DNA of 64,000 nucleotides from Adineta vaga (lineage: Eukaryota > Animalia > Rotifera). The stretch lies in the NCBI GenBank assembly GCA_021613535.1, contig CP075494.1, positions 12,710,001-12,774,000 on the forward strand, given 5' to 3'. The notes under the pieces were generated by a model. The model had not been told where the DNA came from and ran no database searches. It was given only the letters and a program-made list of their open reading frames with translations. Shown here piece after piece: positions 1-64,000 of the stretch. Numbering within the stretch: the first letter of the stretch is position 1; every line of letters begins with the position of its first letter. Made by a program: the position numbers and the translations under genes.

Positions 1-311
1 GTCTTGTGTTCTTTCGCTCATTTTAATGTTCGCTCGATGGTGAATGAAATGGAGACGAGAGAAAGGTGTACATATATTTAAAAGAGGAGAAAGGCAAAGA
101 AGAAGAAAAAGAGGTAAGAACACACATCTATACATCAGGGAACAAACGGGTATGAAGCGGGAAAAACGAACCTTACTACTACTACTACAACGAATGTCTC
201 TTGTCCGTTCAATGAAGGTATACAAAGTAAATAGAAGAGAAAAAAGAAAAGAACGCGATGCAATGAAAATTTCAATAGAAGTACGCTCGCCTTTATGTAG
301 ACACATACATT

Positions 312-334
312 TATATATATATATATATATATAT
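312..334. repeat. (TA)n microsatellite
   Basis: Perfect TA dinucleotide run. Confidence 0.9.
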
Positions 335-626
335 GTAGACGAGAAAAAAAGGGAACAGAACGAATGCTCGAGAGTTAAAGTCACCCTCAACTACGCTATC
401 TCTCTTTTTTCTTTTTTCGGTCTACACATACACCGAAATGTGAAAGAGCATTTCGACGATAGCAAGTTGATGAAAAAAGGGTAACAATCTTATTCTGTGC
501 TTTATCTTTTCGAACGGATCTCTTAATGGAAAATCTTTTCAATTAAAAATTATGCGCATTAGAGTGTTTTTTTTTCGCCAAATTGGAAAACAACTGTTAC
601 ATATTTTAGATAGAAAAGGACTAATT

Positions 627-3139
627 ATGAATCCATTGGATATTCAACAGCAGTTAGCCGATCAACGCCGTGGTCGATATGTACGTGTGAGTGATGTTGA
701 CCGACGACTATTAATTGATACGTATAAGAAAGGCGAAGATTTTATAGCTCTGGCAAAAAAACTCAATATCAAACGATCAACAGGTAGGAATGACAAACGC
801 AATGATTCTTTTAGTACTTATACTTTGTGATTCACATATAACATATGTTTTTTCCGATGACAAATGAGTCATAGATGATGTCAAAATAACATATGATTTT
901 ATTTTTAGCACGAAGTATACTTCGAACATATATTGATGAGGGTCGTGTATCGGCTAAACAACGTGCTGGTACACGTCTACGTTTTATAACTGAAGAAGAA
1001 GCTGAAATGATACGAGAAATGAAACGTCGCCATCCATTAATCACAATTGGTCAAATACAAATGCGTTTACAACGTACATCAAATCGTGTATTAAGTAAAG
1101 CATCTATATCACGTATATTAACAAATAGTATTCGTTTGGGTAAACGTGCAAAACGTTCAGTTGATGGTGAAGATGATGCTGATGGAATGAATGAATCAAT
1201 GGTTAATGGTAATGATGAATTGATGCAATTATCATCCGATGAAAATACAGGTGGAGCAATCTTTATTGATGATACAAATGATGATGAAGATGATGATGAT
1301 GGAATGATGGAAAATAATTCATCAATGAATAATCTTGATGATTTTCAACGTTTTATGTTAAGAAAAACAAGTGTCAATGGTGAAGATTCCATAGTGAATG
1401 AGAATTTAGAACAATATGATGATAATGGTTATCCTACAGGTTATCCTCAATATGGTAGTGAAGAAGATGAAGATGAAGTAAATTATTTGAAATAGGAAAA
1501 AGAAAAAGAAGTTATTATTTCATTATTTATTTAGTTATCTGATGAAAATGAAACGACAACACCAGTTGATCTTCGATCTGAAATCACTTCAACACCATCT
1601 GTTGTAAATGCAAGTACTCCAATTTTAAATGAAAATGGTTGTTGGAATTTAAGTGCCAATTCTGTTAAATCTGAACCTGTTTGTGTATTTGTTAATCGAA
1701 ATTATGATGAAAATTCTTCTGATAGTGAACATCTTCAAGAACAACCATTAACTATTGACGAAGACTCAACTAAAACTTCGACAAATAATCTACCAACGTA
1801 ATTAATATTTTAATAACGAAAGAAAACGATTGTTTTTACAAATTATTATTTTTTTAGACTTCCGACTTCGCATTCAGCAGGTTATCGACGTGGAAAAATT
1901 TGTCCAATATGCAATGAAACAAACTTTTCACGTCTATCTCATCATCTTGCTATGACACATAATCTTTCTCGACCAGAAATTCTCACTTTACTCGCTTATA
2001 CTGATCAAAATAATAATAATAATTCTTCATTAGCAAGTGTTAGTGAAAGTTCACCAACAAATACACCATCAAATGCACCAGATAAAAGTCCACAACAAAC
2101 ACCAATTAGTATTAATACCAATAATCAGCAGATAACATGTCCATCATCACCAATCAATGAATCAGATAATAATCAACAAACATCATTGACAACAACAACA
2201 ACAGCAGCAGCAATACATTCAGTCGCAGGAGATCAACAATCATCAAATTATTTACCAATTGATGGAAAAAAACGTTTATTATGTCCACGATGTGATACAT
2301 GGGTTTTAAATTTAACTGATCATTTAATAAAAAAACATCATTTAATATCTAAACAAGAACGTCTACCATTTTTACGCTTAGCACGTAATCGTTATGCAAC
2401 ACCATCTTCGACACCAACTACCAATGGTAATGAAGATAAAACAACAACTAATTCATTTTTAATTAGTCCAGATCATTCGTCACCAAATACAAATCAATCG
2501 AATGATCAACAATCAGCTCTTCAAAATGCAGCAAATCGAAAATATCAAAATATTGTTAAAAAATATCGTAAAAAATTCTTAGGTTCAATGCATCCTCCAT
2601 CATCGAATCATTCGGCAACATCATCATTGAATAATTCTCATTCATCAAATACTTCAATAGAAAAATCACTTACACTTTCATCATTTGATCATACAAATCT
2701 TTCCTTACCAACACATGAATTAACATCAAGCAATGGAACTGTAAATCCAAATCTATTAACAATGAACAGTATTCAATCCTTATTAACCAATGGTTCATCA
2801 AATCCATGTAAACAAGAAAAATTCAAATTTCCATCACTTAATGAAAATTTCTCTACACGAACTTTTTCGGCTATTAAATCATCGGGAAATAATACGAATA
2901 TCAAAGATCAACAACAGGTAAATTGTGAATTTTTGTCATTGAAAGTTTTTTCAATTGATGTTCTGTTTTAGTTATCAACGAATCAAAAATTTGAACAACG
3001 TTTAACTGTATTTCGTCAACAATTTGCTGTGACATTAGCAATGCAAAATTCTTTAATGCAACAAATGGAATTATTACAACGAAGTTTTGTTTGTATTGAG
3101 GATGAATGGAATGATATGAAAAAACAAATTGTTTCATAA
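627..3139 (+). CDS. Putative transcription factor: N-terminal IS630/Tc1-like bipartite HTH, acidic linker, two C2H2-like zinc fingers, C-terminal coiled coil (5 exons)
   Basis: Exons about 627-783, 909-1477, 1535-1797, 1858-2917, 2972-3139 join in frame across GT-AG introns. HTH-like: RRGRYVRVSDVDRRLLIDTYKKGEDFIALAKKLNIKRSTARSILRTY...HPLITIGQIQMRL...LSKASISRIL. Fingers: CPICNETNFSRLSHHLAMTH and CPRCDTWVLNLTDHLIKKHH. Confidence 0.75.
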
Positions 3140-4267
3140 ATGTATTGATAAATGTATGTTTTCTTCTTCTTCTTCTTCTTCTTCTCTCAGATCAGATATT
3201 ACCGTTTTTTCTTTTGTTGATACGAAAAAAAAAGATAAACGCATATGTTTTTGTTTTTCTGTTTGTTTTATTCTATTCCTTCCAAGAAGCTGATGAAAAT
3301 GATGGCGTGCTACAAAGAATTCATTGTTTGTTTTTTTGTACATAAATTTACACACAAAACGTTTTCTTTTTCTTTGTTTCTGTTTGAGCAGTAGTTCATT
3401 TTTCTTCCTTTTTTTTGGTGCTTGAACATTCCTTTTTACTGTTATTTGTTACTTCATCTTCTGATATAATTCCAGAACGCATATCTGTAATGAATGACAG
3501 TGTCTGTTTGCATCAATGGTCGTTTGTTTTTTCTTCTCTTTTTCCAAGCTTCTATCAGTACATCACATTGTTTTGTGTTCCGCTCATTTTTAGTCGATTT
3601 TTTTTTGTTTCGATGATTTCTTCTTTTGATGACAAAATGATGTGTGAACTCTAGATCTATCGATTTTCTTCTCTCTTTCTCTCAGAATAGAATATCGCAA
3701 CAATCGATGATTAGAATTATTCTATGTGTAGCTATGTGTGTATGAAACATTTTGTTCACCTTTTTTTTTAAATATTTATCTGTCATTTTAAGAGCATCTC
3801 GGATGCTTTTTTTGTTTTTCTTTTCTTCGCGTTTTACAATCTTTTCTTTGTTTTTTTTTTGAATAATAATAGAAACAAACAGATAAGAATCATTTAAACA
3901 ACGTAAAAACATCTCATACTTGCAAATTTTCAATGGATTGATTGATTAATCAAAAAAGAGAACAGATAAAATCTTTTGGAAATGAAAACTTTTGATTTTC
4001 TTCTTTCCTTCATACATCACCGTGAAATGACTATCGAACAAATGATATTCATGATAGAAAAATATCGACTATATATATATCATCGTGAACCGTATAATTA
4101 ACATCAAATTGCTTACTGTCATTTAGGAAAGATTTTTTTTTAACTAGATGGTTATCTTCAAAACTATCATATAGCAGAGAAAATATTTTTATTAGTAAGA
4201 AATGAAGTCATTCATAGCTTTCATTTTTATTGTTTTTAAAAATCGATTATTCAATTCTTTGTAGGCA

Positions 4268-5611
4268 TCAAAACAATTTTATTGTCATTGCAATTACGAA
4301 TAATATTGTGAATAAATCCGTTGGTAATCTATAAGAAGATTATTATATTTGCATAATAATAAATAATGATCAGTAGGATACTTACCGGCGTATTGATGAA
4401 CTTACTAAATACATAGAGAAAATAGATTGAATAGATGTGAAGAAAGAAAAAGAATAGAATAGACAAAACTTACCTGTCGATGTCGATGGACCACTGCAAG
4501 GTTGATTATCAATCAAAGCAAAAAATTGTATACGATGATTCCAAGCTTCACATACATAAAGATTTCCATCTTTGTCGAAATCCAAATCAGTTGGATGATA
4601 GAACTGATTTTTTCCACTACCTTGTCCTAAAATGTAAATAATTCATTTGCAAAAAAAAAAACTGTGAATATCCCGATCTTATTCTACATACCATTACCAC
4701 CAGCAATTGTTTCACCTTCGGTTGCACCATGTTTCCAGCGCTGAATTCGATTGTTCATTAGATCAACTACATAAAGAGTTTTGGTTTCTTCATCAAAACG
4801 TAAACCATACGGTCTCTCTAAAGATTTTGCATCTGATCCAGGATCTCCATCACTTGAACCAGCAACAGTAACACCTTCTTGCGCACCTTTTGGCCATTTT
4901 TGAATACGATGATTTGTAAGATCTGCTATATATAATGCACTAGTAGTCTTATCAACAACGATTCCTTCGGGTTCACTCAAATGATCAGCTCTTGGATCTT
5001 TCGTATCTGCTTCACCAGCGACGACGGTTGTTATATTTGTTGAACGTGACCATTTTAGTATACGATTTCGATTATGTTCTGTCATATACACATTTTTCTC
5101 TCCATCTAACCATACTCCTGTGCAACCTGCACAATAATCACCAATTGGAATACCATGTGTAGCACCTTTGATCCATTTTTCTACACGATTCGCACCATTC
5201 ATTGCAATATAAATACTCGGATTAGTCTCATTATCATCATCGACATAGATTTTAAAACCTTGATTTAAATGTGGTAATAAAGTAGTACCAGTTGTAGTTG
5301 ATCGATCAAGAGGAAAGACTTGAATACGTCCATTGTATGAATCAGATACATAAAGAAGTTTAGTTTTATCATGAACAAAAATTCCTTGAGGATATGAAAG
5401 TTGTCTTGGAGTATTTCCAGATACTCCATTACCAGCTACAGTAATTCCATTCGTGTTCCATTTTGCACAAGGACTAATAGTGATTGAGAACACACAAGAG
5501 ACACAACACAAAACTGCAACTGTAATATAAATAGATGATTGCTTTTTTTCGTTGAGAAGATATTATTCTAATTAACTTACAGTAAGAGTGTATAGCAATC
5601 TGCATCTTCAT
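4268..5611 (-). CDS. Secreted, probably GPI-anchored NHL-repeat beta-propeller protein
   Basis: Signal-like N-terminus (MKMQIAIHSY/FAVLCCVSCVFS), CAKWNTNGITVAG, repeated LxxPxGIxVD...LYIADxxNHRIQKW NHL units, Ser/Thr spacer, hydrophobic tail (LPTDLFTILFVIAMTIKLF*). Several short introns. Confidence 0.85.
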
Positions 5612-6310
5612 TGATGACAAATAAAGAATAACATGTGAAACATGAAGAGAAATGATAAAATAATTGAGTCAAACATGATAAGCTATGATATAAAATTGAC
5701 TTGTTACTATTACAAGCAAAATTTCTTATCAATTGTTTCATTTCAAACATAGAAAAAATCTTCTTATTTTCATATACAAAGTAGTTGAATTTGTTGATGA
5801 TGACTTTGACAATTTCGATCAATAGATCAGTGCAATAATTGTAAAATTTTCTTTCATATTATCGTCTCAATGTCACAATACATTACATAAAAGTTTTGTT
5901 GTTTGTTGAACAGTCATTTCCTAGCGGAAACTTCTGTTTCAATAATAAATTTTAATTATAATTTCAAATCATATTTCTTCATAATACAGATGAAAGAAAA
6001 TAGTCTACTATGATCATAAACAAGAAGAATAATTGAATATTAATTTCATTTGACTGACTTCATTCTATTCATTTCGATCATCAATGTAAACCGCCCATTG
6101 TAACGAAATATTGAGTGTCAGTCATTCTATTGATATGAAAGTTCAATGGTTTAATCAAATAGTAGAGAAACATTGCGAATAATACAAAAGAAAAAAACTG
6201 CATAGATAAGACTTTTTTATTTACTTATCAAGTATAATTCGTTTGATTCATAGCGCACTCTGTACGGCATAAAGAATTTTTCTTGTATTGTTGCTGCTGC
6301 TGTTGTTGTT

Positions 6311-6341
6311 GTTGTCCTGACAGCATTATAATAATGGCAAC
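6311..6341 (+). promoter_or_regulatory. RFX X-box-like motifs upstream of CFAP96
   Basis: GTTGTCCTGACAGC (6311-6324) and half-site ATGGCAAC (6334-6341), 65-95 nt before the ATG of a ciliary gene. Confidence 0.45.
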
Positions 6342-6404
6342 ATTATTTTTTCGAAAATTGAGATTAAAAAGCTCGCTTAACATAGTTTACACCTTAATCT
6401 AACC

Positions 6405-7699
6405 ATGGCATCAACAAAAGATGATATGGATCGTGTGGGTCTTTTCAAAGAAATGGAATATGTTACAATTAAAGACCCATATAGAGAAGCTTCGAAAAGT
6501 AGTTTTCTATTATTCATTGTTAGTATTATATTTTGTACGGTTTGTTTTTTCAATAGTTAATTTTAATGAAGCTGCATACAAAAATAAACAGATGATGAGT
6601 AAATGTTCGAAGGAACGATCAACAGGATCATTGGCTGGATATTTTGACACGGAATTTAAACCTTTACGTGCTTCATATATTGATCCGATGTCAATGCGTC
6701 GACAAGCTCGTATTGAAGAAAAGAAAAGAAATATCGTCACAAGACCATTTGTTACCATGTCTAGAGCTAAAGATCCGTATGTTAAACAGACTTTTGAACA
6801 CATATAAGTATTGTTTTTCAGTGAAGGATTGGGTTCATTTTTTGGAACATTTGGTGGTCCAATAAAGGATCTCGATCCAACAAAGGCAAAATATCGTGAT
6901 CAACCAAAACCTTCTGCTGAAAAATCGAACTTCAAAACGAATCCATCAAAGAAAGGAACTGGTTATGGGTAGATATACTCAAAAAAGCATTATCGTCAAA
7001 TTCTACACATTTCTTTCTTAGTTATCCACATTTATGTTTGAGTAAAGATCCTTCATATGCTTACAAGGATAAAACAGATGATTACAATGCATCATTTGAA
7101 TCGCAACGAGTAAAATTTAAATAACATTCGAATTCAATAGTATTATTTGATTATTTGAATAATTTAGAAAGATTTTTCTCATCATAAGGCATCGATGAAA
7201 GCCGGTGTCTTTAAATTAAATATGCATCCTAAAGAATACTTTGATCGTAATCCATTTCGCGAAGAAGGTAAAGGTGGAAAGAGACATAGTGAAGAAAAAG
7301 AACGTTCAAGATCAGCACCATCAGATAAAAAACCATTCAAATACAGTTCACCTGGCAAATCGGTAAGTTTCTTTTTACTAATTATAGAAAAAATCATCTT
7401 TTAATCAATCGAAATCTTTCTAGCTTGGCGGAAATAAAGATGGTTGTTTTGATAGATTTCCAAAACGAAGTGAAAAAGATCCATATGTGGTTAGTTCAGT
7501 CGATGCACCAGTAAAGAATGTTATTAATAAACAAGGAAAAACATTTTTTCCAAATAAATATCCAAAACCTCGACCAAGTGATTCGATAATAAATCGATAT
7601 GTTACTTTACATGTTACACAACAAAATTATAAACAAGCATCATCAAGTTTTGCCGGATTTCAACCACCACCAATTCGACAACATATTTCAGCTCATTAA
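6405..7699 (+). CDS. CFAP96: CFAP96/C4orf47 (UPF0602) homolog, multi-exon
   Basis: MASTKDDMDRVGLFKEMEYVTIKDPY..., KQMM, GYFDTEFKPL...YIDP, NFKTNPSKKGTGYGYP, KKPFKYSSPGK, GGNKDGCFDRFP match the family as I recall it. Confidence 0.85.
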
Positions 7700-8083
7700 A
7701 TCATTTATAACGAATATATTTTGTTTTTTATCATTGATCTTTTGATTTTCTTTCCAAATATATATTTATCAACAATTCAATCTCTACATAAGAATGCTAT
7801 GTTTGTTAAAAGACAATGAAATCCTATCTATTTTGTATTGGTAGGTAGTTTAATCATATTCTGAAAAAAATGTATTAACTTTACATTGAATAGTGAAACT
7901 TTTACACGCGGCAAAAACATTCTATTTCTATAGGTTACAAAGTTATTTAAGAGTTTGTATTTCCTTTCGTAGATAGTTAAAAGATCACTAAACAACTTCA
8001 CTGGATTATAATGACTAAATATATCTCTCGCTCTTCTCTAATAAAAAAACACAAAACTATTTAAAAAAAAACGATTATAATTA

Positions 8084-9072
8084 TTATTTCTTCTGTTGTT
8101 TCAGAGCTGTTTCAATATCCTAAAACATAAATATTCGTATTCGCTTTCTTCAATCATGAAATCTCTTACTTTATGAAGAATTCCTTTCAAATCTTTATAA
8201 GCTGCATCAAGTTTGTCATTTAATATGATATGATCGTAAACACCGGGTTGTTTACTAAATTCCATCGATTCTTTCGATTCTTTCAAACGTTTTTCAATTG
8301 CACTTTCTGAATCGGTTTGACGATCACGTAAACGTTTCTCCAGAATTTCGTAACTTGGTGGACTTATGTAGATAAATACTGCTTGAAGATCACTTTTTCG
8401 AATACTTTTTACACCTTGCATATCAACATCTAATACACAGATACGACCAGTTTTTGCGACATCTTCTACTGCTTTCTTGCTAAACATATGAGAATACAAA
8501 AATATTTGTGAGATCAATGATGAATCGGTTATGTAACCTGGTTCCATAATGATTGGATGAATATTCTGTTGTTTCTAGAAATTCGCCGTTAGCAATCATT
8601 TTTTCCATTTGATTTCGTGATACAAAATAATATTCTAGAGAATCAATCTGAAAATTACTTTATCTATGGAAACTATATTGTATACCTCGACCATTTTGTT
8701 CTCTCGGTCGAGGTGTTCGTGTCGTATCTAGCGAGTAAAAAAAACATACATAGATAGATAATATTTTTACCTATACAAACAGAACGTACGAGATACACTG
8801 AAAGTAAATACAGATGGATATTCTTTGAATAATTGATGGATTAAGGTACTTTTACCAGATCTAAAGAATAGTTTATTAGAAACAAGTTCTAAATTTAATA
8901 ATATTCTTCGATTAAGAGACGATACAAAACACACCCGCTCGGACCAGATACAACAATGGCACGAGGTTGGATGACTGTTTTAGTAGCAAGTGTTCGAATT
9001 CCTATTCTAATAGACGAACAAGACAAATTATCTATCATTTAAAGACTAATTTTACCGTAAGAAACTATACAT
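8084..9072 (-). CDS. GUK1: Guanylate kinase, multi-exon, short possibly mitochondrial N-terminal extension
   Basis: IVVSGPSGSGKSTL P-loop, SVSHTTRTPRPRE, YYFV, GEFLE, YGT, CVLDVDMQGV, LEKRLRDRQTDSESAIEKRL. Confidence 0.93.
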
Positions 9073-9461
9073 GATATACTTGTTTTTTTTCCGAAGTATA
9101 ATGTCTTTGTTATTACAAATGAATAATCTGAAAAATATGAATAATATTTATGTAGAAAAACTTCTTTAGAAGACGAGCAAGATTAAAAAACTCTATTTCA
9201 TTCATCGTTCATACTAATGAGATAGAATAGTGTTTTTGATTTGATGATTATAGTACGAGTTAGACCGATGACTTTCGACTGTTGTTCATAAATGAGAATG
9301 ATTTTGATAATTAAGAAATAAGACACATGTCCGCATCAATCATATAATAGTTTTATTTTGTTTGTATATGTTCCTTTCTTTTTTATAATAAGCAAAACAA
9401 ATGAAAAAAAAAGAACAATACAATGAGACAGTCACAAGAAGCATGATAGAATATACATATA

Positions 9462-10017
9462 TTAACCTGAACAACCTCGACAGCCACAGTGAACACATTC
9501 AACAACTTTTCCTTCTTCTAATTTCTCTTTTGGTACACGACAAATACATTTTTTATTGAAATTTGTATCACGCGGTTGAATGCAACGAAGACAACAAAGA
9601 TTTTCATAACCTTGTTTTTTCCATTGGGCTGAAAAGAAAAATCAATACATTTATCCGTACAATATTCTCATTGATTAGAGTACAATACGTACCAATTAAA
9701 TTTTTGTCACCAATTGATTGTTTTATACAGTAATCATACAATTCTTTACTGATCGTTTTACGTTTATAATACAGATCATAGAGATAACGTGATTTCTGAT
9801 GATGAATTTTAAAAATTGGCCATAAAGTTTCAACTTTACGTTTACCTTCATGTGGTGCTAATTCAGCTTCTCGCATTTTAGCTTCAATTTCATCCAATGT
9901 TGGTTCAATTAAATCCCTAAAATATAATTCATTTTCTATCGAAATATCATTTTCTTTTGTAGATAAAACTTACCATCCATCTGGAGGTGGTTTTGTTCCT
10001 TTTCGTACTTTGACCAT
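9462..10017 (-). CDS. BUD31: Pre-mRNA splicing factor BUD31 (G10)
   Basis: [33 protein letters not shown]...[14 protein letters not shown]...[16 protein letters not shown]...[12 protein letters not shown]. Confidence 0.97.
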
Positions 10018-10260
10018 TTTGAATGATTTCAATAAAATTATCTAGAAGACAAATTAAAAAATCATTATTTTGGTTTTATTTTATTAATTTCACGGTTTTC
10101 TGTTCTTTTCGGTACTCTCGAAGAAAAAGCAACATTATTACATTCTTGTTTATCCAACTAACATACATATGAGAGAAACAAAGAACGAAAACAAGCACAC
10201 ACAAGCACACGCGAAAAAGCATAATAATCAACAATATTGTTTGAAGAATGAAGTATGTTC

Positions 10261-13200
10261 TTAAGATTTGCCTTGTCGTCGTCCTCGTAGAATACGACGA
10301 GGCGAATCTGATCTGGGACCTTCACTTCCAATGTTAAATAGACTGAAATGAAAAAAGGAACGAAAATGATATAGTTTTATTAATTAATGAAACTACTTAC
10401 GTAGGACCACTATCTGGAGTACTAGATAAGTCAGCTGTAAGTGAAGAATTCTTGAATGGATCGGAAATATTTGAAGTTGATGCTTGAATACCGAAATTCA
10501 TCAAATTTGGTGGAAAAGTAGATTGACTAGTAGCACCAAACAGTGGAGGTGCTGATGACTGAGCACCAAATGCAAAACCGCCAACAATTGATGCTGTTGA
10601 AGTTTGAGTGTTCGTTGGTGTGACACCGAAATTAAATAAAGGTGTTGGATTTGCTGAAGTAGAAGGTGGAAATGGATTTGCCGGTCGTTCATTGAACATT
10701 GATGACGTTCCAAACGGTGCTAGTGAACCAAATGTAGGTGCATTATTTGCATTGACTGCTGTGATTGAAGTCGGTGCAAATGATCTAAGAGAATTGGTTG
10801 TATTAAGTCCAAATGGAGGATTATTCGATGGTAATGTCGTTGTTGAAGTAAAATTGCTTGTGCCGAATGCAGGTGAAGCTAATGAAACCCCTGGAAAACC
10901 AAATGAAACAGGAGTTGTGGAAGTGTTTGCTGTCGTTGTTGCTATTGCTACTGTAGAAGAATTTGAACTAAGCGTTGGCGAAAACGTCTGTATGAGAGGA
11001 ATTGAGGGTGTTGTTATTAAGGGAGAGGTACCAAATGGTACAAAAGGTATTGATGGTACTGAACTTGATGTAGTCACTGCTGGAGTGAGACTAGTTGATG
11101 CGAGCGAAGCAAAAGGTTGGAATGCTGCAGTTACCGGTAAGGAAGTGGTTGGACTAGTACTCATCGAATTGTCAGATGAAGATAATGTACCAAATGAAAA
11201 TTGACGAGTCGTAATAAGAGGATTTTCCTTTGTTGTAACAATACCAATTGAAGGCTGAGTAATTGTAGTCGATGAATTTGTGGTAGTAGCAGTTGTTGAT
11301 GATCCAAATGGTTTTGTTCCGAACATGAAAGTAGGGGTAATAGTGGATATAGTATTAAATACTGGTATTGTTGAACTAGGTGTAGGTGTTGCAGTAGTTG
11401 TAATGGTACTTTGCTGAGATGTTGTCGGTATTATACCAAATACTGGAACAGAAGAGCTAGCAGTAGTTGTTACAGGATTCTCGTTTGTAGTTATTGATAC
11501 ACTTGCACTTGGTATTATAGGAAGTGATGGAAACGGAGCAGTGAAACTATTGGTTGTAATAGTTGGGGAAGAAGAAGTAGTAATAACACTTTCTTTAGTT
11601 ATTGTTTTATTAAAGTTGGAAGTAACCGGTGTGAAGGTATTTGATTCTTTTGTAACAGCAACCGTAGTAGTATTATCAGTAGTGATTGATGGTACTGATT
11701 CTTTTGCAATCAATACACTTGGTTGACTCGCTACAATAGAAAATGATATATTATTCGCTTCTAATAAATATAAACTTACCACTTGGTTTTTTATAATCCG
11801 GATTAAATTTATAACATAATGAACATGACGCAGTTTGTGCTGAATGTTCTTTAGTACAACATGGACATTGCCAAATAGATTCTGTAGGACGCGATGATGA
11901 CAAAGGAAGTTTTGGTGCATTAGAAATATTGGTTTGTGATTGATTTGCTGACGAAATATTAACATTGTATTTACCGACGAGAAAAGGGACGACTAATTGA
12001 GAAGTTAATTTGAATTGATCCATAGCCATCAACGACTTACCTGCATCATTACGACATTTATCTGGATATGTTTTGGCATATTGTTCTTGAGCACGTGCAA
12101 ATTTTGGCCACGAAAATGGTGTAATATTACCAAGTACCTTGATATGAAGTAAAACTATTTCATTATCTTGCTCTTCTTTTTCACTTACTTTCCGCTTAGT
12201 AATAGTATTTGTTGTTTGCGGTTGACGTTTTTCAATAGTAATTGAACTATTTGTCTGAAAATTTTCTGCAATTGGCATTGATACTACTTCATTTCGAATT
12301 TCTTTTGGAGGAAATGTAGCTTGCGATTTTTGACTCGGTTCTACAATTGCAATCTATAACAAAAAAGAAGAAAATAGTCAAATTTGTTTTTGAAATCAAT
12401 TGAAAAATCTTACATCACATTGAATACCGCATTCTTTTTCTGGAGCTTTTATTGGTTTTGACACTGATGTTATAGTTGTTGGTTCTGGTTCTTCAGTTGT
12501 TGTAGATAATCTGAAGATAGAGAATGATTAAAGCTACGAGAAAACAAAGATGTTATCTAAAGATATTACGGTTCATGATCAAGTGTACGATCAAGTCGTA
12601 TACAATCTTGTAAAGTTCGTCGACGAAGTCTTTCAATATACGGTAAACGACGTGAATTGATCGATGAATAATTAGCACCAAACATTTGTCGTCGATTGGA
12701 TATCTGAATGAAGATATTATTTGCAAGATAAATTATAAAGTCTATCAATTATTGACTACTTACCGGATTTGTTAAGGTGCCTGACGATTGTTTATTAGTT
12801 GATAATGACGATGATGATGATGAAGATCGATCGATAAGACTAGTTGCTAATAAATGATTCGCTGCAGTTTCATTTGACTGAGCAGTTGTCGTTGTTGTTG
12901 TTGTTGTCGTCGTCTAACAAATAGAATTTTTATTATGAAGTCAAAAGAAAAGGATTTAGTTTGACATACTCGATTTCCAAAAGAGAAAAGTGGTGATTTT
13001 GATGGATCATAATTGGATGTTACTTTTCGATAAGTAGAAGGATGATGATAAAGTGGTCGAGAACGATTAATTATTTCAGAATAATTTTGTTCAATAGACG
13101 TTCGACGAAGAATCGGTGTTGTATACGTTGATGACGCCACACTATCTATGGAATCTATCAATCGAAAGAAAAAATCAATCCTAATTCTATTCATTTCATT

Positions 13201-13652
13201 CATACTTGACGGTGGTGATGCTCGGTCACTTTCCTGATTACTATTTGTTGACAAAATATGTTGATAATTAGCTGTACGACGTCGTTTGGTTTGTTGTTCT
13301 GTTGACGGTACATCTCGACTGTAACTATCTTCATCATCAGTCAGTTGTGGTTCATCATCAGTATTGTTTGAACGACGATCTAAAGATGAAAATTAGAATC
13401 AATCGGAAATAGAAATTTAATCTTACTATTTCTTTGATCATTTCTAGGAGTTCGATCGATTTGCTGTTCTTCATTAACTTCTTCTGTAAAATCAGATCGT
13501 TTTCGTTTCTAAATTGAAATGTTTCTCTTTCCTTGAAAAAAAGATGCATATAATAGACATGAATAACTTACGGGACGATCTGTATCATTAATTGGTGCAA
13601 ATAAAAATGATGGATGAAAAAATTTTGTTACAACATCTTTAATTTTATGCAT
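10261..13652 (-). CDS. NUP153: Nup153-like FG nucleoporin, multi-exon
   Basis: RanBP2-type finger WQCPCCTKEHSAQTASCSLC, long Ser/Thr-rich FG/FxFG region (10397-11730), basic C-terminus FNIGS...RRILRGRRQGKS*. Start codon approximate; upstream exons possible. Confidence 0.75.
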
Positions 13653-15495
13653 CGTACTCTAGAAATAAAATAGCAATATTTCAGTTAAATTGTAGATTTT
13701 TTTTTGAAAACAAAAGGATATATAAAAAGCAAAACTCATTTTGGCTATTTATCAAATAAAGATAATCATTATTATGAAACTCAAACATAGCAGCAGATGA
13801 ATTGCAATAGTGAAATATTACAAGCAAACTGAATATATATATATTCAAGTAAACAAGCGTGCAAAAACCAATATTAATTATAACTAATACTTACAAATGA
13901 AAAGAACGATATATGTTACTTCAACTATAAACCGATGTGGTATCTGAAAAAGGTAAAATACAACATAAAATAGTCATTTATACCTTTATATATTTATATA
14001 TTAAAGAGAAGAAAAAGATGAGTCATATTTAACCATGAAAATTGTTGTTGTCCTGTGAAATATACAAGTCAATATATGTATACGATACGATGAGGAAACA
14101 ACGCCATTACATGATACGTACAGGACACCAATAAATCAAAGCTAATAATATGATCGATCCTATGTTCCCCTGATCATATAAGAATATTCTTATCTTGTGA
14201 CAATAGATAGATAATCTCGAATAATCAAATATATTATGATTAATATACAGATGTCGCTTGAGTCTTGTTCATGCACTTGATAATAGATAGAATCATTAAC
14301 AGAATGAAAGACTTCACTTCTTCTTTTTTCGACTAGTCATCGACAAAATCTACTGATAATGAACAAAAAGCGAAACCTTAGGAATAATATACTTCACTGT
14401 ATTTCATTCGTTCTGTACTCATTTGCTTTCACTTGTCCTTCGGTCGCACTTCACTCACTTGCATACTTCAAATTTTTTCTTTAAGAGTATTGCTGTAGTG
14501 CTTTGTTCCTTTCGAATAACGAATAATTATATGCGTTCAGTATTATTAGATGATTATAGTTCATATATTCTCGTACGCGAAACGAGAGTACAATGAGAGA
14601 GATATTAAGTATGTACAATAGAAAATGAAAGGAAGAATACAATGTGTAAATATCACTTGAATATGCAAATTAGTGAGCAATTGAGTTATTTAGTCCTAGA
14701 ATATGAAAACGAAATATTGTTCATGTATTGGATTCATTTAGCGATATGATCAGCTGTTGAGACATTCAACGTCAAGGTTTACTATAAATTTTATTAACCT
14801 TGTACCCATTTCAATGAGAAGTTTTTCAAATAGAATTATTATTTTTGCTAATCGATTTTGGTTTTTGAAAAACAAAATAATAAAACAGGACATTTATAAC
14901 GTGATTGTAAAATAAAATGGTACGTATAGACATATGATCAAACATATGTATTGAACTATCGATAATTATCGTTGCTTTATTGTTCGTTCATATAAGTATT
15001 CGTTTGTTTTACTTTCGAGTGTATTTTATTGTTACATAGAAGTCTGGTGACAATCATGAAGTAAACGAAGAACTTGAAGTAACGAGTGCAACAAACTCGA
15101 TTCTATTGAAATAAAAAAGAATTGCTGTCTGATGAGTTGTGATTAGAAATAGTATGATTAATTGATATAGAAAAAACAAAGATTTTATTAAATCGACATT
15201 ATTATTGAAAGGCATGATGACAGCTATCAATGTACATTATTTTCTGTTTCACAAGTGATTTGATAAATTAACTGAATGTCGATGTAAATTTTTTTGTGAT
15301 GAAATGATAAATATAGTCTCATATCAATTGTAGTTTTAGCTAGTATATAAATTTCTTATCAAATTCATTGATCATGTAATAAAATGACAAGCATGTAGAC
15401 TATGTATACCGTAAAGTGTGACATAGAAAGTTTGAAAATTTTATCGATAGATGTCACTACTATTTACTAATGTTAATTATGTAGAGGTTCTAGTC

Positions 15496-15508
15496 AATGC
15501 TAGGTAAC
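15496..15508 (+). promoter_or_regulatory. RFX X-box-like motif upstream of C2CD3
   Basis: AATGCTAGGTAAC (reverse complement GTTACCTAGCATT) about 170 nt before the proposed ATG. Confidence 0.5.
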
Positions 15509-15675
15509 TACTAGTTCACAAATTCATATGGCGGATAATATTGAACAAAGATTAGATGTAATCTAATACTAAACTTTAAATGAAAATCTTATGAGAGATT
15601 TTTTTCATATTTTAGAAGATAAACATCTTGAACGTAGAATAAGAACGGTATGTAAACTTCTTGTCAAACTTAGGA

Positions 15676-18600
15676 ATGTCTACTATAACCACTGGAAAAC
15701 GATCAACAACGCCAAAAAGTAAGTCAGAAATGTACTGTTTACGACGTCTAAAGTTTAATTTTGGTTTTCTTTCTAGAACGACAAACTCGATCTCAGTCAA
15801 AAAGCCGAAATCAAGAAGATGTTTGTGTACGAACAAGTCTGCCACCATTCGTCGAAGGTCCTGTCTATGCAAGTTTAATCTGTCATATCCCCAAAATACG
15901 TTGGAATACAAAACAACAACCATCCTGTCGATTTATCAATGTAAAAGTCTCCTGGTGGGGAGAAGATGATACATCAGCATTATTTAAGTAAATAAAAAGT
16001 AAAATTGCAATTTAATATGCTAAATCTTCTTTTTCTATAGACCACAAATTCTTGGTACAGCATCATCATTATCCTATCAATTAAGTACAACAGCAAAATA
16101 TTATATTCGTAGTGAATTAAAACAATTTGCTAAATATTTAACAGGTTACTTCAAACATGATTTATTTTTCAAAAAAAATTATGTTTCTTAACTATTGACT
16201 TAGATGCTGCTGAACTTATTCTAAAACTATTCGATTCGGACACAAATCGTCTTGTTGGTACAGCTAAAGTACAAAATCTATCGACATTATCTGTAAACAA
16301 TTCAATCAAAGGTTTCCATTCAATTTTTACAAATAAAGGTGATAAATTAGGTGAAATATTTGTTTCACTTCGTATATTTTTGCCTGGAAGTAAGTGATCT
16401 TTAAATAAGATTACTATAGTGTTAAAGGAAATATATTTCTTTTTCAGCTTATGATAGTAATGAAAATCTAACAGCAATGAGTGTTACATCCGATGTTAGT
16501 AATCCACCATCACGACGTAGTTCATTTGGAGCAAATGATTATCATCAAGTAAATTCGATTTATCATTGAAAAGAATATTTCTATTGTTTTATAGGGTGAT
16601 CAACTTGAAAATGGTTCACGAACATATAAACTTGATCGAGCTTATAATGTTGAAAGTTTAAATACTCATCGTTCCAATGAAAATATAGGAAAAACACCAC
16701 GTTTTGATTCCACAGTACCATTTAAACCTTATACATCCGATGCTCAATCAGGTTAGTTACTTATTGCCGTAATTTTCTAAAATTTTCATGATTTCATTTA
16801 GATATTCAATCCCATCGTGAACAACCGACTGGCAAAGTCGTTGAAGCCTTAATTGAACGTGCTAATCGTCTTCGTGAAGATATGATTAAATCTTCATTAG
16901 AAAAGAATATCAATAATAACAATTCAGAAATTCTTACTACTCAACATCAAATAAAATCTTATGATATTGATCCATCAATTGATAATGATAATGTTTGTGA
17001 TATGCTTGGTATTAATACATCTTTAAAACTACCTGGCGAACTTAACAATTCCAATGATTCAATTTTAAGTGATCTTGATGGATTAGAAGGTGAGCAAAGT
17101 TTATTAGATGATCTGCTCTATGGTGTTGGTAGTGGTGACGGAGCAACAGGTGGTGATCATCGTATTTCTCATCATATAACAACGAAACATCAACCACGTG
17201 GAAAACCACCATCTGGTCGTTCACGTAGTCCAAGTGTAACTCGAACTGGAAGATTATCACATCGTTCTCGTTCGGCACGAAGTACCGATAGTGATACAGC
17301 ATCACGTGTTTCATTTGATATGCCAAGTTCTGATCTTGATGATAGTGGAAATGGTAAAAAAAACAAAAGATCAATTGAATTTGTCTTTCATAGTCAAATG
17401 TATCCTTTTGTTTTCGTACTTATTTAGAAAGTCATACTGATGATGATAATCTTTGCACAGAACGTATTCAAATATTGAATCATGTTCGAATAGCTCGTGT
17501 TCGTATTGATCAATTACGTTTGAATGAATTGAATACTGATCGACAATCTCCATCTCATTCAACTTTTGGTCGAACAAATAAAAGTAAACGAGCAACGTAA
17601 GATAGTTTTATTTTAGAAAAGAAAACAAATTCTGATCATTTATTGATTTAAAATAGAACTTATTTTATTGAATATCAGTTTCCTGTCATTGCTAATAGTC
17701 GTGATGGTCAGAAGAATGAAGCGACACAAGTAATGAAAATCGCTTCGAAACGATTTGAAACCAATAATGATATTATATTTTCACATTTATCAACTTATCC
17801 ATGTTTATTTAATGAAACAATTTTAAAAAATTGGTGGCGTTCATTATTAATCTTTAAAATCTTTAGTCGTATGTCAGGTTCAACAAGTCCTGAACAGATT
17901 GGTTTTGCTGTTTTACCTCTGCGAAATATTTTAAAAGCTGAAAGTTTACATTTACAACAAAATTTAAATGTTATTGATCGAACACAAATCAATCAGCAAA
18001 AACTTCCAACTAAAGTTGCACGAAAATTTTGTATTGGACATTTACATGTGATGTTGGAATTAGATTCTGATGTAACGAATTTTAAAATTGAATTAGATCG
18101 TCTTCGATTAATTGAAGAAATGAAACCAAAGAGACAAACAAGTGAAAAAACGAAGAAAAGTAAAAAGAAATCGAAAAAGATTGTCGTAAATCCAAATACG
18201 AATTTACAATTACCGAAAGCATTTTCAAGTGAAGGATTTATGACAAATGAATCATCATCTGAATTAGCTGATGGTTTTGTAGTACAGATTTATCTTTCAA
18301 TTACGGAAGCACGAAATATTCCGAAAATATCGAATAATAGTAATGAATAAAGATTTATTCGTTCAATTTCAATAGATTATATCTTTTCTTTTAGATAATT
18401 TACCAAGAAATCCATATTTTGTTTGTCGAGCTTTTTGGAACGAAGAACCAATAACATCAGTTATTTGTTGGGGAAGTTCATCACCAAGATTCAATTTTGA
18501 ACAGGTTAGATTTGATGATAATTCGATGGAGAGAAAAACATATATGATATATTGAATGGTTTGGCTCAACTGTTATGTTTCTTTTTATTTATAGAAAATT

Positions 18601-21600
18601 CCACTACTGTTAACAAAATCAACCTTAGACAAAATGCATCATAATTTTGTTGTTATTGAATTATGGGATAAGAAGATTTCCGGTTCGACAGATACAATCA
18701 TTGGCATTATTAAAGTACCATTAGAACAATTTCATATATCATTTAAAGATAAACAGATTAGTCGCGTACTTCTACGAGCACAATATCCTGTTATTAGTAC
18801 TGATTCTTGGTTACCTATTATTGATCCATTTACAAGTACGCATAAACCAAATGGAGATATTCAAGTTTTATTAGCTATGGGTACATCTGATCAAATAACT
18901 GCTGTACAAGTTGCACATGCCAACGGTAATCTTTCACCTGCATCAACAAATAGAAAACCAACAACGGAGTCCACTCCCGATGAAACATCATCATCATCAT
19001 TAGTTGAACATCAGTTTGACATAATGCTTGAAAGTATCAATGGATTACGTGCATTTGAGTCAATGGTTTGGGGTGAAAGTGATTGTTTTATTCAATATTC
19101 ATTTCCTGTTCAACAAGAACAAGATCAATTAATGAATGTTAATTCAATAAAACCGTTTCAATTTCGTCCAATACGTACAGCAGCTACTTTATGTACATCG
19201 GATCCAACTTTTCATGATAGTAATAAATTTCAATATGTACTTTTACCATCAGATGCTTTACATAAATATTTTTATGCTGGTAAAACATTATCTGTTAACA
19301 AAAATGTCACTATAATTATCTTTTAGCTTGTCATTCGCCGTCGACACTTGAAACTTGCATTACCTTTGAAGTATGGTCACGTTTCTATTATCCAAATATT
19401 CGTGATCAACTTCTAGCAAAAGTATGTCATTTCATTATCGTTTGAATTTTCAAACATCAATTCTTTGTTAGGGCAAGTTACCAGCAGCAAAATTATGTAG
19501 TATGACAACAATGTTAAATTCAAATGCAGAAAATAAATCAGTTCAATCATTTCGTATACCACTTGAAATTGTCCGTGAAGATCCAAAGCATGGTCATCAT
19601 CATTCATCAACACCTACATATGGTGGAGATTTATTAATATCGGTGACCTATAGACGAAATGTTGTTAAGGTAATATATTTTATCATTATGAAGAGAAATT
19701 CTAATTCGTATATTTATTATTCTACCAGAAAAATGAACGACAAGCGCTAACCGATCGTTTATCTAGTGGTACTTCTCAAGTATGCATTTCTGTTGGGATC
19801 ATACGTGCCTGTGGTTTGAAAGTAAGTAACCTTTCATGTCTTTCTTTCGGTATGTTTACTCTCCTGTAGCATGCTGCTCAATCTCAAGCGCGACATGATG
19901 CTCGTTTAAATTATCCTGCACAAGTCGGCGTGAATACTTATGCAAAATTAACTTTATCATTTTTGTCTAATATGGTAATGTCTTTTATATGTACTATTTG
20001 TGTGATTTACACTTCTTTTTTTTTCTAGGAATCTCGGACAACACGAACCATTGCTCGTAGTTTTGTACCCGAATTTAATCATTCTATTGATTTTCCTGTT
20101 CCATTAATTTGGAATGATAATCGTAATCATACAGTATCTCTTGCTGAAATGCTTGAACATGGAGAATTAAAAATTGATATGTATCATCAAATAAGTTCAA
20201 CCGATGATTCGAATCAAACTAGTGATAAACGTTCATTAGATATACATTTATGTTCTTGTACTATTTCATTAAAAGAATTGATTTCTCGAAATACAGGTAA
20301 AAAAAGAAATTGAAGAATTCCTATAAAAACGTATCAAACTTTTATTGTATTTAAGGAATCAAAGGTTGGTATTCCTTAGCAAGTGCAAATCGTGCTCTAA
20401 CATCGGACGTATCATCTGATCCATCGGAACATTGTGTTGGTGGATTAGAATTATTTGTTCGTTTCGGTCAACAAGAAGATCGTCGCCGAATCATTGAATC
20501 AGCTAAAACACTTGGCTGGTTCGTTGATAATTATATTGATGAAGAAAATTTTCTCAATGGTAAAATTTACGATCAGCAAAGAAATATATTTGAGATCTAT
20601 TCTTCTTTCCTTTTAGATCAAAAAGATCTTGGCTGTTTAGTAACTCTTTCCATTGATCGGATTCAATTTCCTATTCAACTTGCAACTCGTCCAGGAAAAG
20701 ATCGTATTGATGAACGAACAAGCGTCTTTGTGCAATATCGACTTTACGATAAAAGTAATTCTTGAAGATAAACAATTATTCTGTTTTTCACATGATTATT
20801 CTTGTCTTTTCAGTGCCAATAATAACAAAACGAAAGAAACCCATTGTTGATAGACATAATGTTATCTGTGAACTTAAATATACAAAAGAACATTTATTTC
20901 TCTGCAGTGCACCATTTCTATGGTATTTACGTGAAGAAAAATTAGAAATACAAATATGGACAAGCGAAAATGATTCATATGATTATTCTCCATCAGTATC
21001 ATCAACAGATAAACATATTGGATCGATCTATGTTGATTTAAATAGTTTATGTGATCGAAAAAGAAAATCATATCGATTAAATGCAATTTTACCAATGTTT
21101 AAACATGGCTCGAAAGATTTAGGTGGTGCTTTTACTCAAGTACACGTTACTATTGATAAATCCAAAGATTTCAACGAATTACGAGTATGAATAATCAATG
21201 ATATATATATATACTTAGACATATTGACTATTATTATTTATTATTTAGAGTCGAGATGTTAATGAGACATCCAATGATGCTGAACTTGATTCTTACTTAG
21301 AAAATCGACAATTAAATTTAATTGGTAATAATCATGCACTTCGAACGATAACAAATAATATATTCTCTGTAATAATTAATATTGAACAAGCAGCACATTT
21401 ATCAAATATTTATTCGCAATCAGAGTAATCTTTTTCAATTCTTTTCTTTTTTTAAATTATCATGTTTTATATATTTGTTTTTCTCTTTGAAGAAATGCTC
21501 ATACTTCACCTAATCCATATGTTACTTATTCTACAGCTGATTCTCATCATTTATGTCGTACACAAGTGTTAACATCAACGAATAAACCAATTTGGAATTA

Positions 21601-23882
21601 TCAACAAGCAGTTAAATTATCTGTTGAACATTTATTTAATGATAAAAAAACATTTATACTTAAAGTTTGGCATAAAGTCAATGCTGACATTGAAACTATA
21701 CCAGGTAAATCATTATGATTATCAATTCGATTTTCTTCTATTTCTTATTTATGGATAGAAAAATCTGGTGATAAAGTTCTTGGTTTTGTTTCAATTGATT
21801 TAAGTGCATTACTTTCTGGTTTACAACAAATATCCGGTTGGTATAATATTGTGGATACGATTGGAAATGTTCAAGGACAATTGAAGATTAGTATTGTTCC
21901 ACAAGAAGATCTATTTGAATTAAAACGTTTTAAATATAAATCCAATCAAAATCAAACGAAAACCGATTCTCATCGTTCAACATCGACGAGTAGTGGAAGT
22001 GTACCACCGATTGTTTTCAATGATCTTTCTGCTAGATCTTCTGGAGGACAAGCAAGTTTGAATACATCAATGATTGATGATGAAAGTAATAAGAAATCAT
22101 TTTTAATGAATAATCTTCAGTAAGTTAAACACTGAAATAATCGAGATAATAATAGAAATGTATTTTATGTTTTCGTAGTCGACAACTAGGCGAACTTGGT
22201 GCCATAACTGATCGATTGAAAGCTCGTCTTCTATCTGGATCAGAAACATCATCCATAACTAATGAATCGACATCTACACTAACAACAGCTCGTTGTACTA
22301 GTGTTCCACCACCCTCAACATCAATGCCAGTTCATATGAATACGAATCAACAGAATCTCGATACAAACCGTTCAACAACAGCAACTACAATTCAAACAGA
22401 TTTATTAGAACATTTTCCTGAATCACTTAGTGGACGACCATTAATGAGTGATGGTCTTAACATTACAGATGTTCTTTCACTTCATAATAATCAAGTTCGT
22501 CTTGCACAAGAATTAATGACTAAAGCCAATCATTTACTTGAATCATCCAAAGATTTTTTTAATAAACCATCAACATCACCTCCTCCACCGCCAGCAACAC
22601 ATTCATTGTCAACAATTGTCGAAAAACAACCGAGTCTATCTCCACCACCGCCGCCAGCACTACCAAATTTCAATACAACAACTGAATTTCAAACTAGAGA
22701 AAGATCACCACCAATTGCTTATGAAACGAATGAACATACTAAGTAAGTTTATAATAACAAGTAAATGCTAATAAGATCTATCTTTCATTTGTTTAGTCAT
22801 TCATTTGTTCATCAACATCCAAATAATTCCATCCTTTGGTCTGATGAAGACGATAATGATGATCATAATCAAAGCTTTCTACCAATTGGTCTTCCTCCTA
22901 TTCAACATCGTCTGGCAACTCCTACTGTTAATTCACCACGACCACCAGTACATATCGAAGAAACAGTTACACATGAAGAACAACCCGACGATATCGATGT
23001 TGTTCATATTCGTCCATTAAATAATCTTTCAGCATTTAATTTCGATTGTCAACAAATGAATGCCGAACGATTGAATGATACTCTTTCACCAAAACCTTCG
23101 ACACGTCGTACTATATTTCCAACGCATACAAGTGTAGATGACAAATACCAACAAATTTCGTCAATATCATCATACGAACATCAGTTACAACAATCATCAC
23201 CAACAGTAATTATCGAACGTCGATCACTATCATCGTCATCGTCTTCTTCTTCTTCATCTGCTACTCCTCCTGCATCATCGACACAAAAACCTCGAGAATC
23301 GTTTACTTCCGATACATCAGTTATTGACACCAATTGGATAGAACAACAACGACAACAACAACAACACGATGCAAATACACTTCATATTCCTCCATTATCA
23401 TTACCATCTGATCGTTCCAATACAAATCGAGTAGCTATAATCAATTATCATATGAATTGAGGAAAAGAAAAAACTAACTTTAATTTTCTTTCTTGTTTCT
23501 AGACATCAGGTCGTAGTCCACACTTAGCTTTTCTTGATCGTCCTATACCAAATTTCTTTCCAACGAATCATGAATTCGAAGCATCCGTCAAACATGTTTC
23601 TCAAGCACTTTCAAATCAATCTACAGCAGTAAATTCATTTATTTCTCTGATGAAAATATTTCTTTTTTTTTCTCATAGAGAACAACTACTGATCCATCAT
23701 CACCATCAAGTACTGTAATGAAAACAATTATTGATCGTTTGCGTACAAAATCTTCCAATGAATTATTACGTGGTGTTTCGCCTGTCAATGGTAATTTAGG
23801 TCAACCAACTGAAACAACAAATGTAACACGTTTAGAGAAAATCTTCAAAACTAAATATACGACAAATCCCCCGTCGAATTGA
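15676..23882 (+). CDS. C2CD3: C2 domain-containing protein 3 (centriole distal-end protein), more than 25 exons
   Basis: N-terminal TSLPPFVEG...IRW...VKVSWWGED, QFAKYLTD, YFIEYQFPV, YPVISTDSWLP, MVWGESDCFIQYSFP, VWSRFYYPNIRDQLLAK, GFVSIDLSALLSGLQQISGWYNIVD..GNVQGQLKISIVP. Start codon uncertain. Confidence 0.92.
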
Positions 23883-24214
23883 TTCGAAAACTTTATTTTT
23901 GATAGAAGTGAATGTTTAGTTTTCTTTTTCTTTTTCTTTTTGTATAACAGTGATGTTATATACGTATATCACATTATGTTCTATTTGAAGTTCAGATAGT
24001 TACGATGTCTTCTTTTGTTCAAATTAAATGACAGAAGTTATTAATGTAGACCTAGTCTAGTTCCTTTTCTCTCTCTCTCTCTCTTCTTGTAACAATATAA
24101 AAATCAAATAAAACTATGCGGGTGTCTTAATAAAAAAGAAAAAAAAACCTAGTTTTTGTTTTAATGTAAAATAAAAAAAAAGTGAATGGATAGTGACAAC
24201 CACCGGTTTAGTTT

Positions 24215-24295
24215 GACTTTGAGAGCACAGTCTCACAGGCCAAGCGATTCATAGTTCAACGCTTAGTCTGCGAAACAGTGACCTCTCGTCTCACA
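24215..24295. other. GC-enriched long imperfect hairpin (candidate structured RNA or foldback element)
   Basis: Nested complementary arms GAC/GTC, GAGAG/CTCTC, CAC/GTG, CAGGC/GTCTG, AAGCG/CGCTT around a 13-nt loop. Confidence 0.35.
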
Positions 24296-24515
24296 TTTCG
24301 TCTCTAGCACACTCACATTATTTGAACAAGTTCATCGAAGTATTTATATGATTTAATCTGCAAAACACTATTCGGTGATTATATCATATATTTCGATTTA
24401 AATCTGATGAACGATTGTAGAGAATAACAACACGTGGTTGAACCGTTACATATATTTATATATGTTATATCACGTCACATGTCTAACGTTTTTCTTGTTT
24501 TTTATTCTTGTTTAG

Positions 24516-25133
24516 ATGGATATGCCACCAATTCATCAGTGTGTTTTTCTCAGTCATGAACATGAACAATTAAAAGCAACGATTATCGAATTACAAAATC
24601 ATATAGCGCATCTCGAACAAATTCAAATTGATAGAAAAAAAGAACATAATTATTCATGTTCTATTTCATGTCAAACAAATCTTCCTATTCCTCATCAACC
24701 AATTCTTCTTCCGCGACCAGTCAGATCTTCTTCAGATGAACAAATTCATTTACATCGTCTTTTAAATGCTCAAAGTGAATTGTTAAAGAAATATGAACAG
24801 GACACAATTTTTAATCGTCAACAAAGAGAATTGCAAATTTCACCTCCATCAGCATTTATTGACGATTATGAACGACGATTACTTCATTGTCAAAAAGCAA
24901 AACAACAAGCAGAACAACGAGCTATTTCTGCGCAGAAACGTATGACAAAATTAGAAGGACGATACGAACGAATGCGTCAAAAAATGAATGTATTTGATGA
25001 TGGATTTTTTGAAGAAGTGAATGAATTGAAATTTGCAGTACAACAAGCCGTACATCTTAGTCGAGAGTATGAAAAAACCATACAAATGTTAAGTGCTCAA
25101 CTTGGTATTACTTATCCTATTGTAGATTTATAG
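24516..25133 (+). CDS. 205-aa coiled-coil protein with CEP290-like C-terminal motif
   Basis: Uninterrupted ORF preceded by a splice acceptor (tgtttag|ATG). C-terminus FDDGFFEEVNELKF...YEKTIQMLSAQLGI resembles the CEP290 terminal FDPSFFEEIEDLKY...LSEQLGV motif. Confidence 0.7.
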   Translation: MDMPPIHQCVFLSHEHEQLKATIIELQNHIAHLEQIQIDRKKEHNYSCSISCQTNLPIPHQPILLPRPVRSSSDEQIHLHRLLNAQSELLKKYEQDTIFNRQQRELQISPPSAFIDDYERRLLHCQKAKQQAEQRAISAQKRMTKLEGRYERMRQKMNVFDDGFFEEVNELKFAVQQAVHLSREYEKTIQMLSAQLGITYPIVDL

Positions 25134-25397
25134 ATAATAGCAACAATCTTCTTTTTTTTTGTATTATTAAAGATGTATTGATTTTCTTTTTTGACCTATT
25201 TATTATCGCATGAAGAATGTAATTATACGTACATATAAAATATAGATCATCGCTTGGTTTTTAAAAGTTATGCAATCACAAAAAGCTGTTCATACAAAAA
25301 AAACACAACAAGAATGTTCTTAGACGTTTGTTTTTCTTTTATAGCTATTCATACTGTCTTCAAGTTTGGATATTGTCTAATAAAATAATCTTGTTTT

Positions 25398-28202
25398 TCA
25401 TAAGAATGTCTCAATTTTAGGTGATGGTCGATTTGATTGATCATTTCCATTTGAATTCGGTAGACTCAATTTGCTATGAAGATTCCGTTGAATTCCATCA
25501 GGTGGAAGTTTTTCATCAAGTATTGGCGAATCTTCATCAACATAAACAATATTTACTTTATCACGTGAACTATTTGTTGAACATGTTAATTGAGATGGTC
25601 GTTTTGGTCCTAATCGTCTTTGTTTAACAGGTGTTAATGATGCAGAATCTTGAGTCAATGGATGTGTTGTATTTGATTGCCGTTGATGATAATGATTTGC
25701 TGTTGTTGAAATATGATCTACAGATTTTGTTGAAGATGATAAACTATTATCATATAAATGACGATGATGAGAATTATCTTTTAAACGTTGATATTTATCT
25801 TTCGTTGGACTGTCCGTTATTGATATTGTATTATGATTTTCAATAACATTATCTTTTAATGCTTCTTGATTTTCAACATTTTTAGTTTTACGTTTAGCTG
25901 CTTCATCCATCATTCCTTCAGCTAGACTATTTAAAGTTTCCAAACGTAATAAATTAAGGTCAACATCTTGAAATTTTTGTTGACGATAAACTTCAGATTG
26001 ACCATGGACATATAAAGCAACAATATCGCATACAAATGTTGCTAAACCGAGAATACCAATTAGAGAACCAATATTTAAACTTAATGTAATCAAATCAAAA
26101 CGACCAGCATGGCCACTAACCTATAGAAGAAGAAGGAAAACGTTTAAAAACTATATATTCCTTAAATATCGAGCTTTAATTCGATGTTACTATAAATTAA
26201 TTATAAAATAGAAATACTTACAGAAATGATAAAACGAAGACCAAACGCTTTAGTTAAAGTACGAAGTGATCGATTTTGATGTTTCCAATGTGATGCAAAA
26301 CTAAATGAAAAAATAATTATTCAGAAAAACTTTTCCATGAATCATTTTCTTACCGAAAATTAAAACCTGGAGAAAATGAACCTTCTTTAAATTTCGCATC
26401 GAGACGTCCAAATGAATATTCGGGTAGACATTGATTCAATGGTTTATCAAGATTACATCTCCAATCAATTTTAACTCGTATAACACCGCCCAATTTTAAC
26501 ATATTCTCTTGTTCCTCAGGATCACTTTCAATAATATCCAATAAAGTTCCTACACGAAATATTGGACATATCGGATGTTCGTCTTTTTCATAATTACACG
26601 CTTTCAAGTAATCTGAACTTTGTTGAATATTTTTTCTTATTACTTTAAAACGTGGAAATTCAATGAAATTTTTAATAAATATTGTAAAATTTAATGCATC
26701 ACGTATTGGGTTTGGAACAACAGTATCATTTTCTACTGGACACCAACCTTCTAATTCACATCGACCGCTTATTGTTTGAGAAGAATTTATTGACGATCTA
26801 CTTGGTTTTATGCATTGACCTAGATATAAATACAAAAATAAGTAATCCATATGTTTTTTTTTGCAACTTACCAGTCCATTTACCATTTGCCTAAAATAAA
26901 TAAACAAAAATATTGCAGTCTGATCAATGAAAAGACTTCTCTATTGAAGAAACAAATGCATTCGAGGTGTTCTGACAGTGAAGTTTGTTTTTGCTGTTCA
27001 AACGAATTTTAACCAAGAAAGAAAGTCATATGTAACTAGGTCAATATTAGATCACGAGAAAGATTATTTGACAAATATTTCAATTATTCTTATATCCAAG
27101 AAATCAATTAAGAGGAAAATGTCGAGGATATGTACATAGAAGCACAACAAATACTATCAATATTGTTGAGAATCACACTATATTAGAACTGTGTTCACAG
27201 TTGTACTTCTTTTGATGTCATTATCGAGTGTTCATCAATCATCTGTAAATAAAACGCGATCAACATTAATTCTAAGCACGAAATTCATACATCCTGATAG
27301 AATAAATGTATTATACGATTTATTATCGTACATGACATGAAAAAAAAAGAAAAGAATTAGCCATAATATAGATTCTACTTCTTTCAGTTATCTTCACGTT
27401 TGGTACATACTTTATGAAAATCTTTATTTTGACATTCACTATGATTAGAACAAGCTGTTGCTTTTTCATAAGATGCTTCTGAAATATCGATAAATGAAAT
27501 CATTCTTGTACAATTTTCAGAGTTTATCTCAATATACCTGGACATTTTGAATGTTCTTGATCAGTACGAATAAAATTTGTCATTAAAAATAAAGCATTAT
27601 TTTCTTGTGGAGGAACAATATAATCTTTATAGAAAAGAAGACAAATTTATTCAATGCTTTTCTTTTCATTATTTGAAGAAGAAAAAAAAACAATTTACCT
27701 GCACCATCAACAACTAAAGTTTCATTTGGTCCTGTTTGATTATAACCAATACCCTAGTGAGCAACAACAAAATCAACTAGAGAAAAAAACAAAAATCTTC
27801 ATTTATTTACCTTCACTTTTAATGTAATTGATGAAATAATGGATGTATCCGTTTCTTGATAACCTTTTTTATAAATCATTAGATATGCAATTCCATAGCA
27901 TAGAATTAAAAGTTGAATTAATCGACATGTAAGAGCAACTGAAATGAATAAAAATTATATAATTTTCTTTTTCAAATATAAGAATTCTCATCTGAGACAT
28001 ATGTTTTTTTTTTCTTTCCATATCTAGTCTTTTCTCTAGATGGATCGTTCGTATGCTTACTTGATATGGAATGAATAGTGACGATTTTTGGTGTTTCATA
28101 TTCATAGATAAACCCATGACAGATTGATCTTATATGTGAGAATGAAAAATAATCTCGAAATGATAAACATTGTACGGCACCCATCGATGGTCTAGAAGAC
28201 AT
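25398..28202 (-). CDS. P2X purinoceptor (ATP-gated ion channel), multi-exon
   Basis: YEYETPKIV, KKGYQETD.SIISSITLKVKG, DYIVPPQENNALFLMTNF, CELEGWCPVE, NFTIFIKNFIEFP, CPIFRVG, PGFNFRFA, RTLTKAFGLRF, AGRFDLI, TM2 IGSLIGILGLATFVCDIV. Confidence 0.96.
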
Positions 28203-30099
28203 ATTCTAAAATATTAGATTTGAATCTCGAAAAACAATACTCTAAAATAAACAAAATAGATAGTCTTGTCTTCACACATGTATTGTTTCCGACATTCTCA
28301 CAGTAAATATGGTTTACTAAGAATAACAACAATAGGTTTATATACGCTCGAAGCAATGACAGACATTTTTACTCTGAGCATGTTTTTCAAATGACCTTCG
28401 ATGTGTATCCTTAAAAACAATGTCAACTGACGAGCATTATTATCAATACTAGAGAAACATAAACATCTCATTTCATGAAAATCTTTAAACTTAGCAAGCA
28501 AGCTGACTAAAGATCGATTAATGGGTTAATTAATAAATAAAAATCCATATTATCTGTCATTCTATCCGTATTAACATTCTTCCTATAGATTACTTCCCAT
28601 CATATTCGAGACGACCATCTGTGCTAAATCGAAGATCAGTATACATAAACATGTGCGTGTTATAAATTCTATCTAGGTTAATAATTGATGCAGTATTGTC
28701 TTAGATTACTTCTTCTAATTCTAATAAATCTATGCGCATTATACATCTTGATGGTTTAAATAACTTAACTTACTATGATTTATTTTAGATGCGGAATTCG
28801 GAGAACAATTGATCAGGACTATCTATGCAAGTGCCTATGTTGTGTCTTTTGATCAATTTAACTTGTTCCGTTCGAATAGAGAACGAGAAAAGAAAGAACT
28901 CGAGTATTAATGGTATTGCTTTTATTCCCTATCGTAATTGTGCCAACAATTTTCCAATGTGATTAAAGCATGTGTACTTTTAATACCCTCTCATCAAAAC
29001 AAAAAAAAACGAGAAATGCTAGTTCTCTTTTGCTGTATCACGCACGCTCAGATAGGTTTTTCATATTTACTGATTTCCCAATGAGAGTAACCAAAAGAGA
29101 AAGAATAAAAAAAGATTGTCGGAACAGATGCAAGAAATTAGTCGATCAATTGATAAGCAGCATAGAAACTCAAGGTATTCTTTGTATTATTGAACTTATT
29201 CACGTAGTTTATTGCTCTACATGATTATTGTGTATCTATCATTATCAAACAAAAGAATGAATTATCTCCTAGGCTTGCTCAGAAGATCAATCAACTCTTG
29301 TATTTTCTTCTCCTTCTTCTTCTTGTTCTTGTTCTTCTTCTGTAAATCCGGTGACAACAAAAATATCTTTCGGATATGATATCTACGAGAAAAAAAAAAG
29401 ATTTCTTAATCACGTCAAAATTAGAAGGAAACAAAACTTCTCTGTCATTAATTCTTTTTTTAGGAGAGAAAAAGATAAATGACTTTTCTACAAATCTAAG
29501 AAATATAATCGTGTAGTGTCATGGAGAGATGAAGTTTTACCACTCTGACATTCAATTAGAATCTCTTGAATGTCTATTGATGATATATTATAAACAAAAG
29601 TTGATTCATTCTAGACGATGAATGTTTAAAAGAAATCAAAGATGACAAACATCATACTGGTACAATTACAAATGAACGGAAATAAGGACTTCAGATATGT
29701 TTATGGTTCTTTCCACGAAATACATCATTGACATATGACAAATATTTGACAAGGAACTTTTCTAGTCAAATTAAAGCTATGCGTTCCTCATCTACATTCA
29801 AAATCTCATCAGATAGAATATGTAAATCAAATCTCTCTCTTACCGTCCGTAATCAGTGTAGTTCGTTAGGAAAACAGAATGATGGAATCTAAAGTAAATA
29901 TATAGTCGAAGAACAACAGTGCAGAGACAAACTATGACAATAAAGCAATAAAAAGTGCATTGGTAGACAAAAAATAGTGATTGCAAGAATAATTAGCAGA
30001 TCGATCGAATGTATAGCTAGTCTTGTTGATCGACGTTTAGTTCTTCTTCTTTTTCTTTCCTTCTGTTTTCTCAATATCTCTTGTTTTTCTATTTTGTAA

Positions 30100-30119
30100 A
30101 TATATATATATATATATAT
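30100..30119. repeat. (TA)n microsatellite
   Basis: Perfect AT dinucleotide run. Confidence 0.85.
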
Positions 30120-31413
30120 GTTTTGCTCTCACTGAAGAGAATGAATGTAAAGAAAAGTACTAATAATTACAAGAACTTATCAACGGTTGATGCTAAAATC
30201 ATGTGGATATGTCAAGATGGTTGAGAATTTCATTCTGTAAAACTCTAACAAGAAAGACATGAATAAAAAATTGCTATTTATATCAATGAAATGGAATCTT
30301 TTTCTCTCGCGGAAACATCTGTATGAAAGGCAGTTTTTTTGACAGTTCACTTTTTTGCTAAGCAGATGACATTTTAATATAATAATTGAATTGAACATTT
30401 CAAGTGTTTTAATAATGATTATATTTTAGTTATACGTATCTAAGATTTTCAAAAAAAAAAGCAATCACAATTATAGTTAGAGGACGTATAGTGGAAAACA
30501 ACATATCGACTCATTTATTTGTACATGAATGATACTGTAATATATCTCAGAAATGATTAACAACATACAGCTGTTCCTCTTCGTCAGTAGTAGTAGAATT
30601 ATAACGAGAGAAATTAGTCCGATGAGGAAAAAATGTTTAGATGAAAAGAACAGTTATGAGAATAACAAAGATTTGAAAAATAAATCATTATTCATTAAAT
30701 GAGAAGAATGAATAAAGAAAAAGTTATATATTAAATCAGAAATTGGACGAGACAAATATCAATTTAATGATCAACATATTTAACGAACTGATTTGTCAAT
30801 ATGGATCCTAAGTAGCAATAGAATCTATGAAAACAGCTGGATGCTATTATCAATAAGAACGTTTATTTGCTGCTGTTATTATAGTATTATCATAACGAAA
30901 GACCAGTGCATAATTGATTGTGAAAAAAGAAAAGTTAATTTTTCAAAATCTATAATTTTCTTCATTGAAATTATCAATTGTATAATAATGTCATAACTAT
31001 CTAATGTTCTTTCATCATCTAAATATAAATTAGTTCTACATATGTTAGTTTATTCCATAGTGACATTGACCTTTAGTGAGAAAAAATGTAACTTACAGAA
31101 CATACTTTCAAAGAAAAGATATTCTATAAGATTATTATAGTGAATATTCGATGATACTCAATGAAACTTGAGAGTGATTAATGTCCATCTATAAACAAGA
31201 TAAAATGATCTTAATATTTGGTAGACGTGATATTGATGACAACCAATGATATTGACGAAGAAGAATTGTATTTTTTCCCCCCGATAAATACAGTTTATTT
31301 CAATAGAGATAAATATGTTTTCAAGTATTCTTACTTGAGAAAATAATGACGAAGAATACTATCACAAAAATATAAACATGACAAAAAACAACGAAATAGA
31401 GTTTAGTAAAGTT

Positions 31414-32774
31414 TCAATCATCATCATCATCATCAGGAATGGCGGGTGGAAGTGGAGAAGATGAAGTTCGTGAAAGACTTCTTGGATTCGGAGAAGATTC
31501 TGAAGATAAATCATTTGCATATAAACATTCGAGTTTCTGTGTATATTCTGCTTCATATTGTAATGTTTTCACTTTTTCTTCAGCAAGAGTTTGTTCATAA
31601 TAGGAAGTCAGTTCGAAATTTTCTAATTCAGCTGTTAAATATTGTTCATTTAACATTTCATTTTCATGTTTAAGTAATTCATACTCAGCTAATAAGTTCG
31701 CATATTCTAAAACCAAATGATCGAACTTTAGTTCTTTGGAAAAAAAGCCGGATTTACCTTGTTCAAGATCTTGTTGCAATCGATGAGTTTTATCCGCGTT
31801 TTCATTCAATTTTTTCAATTGTTCACAACAATCATCTTCTAATTTTTTTCGTTCATTTACAAAATCATCATTCATTCGTTTTAATATATTTTGTAAACGA
31901 TTGACTTCATTTTGTAAATCAATTTCACTAATATAATCATTCTGTTTTTCGACTAGACTTTCTTTGAAATTTGATTCGAATTTTAAAAATTTCGAATCTT
32001 CATCAACATCAATCGCATCTTTCACAATGGTTGATGTATCTGTCGAAGAATATTTGATATTCATTAGAGTTTTATTCGATGGAATACATTTCATTATATG
32101 CAATTCTTTTCGATTAAAATAATGTGGTTTATCAAGAATAATTCGATCGACTTGATCTAAGAAGAAAAAGGACAAAAAGATCTAAGATCAATTTGAACCA
32201 TTTCATTTACCATAATCAGCAAATTCTACAAGGAAATAATCAAAGTTTGTTTCATGACAATATTTACAAGCATAAATCGGTCCATAAGAAGAAAAATATG
32301 CACGTAATTCTTTGAGAAAATCTTCATCGATTTCAAGAAAATCACTAATAATCATAATATCACGTGTTATTTCGATATGTTCTTGAGGATGTTCGGTACT
32401 AAATGGTAGGGCACGTTTAACATGTCTAAATTATATCACAGAATTCAATGTAATTCGAGTAAATATTAAGATAAATCACTTACAGATGTCGACCATCGAG
32501 TCGATGTGGACGCCTAGTCATACATCGATCGACACTTTGAACATTTTCATATGTTATAAAAACATGACCACCACCTGTTGGTGAACTAAAATTGTAATGA
32601 TGAATCGTACCAAATTGTTCAAAATAAGTTCTAAAATAAGAATCAAAACAGAACTGAATTTAAGACTTGCAAAATAAGTACGAACAATAAAGTATGAGGT
32701 TCTGTTTGATAACTAACACCACTAACACAGATTTCCAAATGAAGAGATTCAAGGTGTTGACGATAACTGGACAT
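31414..32774 (-). CDS. Two-RRM (hnRNP A/Musashi-like, divergent) protein with C-terminal coiled coil
   Basis: MSSYRQ...ICVSGVSYQTEPHTLLTYFEQFGTI...GHVFITYENVQSVDRCMTRRPHRLDGRHL.HVKRALP; second RRM LRAYFSSYGPI...YFLVEFADYDQVDRIILDKPHYFNRKELHIMKCIP; then heptad-rich region. Confidence 0.8.
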
Positions 32775-33050
32775 TGAAGATGAGATTACTACTATCTAGA
32801 ATTTGTTCGCATGAATGAATGAATGAAAGAAGAAAAATGTTAGTCATTGACTTAACGGATATCAGTAGAGGCAGCACATGTAAGAAGAATGTCTCCTAAA
32901 TATAACAGAAATAGATATTTCATTTCATCCGATATATACGTCGCTCAATTTTAAAATAATTCTATCAAATTAATGTTCACTTCAATAATTGTTCAAAATT
33001 TATATCTGCAAAAACCAACATTCACAATTTTTACAATAAACAAAAAGAAC

Positions 33051-33503
33051 CTATTCTAAGCCCGCGATCATTTTCAATAGATATTGTCGAGCTTCTTGCA
33101 TTTCATTAGTTAATAGTTGATTTTTGGTTGTTAATGTAGTTAAATCCTTTTTTAATTTTGTATTTTCACTAATTAATTCAAGAGATTCAGTTTGAAAATA
33201 TCCATTTGAACAAGGCAAATCATTTGTTTGATTTTTCAATTGTTTTTCTTTTAAATTAAGTTCTAAACGCATCAGATCAAGTTCTAATTTATATTCATGT
33301 AATAATGTTGAAGACTTTTCTAGTTCATTACAAAGTTTACTAATTTGTTCTTCATGAGTTTTTTGTAATTGAACTATTCGTTGTTCATAATCTTCTTTTT
33401 GTTGAATAAGATCATTTTTTAAAGAAATAATATTATTATTATTATCTGGTTCACATTTTACTGTTCGATATATATCCGGAGAGATGGGAGAATTACAATT
33501 CAT
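33051..33503 (-). CDS. 150-aa coiled-coil protein
   Basis: Open frame with splice acceptor directly before the ATG (ttttcag|ATG), heptad-rich, TAG stop. Confidence 0.65.
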   Translation of the reverse strand: MNCNSPISPDIYRTVKCEPDNNNNIISLKNDLIQQKEDYEQRIVQLQKTHEEQISKLCNELEKSSTLLHEYKLELDLMRLELNLKEKQLKNQTNDLPCSNGYFQTESLELISENTKLKKDLTTLTTKNQLLTNEMQEARQYLLKMIAGLE

Positions 33504-34270
33504 CTGAAAACAAAAAAAGTTTCATTGTAGATGTATTCATACTAAGATTGTTTATAACGTTAAAATTGGGTATTTCTAAATGAACGATCCAGATAATATG
33601 AATCAAGATGGCGCGAATCAGTTCTTTTTTTATTAGAGAAGAATATACAATTTATATTTTCTCATTGGTTCATGAACGAAAGGACTATCAAAGATGTTTT
33701 CTTTTGTGTTCTTGAAATCAAATTATGAGATACGGATAATCGATTGTCTAAAGTTAGCTTTTCATTTACTGAGGATAAAGGTAAAGATCTATGCATATAA
33801 ACGAATCAAATTCGAAATGAAAGCTGTTTGACTGATGAAAGATGGCCTATATTAAGATCATTACTAACAAAAATGGATTAACATCAGAACAGTAAAGAGA
33901 TTAGACACTTTCTTCCTTCGAGAAAGATCTTTTACATTAACACATCTTGGACCTTAGTAAAACTTATTTTTCATCAAAATTCTTTCGTACATGATATTAT
34001 CATGTAAACTAATGGGTTTGAATTATTTCTATTTAAGATAACCGCTACGGTATTCTATTTGACAAGCAACACAATGCGTTTTTTCACTTAACATCATGCT
34101 CTCGTAATTCGAAATATTTTCGCTCATATGTATCTGTTAGATTCTTATCATTAATCTTTGTTCATATATGTTTTATGAAAAATTTCTTTAGTCAATTAAT
34201 ATTATTATCATCGATGTTTTATACACACGCATACATTACACAGAAAAATATTGAACAGAAATAAATACAA

Positions 34271-35902
34271 TCAAATATGAAGCATACTAATAATTTTTTC
34301 AATTCGTTGTGTCGCTGCATCGAACATAGAAATTTTAATTGTAAATAAATCGGGATCATCAATTGAACGCAAACATTCTAATAGTTCCATGAATTCTTGT
34401 CCAATTGCTGAACATTTTAATTCTCGAATACGTATTTGTGCGTCACGATCAAATGATTCATTATCTAATTTAGCATTGATAATTTGTGTTTGTGATCGTT
34501 TCAAAAGAGCTGTTGGTAAGTGCAATTGATTATTATGATGTGGTAAACGACGTGGTGAACGATTCACTTCATCGTTTATTGCTAAGACTGTTGTAGATCG
34601 TGCAAAGCGAAATTCATTTGATGGTGGTGGAGGAGGAGGAGCCGGTGGTAGCATTTGAGTTTTCATAATCATATCATTCGTAGTTTCTATTGATGGAACC
34701 GTCATAGTATTACTTTTATCACCAAATAACTAGAAGAAGAAAGATATTCATGATTTGATACATTTGATTTTTCTAAACTTACATCAAGAATACGTGTTGT
34801 TTGTCGTTGTGTACGATTTGTTGGACGAACAATATTGACCATTTCATTTTGATCTAATCGTTCGGGAACAAATTGACGTTCATTTAAATTCTCTGCTAAA
34901 GGTTCACCAGGCTTTTTAAATAGATAGAAAATAATAAGATAGAATAGAATATATCGATAAACCTACGTAGAGTCGAACATATTTGTACAACCAAATACCA
35001 AATGGTACATCGATATTTTTAAGAAGTATTTCATCAACTTCAGTGCGTTCAGGAACAACTAAAATCAACAATCGAATGAAAGAGAGAGAAAATATACTGA
35101 ATAGAATCTTACGAAGTCCAGGTCCAGTGTAACCAATACGTCGTTTTTCATCCATTAAATGTCGATAATCAAAGCCTAGACGACTTTAAAAAAAATCAAT
35201 TTTTATATGATAGTTGTTTTGTTGTAAAATTGAATCTTACTCGCATGCCTGCTTAATAGAATAATTTGTTGGTACAGCATTTTCATCACCATACTGTTCA
35301 TGTTGTTTACTAAATATTGAAAAGTGAAAAGATATAATCAATTAATATGCTAATGTCTCGTACTGAACAGTGGATTGACGATTGACAACAGTTGACGTAC
35401 GACGAGCAGCGGATGGCATAGGCGTATGCGCTTGATTCCGTGGAAAAATTGAACTGAAAACATTGCTTAGAGAAAGAGACTATGATTTCAATGGTCTTCT
35501 TACGGTCGTGATTGCACTGGTGGATCACGTGAAGAATTCATTGTTGGACGACTCGTTTGACGATGTGCTGTTCTAAAAATAGAAAATCATTTCCAATTTA
35601 TCAATGAAGTTTATATTATCAACAACTTACTTAGCTTGTTGATAGGATGCTGGAGATGGTTGACTAAAATAAAATGATCAGGTTCGATTATTTCGAAAGA
35701 GAAAAAGAAATATATACGGTGCAACTCGTCGCATTTGGTGTTGTTGTTGTTGGTGGTGTGGCTGATGCGATGAAGGCATCGGTGGTCGAAGACCACTTGG
35801 TGCAGGCGGTCGTAGACCACTAAAAGAATATTATAAACTGAAATATATACTTTTTAAAATAAAAACATACGTTGAACGAACTGCTGTTGGTGGACGAAGC
35901 AT
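34271..35902 (-). CDS. Uncharacterised multi-exon protein (Pro/Gln-rich N-terminus, polyproline, helical C-terminus)
   Basis: MLRPPTAVRS...GLRPPAPSGLRPPMPSS; series of short GT-AG-bounded exons; last exon equals ORF 34271-34705. No family recognised. Confidence 0.65.
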
Positions 35903-36156
35903 AATTAATATCAATAAATGTCACTTGATGATAAAAAAAAAGCGAACGAACGAACGATCAAGACTTTTTGGAAACAAAGGTCTTTGTCCCATTGAAATAG
36001 TGCGGTTTAAATCAAGTGAATTTCTTTGCTCTCAAAATAAATTTTGCTTTTATTTAAAATATCTTTATTTAATAATTTCACTCATTTTTTAAAGTTGTTC
36101 AATAGAAAAAATTTCGCTCAATAGATGTCATTAGTAATGCCAAAATCGATTGAGGT

Positions 36157-36170
36157 ATTGTCATAACAAC
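36157..36170 (+). promoter_or_regulatory. RFX X-box-like motif upstream of ARMC9
   Basis: ATTGTCATAACAAC 70 nt before the ATG, within a roughly 340-bp divergent intergenic gap. Confidence 0.45.
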
Positions 36171-36239
36171 AGATCGAAATACTTACATCGGATTAAACAA
36201 ATCAATCAATTAGATCGGCTATTGAATAAAAACAAGTTA

Positions 36240-38944
36240 ATGTCTCAACCAATTGATTTTCGTATCAATGATTATATTATTGAATATCTCGAATCCAAAG
36301 GTTATTCACATACAATGAATACATTTGTTCGAGAACGTCAAGATCGAAAAGAACCAATTGATAAGACAGAAAACGGAATTTTAAGTGAAAAAGAAAAAGA
36401 AAAAGAAAGATATGAAAATATCAAAGTATTACGTTCATTTGAAATAAATCTTCATTTCTCTTATCATATTCATTTTTTATTTTTATAATTAGGAAGAAAT
36501 GTTAAAACATTTAGATAATGGTAATCGAGAAGAATTCTTTCAACTTTGGTCAGAACATATACCATCCAATGTTATTAATAATGATTCATCGATAAAATCT
36601 TTAGAATTCTTAATCTATACACATTTTGCTGTTTATTATCTACGCTCAAATATATCAGATAGAGTATGTTATTCTTTTTAGCTTCAAGAACAAATCTATT
36701 TTTCGATTAGGATGAACAAAAAGCTCAAGAAAATATGCAAATCTTTCGATCATATATTGAATCAATTCGAGGTCGATCTATTTCACAAACAAGTGATCTA
36801 TTACCATTATTTGCTTTACCATATGTACCAGAACCAGAAAGACATGAATCCTATAAAGATTTATTTTCTGTTTGTATCGAATTCTTTCTTCACATTCTCA
36901 TTGAATCTTTTGTTATCTTCATAGGATGAATGGCCAGTACAATTACGTAAAAAAGTTTGGGATTTCTTAGAATGGGTGGTAACAGGTCGATCATTACCAA
37001 GTCTTGTTGAATTATTACAAAATGGTGAACGTGCATCACAGGTCTTAGTACAAATAAATAATGAGAATGAAGAGTTGAAATATCGAAATCGAGAAACTAA
37101 TAGACAACTTAAAAATTTAAGTACAGATTATTATAATTTGATTAGTAAGTTAGAAAAAAAGGTATACGTAATTTTATTCGTATCTATTTCTTTTCGAGAT
37201 ATTACAATGGAATTAGTTGAAACATTACAACAAGCAATTGTAGGCAAAACAATTACAAATGATTATATTGATAATGTATGCGCACGTCTTCTATTAGCAA
37301 GAACATCAGGTTCATTGGCAACTTCAGCAGGTTCTTCTCGATCAAGGTAATCATTTATACTTGCTCTTTCAATTATATTCTGTGATTCTTTCTTTGCTTT
37401 TAGTTCCAATGATCATTACACAGAAAAACTTGATTTTGGTAAAATTAAACGAGATTTAGTGAATCTTTATACAAGTGCACGTGAAAAAGCCCTTTTACTT
37501 CAAGCACTTCGCTGGAAATTAACAAAAGCTAAATCTGATTTTCAACGTGAAAAAATCATTGATTCATTTATTGGTTGTGATCTACTTGGTTGCCGTTCGG
37601 ATCTTGAACAACGTGCGAAAATTATTCAACAGCTATCATCACCGATTGGTAGTGATGCGTATTATGTGAAAGAAGAATGGGCACGTTTAATCAATACACT
37701 GGCTTCATTAAGAAAAGGTCGAAATTATTTAGCTCCTAATGAAGCATTAATTATTTGTATGCAGAAAGCAACAGTCTCTGAAGCGTCAGATACACTTATT
37801 AAACAACATTTATTAGCAGCATTACAAAAATTAAGTCTTAGGTAAAATAAGATTTCAATGTAGAGAAAAAGAGTATCATTTTATTTAACAGACGATCTGT
37901 TCAAACGATTATGATCAATCATAATACCATCCGATGGTTAATACCATTATTAAGTCACACTGATCGCTTGTCTGATTATACTTTAGGTAAAATTTATTGA
38001 AAGAGAAAGTCATTTGGCTAAAAATGTATTTTTAGAATATGGAGTGGCTTTATTAATGAATTTATGTTTACGTACAAATGGTCGTAAGAAATGTGCTGAA
38101 ATAGCAGAACAAGCGATCAATGTTCTTTCGTCATTATTAACTCATCCAAATCAAGAAGTATTCAATTTCTTGATACAATATGAACTTTTCAGTTCCTCTA
38201 TTTATTTGTATAGACACGCCCGTATGTGAATTCATCATTATATTCAATATTGACTTTGAAATCAATTCGTAGTAAAGCGATGGAACTGGTAAAATTTAGA
38301 TACAAAAAATGTATTAGTTGATAACAAAATTTTCTTTTGTAGAATCTTGACAGTCATCTTCGTTCGTTGATTCGAGTTGAGAAAGCGAATTCAGAAACTA
38401 AAGGTCAATTAGAATTTCTTCTTAATCTTCTATTAAAAGGTGGTGATCAAGATGGTCGACAAACATCAGACAATGAACAAGATAATGATGATGTAAAATG
38501 TTCTTTCTTTTTCTATTCAATACTTTCTCTAACCAAAATGATCACATCATATTTTAGGAAGATCAAGATATCATGGAAGCTGATTTAGATCTTGCTGATA
38601 AATTACGTGCTACCGATAAGGAATTAAGTGGTGAAACATTAATTAATGAACATTATATATCTAGAAAATCTTCCTTAAATACTATTTTACGTCATACATT
38701 AACAAATGATATGAAATCAAAATCGACACTTGATCCTGTTCTTCAACGACCCACAACTCCTGGCCAATTACGTCATGCGACAACTGCACATGCCGTTGAT
38801 TCATTGGCTCATAGTCTAGCCATGGTTGATGTGTTTAACAGTCATAGTGATGGATTTGAAAGTGCTATTTTTAGTAGTTCACCAAGAAAACGTCTATCGA
38901 CAAGTGATGAAGCGAGAATCTCAAATGATGAAGAACAATCGTGA
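36240..38944 (+). CDS. ARMC9: LisH domain-containing protein ARMC9, multi-exon
   Basis: LisH INDYIIEYLESKGYSHTMNTFVRE; FFQLWSEHIP, LEFLIYTHFAVY, LLPLFALPYVPEP, ALLLQALRWKLT, LAALQKLSLRR, YTLEYGVALLMNLCLRTNG, LQRPTTPG. Confidence 0.93.
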
Positions 38945-39037
38945 TAATTTCAATGGAAATGAAAACAAAATCTCATATTTTCTTGTATTTATTGTATTCA
39001 TACATCTATTATATATATATGGAAAGAGAGCGCGCAT

Positions 39038-41496
39038 TTAAACCATAGCTGATCGAATGACTTCATTGCAAAGTTCTTCACGCGCTTGTCGATTCTCGAT
39101 CTTTTCTTGTCTTTTTTCACGTTGTTGAGCATGCAACTCTAATTGTTTTTTGATATCATTATTTACTCCGCTAAGTTTTTTGTTCAAACGAGCAGTGACC
39201 TTTTTAGAAAATAAAAAACAATGTTCAATACATTCATTTTTAATGCTTTGATTTACTTCAATCTTTTGAGCAAGAGTAATTTCATGTGGACGAGTGACGA
39301 AACTTGACACTTTACCAGGCTTTTTTGAACCAATACGACCAACACGACCTGCACGATGAATGTAATCAGAAATAAAAGATGGAAAATCAAATTGAATCAC
39401 ATGTTCAACCTAAGATAATAGATGATCAGAATAAGGAGAATATGACTGAATCGATCATACCCAATATGTATCAACACCTCGTGAAATGATATCAGTAGCA
39501 CACATTATATTATTCTCACCAGTACGAAATTTTTCTAAATTGTTCACACGTTTCTTAAAAAAAACAAAGAACAAAAATTCTTTCATTGCTTACGAATGTA
39601 TAATAAGAGAATTTACTGTATTGGTCATCTCACTGTGCATGACAAGAATTTCAATACGTTGATTACGAAAAAATTGTTGAAGAAATTGTACTGTTTTTGT
39701 TTGATTACAAAATATCAAACAAGAATGTTTCTTTTCAATATCATTCTTTACTAATTTCAGTAGAAGACCTGTAAAATTCAAACAAGATGATGGAATAATT
39801 AATTGTCAAGTTCTAAGAGCAAACCTAGTTTTTGTTGGTTTCCAATTCGATAGAATTTCTGAGGAACATGAGGCATTATACGATGTACAGATGGAGTTAA
39901 CGTTTTATCAATTTGATCAGTCTAACAATTGAAATAGAAAAGAATATAGTCTAAATCGAAAAAATATATCCGTCGTCGTCGTACGAACACTAATTAATTC
40001 TTTGAGACTTTCTTCAGTAGCAGTAGGTATTGTAGCAGAAACAAAAACAAGTTGAACAGCTGGTGGAGCATCATGTTCAAGATTATTAATCGGTTGTACA
40101 TCAACCTATTTATTTATTTATTCTATACAGTTCATCTTTTAAAATATACGTATTTCTTACCTCTAAACGTCGAATAATTTCTACCACCGCAGGACTAAAT
40201 GTAATATCAAGAAGAGTATCTGCTTCATCGACAATAATATGTCGAAGATTAGCACCAATTAACCGTCGTTCAATACCGAAATGTTCATCTAAATCGATTT
40301 CGAATCTATATATACTAACAAACAAAATAAAATAGTTACCTTGTCTGAGAAGTCGTAGTAAAACACCTGGTGTAGAAATAATGAAATCAACTTCACCAAG
40401 AGTAAAATTTAATGGATCCTAAAGTAATCTATTATTTTGAATAAATACAAACACTTCGAAGATTGATTACTTTATCAGTATTGATTCCAACTAAACTTCG
40501 TGTTCGTATGTTCAAATCATTGAATATTTGTAACATATTCTATAGAAAGATATATTTTCTTCTTTCAATTATTCTGTATTCTATTTACTTCGATTTGAAG
40601 TACTAATTCTCGAGTTGGTGCAAGAATAATTGCAAATGGTGCATTTTCCATGGATATCAAACGATTAGATGTTTTCCATTGTAGTAATGATTCAATTAGT
40701 GGTACAAGGTATGCTAATGTTTTTCCGCCACCTTTAAAAACAAAACAAAAAAGGAAAGAATGATTTGAAAATGATTGTTGAAGAATTCATTTTGTACCAG
40801 TTTCTGCTGCAACAATCATATGTCGACCAGTTCTTAATTCTGGAATAACACGTGATTGAGTAGATGTCGGCTGACGAATATTTACTTTTCTCAAAAGTTC
40901 AATAAGTTCAGGTTTACAATCGAGTTGTTCAAATGTTGGTACAGTTGATTGCGACCAAGATGGATTCTTAAAATGATGATCAATTGTAAAAAAATCACCT
41001 TTAGATAATCGATGTTGCCAAGCACCAGAAGCTACATGTTTATCAGTCATATGTTTATATTCCCGACCTACGGAAAACAGAAGAAAAAAGACGATGTTTA
41101 TGTTTGTCTAATTTTAAATTTTACCTGGATAATGATTGAATTCAGAACGTTTACAAGCAACGACTGCTGATTGTGATCGATCCTATGGAAAGCTCTCTAT
41201 AAGATAGGAGTAAAATAATGAATCAGAAAACATACTCCTGGTGGATCTTCTTCTTGTTCTTTTTTATAAATCTTTTTTGCGCGTTGTCTTTCAATATTTT
41301 TAACCATTGAGTGTGGTACAGTAATTTGATTACTTGTTTCAATTGGATTCTTCAATTAAATACAACAAACGTTTTTTTTTTTGCTTTCAAAACTTTCTAT
41401 TTAACTTACAACACGATATGATGACAACCTGATTAACAATGATTGCGTGTAATACCTTGTTAATCCAGTAAATAATCGTTGTGTAGTGATAATCAT
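39038..41496 (-). CDS. DDX28: Mitochondrial DEAD-box RNA helicase DDX28-like, multi-exon
   Basis: Transit-like N-terminus; [63 protein letters not shown]. Confidence 0.9.
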
Positions 41497-41573
41497 CTTT
41501 GAAAAAAAATGATACAAATCTGCAATAACAAATTCGTTTTTTTTATTTATTTTAACAAAAAACAAACAAAACA

Positions 41574-44500
41574 TCAAATTAACAAAAACAATTCTAATGC
41601 ATGTTTACGTAATTTTTCTTCCAGATTTTCTACAATACGTAATTTAACTTTTTTCAATTGACCAGTATTATAAACACGATAGATTTGAAAATCATGATTT
41701 CTATTTGATAATGAACAACAATGTTGTAATTCATTATATGTTATTGGAATTAATTGACGATTGTTACTCAAAGTACTTTTAACTTCAATATAGATAATTA
41801 AATCTAATTTGAGATGTTTTAATATGAAATCATAAGGTTTGCCTTGTTCAAAATTTTCATTTAACCAAATTATTTCAATTTCATTCGATTGAATTTTATC
41901 ATGATATTTACTCTGAAGATATTCATTTACCCAATGTTCCCCTAAAATAATTGATTAGATAAGTTTTAAATCAATAATGAAGATAGTTTTACCCCATTGA
42001 CCAATACGTTCCAAGGATGCTTGATTCGAACCAATAGTTGAATCACGATTATCCAGAACTTGATGAGTTAAATCATCGATATTGAAGTTTTTTGTATGAT
42101 GTTCAACAGTTTCATACGGTGTGTCAACAAGTGAAGCAATACTACCCGAATGGATACGATCAAATCGAGAAATGACATCTAAACAATAGTAAAAATCAAA
42201 TGCAATGATTGATGAAACAATATGGAAGACATCGTACCTGAATTCTTTTGATATTCAAGAGTTGCCATTGTAGCATCAGTTGAATTCTTTTGTAATTCTT
42301 CTCGTTTCTTTCGTTTATAAGCATTGTATTGTTCTTGATTTTGTGCGACATTTTCCAGTAATGTTCGAACTTTATTTTCATCTAAATACGACGATTATTA
42401 TGTTTTCATTCTCCGAGAAACAAACAATTCACTTACCAATCTTTGGTTCATAAGATTTAATCTCTGTCGATATCGACGAGATATGCCATGGAATGTCATC
42501 TGTATCATGAAGATGTAGATCAAAATGTTGATATTTAGCAAATATTTCTAAATTGTTTTCATCTTCATTGTGTAACAAACACATAAAATTACCCAATGAA
42601 CGTATTAATTCATTATTATAATCAGGTATGAATATTCGTGCAAATGAATGAAATATATCTGGATAATATTTCGAATGTTCTGTCCATTCTTGATGAATAT
42701 AAAAGATCATTTGAGTTTTATTGAAATAGGATTTCTCTTCTTGAACAATACAAATCGTTGGATCAGATTTCATTCGATAGATTAATTGAAGATAATCAAC
42801 AATAATAAATTGAAGATTTTGAAGAATTATTGATAATTGAATTGATTTTGTCCATTGATATGCATCGAGAAATTCGGGACGAGATTTCATAAATAATTGT
42901 ACATAACGAATCAATGGTGAGAGTAAATTTTGGATGAAAATACCATTCGATGGATTTTGAATTGTATGCTCGATAGTGATCGATGATGAAAGAGATTTTA
43001 TATCACACAGATTGAAAAATGGCATAACTACAAAAAAAAATAGAACAATGTACGTAAGAAAACAAAAGATTTTCAATAATTGAAGTACAAACCATCAGAT
43101 GAAGGTATATTGATGAAAGGAATATTTGTAATTTGAATGAACAATTGAGCAATATCGTCATTATCAGAAATCAATGGATTATCATTGATACAAACCCAAC
43201 GCTGATCTTTGGTTGGAAATATTGGTTTATGAGATAGTTTATCTGAATAGATATGAATTATCAATTTTTTTCCAAGAGAAAATTCCTACTTTGGAAATCT
43301 TGTTTTTTGATTAAATTATCTGACTGTTCAAACCATTTGCCAATGGTTTTAAAAATTAAAAATGCATCTTGTACAGTTTCTAACGATGCGATATGAACTA
43401 AAACGAAATTGATCATTGAATTTTATCACAAGTAGAAGTTTATTCATTCTTACTTAGTAAATCAATATATTCATCAATAGATGGATGTAATTGTACACCA
43501 AAGGTATTGAGAAAGATCATTTTTTGTTCAGTATAATAAGGTTCAAGTATAAAGCGATGGATCGATTTGAATGATGAAGAATATTTAGCAAATAGATTCG
43601 TAGGATCCAACCAACAGACTTCAGAAAGACCAAGAAATCTTCCTCGGACAATCTCTTTCATATCGATTGATGAAGAAATCGGAACGAAAATGATCGATTT
43701 TTGTTGAATTAATTCACGTAAATCATCCATAATGATATTTTCATAGATATATTGCATATGAGATAGAGATGTAAAGAATATTGAATTAGTACACCATTGT
43801 ATTAACATAGAAATAATATCGGAAGGTGTAATATGATCAATGAGACCAATATCATTTGTAAATGTCGAATTTGGATTGATTTCAACATTGATATATGGAA
43901 CATGTTGTGCAAAAAGTCGTTGAATTTGTTTCGTTTTTACATAAGTCTCATTTGGTTTAGTTAATTTTGAGGTTTTATTCACTTCAATTTCATTCGTTTG
44001 TTCATTATAAGAATAACAATGATGAATCGTTGGTATCCATACAGAATCTTTCAAATGTCGTGCAAAATCTTCATTCTCTTTCGTTGTTAACCAAGTTTCT
44101 TGCAATGCTAAAAAGATTCGTTTATTCATTGAAATGGATTGTACATTAATCAAAGAATTAAATTGTTCATATGTCCAACTATTGATCGGTAGAAGAAAAT
44201 CCGATACACCTAATTCAGAGAAGAATTTATGTAATTTTTTTCGATCAATTGATGATGAAATATGTTGAATATAATCATCACTAAGTAATGTCCAATTGTA
44301 TGTATGAAAATCTTTCGATAAATCATACAGATTTCCATATTTCGGTGTGAAATGAATTGAAATTTGATTAGGTTGTTTAAAACCATGATTTGTTATTAAT
44401 GGAATCATTGATTTCAATCGAGGCATATCGATATCATATTTCTAAACAAAAAAAAAGAAAAAAACAAGATTATAAAATTCTTTTTTTCTATAAGATTCGA

Positions 44501-47500
44501 TCTGACCTGTTTGAACCAAAGATCAAAAATGTACATAACATAACTACTAAGAACTTCTTCTGATTTATCGTTCCATCGTTGTTTGTTTTGAAAAATTGGA
44601 AAAATATGTTGTTCACAAATTGTTCGATGATTTAAACGTTGAATACCAAGTCTTTCAAGTAATGTTTGTATTTGAATTCTATCCAATGAGTTCTCTTCAT
44701 AATTCTTCCATAGTTCATCATCAATAATCAATAGATCATTTTCAATCAATGTCGATAAATTAAAATTAATTAATGGAAAGAAAATTGGTTGATGAATATT
44801 ATTCAATGAAATGAATTCTTGTTTATTTTTTATTGGAAAAATTTTTAATGTTTGTATATGTTTGAAAACATTCTGTTCATCATGAAGAGAAAGTTCGTTT
44901 AGACATCGATATAAACATAAAAACCATTTGGAAAGAATTTGTTTATTTTCAATTGTGATTTCATTTGTTAATATTCGTTTGATTACATCAATTAATTCTT
45001 GATGAGTAAAACGTTGAACACCTAATTCATATAATTGTTTTTCATGTTCGTAAAAATCATCTTTTAAATAATATAAATTTAAATGATGATATAAAACTTC
45101 TGGTGGTAGAATTTCTTTGATTGTAGAATCATGAACAAGTACACATTCTGTTGGCATATGAAGATGATTATCATAAATAACTGGAAGAAATCGACGAGAA
45201 CGTAAAGAATGAAGAATAGTTCGACAAACTGATGTAAATGGATTGTTATTATAGATTGATATTTCATTTGGAAGAAAAGAAAGAAAGAAATGAAGAGGAT
45301 CTATTGGTAAAGATGATTGTTCGGATTGAAAAATATCAAGTGAAGATAGAAAGAGAGATGGAATTTCATTGAGAAGATATTGATTCCAAATACTATCACT
45401 TTGAATATCTTGACGTGATGATGGAACCTAGAAGAAATAATCATGAAAAATAAAGAAGAAATATATGAATTGAGCATTATTACTTCGAAATCAGCTTGAA
45501 TTATGAATGTAAAACCAAACTAGAATAGAACAACATTTATAATGATATTCTCGATCGTTTAATTAGTGACTTACTGTTCTCAATGGTAGATATGCATAGA
45601 CATCTTGTTTAGTTAAGATGAGATTTTTATTATCCTTAATTTCATGTAATGGAAAAGCTAGAGCTATTTCAGTTGCTTCAATGATATTATCTAAGTTTAT
45701 TTGGATTTCCTCTGGAATTGCCAATTGTTTTTTAATCATGAACCATTTTTCAATTGTTTCTCCACAATGTATTTCAACAATTCTTGTTCCCGGAATATCC
45801 ATTCGTTGATAAAGTTGTTTCGACTGTGTTAAACGATTGTCAATCGTAATGGAACGAAGACGATTTAAAAATAGTAATAATGATGGATGAATATCATGAA
45901 AACTTTCTGTTAATGAACGAGATTTATGTTTTTGCATTTCATTTTCTGATTTTAATGGTAAACATATTCGAGTTGACCAATTTACATATTCATTATCTTT
46001 ATTTTCATAACTAATCCAATTAGGTAAGATATATCCTAGTGAACCATTATGAGCATCAAAACATATTTGATAACCATTCGAATAGATTTCGGGACGATCA
46101 CTAAGAAACATTAATAGATTTTTGTGTTTTCAATTGAATATATTCAATAGAATTGACTTACCAAACAGTAAAAACAGATTTAAATCCAATGCCTTTCTGT
46201 CCAATGTAACCTTGTTGATGTTTGCCTTTTGTTGATTTACCAATATCACATAAGGCTTGAATATTATGTTCTTGAAAACCAATTTCATTGTTATAAATAT
46301 TGATTGAAGTGGAATCAATAACAAAAACAAGCGTTGGTTTGGTATTATATTGATTATCATCAGCATTTTGAATTAATTCAAGTACAAAATGCATATCAGT
46401 ATTATATAATTCTTTTGAAAGACGTTCTAACGATCGACCAACAAGAGCTTTCAATTGATCAGTTAATTGTTGACTTTCGAGAGAAAGATCTAAGCCTACG
46501 CCAAATTTTTCACGACGAATACTTTCAATAACATCATATGGATTGGTTGTAGAATATATTACTTCAGTTTTTTCGATAACTGGAGAATTGATCACGATGG
46601 GAGTTGGTAAAGATAGTAATTGTTCTTTCCGTTGAATTGGAAGTAATGGTTCAATTTTGAGTTTAGCCATTGACCATTCTGTATATCCTAAATGTTGTCC
46701 TAATTGAATGAATCGTATGATCATATCTGGATCTTGCTTGTCGATTATTTTCCAGAAAGTATCACGTACTTTCGTTTGACTACCTTCAAGTTTAATCAAT
46801 GGTTCGAGAAAGATTCGTTGAATGATAGATGAAAGAAGAAGATATGGAATTCGAAGAAATAGACGAGCGAGAAATTGATACAATTGATTATCAAGTGATA
46901 TACTCGTGAAGAATGTATGCATAATATTGTAGAGAAGAGATAATGGAGCATTTTCTAAATGATCATGTTGAACAAGAATTGAAATGAGATGGCCAGAAGT
47001 AAGAATTGAATCATAATTGTATAGAGATTCTTTAAATAAATCAAATGTAGAATTAGATGATAGTTTGAGAAATGTAACATGATCAATTTCAAGATATGGA
47101 AGTGAATAGCGAGACAGAAATAGTTTTAATATGCCTAAAGTTGGACGAAAATATATATTCCATTGAGTAGCAATATGAATATTTGTCAGAAGAGGACAGT
47201 GATTGATTGCTTGTAAAGCTTGTTTTTCCAAGTCTAGATAATCAAATAACATTACTATAAGACTTATACTAAATATTATACGATACCTTCTACTAATGAT
47301 TTTGATTTTTGATTGTTGAAAGGTATTTCAGTTAACATAATACATTCGTAATGAACAGAATTTGTCTTCGACTGTTGTTTTTGTTGTATGATATTAACTA
47401 CGGAATGAAAAGAACCATGTCCAAGTTGTTGAAATGTTTCGACTCGAAAATGATAACAAATCATCTGCTCAAGATTTTGTTGATCTCTTGATTTCTTGAA

Positions 47501-49679
47501 TGCTTGAAAAATGAATTGTTCAACATCTTCCAAAGGAACGAGAATTGTTGATGTGTTATCATTCGATTTTGATGAAGAGAAATTGAATTGACAATCAGTT
47601 GGAAATAAGAATTGTTCGTTACGTTGAATAAAGTTCATAAATGTACTATGACCTAATTCTTGAAATTGAGTTACTTTAAATTTTTCACATAAACGTTGTT
47701 CAATACGAGATAACAATGAAAATGTTATTGTTTTCAATGAATTGATTTGTTCTTTAAATTCTCGAAGAATTTCATTTTCATTTGGATGATTTATCACATG
47801 TTCAGAAGATTTCTTTTTCAATGTTGTGACAGGTTCTGTTTCACTATCAGATGAATTGAAGTAAGTTTTCTTGCCTACAACACGATCGATTTTAGTTCGG
47901 GATTGAACATTCGAGTCAAGCATTGTTAAATTTCCATGACAAACCGCAATTTGAAATATATTTCTCAATACTGAATCTTTCACAATGATTTCCAATGCAT
48001 GTGAAATTTTTCGATATGATACAGAACCTAAAATGAATATGTATTCAGAAAGAGAAATAAAACATATACAATTCGTTTCACATACTTTGACATAATTCAC
48101 GACAGATTTCTACCATATCATTGATTATATCGATAGGATCCATTGATGCATATATTTGACGTTGATTGTTATCCAATTTATTCTGAATAGTGTTTAGAAT
48201 TTTCTGGACTTCGTTTTGTGCAAGTTCTGTTAAGGTTTGATTTAATTCAGTTCGAGCAATTTCCATTGTTTTACGTTGATTTGCTTGCATTGCTTTGATA
48301 CACTACGAAAAAGAAAAGTTTTCATGTAAAACAATTCTTATTTACTTACATTTCGAGCTAGATAAACGCTTTTTATTCGAATTCCTAGTTGAGAAATATT
48401 TTTCACATGAACTTGTTCAGCAACAAACTTCAAAAAATGTGGTAGATTTAATTCATTTTCTGTTTTCCATACACATTCTTTCGTCATATATTGATCAAGA
48501 TATTTTAATATATCTGAACTTTTCAAATCTTTTCGAATTGGTTCATAATAAAGAGATCGTAAACGAAATAAATCTTCAATTTTCGGTTGTTTTTCAATTG
48601 GACCCATTAATAATTCCTGGTAATCTTTTTTAGAAAAAAGACGAGCTAAATCATTCTCTAATTCATTTAATGTACCCATTGTTGACCAATACGTATAAGC
48701 ATCAATATAAATATTGATTTTATTCTGTGTACGAATGAGATTATCAATACAAGGAATCTGGTCAGAACGTTGAATGCCTAAATTACCAAGATCTTGTACA
48801 CGGAAATAAGTTATAATACGCCAGATCACATCATTCCATCGAACTAATTGTCCTTCGTCATGAAGTTGAACAATTTGTTTTGCAGCTATTTCGTTGACAA
48901 ACTAAAGTGAATAAAAGAAATTAGTGATCGTGCAAGTTTTTGAGTAGAATATTTACTTGTAGAGGAACTCGTTGAGTAATCTGATTTGTTTGAGCTGTAA
49001 ATGGAATATTATTCGGTGTTGAAGGAAATAGTGTACGTAGAGAGAGCTCGAGTGGATCCGTATTTGTACAAAAATCATGTAGACTTTTATTTGAAATGAT
49101 TTTTTTCTCCGTTGTTGTTGCTGGTAGAGAAACAGGTTCACATTCGTCTGAATCGGAACTACTGGTTGAAGAAAAAGTAATACGACTACGTTTAGTTTCA
49201 GAGAAAGATGATACTAAATAAAAAGAATACAGATATTTGTATGGTATCGATTTATTTTCATACATTTCTTTTTCATGGATGACGATTGTTCAAGTAATCG
49301 TTTATTATTTCGTTGTGGTTCAGTTTGAGACGAATACTGTTCAATTAAGTGACTTAATTTTTTTATATAAGCTTCCCAAGGTGCACAATCGAGTTGGAAT
49401 TGATGTTTAAGTTGATTGATTTGCCTGTCAAAGTCATCTTTTGTTAATATACCACTACGAAAAGAATGATCAAGTTTATTATGTTGAGATGTGAAAGTCA
49501 ATTTTGTTGTTTTAATCGCAGTTTCAGCAAATTCTAATCCTTGCTTAGCTGCTGTAAACTGTTGAGTATTGAGCAGAGACGTTTGTTTTACTCTAAATCA
49601 AGAGAAATAAAGTCACGATTAAGATGAAATAGTTTTCTTACAAATCAGAAACGGTTGATAAGCCAGCACTATTCGCCAT
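41574..49679 (-). CDS. NO VEIN-like protein: sacsin-type GHKL ATPase with C-terminal DUF3883-like nuclease domain, multi-exon
   Basis: LERLSKELY..DMHFVLELIQNADDNQY, NNEIGF, ALCDIGKSTK, IGQKGIGFKSVF, LLLFLNRLRSI, YAYLPLR, FIIQADFEVPSSRQDI; C-terminal IGQWGEHWV..YL, WLNENFEQGKPYDF, YIEVKST, ITYNEL. Confidence 0.88.
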
Positions 49680-49998
49680 AATGAAATATTTGATGGAGAA
49701 AAATGCTGAAAATAATCTAAATATTCGATTTTATGAGTTCGATTGAAAACTTTGTATGAAAAAGATAAAAACGATTCGACTGGTCACAAACTGATTGAAT
49801 CATTTTTGTTGATAGAGGTCGTTTGATATTAGAGTATGCAACTCTTTTCGTTTTTATCTTTACTTTCTATGCTGTCTCTCGTTAATAATTAGTAATGAAA
49901 TGACAAAAATATATCGTATACTATAGTATTTTGAAATATTAGAAAAATGTAGTATCAAATAGTGAAGAAAAAAACTTTTTAAAAATTACAACAAAAAT

Positions 49999-52311
49999 TC
50001 ATAAAATTTCATCGTGCTGTTTATCAACTATAGGTTGTGATTTCGTTTTCCATGACCATTTTTGCGACATATCATTAGGATTACAATTCTGCATTTTGAT
50101 ATGATCCACATCACTCGATGATGCCATACATAGATTCGATGCTGAATGAAGTAATTGTTGGTGCTAGAAGAAAAAAAAGCCAGACAAATCATTGTGAAAA
50201 ACACACTAACTTATGAATTTGAATGCAAAACAAACCTCATTATATATCCAAGTTTGATTTTTATTTTGTCTATCACATCGTACAACAATGACTTGATCTT
50301 CTTTATCTATATCTGCTTTTCCACCTGAATACTGTAAACATCCATCATCACGACGAATTTCACCAGTTGAAGTCAACATAAAAAACTACATGAAAATATA
50401 TTAGACATACTCAATACAAACGGATTGTTTTCAAACAGACCTGATTGCCACCTTGATTATGGCACATATAACCAACTACTGATTCATTAAAACTTCTTTG
50501 TTCAGTACTTCCATCCAGACAGTAACTGGTACCCAAGTTTCGAACCTATAAATTACCATTTGTAGTAAATCGATAGATCAATCACGTATTAAAATAAGCA
50601 CATACTGCACCGAACATTACGGAATCCTCTGGAATGTATAAATCTGGATAAATCTCTGTTAGATACCATTTAAATGATTTACATTGTAACTTTTGCCGAA
50701 GTAGTTTCCGTGAAGTAACATTATCATAGTTTTCCTATGCATAGATAAAAACTCAGTAACAGATATTTAAAAATATTATATGAATTTTACCAAATTATAA
50801 CTAATTCTCTGATAATAATATTTCTAAGAAGAAAATCGATCTCAATTTTCCTACTGAATGACTATCATTTCGTTTTTCATACTTTATATTCATCAAGCCA
50901 AACTTCAGCAACACGAACTGCATTCTTTTTCAAAACATACACATCAGGTAGCCATAAATAAGGAGAAGATTTACGAAAGATATGTCCTACATGGGAACAT
51001 GGTGCAGTCAGAAGAGTACCTAACAGAATAAATTTGATCCAAAGATATAAAATACATTAAATTTTTACCTCCACACATCCATATTCGAAACGATATTTCC
51101 AAATTTTCACCACCCCATATATCCATACCATCATCATCTTTCAATAAAAAAAACGCCATAATCATATATTTTATCAGTATAATTTCTAAGATTTGTATTT
51201 ATATTTACAACTTACAAGTTCCTAAATCATAAAAATAACTTTTACTAATTGCAAACAATCCTCCAGCCATTGTTGGTGATCTTGCTGGTTCTAAAGGATT
51301 TTTTCTTTGTTGCTTTTCTCGCTCGGATAATACATGCCAAGAGAATTGTAAATCCCAATTAAAACCACCGACGGCTATTGAATTGGGTTTGTTAGGAATA
51401 TATTTAAATGTTATTTCATCAACAGTATCGATCAGCGGTGTAATCACCACTGTACGATTACGTGATATAGGATGAAGTAATGGTTCAAGCCAACCTTCAG
51501 TCACTTCAATATGTGAATCAAGAAAGATGATTACATCACCTTGAACTTGAGCAGCACCGGCCAAACGTGAACGTACTATACCTTCACGTCTTGCCTGTCG
51601 AACAATTGATACAATTTTCAATTTTTTTATGTAATTCTCCAATGGTTGTTTCAAATTATCTATTTCGAAAGAATTCTTACAAGTGAAGAGATACTTTCTT
51701 CAAATTTTCTCACCTATTTGAGAAAAGTCATCAACAAGAATAATTTCTTTTAGTAAATATGCAGGACTACGATTGATAATTGAATGTATGGATCTGACTA
51801 ATACAGACAATGCTTCATTATGAAAACACATAACAATACTAGCTGTAATTGTCAATGGTTCGTATTGAAGTTGTCGACAACGTGGATCACGTACATCGGG
51901 TAAACTTCGATGTTTTGATATTAAATTACTCACATATTCACTAAAATGATGCGTATTAAAACCATGATTATATTTTTGTAATTCTTTTGGTATTAATTTA
52001 TTTTTATCAATTTCAACTGCTTTACCCATTTCACCAGGACTATTTGGATCTGCTTCTTTATAATTAACATCTGATAATAGCAGTTCATCGTCATCTAATT
52101 TTAACTTTAATAATTTCATATAGAAATCAATAATATAACGGAAACTCAATTTCGATTCTGTATCACCATCATCATCTACAATGATTTTGTTCTCAGATGT
52201 TTGTTTGTTTTCTACACCACTTGAATGTAGAACGAAAACAGCAATAATAAACCAAACCATTGGAATACAAAGAGTAATACGAAATAGATAACGACGTTTT
52301 AGCATCCACAT
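49999..52311 (-). CDS. GALNT: Polypeptide N-acetylgalactosaminyltransferase (GT27) with ricin-B lectin domain
   Basis: Type II TM anchor, [81 protein letters not shown]. Frame intact where checked. Confidence 0.96.
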
Positions 52312-52746
52312 GCTTTATACTTTCAGTCGACGACGAGTCAAGTTCACGCAATCATTTTTTTTTACTAAAATACGACATGCTCGTCAAATGTTATGGATGA
52401 CTAAGAATATTTACATAAACAGTGCATACTGTTCTTTACCTTCACGACGATATAACTGAAGTACGATATGTACCTTTTTCAATGTGTCTTCGTTCGATTT
52501 TTTTTTATTAGTTATCAATTGTCGAATGAACAGAAGAAGAAGAAAAATCTACTAATGAATGTTTGCGTTCTATTCTCTAAATAGTTTCATTTGTTATGTA
52601 AAGGAATTTCTCTTTTTCTTTATTTTCATACAATAATCAATCAATAAAACGAGAGATTCATTGAATATATTAATAATAAAATAATAATAATAATAATAAC
52701 AACAACAACAACATCAATAAAATACTAAAGTCCTTTCTTTTTCTTT

Positions 52747-53355
52747 TCAAGCGATATCTTGTCGTTTTGGTGGTCGCGTCATTGAATTTCGAACAATACA
52801 ATCTTTCATCCAATTGATTGATTCATTAATTCCATCACCTGATAAAGCTGAACACGCCAGAACCATACAATCACGTACACCAATTTTTGCTGTAGAACGA
52901 TTAAATGTTCGTTTAATTTCTGGAACAGTCATACATTGTTCAAGATCTTGTTTATTACATGAAACTAATAATGGAACATTGGTTAATTGTTCTGATTGAA
53001 TCATTTTATCAAAGATTAACCATGATTCTTCTAAACGTTCACGATCAGCACTATCAATTATATAAATAATTCCATGACAATCAGCATAATATTTATCCCA
53101 TAAAGATTGTAATTCTTCTTGTCCACCTAAATCCCAAAAATTTAAACGAATATTTCCAATATCAATCGTGCCTATATTACAACCAACAGTTGTTGTTATT
53201 TTCGATGGATTCATCATTTTATAATTTGGACAATATTTTGTTTTTGTTTGTTCAAGATAAGTTGTTTTACCAGCATTATCAAGACCAACAATAAGAATGT
53301 AATAATCATCTTTTTGTGTTAAATATTGATAAAGTCCGGTTAATAAAGTCCACAT
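52747..53355 (-). CDS. ARFRP1: ADP-ribosylation factor-related protein 1 (intronless CDS)
   Basis: MWTLLTGLYQYLTQKDDYYILIVGLDNAGKTTYLEQTK, KITTTVGCNIG, WDLGGQEELQSLWDKYY, NKQD, CSAL. Confidence 0.97.
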   Translation of the reverse strand: MWTLLTGLYQYLTQKDDYYILIVGLDNAGKTTYLEQTKTKYCPNYKMMNPSKITTTVGCNIGTIDIGNIRLNFWDLGGQEELQSLWDKYYADCHGIIYIIDSADRERLEESWLIFDKMIQSEQLTNVPLLVSCNKQDLEQCMTVPEIKRTFNRSTAKIGVRDCMVLACSALSGDGINESINWMKDCIVRNSMTRPPKRQDIA

Positions 53356-53973
53356 TTCTAAATTCTATTCAGTTGTTTAAGATTAAATACAAAGTTTACA
53401 AAGGTAATCTAAAATAATATGTACACTATGCAAATCAAAATGAGCATATGTTTCGTGAGAATTTTTATATCAGTTGACGTTGACGAACGAACGAATCCAT
53501 GGAGTAGCACAAAAAATTAAAGCGTTGTATTTTGTTTGGTGGAAAGTAACTTTTATATTTGTCCTATCAATCGTCAATACATTTCTCACTATCGACATCT
53601 ATGTGTAATAATAGATCAGAGAACAGAATTTATACTCGTTGAATATTGTAAATTTGATCATTATTTCATGCATTGATTTTGCATAATAATTCCTAACAAA
53701 TGTTACATGTCTGTCTGTCTGCCTGTGAAACAATTTGATTATAGAAAAGAATGCATTGTACGATATATAGTCACGTTATCTGTTTGATATCGACGTAATA
53801 TATCCAATCTTGATATTGAAAGATATTCGAATGAAACTATTTCTATCCTCAATATGATTTAATCTTCTGTTTGTTGTTTTTTTTATTCAATCGAACACAA
53901 CGAATTACATATACAAAAGAACAGTATGTGAAAAAATAATACTGATCTGATTGGAATCGATTTGAATTAATGT

Positions 53974-55714
53974 TCATGTTTGCACCTAAAAATAAATATA
54001 TGATTATAAAGAAGAAATATTGCTTTTTCCATCATTTACAGATTCCGTTGATTGACTTGCATCAGCTTTTATTTTTTCAAGTGCTTCAGCTTGAAGACTA
54101 ACATTACTTTCACATTTCCATGGACCATTGATTGTTCCTAGAAATAATCATATCATCATTTTTGTTTCGTTTTCTTTTCCAACAAACCTTTCCACATTCG
54201 AATTCTTCCATCATCTCCACAACTATAAAGAACTGAACCAAATACATTCCAACAAACTTTCCATACCTAATATTCAAATACATAAATTTTTATTCAGAAA
54301 AAACATCAAGTTTGATTATTACTGTTGAACCATGATCATCTAATGTAATAATTCGTGTTACATCATATGTTTGTGCTTTATTTTCACCACTATTATTCAA
54401 TTCTCCTCTAGAAAAAGAATCTTTCAATGAAAAGAAAACAAAACGATGATTTACTTTGCTGGTTTAATTGTAAATAAATCAATATCATTTGAAGCAACAG
54501 CAAGTAAATGATATGATTGACCAAAATTTGGTGCAAATTGAATATCTTTTATCGCATTTTGTAATAACATATTTACACTTGTTAAATCAACTTTAATCGC
54601 TTTTCTAAAATTAAAATCATGTTTAATTAGTTTCAACATTATATCATTTACCGATCAGGAGCATATTCCCATAATTGAAGTTTTGCACCAGCACCTGTAT
54701 TACAATCATCACTTCCAATTGCAAGTAATGGTGCTAAATGATGTCTAATATAAACTAGAATAATTACATGCTGATATCAATGTTGATTTCATACCTTGCT
54801 GTACTCCATGAAATACAACTTAAATTCGACATTTTTGTTTGAATTTCTTCTTTATTAACTACAGTAGGACCTTGAAAATCATAAATACGTATGCGACCAT
54901 CAAAAAATGCAGTCGACTAAAGAAAATAATTCATTTAAGATATTTTCTTCGAATGAAAATAGATTATTATTGTTTTAATTACAAGAACAAGTCCAAGATG
55001 TTTTGGAGCAAATTGAAGTGCTACTGTATTATAAGTCGATGAATGTGCACCAGACTCTAAACTTGATGTTCGTGATTCTGAAGAGCCAAATAGAAATGAA
55101 TCGTAGAATTGATCTAATATTACACATATTTATTTATATAATCATCATCCATACTAATCGAATATATGTATACCTTTATGTACCCATTTTGTTGCATATT
55201 CGGACGGATCATTCGGTCCTGTTGGAGCCTATACTAGCAAAATGTATAAAAAATGAGAAGTATTTGTCAAGAAAACTTACTTTATACCAAACATGAACAA
55301 AACGATCGTAAGAAACAGTCGCAAGAATGCCACCAAACTCAGAATGAGCCCATGTTACCCTAAATATTGTAAAATTTAGTATTATTGACAGTTTAATTTT
55401 TAGAAAATTTACCGAATGATCGGACCAGTTGGTGTAGGAAACTATACAAGTCAAAAAAATTAAAAGCAAAACATGATTATTACAAATGATTTACTGAAAA
55501 ACAACCGGATTGTCGCCATGAATCATCATCATGTAAATCATAGATCTAATTAGAATAAATAGATACATAAATTCGAGAAAAAAGAAATTCTTACTCGAAC
55601 ATATCCATCACTTGAACATGTAGCCATTCGTGTTCCATAAAAATTAAATGCTGTTTCATGTATGAAATCTTTATGTAAGTTTGGCAACTGTCTAATGTCC
55701 TCGTTGCCTATCAT
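53974..55714 (-). CDS. SEH1L: Nucleoporin SEH1 (WD40), multi-exon
   Basis: [94 protein letters not shown]. Confidence 0.92.
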
Positions 55715-56399
55715 GTTGATATTATACACAAAATCCGAATAAGAGCAATTTTTTTAAATTGTGATATTTATGATAGATAGATAGATATATAGTCTATGTC
55801 TATTTCATTCATTTCTTTTCTTCATTGGTTAAACGTATTCATCTATCAATGTTCTTGTTCTGCTTACTACAGGATATCATTTTTGATAACCTGAGACATC
55901 TATCGTTACAACTGTCTTTCACAATTTCTCAAGTTTGTAATTGAAATAATACATGTTCAGTACCGATTTGAATCGATATGTCATGTCTTCGTCGAAAAAG
56001 ACTTCTTCCTTGAAGTTAGAAATGTTTTTTTTTATATTAGAAAAATGAGTTAGTTTCTTCCAGGAATGCCAAGATAATCACCATTTTGGAGCTAGGAAAT
56101 TTCGAGGACATACAAGGTATAATCTAATAGTGAATTTCTGGTTGAATGTGTATAGTCTTTGCCTTTGGAAACAAAAAGAGTTGTATTTTCATCATTTAAC
56201 AGAAATTAATTTTTTAATTAGTTTCTATCTTTAGACATGTTTCGGTAATTCTCATTTTATGAGATTTTGTATTAAGCTTAATGCCCTCAGAGATGACCTT
56301 TAGATTTAAAGAAAAGACATGTTATTTTACTTTTAATTGGAAAAAGTAATATATAAAACTGGTTGGTTCTATTTATTCATATATTTATAATCAGTGAGA

Positions 56400-57493
56400 A
56401 TGTCAATAGCAATAATTTACGAGATTCGTCAACAATTAGGTTATTATGGTATACCAACATTGATAGTTACGGGAAATATTGGTAATTTGTTTCTCGTATT
56501 TATGTTAGTACGCTCATTGAAACATAATCCTAATTCATGTTCACTCTATTTACTTTTTTCATCATTTGGCAATATATTTGTTATTAATACAGCATTAGTT
56601 TCTACTTTGTATGGTATGGTTCAATTAGAACCAACTCATTCATCGAATGTTCTCTGTAAATTACGATGGTTTGGTGGTCATGTATTATTTATGCTATCAC
56701 GATGCTGTAGTAAGTTCTTATTTCTTGACAAAATTCTCTTATATAAAGTATTCCTTATTTCTAGTGGTTGCAGCATGTATCGATCGGTGGGCCCTTTGTT
56801 CTCAGAATGTAAAAATTCGGTCTTTTTGTCAAGTACATGTAGCTCGTCGTGTAATTATAATAATATTCTTAATATCTATTATATTACCAGCTCCATTATT
56901 TCTTTACTATGACAATAGTTCTGGTCGATGTATTCTTACTCCACTTTATGCTTTAGCTTATACAATCTTTTCATTTCTTGCTATCAGTATTATTCCTTTA
57001 TTCCTGATGATTATATTCAGTGTATTGACTAGTCACAATTTACATACAATACGATCACGTGTTTTACCTCAAGGAAATACCGTACAGAATATTCGCATAC
57101 ACAAACGTGATCATGATTTAGTGAAAATGTTAGTCGGTGAAGTATTTGTTTACTGTTTCACTCAATCTATATTTCCGGTCAATACCATGTATGGATATTT
57201 TACAAGTTTTTTCACAGCTGATAAAAGTCAAATGCGAATAGCTGTTGAATCGCTAATTTCTTTTATTATTCATCCTCTACTTTCGTTTACTCATTGTTGT
57301 ACGCAATTTTATAGTAAGTAGTTTATTTGATAATTCTACAATTAACAGGTTAATCTTTTTCTTTTATCTTTTAGTTTGTATACTAGTTTCACGTAGTTTT
57401 CGAAAAGAATTTATACATTTCTTTCATCGTCGAGCTGTACAACGCAATTTGACAAGATCTGTCGGAAGACCAACAGAACATAGACATATTTAA
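56400..57493 (+). CDS. Rhodopsin-like (class A) GPCR, divergent, 3 exons
   Basis: TM1 GNIGN, NSCSLYL, LCKLR, ACIDRW (DRY-like), TM5 IIPLFLMIIFSVLT, KRDHDLVKML, C-terminal FYI..LVSRSFRKEF. Confidence 0.88.
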
Positions 57494-57694
57494 AAATTAT
57501 CTGAAAAACTTTATCTATTTACCTATTTTTATTTTTATTCGAGCGAACTGAACGCGTTCTACTGACATAGATTTTATCTAAGATTAATCTTGCGAAGTAT
57601 GTTGTAAATGCAGTTGTTATAGAAACAAAATCTGTCATTTGTCAGAGCACATCATGTCATTTAATTTTAATCTTAAGAATCTTTTCTTCTATCC

Positions 57695-58673
57695 TTAATT
57701 TCGTATAATTAAATAGAGATGTTCTTCTACTCGTCGTAATCTTTGATTATTATGTTGATTAAATTCTACCGTTGTATCAATAATTTCAACAAGTTCAATG
57801 GTACATGATGAACCTATAAAATTCGAATATGAAATTGATTATGTATTATAAAGAATAATTACCAAACAATTGATCTATATCAGTTGTAGTCACACGATGA
57901 GGAGGACCTGTAAATAAAGGAATTAAATGAATATCAATAGATCAAATGTACAAACCAGTGAAATCTAAATCATCATAATAACTAGCAAGAAGATAAAGTC
58001 GTGTATGTTTTGGTGTCATTATTTGTAAAAGAATATCTCGATATCTAGAATGAGAACAAGTAGTTTTGACAAAGATTGAAAATCTATACCAACTGTTGTC
58101 GATCTGAAACATTAATTGCTACGAATCCACCGCGATCAAAAATCCAATCAATAGTTGGTAATGGGCTATAGATATATTTTATTTATTCAAGCAAAATTAG
58201 TTTAGAAAAATAGTTACCGATTGAACGTAAAAAAATCCATACAAAAAATTGTGACAGAACGATCAATACCCTAAATTAATAGGTGAATTAATGAGATAAT
58301 CAATTTCTTGTAGTTACTTGATAAATTTGACATCTATTATTCTCATCAGTTTCAATTTCATGCGTAATATTATTTTCTTCGAAAAATGCTTCCACACCTA
58401 ATTGAATATATTCAATACCAATAACTTGATGACCAGCATCTAGTGCTGCCTTCATGTCAACTGTTTTACCACACAGAGGAAATAAAATACATTGTCGTTG
58501 ATTCAGATTTGTTATTTTTGAAAGTATATGTTTATCAAAATGTCTTTAAAATAATACCACGTAGATTAAATTAATCAAATGAGAATTTACTTATTTATAG
58601 TCAATCGATTGAATCCAATCTTACCGAAAAGCCATCGATCATTCCAGTAAGACTGATCAACTACTTTTGGCAT
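57695..58673 (-). CDS. TPMT: Thiopurine S-methyltransferase family SAM-dependent methyltransferase, multi-exon (absent from the ORF track)
   Basis: MPKVVDQSYWNDRW..GKIGF, ILFPLCGKTVDM...GHQVIGIE, FFEEN, IFCMDFF, WIFDRGGFVAIN..DRQQY, GPPH.V, EEHLYLI*. Confidence 0.92.
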
Positions 58674-58882
58674 GTGTTGCTGTCGGCGTTCATTATTCAA
58701 TGCCGTCATTATTTTCTAACCTCTAAAGTATATGGTTTCTATCGTACGACTATATTTTATGTATATCATCATTCTGTTTTTGTGTTATCAATATTTAATC
58801 TGACTCATTGTAAGATATATGATTTACCGTAAGCGCCTTTTCTTTGCTATTCTTTCATTTCGCATAACAATAAGTATGTTTA

Positions 58883-59087
58883 TACTAGGCGATGCGATAA
58901 GCAGGAGCGTTTATGAAGTCCTGCGCGATTTTTCTTGCTTTCGTTATGCCTACCTCGACATACACATATAAACTTGTCATTTTGTGCTGCGATGATCTCG
59001 CCAACTGTAGATCAGAAAAAAATGGCTGAATTAGCAGACGAAAATATGGAGCTCGTAACCGAATTCTACTTATCGCATCGCATTCTA
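58883..59087. mobile_element. MITE-like element (about 205 bp) with imperfect terminal inverted repeats and TA flanks
   Basis: GCGATGCGATAAG (58889-58901) and its exact reverse complement CTTATCGCATCGC (59069-59081), with degenerate pairing continuing about 20 nt inward; TA at 58881-58882 and 59088-59089; GC-richer than flanks. Confidence 0.6.
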
Positions 59088-59339
59088 TAGTCGAATGAAG
59101 CTCGAATACCATCTAGCTGTTTTCTTTTTTCGAAAGAAATTATAGACTTATGTCAGAACAAATAAAAATGTTTGGAAAAAAGTAAAGATTTATAGAGCGG
59201 GTAACACTTTTATCATCATCATCATCATCAGTGAGTTTAAGATTTTTGCAGCAAGTATAAAAAAATATAATCAATGACAAGCACCAAATTGGCAAATTGG
59301 AAGGAAACTCAATAGATGATTGTAACTTCAAAAGAAGAA

Positions 59340-60129
59340 CGTCATCGTCGATGACTCGGTATTCTGAATGTAAGAAATACCGTTCTTATATGGTTAGACA
59401 ATAATGTCGACAAAAATAATGAAAATTACAAAACATACAATTAATCAAAACTATTATAGATCGTAAGAATTTTATAATTATTTCGACTACACTTGAAAAT
59501 CAAAGATATTTTCACAAAAATAACATCTAATTTTGAACCTCTCTAACGAACTGCTCAACGATGTGAACAAAATGCAGTATGCATGAGTTTTGTGAGGACG
59601 GGGAAAAACTTGGATCAACTCAATTCATCTTTTGTGAACACACAAATTCTGAAAGAAACATTATTCACTATTAACTTCGATGACAAACACATTCGAGAAT
59701 ACGTAGAATGTTGTCGCTAGATTTTTGCTAATAATCCAAAAGAATTGAAAAATATCATCATAGAAAATCCATCTGATGATATTCCTCTGATTGTTTCTTA
59801 TTTTCCATCCATCGATAGATTGAACAACTGCATAGCGAACAGCATAGGGTGGTACAAACTAGGTTTAGTATCACTTAGATTGGATCAAAAAAGAAATGGC
59901 TGAAGAATTTTTTAAGAGACTCCGTAATAAGACAACAATTGAAAATGAAAAGGCTACAAACTCTATGCAACTTAGTATGATCAAGCACAAGCAAGGAGAA
60001 TATCAAGAAGCAGTAATGCTCATTGAAGAATCGATTAATACGTACGAAATTATGTTTCTTGAGAATCATCCTGAATTGGCCATGCCCTATGACAATATTG
60101 GCCTCGTATATGAAGAAATAAATGACTGA
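59340..60129 (+). pseudogene. Decayed, internally deleted member of the 'WLD'-domain/ART/TPR protein family
   Basis: NTVLIWLDNNVDKNNE (WLD at 59391-59399), AQRCEQNAVCMSF...KNLDQLNSSFVNTQILKETLFTINFDDKHIREYVECCR*IFANNPKELKNI (in-frame TAG 59718-59720), then GWYKLG, a frameshift near 59890 and a TPR (QGEYQEAV...HPELAMPYDNIGLVY). Confidence 0.75.
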
Positions 60130-60521
60130 TTCTATTTATGTACTCTTCAATTGAATATATTGAAGAATATTTCACCGATAAAACGTGCCTTCATATTTTT
60201 GAGAGTAGTCACCTTCCTTCTTATTCTTCTATATAAGTAAGTGGTTTTTTTTGGTTTCTCTTCGTATCTTGTGTGTCATAAATAAAATATTTGTGTCGGT
60301 TTTGTAAACGTGTGACACATCGTAGTATACTGATTACAAAAAAAAACAACGCATGCCTTGTGTCTCATAGGTTTCAACCTCGTTTCTGAGTCAATTTTAT
60401 TTACTGAGTTAATAAGAATGACACATTATATTCATTTATGCATTAAATCATGTGAAATTGATCATCTAGATTGTCTCGTAACGTTTTCGAGGAAAATAAA
60501 TATATTGCATGATACTTATTA

Positions 60522-60548
<27 letters not shown>
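60522..60548. repeat. (TA)n microsatellite just upstream of the 60589 ORF
   Basis: Perfect AT dinucleotide run. Confidence 0.9.
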
Positions 60549-60552
<4 letters not shown>

Positions 60553-60588
60553 CGATTCGTTACATCAGTATCTATCAACATAATTTCA

Positions 60589-61143
60589 ATGGCATTAACT
60601 GATCGTGTTCAAATTATTTGGTTAGGTGTTTATGTTCCTGAAGATGCTGGATGTTACGCCTTTGAACGAATATCAAACAGTGCATCTAATGTAACATATG
60701 CTCGTACGTTTATTTCAATTATAGAAGAAAATGTTGGTCGAATTCTGTTCGTTCATAATTATCAGAGAGCATTGGAATTGATCAGAACTCATTGTGACAA
60801 ACAAATTATTTTTATTGCATCAGATTGTCTTGATCAAGATACGATATCGTCGATTCAAGTGGATTATCCAAATATTTATAGATTCTACATCTTTTCACAC
60901 AACATCACTTGTCATAATCAAATCAGCTCAAATGAAAGATGTCATTTGAAGATCTTCGATAAAGAAACGGATTTACTTGTTCAAGCGTTATGTGATATGT
61001 CGAATGATATAATTAAACAAGTTGAAATGTGTTTAGAAACAAATGATTTAAAACAAGGATTTCATTTTTTAAAATATTCATTAATTTTAACTATGAAATT
61101 AACTGAATTTAATACGAAAATGTATCTGACAATGTTAAATTAA
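60589..61143 (+). CDS. Stand-alone 'WLD'-type domain protein, paralogue 1 (most divergent, 184 aa)
   Basis: Uninterrupted ORF; IIWLG, KQIIFIASD, FYIFS, KIFDKETDLLVQ align with the downstream paralogues. Confidence 0.7.
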   Translation: MALTDRVQIIWLGVYVPEDAGCYAFERISNSASNVTYARTFISIIEENVGRILFVHNYQRALELIRTHCDKQIIFIASDCLDQDTISSIQVDYPNIYRFYIFSHNITCHNQISSNERCHLKIFDKETDLLVQALCDMSNDIIKQVEMCLETNDLKQGFHFLKYSLILTMKLTEFNTKMYLTMLN

Positions 61144-61304
61144 TTGTTGGAAAAATCACAAGGCCATCTATAAACATAAGCAAATCATGTTTGTTTTCTT
61201 TTTCGTTTTTCAATGAAATTTATCGTATAGCTGAGTACGTTTTCGTGACGCTAGAAGAACAAGAAAAATAATAACGTCATCATAATCAGATGAAAATGTG
61301 AGTT

Positions 61305-61315
61305 GGATTTTTCCC
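61305..61315 (-). promoter_or_regulatory. kappaB-like (Rel/Dorsal-type) site upstream of paralogue 2
   Basis: GGATTTTTCCC, reverse complement GGGAAAAATCC. Confidence 0.35.
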
Positions 61316-61560
61316 TCGTACAAGTTTTTCTTCCGGAAAAAATTATGCAAATATCTAATTTAAACTTATTTTTGAGGATGCCCAAGATAAAAATATGCTT
61401 AAAAATATATTACTCATATTTAGTTGGCAAAATTAGTCATTAATCCATAGTTTAAATACAATCGTCTTACGGATAAAAATGGTATATTAAGAGCTACTTT
61501 TCGAGAGCACAACTATGTTTGTATCTTATTTTCATTGATTCTTTTCTGTTTTAGATAAAG

Positions 61561-62274
61561 ATGTCCAATGCTGTACATGCATCTAGTGAAGAAATACCTA
61601 ATCATATTATCGTTTGGCTCGATTTATATATTGGAGATCCAGACAAATATGAAATTTTAAAAGCAGCTTTTTCCACTACAACTGATCCAAATCATAACGA
61701 TCCTATACCATTGTTTGACAAAAATTTGTCAGAAATCTATCGTACTGTGGGTTTTGAAGGTGTAACATTTTCATTAGCAGCCTTCACAAATGTTGAACGT
61801 TGTGTAGAATTTTTACTAGCAAACGAACATCGAAAGATCTTTATGATAACATCCGGTCAAATGGGACGTGCAGTTTTACCATTAATTGCATTTAAATGTC
61901 AAGATGTTTTTGCTGATCGAGAAACGAAAAAACTCTGTCAACATATATATGTTTTTTGTCATAGTATCAAACGTAATATGGATTGGATGATAGACTACAC
62001 TGAGTATATCGCATCTTCATTCGTTTTTGAAAAAGATTTATTAGTACGTATGATATTTGATATTGCCAATTATTTTTTATCGAAAGGTAAACGTTTATTT
62101 GAGAGTGGATCTCAAAATTATCCAACTGCTCTTATTCATCTCACTTGGGTACGTACTCTTTATGATCGATATCGAACATTGCAAACGGTTCAGTTATTAA
62201 AAGAATTTGCCGAAGTTGATAGACTTATTGAACAAGTAGAAAATGCAATGAGAACATTGGACGATGAAGAATAA
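61561..62274 (+). CDS. Stand-alone 'WLD'-type domain protein, paralogue 2 (237 aa)
   Basis: Uninterrupted ORF; IPNHIIVWLDLYIG.P..Y..LK.AF, RKIFMITSGQMG, HIYVFC, DW..DY, FEKDLLVR; probable 5'-UTR intron 61482-61554. Confidence 0.8.
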   Translation: MSNAVHASSEEIPNHIIVWLDLYIGDPDKYEILKAAFSTTTDPNHNDPIPLFDKNLSEIYRTVGFEGVTFSLAAFTNVERCVEFLLANEHRKIFMITSGQMGRAVLPLIAFKCQDVFADRETKKLCQHIYVFCHSIKRNMDWMIDYTEYIASSFVFEKDLLVRMIFDIANYFLSKGKRLFESGSQNYPTALIHLTWVRTLYDRYRTLQTVQLLKEFAEVDRLIEQVENAMRTLDDEE

Positions 62275-62474
62275 TTTATCAGGAATTCTTTTTATAAGAA
62301 AAAAATATCTTGTTTTTCTTGTAATAAAAATATAAATTCTATCTCATACTTTCTACCAATTCATTTCTCTTCACGATTGAATTATGAAACAGAAAATGAA
62401 TGATTAAATATGATACATTTTATCAAAAAAAAAACACAGAAGTACTTGCATGTTTTTATTGGATACAGTATGTT

Positions 62475-62484
62475 GGAAATTCCC
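62475..62484 (-). promoter_or_regulatory. Canonical NF-kappaB consensus site upstream of paralogue 3
   Basis: GGAAATTCCC, reverse complement GGGAATTTCC, a full match to GGGRNNYYCC, about 135 nt before the ATG. Confidence 0.5.
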
Positions 62485-62617
62485 AACTTAACATTATTTT
62501 CTTACAATAAATTCTCATGCGTCTTTTTTACGCGCATCATTGATAAAAATTGGTAAGTATGCAAATGTTTTCTTCTTCCTCTTCTCAGCGTATAACTGAT
62601 TTCAGAATAATTCCACG

Positions 62618-63415
62618 ATGGCTGAATTAAGACTAGAAATTCCTGATGATCATGATTATCCTGCACCAGATCATATGATTATTTGGCTTGATGATCATAT
62701 TGGCAAACCAAATGAATATAAGAAAATTAAAAGCGCATTCAGTAGTAATATCGATCCTCGACACCAAACTTGGACAACATTAACTGATCCTGATTATGAG
62801 AAACTTGTTCAAGAAAATAATGCTAAATCAGTACGCTTTGCTGACATTCCCATGCTTTTATTAACATGCGACAATATTATAAAATGTTATGAGGCATTTG
62901 AAGCGAATAAAGACAGACATATTTATTTTATTACATCTGGAACTTTGGGTAAATTTATTATACCAAGACTTATTGAAAGACATCAACAGCTGTTCAAAGA
63001 TCCAATTACTAAAAAACCTTATTCTTCAATCTATATATTCTGTGGATATACTGTACATCATTATGAATGGTTGGTGGATTTTCGAGACCACGTACAAGTA
63101 TTCGATCATGAAGATATTTTATTAGCACGTTTAACACACGATGTTGCTCAAAATTTTGTCGAACAAGGTGAATATTGTATCAACGAATCTCTTGCTCGAT
63201 TTCAACGATCAAAAAAAGTTTTAAATCGTTATTTAGCAATGGGTGAAGTTTGTGCGAGCGATCTGGAACATGTGGAAAAAATGATAGCAAATGTTGAGCG
63301 AATTTTGAAACCAAATATAGCCAATCCTCATGTAGAAGATAGTATTATTGTTGATAATATTATTCAGCAAAATAATGACGATGATAATGTACAAGTAAGT
63401 CAAGCAACCAGCTAA
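62618..63415 (+). CDS. Stand-alone 'WLD'-type domain protein, paralogue 3 (265 aa)
   Basis: Uninterrupted ORF; APDHMIIWLDDHIG.P..Y..IK.AF, RHIYFITSGTLG, SIYIFC, EW..DF, FDHEDILLAR; probable 5'-UTR intron starting at 62553. Confidence 0.8.
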   Translation: MAELRLEIPDDHDYPAPDHMIIWLDDHIGKPNEYKKIKSAFSSNIDPRHQTWTTLTDPDYEKLVQENNAKSVRFADIPMLLLTCDNIIKCYEAFEANKDRHIYFITSGTLGKFIIPRLIERHQQLFKDPITKKPYSSIYIFCGYTVHHYEWLVDFRDHVQVFDHEDILLARLTHDVAQNFVEQGEYCINESLARFQRSKKVLNRYLAMGEVCASDLEHVEKMIANVERILKPNIANPHVEDSIIVDNIIQQNNDDDNVQVSQATS

Positions 63416-63832
63416 TAGATTTATCTTGTATCGCTATCTTTTCTTGATAAACAATAAATATTGTGTGTTTAGTTTGTCTGTAGTGTTCTATTTCTTATTT
63501 TAATAAATTATAAATAGAAAAACATCGCCGATAGCATTCGACATTGTTCTTATTATCATATGCATTTCAAGAAAATCTTCTTCATGATTCTATCTTTCAT
63601 GAAATTTCATAGATATTGAATAAAACTCGTTTTCGATTGTTGGTATCTTCCAACATAATTTCACGTGTTATGTATAACCACGAATAATGTTTTTTTCTTT
63701 TCTTTTTCTTCTTGTTATTGCTGACGCATAGTTATTTTTGTTGATTATGATAAAAAATATTAACCAATAGATTCTTTTCACTTTTCTATCAAGTATTTTT
63801 TTTTTGTTTTCTTTTTGAGGTTTCAATCTACA

Positions 63833-64000
63833 ATGGCTGCATCGTTAAACTCTAGATTTGTACCTGATTTTGTTATTGTTTGGTTAGATGGTAATGTAGC
63901 TCAAATTCGAAACAATGTTTCGAGTAAAACAGATTTAGCTAATAATGCTAATCTAAATGCTGCACCAACAAACAATCGTTCTCATGATATTGATAATTTT
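63833..64000 (+). CDS. 'WLD'-type domain protein, paralogue 4 (runs off the window)
   Basis: MAASLNSRFVPDFVIVWLDGNVAQIRNNVSSKTDLANNANLNAAPTNNRSHDIDNF, open to the edge; shares the PDxxIxWLD start. Confidence 0.7.
   Translation, partial: MAASLNSRFVPDFVIVWLDGNVAQIRNNVSSKTDLANNANLNAAPTNNRSHDIDNF

Follow-up and report, generated by a model that had tools for sequence, protein, structure and literature searches.

The four genes at the 3′ end of the 64,000-nucleotide stretch of Adineta vaga DNA analysed here (the window) are free copies of a domain specific to bdelloid rotifers, named WLD after its β1 motif. The best explanation for the observations, to which we attach roughly even confidence, is that WLD is a regulatory module, receiver-shaped but non-phosphorylatable, and that its free forms would modulate ADP-ribosyltransferase-TPR (ART-TPR) paralogues in trans.

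Table 1. Positions of the WLD-domain genes and of the related remnant in the window
Feature	Position	Strand	Description
WLD-TPR remnant	59435..60126	+	Decayed fifth family member, multidomain; located by tblastn
ORF1	60589..61143	+	184 aa; most divergent stand-alone WLD-domain gene; WLG, IASD, YIFS
ORF2	61561..62274	+	237 aa; stand-alone WLD-domain gene; all signature residues of the family present
ORF3	62618..63415	+	265 aa; stand-alone WLD-domain gene; acidic, disordered C-terminal tail
ORF4	63833..64000	+	56 N-terminal codons within the window; ATG at 63833

All four genes lie on the same strand and each consists of a single exon, as a preliminary description of the stretch had proposed; the lack of introns is indicated by RNA-like contigs that are colinear with the genes and have no joints. 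The end of the fourth gene was read from DNA fetched past position 64000. When complete, ORF4 encodes 238 aa, with its stop at window-equivalent position 64549, 549 nt beyond the window. The preliminary description had counted at least four genes; reading of the flanking DNA on both sides gave an intact array of exactly four, with no further intact member. The next gene downstream of ORF4 is a convergent DJ-1/PfpI-like gene on the minus strand, and a tblastn search upstream of ORF1 with a WLD-TPR protein of Adineta ricciae found only frameshifted pieces in three reading frames. These pieces correspond to residues 56-75, 110-197 and 203-257 and a TPR stretch of about 78 residues, of 663, and the counterpart of this decayed gene is intact (663 aa) at the same position in A. 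ricciae. At the end of ORF1, two 18-nt words (61069-61086 and 61191-61208) common to contigs of another locus were considered as a transposon footprint. This was ruled out: both words are AT-rich and of low complexity, and the 201-nt stretch has no second copy in the genome.

The four ORFs align as one family. I(I/V)WL(D/G) starts all four, and I(F/I)xI(T/A/V)S(G/D), (I/F)Y(I/V)F(C/S) and the motif of the next helix are common to the alignment, in keeping with the motifs from which the family was originally proposed. In pairwise comparison ORF2 and ORF3 are 29% identical (E 5e-35), and the match between ORF1 and ORF2 is weak (E 0.038). All four were detected by a profile that contained no window ORF and was built from 59 members of the family at other loci and in other species (ORF3, E 8e-63; ORF2, E 8.6e-61; ORF4, E 5.6e-46; ORF1, E 5.8e-26); the next best match in the window, among 226 six-frame ORFs, was at E 0.05. 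The WLD family comprises 951 representatives, and all of its named members come from bdelloid rotifers. No Pfam model was found for it and neither PADLOC nor NCBIfam gave a match for the four ORFs, which fit no characterised family in these searches. The only match in these two databases, one of 19 bits to SspC in the part of one ART-TPR protein that follows β4, was taken as chance. When the genomes of 185,579 bacterial and archaeal species were scanned with a pattern-based method, 29 stretches matched and none was confirmed as a relative, a weak negative result. In the ESM-Atlas, the structural neighbours were rotifer clusters named ADP-ribosyltransferase/TPR; an unrestricted feature search returned rotifer clusters only, and one limited to named, non-TPR/ART clusters gave no usable match.

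A profile search of the whole genome gave at least 147 matches. About two dozen of these are full-length and lie in frames of 200-280 aa, representing stand-alone genes, and more than 100 are limited to the core (roughly profile positions 73-160) and stand at the head of frames of 480-1580 aa. Among the eight long frames sampled, on which the counts of the ART-TPR architecture rest, TPR_12 arrays were found in all eight and ART/ADPrib_exo_Tox domains in five, always downstream of the WLD core. The earlier suggestion that there might be enzymes with the same domain was therefore borne out, the WLD core being N-terminal in ART-TPR proteins.

The fused and free forms of the domain were compared. 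The N-terminal domain of the bdelloid ART-TPR proteins has the α/β core and the motifs IIWLD, IFxIxSGxxG..P, IYIFC and W in common with stand-alone WLD, and matches the WLD profile with E values down to 1e-13 per exon match. It is compact, however, and has no counterpart to the 45-residue β1-β2 insert found in most stand-alone members (ORF1 is also compact and without the insert). It is followed by ART and TPR domains, whereas the stand-alone form continues into a DLLxRLxRD helix and a hairpin. In a tree (support values not displayed), each window gene belongs to a different stand-alone subclade, and the N-domains of the ART-TPR proteins group apart as a clade of their own. The array is accordingly an old one, neither a recent burst nor a set of truncations. 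Since an insert and an α5/hairpin are particular to the stand-alone clade, the free and fused forms may differ in function.

The fold was examined with AlphaFold2 models of two different paralogues, made from different alignments: ORF1 (pLDDT 87.5, pTM 0.84) and ORF3 (pLDDT 75.4, pTM 0.70). WLD is predicted to fold into a flavodoxin-like (βα)5 sandwich of five strands and, after it, a helical hairpin; in the ORF1 model the (βα)5 unit is followed by three helices. A receiver-like fold with IIWLD as β1, IFxITS as β3 and IYxFC as β4, as the preliminary description had mapped them, was seen in both models, and the predicted fold is superposable on CheY. Its predicted geometry is closest to that of bacterial response-regulator receiver (REC) domains, which made up most of the best 50 rows in exhaustive VIA searches with both models. 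Foldseek returned nothing significant (best E 0.011); its weak rows comprised GTPases, B12-binding domains, DNPH1, one caspase-8 chain and one TIR-NLR chain (E 0.089, probability 0.23).

Sequence comparisons with receivers were negative. PF00072 matched none of the four ORFs, none of 63 family members at E ≤ 10 and nothing in the whole genome at E ≤ 1, a search that was positive in 12 of 14 control genomes. No REC chain was present among the PDB matches of the family profiles at E ≤ 10. HHalign against a REC profile, run without secondary-structure scoring, gave a probability of 0.4-0.5% (E 0.13-0.17) over 24-25 out-of-register columns; the REC profile was a modest one of 15 sequences, including 13 annotated Escherichia coli K-12 receivers, because a CheY word search gave only close orthologues. 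In the absence of a sequence-level tie, ‘receiver-like’ is therefore a statement about shape, with homology not demonstrated: of the earlier interpretation, the predicted shape and the strand mapping are supported and a sequence-level link to receivers is not.

The residues at the corresponding positions also differ. In REC domains the phospho-acceptor Asp lies at the end of β3 (CheY D57), whereas this position is Ser in 76 of 77 aligned WLD members, so that the acceptor is indeed replaced, as had been noted for two of the paralogues. ORF1, with its IASD motif, had been thought to keep the acceptor. It does not: its Asp lies one position later, where it replaces a conserved Gly, and its β1 Asp is Gly. 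The Thr/Ser at the end of REC β4 (CheY T87) is Cys in 84% of WLD members and Ser in ORF1. The Lys at the end of β5 (CheY K109), invariant in the REC alignment made here, has no conserved equivalent after the β5 Phe of WLD. Where REC has an acidic pair after β1 for Mg2+ (CheY D12 and D13), WLD has one Asp in 96% of members followed by a variable residue (D, L, G, T or others). Of the five active-site residues of receivers, WLD retains the β1 Asp alone. In the stand-alone form a helical hairpin stands where REC has its output domain, the β1-β2 insert of most stand-alone members sets them further apart from REC, and the family, unlike REC, is eukaryotic and confined to bdelloids. Pseudo-receivers (the CikA PsR domain, PDB 2j48; the atypical orphan regulator 2hqr) are bacterial and are recognisable members of the REC sequence family, whereas WLD is not recognisable as one and has invariant motifs of its own. 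WLD cannot act as a canonical receiver, because the acceptor Asp is Ser, the β4 Thr is Cys, there is no β5 Lys, and neither a receiver nor any sequence kinship to receivers is detectable.

The WLD signature consists of W-L-D in β1, S-G-x-x-G...P from β3 to α3, Y-x-F-C in β4 and W in α4. Across the 77 aligned members conservation is W 99%, D 96%, S 99%, G 92%, P 87%, Y 88%, F 87% and C 84%, and all of these residues sit at strand ends or loop starts. The full signature is present in ORF2 and ORF3, and ORF4 has all of it except the Pro. In ORF1 six signature residues (D, G, G, P, C and W) are gone, and W, S, Y and F remain. WLD is predicted to have a conserved pocket of its own, made up of Trp-Leu-Asp after β1, Ser-Gly-x-x-Gly...Pro after β3 and Tyr-x-Phe-Cys at β4; it would lie along the C-terminal edge of the sheet, on the phosphorylation face of receivers, the spatial clustering of its residues being deduced from secondary-structure positions.

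Expression was assessed from assembled contigs, not reads, of three small runs that were classed as RNA by guess. These gave discrete colinear contigs, each consisting of an ORF with short UTRs, and the intergenic bins were empty; a DNA run, by comparison, gave one unbroken contig across the array stretch. Contigs for ORF2 spanned 61553-62386, 61555-62346 and 61554-62284 (three runs from two studies), those for ORF3 spanned 62560-63540 and 62613-63530, and those for ORF4 began at 63820, 63821 and 63834 and extended beyond the window. ORF1 was represented only by low, fragmented contigs between 60639 and 61087. Judged from these gene-sized RNA-like contigs, the array genes are probably transcribed, with low coverage of ORF1.

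The gene order in A. ricciae is TPMT (minus strand), WLD-TPR, three stand-alone genes and DJ-1 (minus strand), and the order of the orthologues next to DJ-1 is conserved in A. ricciae and Rotaria. Syntenic orthologues of ORF2 are 61% (A. ricciae, first 140 aa) and 54% (Rotaria) identical to it (dN/dS 0.32), and those of ORF3 are 60% and 59% identical, respectively (dN/dS 0.27-0.30). The ORF4 orthologue in A. ricciae is 53% identical (dN/dS 0.26). The nearest syntenic relative of ORF1 is a 226-aa Rotaria gene with 30% identity (dN/dS 0.57). These ratios are rough because dS is near saturation (0.9-1.5), but the values of about 0.25-0.32 for ORF2-4 fit purifying selection; the preliminary description had argued for selection on these diverged and still open genes.

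Several other explanations were weighed against these observations. The ORFs could be non-functional relics, namely N-terminal fragments left by the truncation of former ART-TPR genes and still open, and a decayed WLD-TPR gene does lie immediately upstream of the array. This is nevertheless very unlikely for the array as a whole: ORF2-4 have constrained, same-length syntenic orthologues in other bdelloids (A. ricciae and Rotaria) and give gene-sized RNA-like contigs, while the insert and C-terminal hairpin of the stand-alone form are missing from the ART-TPR N-domains, which form a clade apart. For ORF1 by itself decay is possible, though not the expected outcome, given its short length, its six lost signature residues, its weak RNA-like coverage and its higher dN/dS. 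Genuine phospho-accepting or canonical receivers, belonging to a hidden two-component-type pathway acquired horizontally, would account for a predicted shape nearest to REC and for the one acidic residue kept after β1, and bdelloids harbour many foreign genes (PMC3846280). However, the Ser in 99% of members, the Cys in 84%, the missing β5 Lys, the genome without PF00072, the HHalign result, the scan of prokaryotic genomes without a confirmed relative and the bdelloid origin of all named members largely refute this reading, which has an extremely low probability.

It is also unlikely, though less so, that the receiver likeness is a generic flavodoxin-like arrangement and that the true kin of WLD is another immune-signalling superfamily, for example TIR-like or caspase-like. 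The non-significant and mixed Foldseek rows, the lack of a REC signal in HHalign and the resemblance of the ART-TPR context to modular immune proteins are consistent with this, and the WLD Ser-Gly after β3 and Cys after β4 have positions that we take to recall the SHG and QACxG motifs of caspases. On the other hand, no TIR or caspase chain was found in the VIA top 50 of either model, where REC fills most rows, no Pfam TIR or Peptidase_C14 match was obtained at E ≤ 10 in the 63 family members, and the position of the caspase His is Ser/Thr in WLD. A further possibility, which we hold only tentatively, is that WLD is a sensor of a small molecule or phosphate ligand, or a cryptic enzyme, in which the β1 Asp, the Ser-Gly-x-x-Gly loop at the N-terminus of α3 and the β4 Cys would line a pocket for binding or catalysis. 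The ligands might be nucleotides derived from NAD, as products or substrates of the adjacent ART domains, or else the Cys could be a nucleophile, and the free proteins would be sensors or hydrolases, not decoys. The near-invariant polar and small residues lie at the C-terminal ends of β1, β3 and β4, the ligand site of flavodoxin-like and Rossmann-like domains, and a Gly-rich loop before a helix is typical of phosphate binding. WLD is fused directly upstream of NAD-using ART domains, and flavodoxin folds of the cobalamin-binding and nucleoside-deoxyribosyltransferase-like kinds are among its weak neighbours in Foldseek. Against this, no enzyme or ligand-binding family was matched in Pfam, NCBIfam, PADLOC or PDB sequence searches, the clustering of the pocket is deduced from secondary structure, and ORF1 lacks the Asp, both Gly, the Pro and the Cys, yet is open and well folded in its model. 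An enzyme or ligand sensor would be as compatible with the conserved Asp/Ser/Cys pocket as an interaction surface would.

The preferred reading, a regulator of ART-TPR proteins, draws on architecture and analogy. Because the same domain heads more than 100 such proteins, its free copies probably regulate them. WLD would then be the regulatory switch or interaction module of an expanded ART-TPR system, presumably one of a conflict or immunity type, and the free proteins may act on it in trans, by partnering the fused domains, competing with them or serving as their decoys. Single-domain paralogues such as the CARD-only and PYD-only proteins regulate modular immune assemblies; they too are free copies, in tandem arrays, of a domain that heads large effector and repeat proteins, although theirs is a death fold, unrelated to the α/β fold of WLD. 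In a more elaborate and quite improbable version, the invariant Ser at the acceptor position would be a site of regulated modification, phosphorylated or ADP-ribosylated by ART domains of the family itself, making WLD domains the receivers of a eukaryotic, ART-driven relay and the free proteins its diffusible response elements. If true, such a Ser-modification relay would be an independently evolved receiver-shaped switch in an animal, analogous to two-component signalling and using different chemistry.

The genomes of bdelloid rotifers contain very large, lineage-specific gene expansions with a presumed role in defence; the ART-TPR proteins are among these and, to our knowledge, are essentially unstudied. 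A literature search found no paper combining rotifers, ADP-ribosyltransferase and TPR; the conflict-system surveys of the Aravind laboratory mention neither rotifers nor the WLD domain, and PMC3846280 does no more than list TPR among bdelloid expansions. The N-terminal module common to the ART-TPR proteins is now defined by a predicted fold and a residue signature, and the same module also exists free, in about two dozen genes that are conserved and apparently expressed. This may be an instance of an animal reusing a receiver-shaped switch with new chemistry. Proteins with the fused domain are at present annotated merely as ‘ADP ribosyltransferase domain-containing’ or ‘kinesin light chain’, and a curated WLD model would better annotate close to a thousand ‘hypothetical’ rotifer proteins.

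The genome searched comprised 100.8 Mb in six contigs, the window being G000:C5:12710001-12774000 and its region about 30% G+C throughout. The preliminary description had proposed an array of at least four genes. Four intact genes were present, but no further member was met when the DNA beyond 64000 was read: the next downstream gene is the opposite-strand DJ-1/PfpI-like gene, followed only by unrelated genes, so that the array stops at four genes. A fifth member, upstream, is a pseudogene; its pieces match about 240 residues of a 663-residue WLD-TPR protein that A. ricciae carries intact at the same position.

Features of the array and of related loci (window positions unless prefixed)
Feature	Position	Strand	Description	Contigs of the RNA-like runs
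Short ORF	58300-58455	-	upstream of array, in the position of A. ricciae TPMT	
WLD-TPR remnant (fifth member)	59435-60126	+	frameshifted, heavily deleted; pieces in three reading frames	
ORF1	60589-61143	+	184 aa, complete	thin fragments only, 60639-61087
ORF2	61561-62274	+	237 aa, complete	61553-62386, 61555-62346, 61554-62284
ORF3	62618-63415	+	265 aa, complete	62560-63540, 62613-63530, 62612-63427 (last in two pieces)
ORF4	63833 (ATG) to window-equivalent 64549	+	238 aa, read with DNA beyond the window	starts 63820, 63821, 63834
DJ-1/PfpI-like gene	L002:1397-2098 (window-equivalent 64896-65597)	-	convergent to ORF4	
A. ricciae TPMT	L042:676-1654	-	thiopurine methyltransferase, PF05724	
Stand-alone tandem set	G000:C2:4655675-4658250	-	three in a row	
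Stand-alone tandem set	G000:C5:4907725-4912500	-	includes a 97% identical pair (C5:4.908-4.912 Mb)	
SspC match	L036:3868-4467	-	ART-TPR residues 92-178, β4 onward	

In A. ricciae the gene order is TPMT (-), WLD-TPR (663 aa), orthologues of ORF2 (61% identity), ORF3 (60%) and ORF4 (53%), and DJ-1 (-), which suggests that the block from TPMT to DJ-1 is syntenic in both Adineta species. In Rotaria it is an ORF2 orthologue (54%), an ORF1-like gene (30%), an ORF3 orthologue (59%) and DJ-1 (-). Selection on the ORFs had been postulated, and the orthologue pairs of ORF2-4 gave dN/dS of 0.25-0.32 (Nei-Gojobori), at dS values (0.9-1.5) near saturation; two young paralogue pairs gave 0.32-0.41 by the same method. 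The free genes are an old, syntenic and constrained tandem array, and one that is probably transcribed.

Transcription was assessed from three RNA-like runs of two studies, whose RNA label is a guess and which comprised 27-36 Mb of contigs versus 147 Mb in a DNA run. Contigs of the RNA-like runs correspond to individual genes, and the intergenic bins 60300-60547, 62408-62531 and 63648-63771 were empty in all three, whereas a single contig of the DNA run, 60559-64000, covered nearly the whole stretch. No joints or indels were reported in the RNA-like contigs. Four distinct mRNAs, each intronless and with a very short 5' UTR, would account for this pattern, with ORF1 weakly expressed; the contigs give neither strand nor level. 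A 1734-nt RNA-like contig starting at 63820 would span both ORF4 and the DJ-1/PfpI-like gene, suggesting that their 3' ends abut or overlap.

Identity between ORF2 and ORF3 is 29% (E 5e-35), and the pairwise match between ORF1 and ORF2 is marginal (E 0.038). A leave-out HMM, made from 59 family members that came from other loci and species and included no window ORF, was run against the 226 six-frame ORFs of the window; the four scored E 8e-63 (ORF3), 9e-61 (ORF2), 6e-46 (ORF4) and 6e-26 (ORF1), and the next best ORF 0.05. All the ordered motifs originally described as shared were recovered in their alignment. No well-characterized family was matched: Pfam, NCBIfam and PADLOC models were all blank for the four ORFs. 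A word search with ORF3 returned 19 relatives of similar length, all uncharacterized, the named ones all from Adineta or Rotaria. When 1.84 billion representatives were searched exhaustively with a family profile, 951 proteins were recovered at E<=1e-3 (61 at E<=1e-30), and the named members looked up were all bdelloid (Adineta, Rotaria or Didymodactylos). ESM-Atlas neighbors, by shape and by features, were rotifer clusters. Bacterial and archaeal species genomes were scanned by pattern, and no relative was confirmed there. WLD, provisionally named after its β1 motif, is a bdelloid-restricted domain family without an existing model.

The WLD profile matched at least 147 places in the A. vaga genome. 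About two dozen were full-length, in frames of 200-280 aa, several belonging to other tandem sets; more than 100 were the α/β core only, at the start of frames of 480-1580 aa. The pair of stand-alone genes on C5, 97% identical in protein with dS 0.05, shows that duplication is ongoing. Eight of the long frames were sampled for architecture: all carried long TPR_12 arrays, and five had ART or ADPrib_exo_Tox matches as well, after the WLD core and ahead of the TPRs. The family occurs in two settings: it heads ADP-ribosyltransferase-TPR (ART-TPR) proteins and, with a helical hairpin, makes up free genes. Both forms share the same motifs from β1 to β5 and part ways past β5 in the alignment; most free forms have a β1-β2 insert of ~45 residues. 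In a FastTree of 77 members (support values not displayed), seven fused N-domains formed one long-branched clade, and ORF1-4 each fell in a different stand-alone subclade.

For the C-terminal hairpin of stand-alone members (ORF3 residues about 165-230), weak single TPR_2/TPR_1 matches were obtained in 8 of 63 members, and the family profile weakly matched designed consensus-TPR proteins in the PDB; the hairpin may be a degenerate unit of TPR type. Some family members, P0056 (A. vaga, 307 aa), P0112, P0123 and P0127, have ~100 extra N-terminal residues ahead of IIWLD, which in P0056 may, by eye, be a ubiquitin-like domain.

A receiver fold had also been proposed; the predicted shape agrees with it, and no sequence homology to receivers was found. 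The ORF3 model (14-sequence alignment; pLDDT 75.4, pTM 0.70) placed β1 at 19-24 (IIWLD), β3 at 101-106 (IYFITS), β4 at 138-141 (IYIF) and β5 at 159-162, then a helical hairpin (165-230) and an acidic disordered tail. The ORF1 model (77-sequence alignment; pLDDT 87.5, pTM 0.84) had strands at 7-12, 52-55, 72-78, 96-102 and 120-123, with helices in alternation and three helices at the end. Foldseek against the PDB found nothing at E<=0.001 for either; the best E was 0.011, for ORF1 the response regulator PorX, and the other weak rows were mixed α/β folds. In exhaustive VIA alignment to 48,161 chains, receivers accounted for most of the 50 best rows with either model; other flavodoxin-like domains in the lists were a chain of lysine decarboxylase and a B12-binding subunit. 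The WLD core is predicted to be a receiver-shaped (βα)5 domain.

Tests for a receiver at the sequence level were all negative. The receiver (REC) model PF00072 matched no family member at E<=10 and nothing in the six-frame A. vaga genome at E<=1, a search positive in 12 of 14 control genomes. At E<=10 the family profiles retrieved no REC chain from the PDB; the only matches, weak ones, were to TPR-like and helical chains and fell on the C-terminal hairpin. HHalign of WLD with a REC alignment (E. coli K-12 CheY, CheB, NarP, RcsB, AtoC, CreB, ArcA, EvgA, PyrR, NarL, RssB, BasR and DcuR, plus two CheY orthologues) gave a probability of 0.4-0.5% (E 0.13-0.17) over 24-25 columns out of register. 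D13, D57 and K109 of CheY are invariant in this REC alignment. In WLD the first Asp past β1 is kept in 96% of members, the T87 position (Thr/Ser, end of β4) is Cys in 84%, and the K109 position, at the end of β5, has no conserved Lys. The acceptor D57, at the end of β3, had been thought replaced in ORF2 and ORF3, and its position is Ser in 76 of 77 members; the Asp of 'IASD' in ORF1, taken for a retained acceptor, instead occupies the place of a conserved Gly. Canonical phosphotransfer by WLD is effectively excluded.

The WLD signature comprises W (99%), L and D at β1; S (99%), G (74%), x, x and G (92%), with a later P (87%), from β3 to α3; Y (88%), x, F (87%) and C (84%) at β4, with W (88%) in α4; and, in free forms, LLxRLxRD in α5. 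By their places in the predicted secondary structure, these conserved residues are a pocket-like set on the receiver's active face. Within the ART-TPR system the WLD domain would serve as a module for regulation or interaction, and the free copies would act on that system in trans. The pocket could alternatively bind a ligand or be catalytic. The domain might also belong to another flavodoxin-like superfamily. ORF1, at least, could be decaying: it lacks D, G, G, P, C and W of the signature and has a dN/dS of 0.57 (Nei-Gojobori) to its nearest relative.

An ESM-Atlas cluster (473 aa) with a U-box in 83% of members and zf-Nse aligned with the ORF3 model over 182 residues (TM 0.51) and may combine a WLD-like domain with an E3 ligase domain; a Pfam search of the family members P0065, P0074 and P0100, of similar length, was blank. 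An ART-TPR protein weakly matched the PADLOC model SspC (E 4.8e-5, 19 bits), probably by chance.
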